NCBI RefSeq assembly: GCF_004010195.1
Contig: NC_057756.1
Coordinates: forward strand, 322,764-342,763
Length of the DNA stretch: 20,000 nucleotides
Reading direction: 5' to 3'
From: Chiloscyllium plagiosum
Lineage: Eukaryota
A model generated the notes under the pieces. It was not told the DNA's origin and searched no databases. It saw nothing but the letters and a program-made list of their open reading frames with translations. A program made the position numbers and the translations under genes. Shown in pieces: positions 1-20,000 of this stretch; position 1 is the first letter of the stretch; the number at the start of each line of letters is the position of its first letter.

Positions 1-350
1 TCTACCTGAAGGTGTTTCCAGGGTCCCCTTGGTCTGGGCTGGTGTCCCATCCTAACTTTTATGGGTCTCCCTGGGTTATGTTGTGCACAAACCATGCATC
101 TGTGGCAGTATTTGGCCACATCTCTTCCCATTCACTTCCACCACCACTCTCTCCCTAGGCTTGCTATCATGGCCTCTCTACTTGTATGGGAGAGCCTGTG
201 GTGTAGTTCAAGCAATATGTTCTGTATTCACATTGGCGCTACCACCGTGTCTGCTCACCTCCAGACACCATCCTCCCCTTTGAATGCCCCCTGCACTTCC
301 CATTTCTCTCTCTCTTCCTGTGGGGTGTCCTCCTGTAGATGCTGAATTTG
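1..350 (-). pseudogene. pol: Integrase N-terminal zinc-binding domain and start of catalytic core
   Basis: ELHHRLSHTSREAMIASLGREWWWK*MGRDVAKYCHRCMVCAQHNPGRPIKVRMGHQPRPRGPWKHLQV(D): HHCC motif followed by the PW..LQVD core start, with in-frame stops. Confidence 0.92.
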
Positions 351-419
351 GATCGTGTCTTTTGCTCATTCAATGGTGGCTATTGCAGCCTCGTCAATGG
401 CTTGTTGTTCTAGGGCATT

Positions 420-860
420 CTCAGCTGCTCAGTCTGCTGCCTGGTTTCCTTTGAATTTTAGCCAACCTGGACTCTCCTTTGCTGGCTCTTTTCAATGGGC
501 CATTATTTTAATTACTGCAGCCTGTTTTGGCTGTTCACTGGTATGCAATAGTGCCTGAATTCTTAATTGGTGTCTGATAGTGGTTCCTCCTGCAGTCATG
601 AACCCTCTTCCACCCCCATGCCACCACCTAGTCATGGACTACACTGAAGACATATTGACTGTCCGTATATATATATATTCACCATTTTTCCATTTGCTAG
701 TTTCAGTGCTTTGGTGAGTGCCACCAGATCTACTACCTGTGCAGACTGACTTCCGTCAATCCTCCCAAACATAACTGTTTCTAACTTATCATTTACCACA
801 GCCCATCCTGTTTGGGGAGACCCAGCTACGTATTTTTGTGACCGTCCATGAAGAGGGTTT
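420..860 (-). pseudogene. pol: Retroviral-type ribonuclease H domain
   Basis: LFMDG/(frameshift)SQKYVAGSPQTGWAVV...SQSAQVVDLVALTKALKLANGKMVNIYIYTDSQYVF...IKIMAH*...KGNQAAD. All four acidic catalytic positions are recognisable (E position reads D). Confidence 0.92.
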
Positions 861-899
861 CCTCAGCTGTGTCTAGGAGGGTATCTTTTACTCTCCCAC

Positions 900-1330
900 C
901 AATCATCATCCCCATCTATATCGCCACAGCTGTGCGGTTCCCCGTGTCTAGAATTCCCTCAGCTGGGTTTTCTCCCATATCCCTGACTATTACCACGGAC
1001 CAACTTGAAGGTAAAAGAACTGCTTCCCACTTTGCCCTTCTCATATTGGAAATGGCACTCAGTTTCCCTGTGTTTAGCATCTCTACTCGGATGTGTTTAG
1101 TGTGGAGGGTGACATTCTCTGTCATTAATATGGGCTTGCTAATCCTAACTGCCCAAGCAGCACAGTCTAAGGCTGCTTTGCACCTGCGCAACCCGGTCAC
1201 TACTGGCCCTCCTGTAGTTGAGTAGTACCCTATGGCCTTCCCCTGCTACCGTGGTTTTGGGTGACCACTGTGGAGTAAAATCTTCTCTCATTACTACAGT
1301 GGATGTGAAAATCCTTGCTGGGATCTGGCA
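900..1330 (-). pseudogene. pol: Tether/connection domain (degenerate RNase H)
   Basis: ORFs 1230-1547 and 916-1200 give LISAPGIGLPDPSKDFHIH...STVVTQ...PVVTGLRRCKAALDCAAWAV...ISNMRRAKWEAVLL, resembling the retroviral connection subdomain between RT and RNase H. Confidence 0.8.
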
Positions 1331-2035
1331 GCCCTATCCCAGGGGCCGATATGAGTCGAGACTTCAGCTGACTGTATGCCTCTTCCTGTTCCGGCCCCCA
1401 GGTCACAGGTTCCAAGGCGGGTTTGCCTCCTTTAATTAGTCTCTGGATCGGTTCAGCCAATTTTGCGAATTCTGGTATAATGCTCCTTCTGTAATTAAAT
1501 AGCCCCAAGACCGTTCTGACTCCACTGACTGTCGCAGGTCGTGGCATCTGCTGGAGTGCTTTCTAACAGTCATTGGGCATTTCTTTGGGTTCCTAGGATA
1601 TGAGGTGTCCCAGGTATAAGACTTTGTCTTCTGCCAATTTGTGCCCTTGTGGGGCCATCTTTTAACCCTGCAGTTGTCAATTCCTATAACACTAGACATA
1701 AAACTTCCTGCTGTCCTGACTTGGACTCTGAGGCAATTAGCATATCATCTACATATTGGAGGGCAGTGCTACCCTCTGGTAAATCTAGTCTGTTCAGAAT
1801 GTCACTCATCACCCTATGAAAAATAGTGGGGCTGTTGTGGAACCCTTGTGGCAGGCGAGTCCACATATACTGCCTGTCCCTTACTGTAAAGCAAATTTAT
1901 TCTGGGACTCTGGGTGTAAGGGGATAGACCAGAGCCAGTTGGCTATGTCTAAAACAGTAAAAATCTTGTGCTCGGCAGCCAAATCATTTAAAATGGTGGA
2001 GGGATCTGCTACAATGGGGTGCAATTTGGGGGTGA
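1331..2035 (-). pseudogene. pol: Reverse transcriptase, palm/thumb part
   Basis: TPKLHPIVADPSTILNDLAAEHKIFTVLDIANWLWSIPLHPESQNKFA/FTVRDRQYMWTRLPQGFHNSPTIFH...LQYVDDMLI (YVDD at 1744-1755), then VRTVLGLFNYRRSIIPEFAKLAEPI. Confidence 0.95.
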
Positions 2036-2038
2036 AAA

Positions 2039-2285
2039 TAGAACATAGAACATAGAACAATACAGCACAGAACAGGCCCTTCGGCCCACGATGTTGTGCC
2101 GAACATTTGTCCTAGCTTAAGCACCCATCCATGTACCTATCCAATTGCCGCTTAAAGGTCACCAAAGATTCTGACTTTACCACTCCCACAGGCAGCGCAT
2201 TCCATGCCCCCACCACTCGCTGAGTAAAGAACCTACCCCTAACATCTGTCCTATACCTACACAACCTTAATTTAAAGCTATTATC
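2039..2285 (-). mobile_element. CR1 LINE 3' end with (TTCTATG)n tail
   Basis: Minus strand encodes DVRGRFFTQRVVGAWNALP...TFKRQLDRYM, then the GGGCCGAAGGGCCTGTT 3' motif and a microsatellite tail (plus strand tagaacatagaacatagaac). Confidence 0.9.
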
Positions 2286-2429
2286 CTCTGTGAGAAGAAA
2301 TGCACCGTCACCTATTGATATGAACAAGAGTTGAACATAGGGGCTCAGGGAAGAGTGAATGGCCACGATATAAAGGCAATATTTGACTGAGGGTGTCATC
2401 GGGACAACCTATATATTTGAGCTGAATGG

Positions 2430-2755
2430 GAATTAGGTGTAACCTCCCGACTCGTTGGGGTCTTTCAGAGTACAAAGAAAGATGCTTGAGATCAATGGTC
2501 GACAGTCTTCTCAGTCCCCGGACATTTCTTCAGGAGATCCTTAGGTTAGTTCCTTAGCACAAACACCTTCAGCTGTTTCATCAATGTCTTTCGCCATCAC
2601 AAGATCAGAAGTTGGGAGGGTTACTGAAGATCACACAATGTTCAGAACAATGTGCCCCTCACCCCCTCAGCTCCTGAACCAATCTGTGTCCATGTGCAGC
2701 AAAACCTGGACAAAATTCAGTCATGTGCTGTTAAAGTGCCTGTGACATTCATACA
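2430..2755 (+). mobile_element. Old L2/CR1-group LINE RT fragment
   Basis: Degenerate remnants of the PQGS..FSCFIND..RSEVG..ADD region, followed by VHVQQNLDKIQSCAVK.PVTF (the QQDLDNIQAWADKWQVTF-type motif). Confidence 0.6.
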
Positions 2756-2997
2756 ACAGCACGGACAGATACTGTACATTTCCACAGTTAAAAGAGAAGC
2801 TCATTCAGCATCTCAAGCTTGTTACGCACTGATATTTGGAAGCTATTCAGCCCATCGAAATTACTGATCAAGAAGAGGGACAACACATTCAATTCTCCTG
2901 CCTGTTCCAAGGAAGAGGTTGGGTCTGGTCAGCACATCGAGCTGTTAAATAGGAGCAGGCAGAGCCCAATCAGGCGCTTGAACCTATTCCATGTAAC

Positions 2998-3350
2998 CAA
3001 GTGCTGGCTGTCCCTAATCAAGCAGTGTCTTTCCAGATACTCATAAATCCTATTCCTCAGTACCCTTTCCATTACTTTACCTACCACCGAAGTAAGACTT
3101 ACTGGCCTGTAATTCCCGGGGTTATCCCTATTCCCTTTTTTGAACAGGGGCACAACATTCGCCACTCTCCAGTCCCCTGGTACCACCCCCGTTGACAGTG
3201 AAGATGAAAAGATCATTGCCAACGGTACTGCAATTTCCTCTCTTGTTTCCCACATAATCCTAGGATATATCCCATCAGGCCCGGGGGACTTGTCTATCCT
3301 CAAGTTGTTCAAAATGTCCAACACATTTGGACCTACCCTCGTTCTCGTCA
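2998..3350 (-). mobile_element. CR1 ORF2 internal fragment
   Basis: IDKSPGPDGIYPRIMWETREEIAVPL...DWRVANVVPLFKKGNRDNPGNYRPVSLTSVVGKVME...IRDSQH within ORF 2929-3456. Confidence 0.92.
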
Positions 3351-3516
3351 TTAACATTTCGGGCATAAGCCCTTCTTCAGGAATGATTCCTGAAGAAGGG
3401 CTTATGCCCGAAACGTCAATTCTCCTGCTCCTTGGATGCTGCCTGACATGCTGCACTTTTCCAGCAACACATTTTCAGCTCTGATCTCCAGCATCTGCAG
3501 TCCTCACTTTCTCCTC
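3351..3516. mobile_element. Penelope-like terminal repeat, head-to-head inverted copy
   Basis: Perfect 28-bp inverted arms at 3357-3384 and 3386-3413. The forward unit 3385-3516 is homologous to 12089-12220, 14363-14485 and 16888-16947. Confidence 0.75.
3385..3424 (+). ncRNA. Minimal type I hammerhead ribozyme motif
   Basis: CTGAAGA (3390-3396), A, stem II GGGC-ttat-GCCC, GAAA (3410-3413), CGTC. Predicted cleavage is after C3417, and stem III is reduced to the ACGT palindrome. Confidence 0.72.
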
Positions 3517-3830
3517 TGCAATTTGGGTGTGACCTTATTTCGTCCTGTATAATCAATGGTGAGCTTGTAGCTCCCATCAGGCTTTAGTACTGGCCACATC
3601 GGGGAATTAATTGTACTTGTAGTTTCTTTCAGGTTTCCCGGTTTCATTAGTCCTTTCACTATCTCCACAACTGCGTGTTCTGCTTTGGGTTTTATTGAGT
3701 TTTGCCGGTGGGGCTTATGCTTCACTCCGGGAACCCTTATAGGGTCTATGTTAACTATACCTTTTAACATTTGGGGGTGAAAATGTGTTGCTGGAAAAGC
3801 GCAGCAGGTCAGAAACTTTGTTTCCATCCA
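3517..3830 (-). pseudogene. pol: Reverse transcriptase, N-terminal part
   Basis: WMETKF[15-aa insert]LKGIVNIDPIRVPGVKHKPHRQNSIKP...TINSPMWPVLKPDGSYKLTIDYTGRNKVTPKL. It joins the 1331-2035 segment at the duplicated TPKL codons. Confidence 0.92.
3769..3812 (-). repeat. Short insertion: 16-bp copy of the 2024-2039 junction overlapping a 35-bp Penelope-like piece
   Basis: atttgggggtgaaaat is identical at 2024-2039 and 3769-3784. Segment 3778-3812 is the near-exact reverse complement of ~3443-3477. Confidence 0.8.
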
Positions 3831-3984
3831 GGCTGCAGGGATTGAGGGGCAGATGAATCTGAATCCCCCCCTTTGAGGTTCCAGTCCCTACTGTAACCAC
3901 TTTAATACTTTCAAGGTGACTTGCAAGTTTCCCAATTTCGGTCTCTCGACCATCAATTTCCCTTTTGCACAAGTCATTAGAACA

Positions 3985-4250
3985 TTATATTCTTTCATGA
4001 GATCATTGCTCATTATGGTGCCCTCATTATTTTGGCATACATAGAATTTAATGGGGATATATATATATTGTTTATTTCTACGAGGGTAGTTTTGCTTAGG
4101 TAAGCTGGTGTTTTATCCCCTCCTACCTCCATTAAGTGAATCATTTCATTTGTGTGGGGTAAGGGTAAGTTTGTGATAGATATGGCCACTCCTGTGTCCA
4201 TTAGCATTTCACATTCCCTCCGTCCTATTATTGCAGGCGTGTAAATTCTC
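3985..4250 (-). pseudogene. pro: Retropepsin aspartic protease
   Basis: DGRIYTPAIIGRRECEMLMDTGVAISIT (DTG at 4190-4198)...VGG... After an (AT)n frameshift at ~4057-4068 it reads IPIKFYVCQNNEGTIMSNDLM, a degenerate ILGxD motif. Confidence 0.9.
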
Positions 4251-4329
4251 CCATCTCCCTTCCCCTCACGAATGGGAGGAGCCAGTTGACAGCTCTGCTG
4301 ACCTCTTAACTCCTGCAGTTCCACGGTCT

Positions 4330-4830
4330 TCCTGGTGGTATTTGGGGGTGCCCTATGCTTTTCCCAGCACACTGAATCTATGTGTCCTATTTTGTTGCAG
4401 TGGCTGCAGTATTTTACATTGTTCCCTGCTCTATTCCCCGCTCATGGAGCCCTACATTCTCTAGCAAAGTGTCCCTGTTGGCCACAGTTGCAGCAGGATA
4501 GTTTTATTCTGCTCTCTCCTCCATTCTGGTAGGCTGCTTTGTCAGGTCTTGCCCTTATCACAGGAGCTTCTGCCTCCTGCACCCTGCTAGCCCACTCAAC
4601 TAGATCATCGTAATCCGGGGACATTATTCCTCCCATTTTCAGGAGGGCTTGGTGTGCAGTAGAAAGCCCGTCTTTAAAAGCTTGGATGTTCCCCCGATCT
4701 AGATTCGCTTGCACTGAGCATTCCTGATAGATCCTAAATAATTGTTCTCCATACTCAGAGGCTCCTTCCTCTTTAAGTTGCCGAGTGGATGGGAACTTCT
4801 CTACCCCCTGACCAATAATACTGTCCCAGT
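4330..4830 (-). pseudogene. gag: Gag C-terminal half: MHR-like motif, capsid CTD and two CCHC zinc knuckles
   Basis: RQLKEEGASEYGEQL (QxxxExxxxYxx[R]L pattern, ~4739-4780), AFKDGL, CCNCGQQGHFAREC and CSHCNKIGHIDSVCW. A TGA at 4442-4444 lies between the knuckles. Confidence 0.88.
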
Positions 4831-5661
4831 ACCGTCTGTACGGCTGTAGCAGCCTCCAAGCATGTTGTACTCTCTACCGGTGGGACCTCTCTACCCACCT
4901 GGCCACCACTACCAGTTGGTACTTACCGGTCAGTTGGGAATGCTGGTTCAATAGGGTGTGCTCTCTACCGGGGCCTCCTCTGCCCTCCCAGCCACCTCTA
5001 CTGACCTGATGCCTCCCGATAGGCCCAGAAACCTACCTCTAGCCTGGTGTGTTCTCTACCGGTGGGACTCTTTACCCTTCCGGATGCCATTATTCTGTCT
5101 TTCTACTATGGACTGACAGAGTGTCACAGTTTCTCAGTGTCCATGCTCCCTGCTTTGGTAACGTGCGCCCCACTGAGGTTTCGCTCTTGGTCGGAATGAT
5201 CAGCTCCTCTTCCTCACCACATTGGAAATTATAAATACAATCAGCACCCAACTTTTAAATTAAACTCTAACTGGACTCTGCTTTGTTCGCCCCTACAGAG
5301 TCCAATTTTACTTGACTTTGCCACTTGTGCTTCACAGCCCTCGGTGCCTCAATTCCCACTTCAAATCCTGACCTTCGTGTGAGGGGGGCTACCCCTCTGA
5401 ACAACTGGTTTAGGGCAGGGTCTTTGAGACATGCACGTACTTGTCCATTGGTTGTTTCAGCACAAGCAGTAGGTTCTCACAGCAGTTAATACGGTTAACA
5501 CTTATTCTCCACAGACATGCACATATTTTGTTTTTTATCTCAGTACTGCAGCAAATTAGATATTACAATTGGTATACCTTTTAAACTGTGTCTTTGGCCT
5601 GGTCTGACTCTTCCCGTTTGCAGGTACAAATTGGTTCTTACACCGGCTCCCCAATCGTGGC

Positions 5662-5679
5662 CTAATAAGAACAGCACCA
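5662..5679 (-). promoter_or_regulatory. Putative primer-binding site (atypical)
   Basis: TGGTGCTGTTCTTATTAG begins 2 nt after the LTR-terminal CAACA. Only the first ~9 nt resemble a tRNA 3'-end complement. Confidence 0.6.
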
Positions 5680-5733
5680 ATTGTTGCAGGGAGAATCACC
5701 AGCCTCGGAGTCAGAGTCGGGGTTCAACAACAG

Positions 5734-5739
5734 TTTATT
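5734..5739 (-). terminator. LTR polyadenylation signal AATAAA
   Basis: About 50 nt before the LTR end and about 100 nt after the TATA box. Confidence 0.7.
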
Positions 5740-5835
5740 GTACAAGGAAATACCGGACTCTAGGGAGAGAAAGACACCAACAGCACAGGGGTCAACTGCG
5801 ATTCTTCTCTCGACCCAGAGCACATGTCAAGATAC

Positions 5836-5842
5836 TTTTATA
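5836..5842 (-). promoter_or_regulatory. LTR TATA box (TATAAAA)
   Basis: Position relative to the poly(A) signal and LTR end fits a U3/R/U5 layout. Confidence 0.65.
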
Positions 5843-5919
5843 CATTTTCTAATATAATAGCTCAGTGATGAGGTTATTCTGTCTGTAACATAGTTTGTTT
5901 ATTGTAAACATTGCAGAAT

Positions 5920-6024
5920 CGTTGATAGTTTCGGTGCAGTCATTGTCAGTTCTAGCACATACTTTGTTAATTTCCACATGGTCATTGTTAGTTTCAGTGT
6001 ACACATTGTCAGTTTCAATGCCTG
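5920..6024. repeat. Five degenerate 21-bp tandem repeats in U3
   Basis: cgttgatagtttcggtgcagt / cattgtcagttctagcacata / ctttgttaatttccacatggt / cattgttagtttcagtgtaca / cattgtcagtttcaatgcctg. Confidence 0.8.
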
Positions 6025-6409
6025 CATGGAAGTCCATTGCTGTAGTAATGGGCGCTAATTGCTCTTCCTGAGAAAGACGATTACTGCAGCCCTGGCTATT
6101 AGCACTTTCTATTGAGTCTATATCAAACTGTTAGCATTTCTATCAAAGGTGTTGGCTGGATCCACTTCGGCCGGCAGTGTACGTTACTCATGTGTATTCA
6201 CTCCCCCACCCACCTTAAACTTATCAACGGGGCTGTGGGTGCATTGTGTTGGCACTCTGGTGGCCCCAGGCAGTGCCTGTATTTGCTCTGCTGTTTCTCT
6301 CCATATTGTGGTCCGGCAGCCAACTTGTGTGCCAAGTGGCCAACTTTGGCCAAAAAAAATACATTCTAGATCACTAAAGTCCCTTAGGGTCTGGCTTAGA
6401 TGTGACAGT

Positions 6410-6717
6410 GGGTGGCATGGTGGCACAGTGGTTAGCACTGCTGCCTCACAGCGCCAGAGACCCTGGTTCAATTCCTGACTCAGGTGACTGACTATGTGGA
6501 GTTTGCACATTCTCCCCGTGTCTGCGTGGGTTTTCTCCGGGTGCTCTGGTTTCCTCCCATAATCCAAAGATGTGCAGGTCAGGTGAATTGGCCATGCTAA
6601 ATTGCCTGTAGTGTTAGGTAAAGGGGTAAATGTAGGGGAATGGGTGGGTGGTGGGTCGGTGTGGACTTGTTGGGCCGAAGGGCCTGTTTACACACTGTAA
6701 GTAATCTAATCTAATCT
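6410..6717 (+). mobile_element. tRNA-derived V-SINE (HE1-like shark SINE), full length
   Basis: A box TGGCACAGTGG (6421-6431), B box GGTTCAATTCC (6465-6475), V-domain gtggagtttgcacattctccccgtgtctgcgtgggt, CR1-like 3' motif gggccgaagggcctgtt and a (TAATC)3 tail. Confidence 0.9.
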
Positions 6718-6804
6718 TATGGCTCAGCAGCCATCTTGTGTGTCTGTGTGCCAAGAGTCACCCTGGCCCATGCCACCTCCCACTTCACTGGTTCCTTTTG
6801 ATTC

Positions 6805-9800
6805 ATGAATGTCTTGAGGGATAGTGTAGGAGGAAGGGGTTCAGATTTGTTGGACATTGGGACCGGTTCTGGGGAAGGTGGGTCTATTACAAACTGGACG
6901 GTCTACATCCAAACCAGACCGGAACCAATATCCTTGGGGAAGATTTTGCTACTGCTGCTGGGGAAATTTTAAACTAATATGGCAGGGGACTGGGAACCAG
7001 AAGAGAAAACAAATAGGCAGCAAGGTGGAGACTGGAGACTGTAAGAATTATGAAGATAGCATTAATAAAGGGAAGAGTAGGCAGATAGCAGATGAGTGCA
7101 AAACAACTGGTGGCCTGAAATGCATCTACTTTTAATGAAAGGAAGATAGTGTGTAAGGCAGATGAACTTAGTGCTTGGATTGGTGCCTGGGAGTATGACA
7201 ATGTTGCGATCACAGAGACTTGGTTGAAGGACGGGCATGATGATTGGCAACTAAATATTCCAAGATATTTACGCTTTAGGCAGGACAGGGAGGGAAGTAA
7301 AAGGGGGGGGTGGAGTTGCATTGCTAGTCAGGGATGATATCACGGCTGTGCTAAAGGGGGACACTATGGAGGTCTTGGGTAGTGAAGGCATTATGGGTGT
7401 AGCTGACAAATAAGAAGGGTGCAGTTACATTGTTGGGGCTGTATTACAGGCCTCCCAACAGTGAGTGTGAGGTAGAAGAACAAAAGGTAAACAGATTATG
7501 GAAAGATGTAGAGGCAATAGGGTAGTAGTGATAGGAGATTTTAATTTTCCCAACATTGACTGGGATACACTTCGCGTCAGAGGTCTGGGTGGGGTGGAAT
7601 TTGTAAGAAGCGTCCAGGAGAGTTTTCTCGAGCAATATGTCAATAGTCCGACGAGGGAAGGGGCCATATTGGAACTGGTACTGGGGAACGAGCCAGGACA
7701 GGTGGTAGAAGTTGTGGTAGGGGATTTCTTTGGGAACAGTGACCACAATTCTGTAAGTTTCAGAATATTTGTAGATAAAGATGACACTGGTCCGAAGGGA
7801 AGAGTTCTAAACTGGGCCAAGGCCAATTATATCAAAATTAGGCAGGAGCTCAGAAATGTGGATTGGTCACAACTATTTGAAGGAAAGTCCACATTTGGTA
7901 TTTGGGAGGCTTTCAAAGATAGTGCAGGATAGGCATGTCCCGTTGAAGGCAAAGGATAGGAAGGGCAAGATTTGTGAACCATGGATGACAGGAGAAATCG
8001 TAGGACTAGCCAAGGGGAAAAGGGAAGTGTACATAGGTCCAGGCAGCTAAGAACAGAATGGGCCCTGGAGGAATATCAGCAGAGAAGGACCAGTCTTAAG
8101 CGAGGAATCAAGCGGGCTAAAAGGGTTCATGAAATGGCTTTAGCGAGCAGAATTAAGGAGAATCCCAAAGCATTTTATTCTTATATAAGAAGCAAGCAGG
8201 TAACTAGAGAAAGGATTGGTTCACTAAAGAATAATGAACCTGAGAGAATGGGTGAGATTCTGAATGATTACTTTGCAGCAGTGTTCACTGAAGAGAAGAA
8301 CATGATGAATCTTGAGATTAGAGATAGAAGTTTGAAGTTGGATCACGTTGACATAAGTAGGGAAGATGTGTTGGGTAGGCTGGAGGTTATTAAGGTGAAC
8401 AAATCCCCAGGACCGGATGGGATCTATCCCAGGTTGCTGAGGGAGGCGAGAGAGGAAATAGCTGAGGCCTTGACAGATATCTTTGTGGCCTCCTTAAACA
8501 CAGGTGAGGTACCAGAGGACTGAAATCTTGCTCATGTTGTCCCCCTGCACAAGAAGGGTAGTAGGGATATTTTAGGTAACTACAGACCAGTGAACCTGAC
8601 GTCAGTGGTGAGGAAGTTGCTGGAGAGCGTACTGAGGGATAGGATCTATTTAAATTGAGAAAAGAATGGGTTTAGCAGTGATAGGCAACATGGTTTTGTG
8701 TGGGATAGATCGTGCCTTACCAACTTAATAAAGTTCTTCGAGGAAGTGACCAAGTTGATAGATGAAGGAAGGGCTGTTGATGTCATATACATGGACTTCA
8801 GTAAGGCGTTTGATAAGGTTCCCCATTGTAGACTAATGAAGAAAGTGAAATCACATGGTGTGCAGGGTGTTCTAGCTAGGTGGATAAAGAACTGGTTGAG
8901 CAACAGGAGACAAAGAGTAGTAGCTGAAGGGAGTTTCTCAAAATGGAGAAAGGTGACCAGTGGTGCTCCACAGGGATCAGTGCTGGGGCTGCTGTTGTTT
9001 GTGATATACATAAATGATCTGGAAGAGGGCACTATTGACATGATCAGCAAGTCTGCAGGTGACACGAAGATTTGTGGAGTAGCAGAAAGCAAAAGGGACT
9101 GTCAAAGAATACAGGAGGATATAGATAGATTGGAGAGTTGGACAGAAAAGTGGCAGATGGATTTTAATCCAGACAAATGTGAGGTGGTGCATTTAGGCAA
9201 GACTAATTCGAGAGCGAAACATTCAATGAACGGAAGAGCCTTGGGAAAAGATGATGGGCAGAGAGATCTGGGAGTGCAGGTCCATTGTACCCTGAAGGTT
9301 GCTGCACAGGTTGGTTGAGTTGTCAAGAAGGGATATAGTATGCTTGCCTTTATTGGCCGGTGTATTGAGTATAAGAGATGGCAAGTCATATTAAAATTGT
9401 ACAAGACATTGGTTCGGCTGCATTTAGAATACTGTGTACAACTCTGGTCACTACATTACCAAAAGGATGTGGACGCTTTGGAGAGTGTGCAGAGAAGATT
9501 TACGAGGATGTTGCCTGGTATGGAAGGTGCGAGCTATGAAGAGAGGTTGAGTAGGTTAGGTTTGTTTTCATTAGAAAAAAGGAGATTGACGGGGGACCTG
9601 ATTGAGGTTTACAAAATCATGAAGGATATAGACAGGATGGATAGAGACAAGCTTTTTCCCCAGGGTGAAGGGTTCAATAACAAGAGGTCACACTTTAAAC
9701 GCGAGTGGTGAAAAGTTTAAGGGGGATGCACAGAGGGTGGTAGGCGTCTGGAACCCGTTGCCAGCAGAGGTCGTAGAGGCAGGCACGGTAGATTCATTTA

Positions 9801-9956
9801 AGATGTGTCTGGACAGATACATGAGTAGGTGGGGAACAGAGGGATACAGATGCTGAGGAATTGGGCGACAGGTTTAGACAGTAGATTTGGATCGGCATGG
9901 GCCTGGAGGGCCGAAGGGCCTGTTCCTGGGCTGTAAATTTTCTTTATTCTTTCTTT
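6805..9956 (+). mobile_element. 5'-truncated CR1 LINE: end of esterase-type ORF1, near-complete but disrupted ORF2 (APE endonuclease + RT), 3' UTR
   Basis: ORF1 end GFRFVGHWDRFWGRW..YKLDGLHPNQTGTNIL..LN* (stop 6975-6977). ORF2 motifs AITETWL, IGDFNFP, SDH, KSPGPDG, YMDFSKAFDKVPH, PQGSVLG, SAGD (decayed FADD), LEYCVQLW. 3' motif gggccgaagggcctgtt. Confidence 0.96.
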
Positions 9957-10106
9957 ATCCTGACTCTTTCCCCTGCCCACTCCAGATGGGAGTCTGGTAA
10001 ACCTTCTCTAAACTGGCTCCAATGCATTTTCTGCTTTCCTTTAACTGAAGTGTCCAATCCTGTAACCAGTGCTCCAAATCCTTTATGCGAAAGGCCATCT
10101 TGCTGC
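9956..10106 (-). repeat. ~150-bp segment with an inverted homolog at 17086-17236 (contains a decayed CR1-like core)
   Basis: Colinear match by eye. Compare the ORF translations TLSPAHSRWESGKPSLNWLQCIFCFPLTEVSNPV and TLSPAHCRYESGEPSLNCLQCIFSFSLTELSNPV. Confidence 0.85.
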
Positions 10107-10109
10107 TGT

Positions 10110-10330
10110 GGAGAAGCTTGCTTGTTCCTTAGGTATAAGGCAGTCATCCACCCGACTTTCCGATATGGTCCAAAACTTGCACTGTGTATAGACACCACTT
10201 TAAGACCCTTGAGAAATACCATCAACGTTGCTTGAGATGAATAGGTATATTAATACGAGCATCCTTGAAGCAGCTAACAGCAGCAGCATCGATACCATGA
10301 TCACCCAAAACCTACTCCCCATACCACTGA
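10110..10330 (+). mobile_element. RTE-clade LINE C-terminal fragment
   Basis: YKAVIHPTFRYG../TVYRHHFKTLEKYHQRCLR...NTSILEAANSSSIDTMITQN resembles the RTE post-RT region. Confidence 0.7.
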
Positions 10331-10469
10331 CCCCGCAGGCCTTTTCTGTTGCTACTTGGAAGGATTGACAGATGAATTGTCGATGAGGAAGTGAAACAGC
10401 CTTGTCACGTCTCCTGACATATTCCTAGGAATCAAGTCTTTGTTTAATGATCTAATGTTTGATTTCTTC

Positions 10470-10715
10470 ATACACATCTGTTCAATTTTGTAGAAACAAA
10501 CTCATGTCCATTTGTACAATAGTCGTGATAAATTATAAATATGGTGTGTTCATTTGTTTAAATCTCAAACTCATTAAGAGTTGTCAGTTTTAGTTTCATT
10601 AAATTTGTGCAAAAAATGTTGTGCACAGTTGTAAAAGAACTTTGTGCTCATTTGTGTAATAAACCTGTGTTCATTCGTGCAAAATTCTTGTGTTCATTTA
10701 TGCAGTTTGTTCATT
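10470..10715. repeat. Degenerate ~22-23 bp minisatellite (core ttgtgttcatttgtg), resuming at 11139-11192
   Basis: Recurring tgtgttcattt/tgtgctcattt/tgtgtctattt units at ~22-23 bp spacing. Confidence 0.6.
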
Positions 10716-10724
10716 GAATGACTT

Positions 10725-10900
10725 AGCCTTCATTGTCACGTGCACTCAAATGATTGCAGTGAAATGTTTATAATATTGCCTCTTGGCACCATCTTAGGAA
10801 CAGGGTACTGAGGTACAGAATACTTACGTATGTGTTACAGAATTGAGCAAATCATAAACAAAGTTCAATGTGAGAATAAAGGATAAAGAAGCTGTCTTTA
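10725..10900. repeat. Unclassified interspersed repeat, second copy at ~14866-15050
   Basis: Shared ctt(c/t)attgtcac.tg.act...cagtgaaa...ttgcc.c...g.ccatcttagg.aca...aggtacag. This is probably a minus-strand LINE 3' UTR. Confidence 0.5.
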
Positions 10901-11249
10901 AGAAGTACTCACACTTTAGTCTTTTAACCAAGTCCATGCCAGTTTTCAGACTACCAGGCTTTGTGTACAGGAGATGCTGGGCATCAATCCTGGAGGCCTC
11001 ACTTGCAGTTCACCTCCGTGCTAGACTCCACTCCACCCCACTCACCTCTGGGATTCACCTGGACATCTCGCCCTCTATGCGGGCCTGGCCTTAGACTTGC
11101 CTCCGAGACTGACCTTGATCTGCTGCCTCTGTCCTGATTTGTGTTCATTTATACAAAACGCTTGTGTCTATTTGAGAAATAAACTTGTGTTTCTGTGGTT
11201 TTATTACTGAGCTTTCTCTCTCTGTCTTGTGAACACATCCATGCACCTC

Positions 11250-11352
11250 TGCAGACTAGTGTCCCGGCTGGGTTGTTACCCTCAGACCAGGAGAACAGGG
11301 TTCAAATCATCTCCTCCAGGCATGTGTTCTAACATCGCTGAGCAGGTTGATT
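11250..11352 (+). mobile_element. Degenerate tRNA-derived SINE fragment
   Basis: B-box-like GGTTCAAATC at 11299-11308 followed by tgtgttctaacatcgctgagcaggttgatt. Confidence 0.4.
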
Positions 11353-11524
11353 GTGGAAGCTGTCTCATGGGCACCTAGCAGAAACTGGGCAGGCAGTGGT
11401 TACAGAAATGTGTTGTAAGATTGGAGAAGGTCTGGAGTCTTGCATGGGCTGGCTGAGGAATGGAAGGAGACATGTTAATACTATCCACAGCTGAGCTGGT
11501 GCAGGTTGTACCGATAAAGGAAGG

Positions 11525-11660
11525 ATGGACAGGCTTAGGGGAGTCAGGAAGTGAATTACTCACTGTGGTATTCTCAGCCTTTTGACTGCTCTTTTAGCCA
11601 TTGTATTTATATGTTGAATCCAGTCAGGTTTATCGTCAATACTAACCCCCAGGACGTGGA
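11525..11660 (-). mobile_element. L2/CR1-group LINE fragment (same family as 17861-18210)
   Basis: Minus strand reads VLGVSIDDKPDWIQHINTMAKRAVKRLRI...HFLTP, homologous to ~17861-17975. Confidence 0.65.
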
Positions 11661-11896
11661 GAATTCAGTTCCAATGATGCAACAAATAGGTGAACATATT
11701 TTAGGGAAAAAGGTGCAATTTCATTACAGTAGCTGCAGTTTCCAGTCCAAATACATTGCGGTGTACTTTTACAGATATTCTGAATCAAGTAAAACTGTGA
11801 AAAAGCACTCACTACAACAGCTGTTTAACCGCAAAGATGGAGTTTTACTGATGGAGCAAACTCTTTGATGTAATTGTAATTCAGGGCATTGAAGAA

Positions 11897-12084
11897 GGTA
11901 AAGTCCCCAAAGTCCTCAGTAAACAGAGGCAACTGGTGGTGGTTTAACCTGAGGGTCACCTTGCCCAGCCACAGGGAGAGGGTGAGGAAAGTCCTTGTTG
12001 GTGAGTAGGGAAGGTTAAAGCAGGGAGTTGTTGGACTGAACTGGTATTTGCTGATGCTGACACCCTGCCATTGCTCAGCAAAGC
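11897..12084 (-). mobile_element. Degenerate SINE-like repeat
   Basis: The minus strand contains gtgaccctcaggttaaaccaccaccag and ends g.gactttac, motifs I recall from old vertebrate SINEs. Family not certain. Confidence 0.4.
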
Positions 12085-12088
12085 ATGA

Positions 12089-12220
12089 GATTCCTGAAGA
12101 AGGGCTTATGCCTGAAAGGTCGATTCTCCTGCTCCTCGGATGCTGCCTGGCCTGCTGTGTTTTTCCAGCACCACATTTTTCAACTCTGGTCTCCAGCATC
12201 TGCAGTCCTCACTTTCTCCT
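12089..12220 (+). mobile_element. Penelope-like terminal repeat with mutated hammerhead core and 7-bp TSD
   Basis: CTGAAGA-A-GGGC-ttat-GCCT-GAAA-GGTC (12094-12121), with atgagat at 12085-12091 and 12221-12227. Confidence 0.75.
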
Positions 12221-12249
12221 ATGAGATCTATTGGTCAGATTCAGCTGAC

Positions 12250-12641
12250 TTTTTTTATTTCAAAAATGTACTTTATTTGTAAAAGTCTCTTTGCGTTTAT
12301 ACATTGTCACAAATGCAGTTCAATTTTGTACAGTAGCATATCAAGGAAACAAACCAAAGTCATCGGCATCTCTTACACATGCAAGACTGCACTTACATGC
12401 ATTTCAGGTAATAGGAGGCTCAATAACTGAATGGGCCCCCAATTACCTTCAACAGGAAGACCTCAGACAGTGATCTTTCCCCACTGCCCCTTGGTAGGAG
12501 CTGCCCCACTCTTTAGTGCATCCCCCAGCACGAGTCCTGGACCTTGGAATGTGCCAGATTTCAACACTCAGTCAGCATCAACTCCTTGTTCTGGAAGATC
12601 AACAAATGTCAGGCATACCAAAGAATGCCTTTCACCGAGTT
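12250..12641 (-). mobile_element. Tx1/L1-clade LINE 3' end
   Basis: The minus strand encodes NSVK/..LWYA*HLLIFQNKELMLTEC*NLAHSKVQD/VLGDALKSGAAPTKGQWGKITV*, then a 3' UTR, AATAAA (12272-12277) and an A-rich tail. Confidence 0.75.
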
Positions 12642-12879
12642 GTATTTTTGTATGCTCTCAGCTGCTGAATTCATTTAATTCTCACAATGTTCAGTGTTCA
12701 GTTAGAATCTGATAACTGGTACATCAGGGATTATGTGACTTGATTTATTACTGTCACATGTACCTAGGTACAATGAAATAAAATTGTGATTAGTGGAGTG
12801 TGGGGCAGTATTTTTCAGATAAATAAACTCATGCGTACATCATTATGACTTGATGTACCTCCAGGCTCACCATTTTTTG

Positions 12880-13102
12880 AGGGGTTATTGAGAGTACCTT
12901 GAGCTGCTACATCAATGCCTGGTTTGGGAATTCCATCGTCTCAGATTATAAACACCCTGCAATGGATAGTGAGGACAGCTGAGAAGATCATCAGGGTCTC
13001 TCTTTCCTCCTTTATAGACATTTATACCACACGCTGCATCTGTAAGGCCAACAGCATGGTGGATGACCCCACACATCCCTCATTCAAACTCTTCTCCCTC
13101 CA
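12880..13102 (+). mobile_element. Rex1/Babar-like LINE C-terminal fragment
   Basis: IESTLSCYINAWFGNS/..TLQWIVRTAEKIIRVSLSSFIDIYTTRCICKANSMVDDPTHPSFKLFSL. Confidence 0.75.
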
Positions 13103-13600
13103 TTGAACAACCTGAGAGAATCTGAGGCTGTTCACTGATGGTATTTGTTGAGTTCAGCAGAATCCAGCCTCCCAGTGGTGACACTCCATCTCAGCCTCTG
13201 AGTGGGAGCACCTTCCACATTCAAGTATTCCAGGCCGGAAGAGGCCTTACAGCCAATCTTACTGCATAGTAAACTGCCTTCTGTATTTCCAAAGAATGTC
13301 TTTGTGCCAATTACATGATGATGACTCTGTGGTCTTTCTCAGAAACAGAAACATCTAGTTCCTCAGTTTTCAAACCTCAACTTCCCTTTAAAAGAGACCA
13401 GCTCTCAGATTAGAACAGGGAATGTAGATTGCTCTTCTCTTTGTTATGTGGGTGACTACAAAGAACGGTTTCCTTTTCTACTACACGGCTGTACCTGTAT
13501 TGTTGGAGAGAGATGAAGATCAAAGAGGGAGAAGGATTTTAAGGAGCTGAAAAACTGGCATCAAGAAGATAGACCAAACAACCAGCTAATTCGCACAAAG

Positions 13601-14640
13601 TCATAGCACAGAAACAGACCCTTCGGTGCAACCAGTCCATGCTAAACATAATCGTAAACTAAACTGGCCCCACTTGCCTGCTCATGGCCCATGTCCCTCC
13701 AAACCTTTCCTAATCACGGATCTATCCAAATGTCTTTCAAACGTTGTAACCACATCCACCACCTCCTCAGGAAGTTCATTCCACATGCGAACTCTGTGTA
13801 AAACAAAATTGCTACATCTTTTTAAAATCTCTCTCCTCTCACCTTAAAAATGTGCCCCCCCCCCCCCAGTCTTGAAACTCACAATCCTTGGGAAAAGACA
13901 ATTAACTCTATCTGTAACTCTCATTATTTTATAGACTTCTGTGAGATTGCCTCTCAACCTCCTACGCTCCAGTGGATTAAGTCCCAGCCAACTAGTCTTT
14001 CTTTCTAACTCAAACATACCCAGCAACGTTCTGGTAAATCTCTTCTAAACCCTTTCCAGCTTGATAAGACCATAAGACATAGAAGCAGAAATTCGGCCAT
14101 TCAGCCCTATTGAGTCTGCTCCACCATTCAATCATGGCTAACAACTTTCTCAACCCCGTTGTCCCACTTTCTCCCCATAACCCTTGGTACTCAAAAACGT
14201 ATCTTTCTCAGTCTTAAATAGCGTTCCTTAAAACTGGGTGACCTGAACTGGACACAGTATTCCAAAAGAGGCCTCACCAATGTCCTGTACAACCTCAACA
14301 TGACATCCCAACTCCTATACTCAAAGGACTGAGCAATGAAGGCAAGCATGCTGAATGTCTTCAGGGCTTTTGCCCAAAACATCAATTTTCCTGCTCCTAG
14401 GATGCTGCCTGACCTGCTGCACTTTTCCAGCTACCACTCTAATAGAGACTCTGATTTCCAGCACCTGCAGTCCTCACTTTTGCCTTTTTAATCAATCACC
14501 CTGTCTACGTGTGAGGCAAACTCTGAGGAATTATGTACCTGCACCCCGGGTTCCTTTATTAGAAAACACTCCCCAAGACGCTACCATCAATTGTATAAGC
14601 CCTGTCCTTGTTTATCGTACTAAAATGCAATACTTCATAT
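13601..14640 (-). mobile_element. CR1 3' region interrupted by a second CR1 3' tail (~14065-14221) and a Penelope-like repeat
   Basis: MLAFIAQSFEYRSWDVMLRLYRTLVRPLLEYCVQF and LERRRLRGNLTEVYKIMR; 3' motif near 13601-13630; nested tail ataagaccataagacatag. Confidence 0.85.
14363..14485 (+). mobile_element. Older, 5'-truncated Penelope-like terminal repeat nested in CR1
   Basis: agggcttttgcccaaaacatc...ggatgctgcctgacctgctg...ctgcagtcctcacttt is homologous to 3397-3512. The hammerhead core is decayed and truncated. Confidence 0.75.
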
Positions 14641-16329
14641 TTCAACAGGATACTGAAAGACTTAAACAAAATCAACTGCGTCATACATCTGGATGGTGGA
14701 ATAACCTCGACCAGATCTAAAAGAGGATTAATAGTACTGAAACACCTGAATTCAGGAGGTTATAGGGACCGTGCCCAGATCTAGGAGTGTGAGAGAATGG
14801 GATTCTGTCACTAAAGAGGGCAGTTGGATAGACAAGCAATGCAGAATTAAACTGGATGGGATTCACTTTATTGTCACATGTACTTGCAGTACAGTGAAAA
14901 ATTTACAAATTGCCACTTACTGCGCCATCTTAGGTACAAAGCAGCCTAGGTACAGCTTCTTCAGTACAAATTCTTTGGGGTGGGTGGGGGGGTGGGATGG
15001 GGGAGGGGGAAATTGCAAATTAAAGGAATATTAAGTCCAGCATTACAGACCTCAAAGTACAAAATCTGTATAATAAAAAAACCTCAAGGTAAAGTGATGA
15101 AACAAACTAATCACTTTCATGTGAAGATCAAAATGAAGCTGGATGTTGCAGTATGCTACTATCACAAATTTCTGTCTCTTTCCATTCTGGTAGAATTTAC
15201 ATATTTTCCCCTAATAATGACTTATACCCACCCTCTGTGTGGGAATATGTCACGTTATTGATGCCACATTGTAAAAGAGCTGGTGTAACGTGTGATATCG
15301 AAATATTCATATGTATTTTAATGTGAACAGGAATGTGGCGCTACCCTTCTTACCATGCAGAGACATGCCTGAGTATCCAGCAAGGTTAGATCTAGCGCTG
15401 AACTGTTCAGAATGGTCATGGAAATCCTCCAGAATAAGGCAGGGCATGCCAGAAAAGTGTACAGTCTTCGCGAGAAGATGCATGGACGTGATCATAAGGT
15501 GAGGGGGTGGGATACATTCGATAAATCATCTCACGTCACCATTAGCTGGATATAACAGAATTTAATGCATTCATATAGTCCATGCTCACAATGTCAGGAC
15601 GCTCCTAATCACTTCAACAGCTTGTCAAACCTTTTAATTCTGTACCCAAGAGGAATTTGAGCCATTTCTGAGCCAGCTTGGGACAGGGTTATCAATTTCC
15701 TGTAATACCTCCTTACCTGAGAGTGTCTATTGGCTGTTAATATCTGGGATACAGACACAGAAATTCAGTTCAGTCAATCACCAGTGATAACAAAATGAAA
15801 TGATCAAGATCTGCTTTAAACAAAAAGAGACAATTTAATCTTAATACTGTGCTTTCAAAGCAGGACCAGGAGTTTAAATGACAAAGTGTGCATTTGTCAG
15901 GCAAATGCAACATGCCTACGTATATTCAGTTATTTTTGAGAGGAGGACGACAGGGGAAAGTACATTCACCCTTCATTCATTTCCATGGCCTGGCCATCTC
16001 CATAATGATCCAGTTCCACCCACTGAACTTAATAGTTTATTGACTACCAAGTGAATAAAGGATCAGGAACAATAAAAGAGATGTTCTATTAACAGAATGG
16101 ATAAGCATTTGTTCTGATTGACTCATCACTCTGAGGAGTGGCAGAGATAAGGGCGTAACTGTGGGAATTCTATTTTTCTTCATAGATTGAACATCCATCC
16201 TTCTGTTGTCAATTGGAATGCATCCTTCAACAAACTCAAACTGCTCATTCCGGAAAACTAGAGCATCTGATTCACCCAGATTCCCACTACTTATCCATCT
16301 CCCAGGTTTGAGCTGGCCTGGACTCAATA

Positions 16330-17040
16330 AAGAGTGTCCAGTGAAAAGTACAGAAGCAGTGGGAGAACTGGACAAACTCTCGACTCCAGGAATACAACTT
16401 GTCCTTGCTAGTGATATAGCCGGGTCACAGGTAGGAGTGCTGTCTACTGTGTTCAAAAAGCCAGTGGAATGTCAGATAACTGGAAACATACCCTGGGATT
16501 TTTCCTTACTGTGTGGTAACAAGGTCACAAAGTCACCAGTTGAAACAGGAGGAGAAATCAAAGACTACTGGTAAGAAAGTTGAAGCAGAACTATCAGAAA
16601 CAGTGATTGATCGAATGGTTGAGGCAAAACAGGAACAGGTGAACGACGTTGATATTTTTTAGCTCAGAGAAATTAACTGAGTTACAACAGAAAGATGAAA
16701 AACTGAAGCAATTGTATTAAAAAAATACACAGTAGATGAATCTGAGCTTATCCCAGTGTGTTCCTATCTTAAAAATCACATCTTACTGAAGAAATAGAGA
16801 CCATCACACATTCAGGCAGATAAGTAATGGGCAGACATTCATCAAGTCGTATTTCCAGTGGATTATAGAAAGGATGTGATGCAGATAGTGCTTTCCAGCA
16901 CCATATTCTTGACTCTCATCTCCAGCATCTGCAGACCTCACTTTCTCAGAGGAGGTGATGCAGATAACACATGAACTCTCAGTAGGAGATCAGTTTGGGG
17001 TAAAAAAACTAAAGGGAAAAATGCAAAAACATTATTTTCC
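16330..17040 (+). mobile_element. Gmr1-like Gypsy LTR retrotransposon fragment (protease C-terminus, linker, integrase N-terminus)
   Basis: ECPVKSTEAVGELDKLSTPGIQLVLASDIAGSQV, then GIFPYCVVTRSQ, then ELQQKDEKLKQLY, then YLKNHILLKK*RP...HQVVFPVDYRKDVMQI/THELSVGDQFGVKKT (decayed first half of HHCC). Confidence 0.7.
16888..16949 (+). mobile_element. Very short Penelope-like 3' fragment with 17-bp TSD
   Basis: Homologous to the 3' end of 3385-3516. Flanked by aggatgtgatgcagata (16871-16887) and aggaggtgatgcagata (16950-16966). Confidence 0.8.
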
Positions 17041-17321
17041 TGTTCTGAACTGTGCAAGGATGTAGTTGAATTTTGCTAGACATTGCCAGCAAGATGGCCT
17101 TTCACAGAAAGGTTCCAGAGAACTGGGTACAGGATTGGACAGTTCAGTTAAAGAAAAGCTGAAAATACATTGGAGGCAGTTCAAAGAAGGTTCACCAGAC
17201 TCATATCTGCAGTGAGCAGGGGAAAGAGTTGGGATAGCGAGAAATACTTTACATGGCATGTTGTACTGATCAGGAATGCACTGACTAAAAGAAAAAAAAA
17301 TCAGACTTCACTTTCAAAATA

Positions 17322-17858
17322 CCATGCAGTTTAGGTCACCACGCGATTGGGAGGATGTGATTGTACTGGAGAGGGTGTGGAAAAGGTTCACTAGGATGTT
17401 GCCTGGGGGTGAAAAGCCTCAGTTATGTGGAGAGACTTGACAGGGTGGGTTTGTTTTCTGTGGAGCACAGGAGAATGAAGGGGGATCTGATTGAAGTATA
17501 CAACATTATGAGAGGCAGAGACAGAGTAGATTGTGAGAATCTTTTCCCCATGGCAGACATGTCAGACACCAGAGGGCATAGGTATACAGTGATGAGTAAG
17601 TGTTCTAGAGGAGTTCTGAGACAAGATTGTTCGCCCAGAGGATGGTAGAAATATGGAACATGCTGCCTGAAAGAATGGTAGAGGCAGGTACTCTCACACC
17701 ATTTTGGAAGCATCTGGACAAGTACTAGCCAAGGCATTGTAGGTTATGGACCAAGCACAGGTAAATGGGAATTCTGTACTTTGGCGTTTGTTAGTTAGCA
17801 CAGACATGGTGGGCTGAGGGGCCTATTCCTATGCTGTAGGACTGTGTCATTCCATGAC
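17322..17858 (+). mobile_element. CR1 LINE 3' end
   Basis: LSYVERLDRVGLFSVEHRRMKGDLIEVYNIMRGRDRVD..LFP...TRGH, and 3' motif gggctgaggggcctattcctatgctgta. Confidence 0.88.
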
Positions 17859-17860
17859 AC

Positions 17861-18210
17861 TAACATCCTGTTGGTTACCAATCAGAACCTGAACAGGACT
17901 GGCCAAATAAATGCTGTGGCTACAAGAGCAGATCAGAGGCTGGGAATCACCGCCTGACTCCCCAGATGCTGTCCACCATCTGCAAGGCACACGTCAGGAT
18001 TTTAATGGAATACTCCCAACTTACCTGGATGGGTACAGCTCTAACAATGCTCAAGAGGCTTGACATCTTCTTGATTGGTATCACATCCACAAACATTCAC
18101 TCTCTCTAGCACCAATGCTCAGTTGCAGCACTGCAGTAACTCACCAAGGCTCGTCAGATAGCACCTTCCAAACCTATGACCACTACCATCTAAAAGGACC
18201 AGAGCAGTAT
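17861..18210 (+). mobile_element. L2/CR1-group LINE C-terminal fragment
   Basis: INAVATRADQRLGI...LTPQMLSTICKAHVRILMEYSQLTWMGTALTMLKRLDI. Confidence 0.7.
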
Positions 18211-18463
18211 GTTGGAAGGAATTAGATGAATCAGAGTGGAACATAACGAGGCAGCCTTTATTCAAACTTGTGGGAGAAGCCTCAGAGTCAAACTCCAAGA
18301 CACTCTGCCCTCACTTACAGGTCAAAACAAGGTACATGCACATATCTGCATCACAATGGTTACATGTAGCATTGGTATAAAATAAACTCCATGTCAGGTC
18401 TTTACTGGAGAAACAGAATACATCTTACTTACTTGCATGGTGCTGAGTCCTCTAATTCCAATG

Positions 18464-18922
18464 GGACTACTGTGTACAGTTCTGGTTGCCCTGCAGTAGG
18501 AAGGATATTATTAAATTGGAAAAGGGTGCAGAAAAGATTTGAAAGGATGTTACAAGGACTGGAGGGTTAGAGTGAAAAGGAGAGGCAAGAGGGACTCGCA
18601 CTTTTTTCCCCACTGGACAGATCTTTTCCGAAGAATTCAAAACTACAGGGCATATTTTTAAGGTGAGGGGGGAAAGATTTAAGAGGGGCCTGAGGGGCAA
18701 TTTTTTTTTAAACAAAGAAGATGGGTCATTTGTAGAATGAACTGCAAACGAAGTGATGGATGCAGTAGAGTTACATTTCAAACAAGTTTTGGTTCAGTAC
18801 ATGAATAGGAAAGGTTTCAAGGTATATGGGCCAAACATAGTCAAATTGGACTAGTTTAGTTTGGCAAACCGTTGGATTGAAGGGACTGTTTCCGTGCTGT
18901 ATGACTCTGACTTGATGACTCT
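18464..18922 (+). mobile_element. CR1 LINE 3' end
   Basis: DYCVQFWLPCSRKDIIKLE..VQKRF, 3' motif gaagggactgtttccgtgctgta and a tgactc-type tail. Confidence 0.85.
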
Positions 18923-19036
18923 GTCTTCAGAGCTTATCTGCCCCCATCATCTGCTCATAACACCCAAGCCTTTCCTTATGATCAATACTTGTACGACCAC
19001 AAATATAAAGTATCTAAATTATTTCAATGAGAAGAC

Positions 19037-19095
19037 ATGGACAGTAAGTTTGCAGACCACACCAAATTTGGTGGTTTCGTGGACAGTGAAAAAGA
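19037..19095 (+). mobile_element. Short CR1 RT fragment
   Basis: SKFADHTKFGGFVDSE (FADD region). Confidence 0.7.
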
Positions 19096-20000
19096 CAATT
19101 TTCTGATTCAGTATGTGGATGTACCTACTAGAGAAGGTGCAAAACTTGACCTACTCTTGGGAAATAAGGCAGGGCAGGTGACTGAGGTGTCAGTGGGGGA
19201 GCACTTTGGGGCCAGCGACCATAATTCTATTCGTTTTAAATTCGTGTTGGAAAAGGATAGACCAGATCTAAAAGTTGAAGTTCTAAATTAGAGAAAGGCC
19301 AATTTTGACGGTATTAGGCAAGAACATTTGAAAGCTGATTGGAGTCAGACGTTCACGAGTAAAGCGACGGCTGGAAAATGGGAAGCTTTCAGAAATGAGA
19401 AATCAAGAATCCAGAGAAAGTATATTCCTGTCAGGGTGAAAAGGAAGGTTGGTAGGTATCAGGAATACTGGATGACTAAAGAAATTGAGGGTTTGGTTAG
19501 GAAAAGAAGGAAGCATGTGTCAGGTATAGACAAGATAAATCGAGTGAATCCTTAGAAGAGTATAAAGGAAGTAGGAGTATACTTAAGAGGGAAATCAGGA
19601 GGGCAAAAAGGGGATATGAGATAGCGTTGGCAAATAGAATTAAGGAGAATCCAAAGGGACTTTACAAATATATTAAGGACAAAAGGGTAACGGAGGAGAG
19701 AATAGGGCCCCTCAAAGATCAGCAAGGCGGCCTTTCTGTGGAGCCACATAAAATGGGGGAGATACTAAATGAATATTTTGCATCAGTATTTACTGTGAAA
19801 AAGGCTATGGAAGATATAGACTGTCGGGAAATAGATGGTGACATCTTGCAAAATGTCCAGATTACAAAGGAGGAAGTGCTGGATGTCTTGAAACGGTTAA
19901 AGTTGGATAAATCCCCAGGACCTGATCAGGTATACCCGAGAACTCTGTGGGAAGCTAGAGAAGTGATTGCTGGGCCTCTTGCTGAGATATTTGTATCATC
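19096..20000 (+). mobile_element. 5'-truncated CR1 ORF2 (endonuclease C-terminus onward), continuing past the window end
   Basis: FLIQYVDVPTREGAKLDLLLGN...GASDHNSIRF...IKENPKGLYKYIKDK...DKSPGPDQVYPR, with stops and frameshifts. Confidence 0.92.

Follow-up and report, generated by a model that had tools for sequence, protein, structure and literature searches.

To which retroviral lineage does the decayed element at the left end of this window (20,000 nucleotides of the Chiloscyllium plagiosum genome) belong, and does it carry a known lineage into a new host? The original prediction had suggested the lokiretrovirus and Odin part of the tree, as a host extension or a new lineage. We found a decayed retroviral provirus on the minus strand, with many sibling copies in the same genome. 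Most probably it is what remains of one copy of a simple retrovirus (LTR-gag-pro-pol-env), now dead, with at least 40 decayed siblings, and it likely belongs with the fish retroviruses of the snakehead-related grade. The family is likely new, while the snakehead-virus-like kind in which we place it has already been reported from sharks.

Structure of the provirus and its siblings

The 5′ LTR spans 6787-5683, and the element reaches about 3.0 kb to the left of window base 1. The limits first proposed, 1..6200, were too narrow, with the LTR beginning at 6787 and the integrase core and env lying beyond the left edge; the first part of the LTR is masked by a SINE-like insertion (about 6351-6715). 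The features are as follows.

5683-6787, minus strand: 5′ LTR (TG...CA), about 740 bp without the insertion; TGAAG start and CAACA end common to the siblings; matches the siblings' 3′ LTRs
6351-6715 (limits approximate), no strand assigned: secondary SINE-like insertion within the LTR; not in sibling LTRs, repeated elsewhere
5663-5680, minus strand: primer binding site of tRNA-Ser type, judged against host tRNA-Ser genes; partly deleted in this copy
4790-5662, minus strand: leader; aligns to siblings
4289-4788, minus strand: 3′ remnant of gag, likely the C-terminal part of capsid plus two CCHC knuckles
4058-4288, minus strand: protease, DTG at 4184-4201; in frame with the gag end; 72% to shark relative P0015
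3533-4057, minus strand: pol linker and N-terminal part of RT; 68% to P0015
about 3768-3812: short foreign piece within the preceding feature (inverted repeat I6)
2036-3532, no strand assigned: secondary insertion of LINE/SINE fragments that splits RT; missing from siblings; flanked by a direct repeat
1400-2035, minus strand: RT core and thumb, with stops and frame changes; unbroken pieces 72-79% to P0015
900-1399, minus strand: tether (degenerate first RNase H); Pfam PF17919/PF17917; 72-73% to P0015
415-860, minus strand: second RNase H, from motifs and grouping in the RNase H tree
1-300, minus strand: integrase N-terminus, HHCC at 87-203; core and C-terminus extend into the left neighbour, L013
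about 9050-6990 of L013: env, broken, downstream of integrase and split by an insertion of about 750 bp

The 3′ LTR was looked for in the left neighbour of the window and was not found there; the polypurine tract and 3′ LTR were seen in sibling copies only. The leader contains three repeats with 91-bp spacing at 4859-5068 (repeat family D8). An Rfam search returned no credible match. About 0.85 kb of 5′ gag, present in siblings, has been deleted between 4790 and 4788. The two Gag knuckles are of the form CX2CX4HX4C (4454-4495 and 4367-4408), and gag matched horn-shark P0132 best (E=1e-12), followed by snakehead retrovirus (E=3e-6). In four siblings an in-frame stop is present at the gag/protease junction.

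All of the motifs named in the original prediction are present, and all lie on the minus strand: the RT motifs PVLKPDGSYKLTIDY at 3549-3593, LDIANWLW at 1929-1952 (LDIANGFW or near variants in siblings), WTRLPQGFHNSP at 1828-1863 and YVDD at 1744-1755. Reading the RT motifs as a foamy signature proved unspecific, since snakehead retrovirus has them too, as do many ERVs of fish. The predicted insertion at 2036-3532 is real: sibling alignments jump from about 3517 to 2035, and a direct repeat of about 17 bp stands at its flanks. It contains a LINE-type RT fragment (Pfam RVT_1, E=0.003). The tether was confirmed by Pfam RT_RNaseH_2 (E=1e-7) and RT_RNaseH (E=0.0067), and the second RNase H by FMDG (841-852), SAQV (734-745), YTDSQY (652-669) and GNQAAD (432-449), together with a PF00075 match (E=1.7e-10) in a sibling ORF. 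The HHCC integrase and the two-knuckle Gag were likewise borne out.

At least 40 siblings match at 83-87%. In these copies we saw a primer site for tRNA-Ser, a polypurine tract and target duplications of 4 bp. The 18-base tRNA-Ser site was matched at 15 or more positions in 26 of 30 copies and at all 18 in 3 of 30; the window copy matches at 10. In the four copies with both ends readable, the target duplication was exact in one and agreed at three of four bases in three. Decay was seen in every copy examined, with a median divergence from the column majority of 7.6-7.9%, and private variants in pol are spread evenly over the codon positions (350/342/324). LTR pairs of four copies gave K2P distances of 0.13-0.20, which correspond to 29-45 My at a rate of 2.2e-9 and to ages ten times greater at 2.2e-10, the rate assumed in PMC4422223.

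Phylogenetic position of pol

The RT tree placed the family inside the Retroviridae clade (support 100/99), with Gypsy and three lokiretrovirus sequences outside, and a mixture model agreed; the tree of RT plus tether again kept it within Retroviridae, apart from Gypsy and Loki (98/95). The family also has the other marks of Retroviridae: LTRs, a primer site and a polypurine tract, genes in the order gag-pro-pol-env, and a tether plus RNase H. The earlier view that this is a true retrovirus was thus upheld, and a Gypsy identity is rejected by the RT position. All trees left out ERV-L, Odin and published shark ERVs. Within the RT tree the family grouped with the Mustelus-cluster sequence P0001, with P0018 and with horn-shark P0132 (99/93). 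The closest Pol relatives are found in other sharks, namely Mustelus, sawshark and horn shark, and each of six window pieces scored best on P0015 (68-79%). Scans of viral contigs with the family's own Pol gave no matches, and a search for longer Pol relatives returned Gypsy-type proteins only.

The position relative to snakehead retrovirus depends on the region used. In the RNase H tree the family fell with snakehead, gamma and epsilon viruses (93/94). RT alone did not join it to snakehead retrovirus: under the mixture model too, the tree was a polytomy at its base, and in the RT, mixture-model and RT-plus-tether trees it stayed outside the class I (gamma/epsilon) clade. It is quite possible, though we lean the other way, that the family sits on the class I stem, outside clade Huo (the snakehead-related ERVs of class III), in which case "snakehead-like" would denote a grade. 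With RT plus tether it adjoins the class I stem and not snakehead retrovirus: together with a Pimephales sequence it is sister to an eel, an Astyanax group and class I (96/99). Grouping with the snakehead cluster was rejected (p=0.005), as was a broad Huo clade (p=0.0008; p=0.003-0.005). A 4-bp target duplication and a gamma-type env suit class I. Against this placement, RT alone leaves the node open, the RT-plus-tether tree lacked class II and ERV-L and held three sequences of odd residue composition, and a pairing of the family with snakehead retrovirus alone survived the AU test (p=0.25). Huo is moreover strongly supported according to PMC6001957. The family thus bears on the question of whether the "snakehead-like" retroviruses form a clade or are instead a grade toward the gamma and epsilon viruses.

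That the family is a foamy-like ERV (clade Tu) is very improbable. Its best match among solved structures was a foamy RT (106.9 bits), with MLV RT nearly equal (106.8), and the AU test left a grouping with foamy viruses standing (p=0.052, 0.078) in a sample without fish foamy-like ERVs. However, foamy and clade Tu Gag are without CCHC knuckles (PMC8278194), and the two knuckles of this Gag, the gamma-type env and an RNase H outside the Loki and foamy group led us to reject this reading. In none of the RT, mixture-model and RT-plus-tether trees, from which fish foamy-like ERVs were left out, did the family join foamy sequences. The judgement against a foamy virus and against a gamma-type pol appears right.

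We give almost no credence to a lokiretrovirus or Odin-adjacent element that would extend that group to sharks. Such a find would be new, as three orectolobiform genomes were screened for lokiretroviruses in PMC7947760 with no hits. The dual RNase H favours it, as do two window pieces for which Loki outscored snakehead retrovirus, slightly at 3537-3773 (60 vs 56 bits) and also in the thumb/tether piece (73 vs 61 bits). Nevertheless, the AU test rejected a union with the three Loki sequences (p=0.0065 for RT; p=2e-5 for RT plus tether). Of the original placement, the snakehead-like neighbourhood stood and the lokiretrovirus branch did not. The Loki RT motif is WNRCPFGYSNSP; in the RNase H tree Loki went with the foamy group (93/84), apart from the family; and the integrase did not group with Loki, in a tree with weak deep nodes and without CGIN1. 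The original prediction had pointed to the left of the window for an env to be compared with paramyxovirus or pneumovirus F or with retroviral TM; the family's env has gamma-type matches only, whereas a control Loki env gave a weak hit to the F model PF00523 (E=0.079). Lokiretrovirus identity is rejected on the RT tests and the env type. Odin, sister to Loki in the relevant part of PMC12440569, consists of retrotransposons without env, unlike this family.

The envelope and filovirus GP2

The env is of gamma type, with heptad repeats, an immunosuppressive-like domain, CX6C, a transmembrane anchor and a cysteine-bounded fusion loop. It matched the Pfam models for Ebola-like HR1-HR2 (E=1.8e-4) and for TLV_coat (E=9e-4), and CX6C without a third Cys corresponds to the CXnC variant of bioRxiv 2021.11.23.469661. 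In the relevant section of PMC11521997 (Fig 6), cartilaginous-fish ERV ectodomains are sister to filovirus GP2 (posterior 0.83), and pol is unclassified and the fusion loop unmentioned. The TM of L176, one of the two Chiloscyllium loci listed in that section, falls with our family in an elasmobranch clade (98/92 and 98/95). Both of those loci differ from the family: their pol is class I-like, with P0136 as its best match, and they lack nucleotide matches to the family's genes. The combination in L176 of a class I pol with a TM of this env clade suggests env swapping.

The shark env group that includes this env likely counts among its members the retroviral envs most closely related to the fusion protein of Ebola and Marburg viruses. 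A uniquely close tie between our family and GP2 is rejected: two other shark env groups scored 63-67 bits on the filovirus profile and the family 36-61, in a comparison biased by 12 shark loci chosen by filovirus query; avian leukosis sequences scored 38-42 bits and MLV-type sequences about 21-24. Filoviruses were sister to the loop clade at 81/68 only, with a long-branch warning and unsettled by the mixture model; a grouping with the other shark group withstood testing (p=0.44), and one with alpha gave p=0.07. Two glycan sites that have roles in filoviruses are shared by the family, as matched by eye. Long open env frames occur in other sharks (sawshark P0187, 433 aa; P0190, 468 aa), the predicted structure of P0187 having a pLDDT of 37.6.

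The family also gives material on which retroviral env supplied the filovirus fusion subunit: its candidate loci number in the hundreds, it has relatives whose frames are long and open, the loop cysteine and the two glycan sites are shared, and there is a sign of env movement between backbones. A bolder reading, which we regard as unlikely, is of a shark-wide lineage (the C. plagiosum genome, smooth-hound, sawshark, horn shark and whale shark) on the class I stem and not Huo, whose compact loop env belongs to the elasmobranch clade that gave filoviruses GP2, a clade that would have been exchanged in sharks between class I backbones and snakehead-like ones. If so, the long open frames in living sharks would be a model for a pre-filovirus fusogen.

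Spread of the family and comparison with known elements

The virus would have primed reverse transcription on host tRNA-Ser, produced Gag-Pol through stop read-through and packaged its RNA by the two-knuckle nucleocapsid, and may have entered cells by a class I fusogen with an internal fusion loop, like avian leukosis virus Env and filovirus GP2. Germ-line entry was likely one burst from few source genomes, at least tens of millions of years ago. All copies examined have decayed since then; the one in the window has been stripped of 5′ gag, of part of its primer binding site and of the 3′ LTR, and four insertions have entered it. Spread within the germ line by retrotransposition, with env merely carried along, seems doubtful to us. 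The star-like variation among copies is consistent with it, as is third-position enrichment in shared env variants that was not significant (p=0.07, 0.21) and resembled the LTR control in odds ratio. Shared variants gave an omega of 0.37-0.57, which recurrent transitions can produce, and third positions were in similar excess in the LTR control. Env sequence, however, is retained in 7 of 9 full-length siblings, and the long open env frames of P0187 and P0190 also argue against this reading.

The provirus adds another old shark family to a kind of ERV previously reported and does not extend the host range, since snakehead-like ERVs of cartilaginous fish had been published (PMC4422223; PMC6001957). 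Class III RTs are described as the commonest ERV RTs of cartilaginous fish in the pertinent part of PMC11089739. Rh_ty_ERV4 of whale shark and Ch_my_ERV12 of green turtle, which the text order of S2 Fig in PMC6001957 puts under clade Huo, share by eye the RT motifs YPI[KR]PEA, NSP.WPV.KPDG..RLTIDYT.LN, PIVA.P.TILN, LDIANGFWSIP, YTWTR.PQGFHNSP.IFH and LQYVDD; in this comparison of motifs they are clearly separate sequence families by eye. CmiERV lineage I of elephant shark, which clusters with snakehead retrovirus (PMC4422223), resembles the family by eye in its snakehead-related pol, RT motifs, similar tRNA-Ser-type primer site and gamma-type env, whereas in the TM it carries CX6CC and an immunosuppressive domain of LQNR type, and ours carries CX6C without the third Cys plus a loop cysteine.

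Snakehead retrovirus (L058) likewise has gag and pol in one frame with an intervening stop, similar RT motifs, the same RNase H group and a coiled-coil Gag, but it has one knuckle against two, a long env without a Pfam hit and an RT identity of 44%. Lokiretroviruses (PMC7947760; L045, L046) share the tether plus RNase H and gag and pol in one frame, but they fall in another RT clade and another RNase H group and have an env of a different type. A class III-type backbone with a gamma-type env is also seen in ERV-SA.a-Ppe (bioRxiv 2021.11.23.469661), compared by description only, and in XtERV-S (PMC8278194), which is also primed by tRNA-Ser but is ERV-L-like, without knuckles and with a 5-bp target duplication.

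The window element and its copies

The window element is genuine: a dead ERV with clear limits, of a kind already known, and its family is possibly an unnamed one. The window corresponds to G000:C47:322764-342763. Its closest protein matches mark the host as a shark, probably a bamboo shark, since two hits of this analysis fall where a published table places Chiloscyllium loci. Every motif named in the original prediction was found in the window, all on its minus strand, where the knuckles come first and are followed by protease, RT, tether, RNase H and HHCC integrase. In Pfam, the tether gained support from two matches (E=1e-7 and 0.0067), and the first knuckle from one (E=9e-4). When copies were sought in the 3.56-Gb host genome, an RT query of 806 bases gave 305 first-look candidates, and 40 of the 40 scored ones matched, at 83-87% excluding the window itself. 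The leader, LTR and env queries gave rough counts of 1008, 1222 and 259 candidates, respectively, with 40 scored in each case. Nine of the best siblings were taken whole as the comparison set for the window copy, which delimited the following features:

6787-5683, minus strand: 5' LTR of the window copy
Within 6787-5683: insertion in this LTR
2036-3532: insertion in RT
~3768-3812: second insertion in RT
Left of the window, ~750 bp: insertion in env

Compared with these siblings, the window copy lacks ~0.85 kb of 5' gag and its far end lies ~3.0 kb left of base 1. The left flank, where env was predicted to be worth seeking, indeed contains env sequence, which is retained in seven of the nine siblings (one is without env and one is truncated). 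No 3' LTR was found in the window copy on comparison with the nine whole siblings, and its 3' end may have been removed by another LTR element or by a deletion.

Several other sequences were observed in and around the element. Decayed LINE retrotransposons (endonuclease and RT fragments), which we take to be CR1/L2-type, lie on the plus strand at window 7000-9800 and 17300-20000. In the left neighbour of the window (L013:6322-6847), just past the element's end and in the expected place of the 3' LTR, there is a distant integrase fragment on the opposite strand, with 23-32% to the shark relative P0015 and to P0018. A perfect-style 35-bp hairpin at window 3350-3420, together with part of a SINE copied in inverted orientation over 35 bp at 3443-3812, beside sequence resembling the insertion's target repeat, suggests a complex insertion event.

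Phylogenetic placement of Pol

The nearest proteins form a cluster that includes one from Mustelus asterias, followed by sawshark and horn-shark proteins. When the most frequent residue of the family was compared per pol column, it agreed with Mustelus in 398 of 518 columns, with sawshark in 165 of 242 and with P0018 in 333 of 551. Reference viruses were gathered by motif scans, and the snakehead retrovirus (L058) and two lokiretroviruses (L045 and L046) were recognized by RT text match to the PMC7947760 supplement. In L045 and L046, which come from two assembly contigs, the open frames of pol and env are long; a Xenopus protein (P0152) grouped with these lokiretroviruses. The remaining reference labels are putative, assigned by motifs and genome lengths. 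Avian-type retroviral Pol pieces (P0057 cluster) are filed under the name Klebsiella pneumoniae, likely through contamination.

In the RT tree (56 of 68 rows, after 12 near-duplicates were dropped), three unbroken sibling ORFs joined the Mustelus-cluster protein (100/99), and P0018 and horn shark came next (99/93). As predicted, the family is a true retrovirus rather than a Gypsy element, lying within the retrovirus clade at 100/99 with Loki and Gypsy outside, where it shares a basal polytomy with foamy viruses and the snakehead retrovirus. The result was the same under a mixture model with 40 rows. When six window pieces were scored one by one, the shark relative P0015 was best for all six (68-79%), and Loki scored above the snakehead retrovirus in two.

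The suggested extension of Loki hosts to sharks was refuted. Grouping with Loki was rejected by the AU test on RT (p=0.0065) and on RT+tether (p=2e-5). In the RNase H tree, the family joined the rows of snakehead, gamma and epsilon viruses (93/94), separate from Loki + foamy, a division defined in PMC7947760. Grouping with foamy viruses was not rejected on RT (p=0.052). Deep nodes of the integrase tree were weak. In the RT+tether tree (38 rows, class II and ERV-L left out), the family and a minnow protein were sister to eel, the Astyanax group and class I (96/99); a broad snakehead clade was rejected (p=0.0008), as were narrower versions (p=0.003-0.005), and the family with the snakehead retrovirus alone was not (p=0.25). 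Given the RT, RNase H and RT+tether results, the family lies inside retroviruses, outside class I, and not in Loki. A position on the class I stem is a testable lead, and membership in Huo, the clade of snakehead-related class III ERVs, is putative.

A snakehead-related lineage is reported from the elephant shark (PMC4422223), and snakehead-related viruses are assigned to Huo (PMC6001957). RT motifs are common, by eye, to the family and the whale-shark and turtle sequences of PMC6001957 (long ones compared over about 400 letters), whose Huo membership was taken from the order in which names occur in the text of a figure. No description of the family was found in the published literature searched.

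Cis elements, decay and age

The LTR starts with TGAAG and ends with CAACA. Host tRNA-Ser genes were located and confirmed, and their 3' end was matched by 26 of 30 copies at no fewer than 15 of 18 bases (18/18 in three); the window copy matches at only 10/18 because of a deletion. One copy, L116 (G000:C2:77716178-77716600), has a differing primer site, similar to that of CmiERV lineage I and likely fitting another tRNA-Ser isoacceptor; if so, it would record a real priming event. A purine tract lies just before the 3' LTR in all five copies where the LTR start was read, and a 4-bp target duplication was seen in the four copies with both ends readable (exact in one, three of four bases in three).

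Between the second knuckle and protease, four siblings carry an in-frame stop, whose position is Cys in the window copy and one sibling; two of the nine siblings are frameshifted here and two unreadable. The snakehead retrovirus has gag and pol in a single frame, as in the family, and so does a lokiretrovirus; thus the junction layout is not diagnostic.

Private variants are spread evenly over codon positions (350/342/324 in pol, 113/109/91 in env), the pattern expected of post-insertion decay. Among shared variants there is a weak excess at third positions (p=0.04-0.07 in pol and 0.07-0.21 in env, against 0.19-0.47 in the LTR control). LTR pairs diverge by K2P 0.129-0.200 in four copies, and by 0.077 and 0.25 in two short pieces of a fifth. 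Depending on the assumed substitution rate, the family would be 29-45 My old, or up to ten times more.

The envelope and filovirus GP2

An F-like env, one of the two types to be looked for, did not appear: sibling env ORFs matched only Ebola-like HR1-HR2 and TLV_coat, and PF00523 matched none of them in the Pfam search. Features of the TM recognized by eye are a cleavage-like basic site, a cysteine-bounded stretch of ~39 residues, a glycan motif in HR1, CX6C with the third cysteine absent, and a membrane anchor. Among solved structures, the best match was filovirus GP2 (E=5e-5), followed by snake arenavirus GP2 and syncytin-1.

A profile search gave 30 proteins, with sawshark, whale shark, horn shark, manta and epaulette shark as named sources. 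In TM trees of ~100 columns, the family fell inside an elasmobranch loop clade (98/92 and 98/95 in two trees), to which filovirus GP2 was sister at 81/68 only, and the mixture model left this node open. On the filovirus profile, envs from other shark groups scored equal to or above the family env. A filovirus-related env of the family is a testable lead.

Gamma-type envs of the host genome fall into at least eight groups (L138-L174), most of which score 42-67 bits on the filovirus GP2 profile (one at 22-24), above avian leukosis virus TM (38-42 bits). TLV_coat matches lie within open frames of 1782 codons (G000:C10:21427438) and 1110 codons (C15:26593384); these may be elements that are young or have been preserved, or else a different gene. 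In Heterodontus francisci, several annotated env-derived genes of the family's env group (P0191 cluster, 286-307 aa), three of them on a contig of the same length, are candidates for host co-option.

Shark ERV ectodomains are linked to filoviruses in PMC11521997, which lists two Chiloscyllium loci; both were seen to have class I-like pol and are distinct from the family. One of these loci has an env in the same clade as the family env but a class I-like pol, which suggests an exchange of env between retroviral backbones. Such exchange is described for anamniotes in bioRxiv 2021.11.23.469661, the supplements of which may include the present family.
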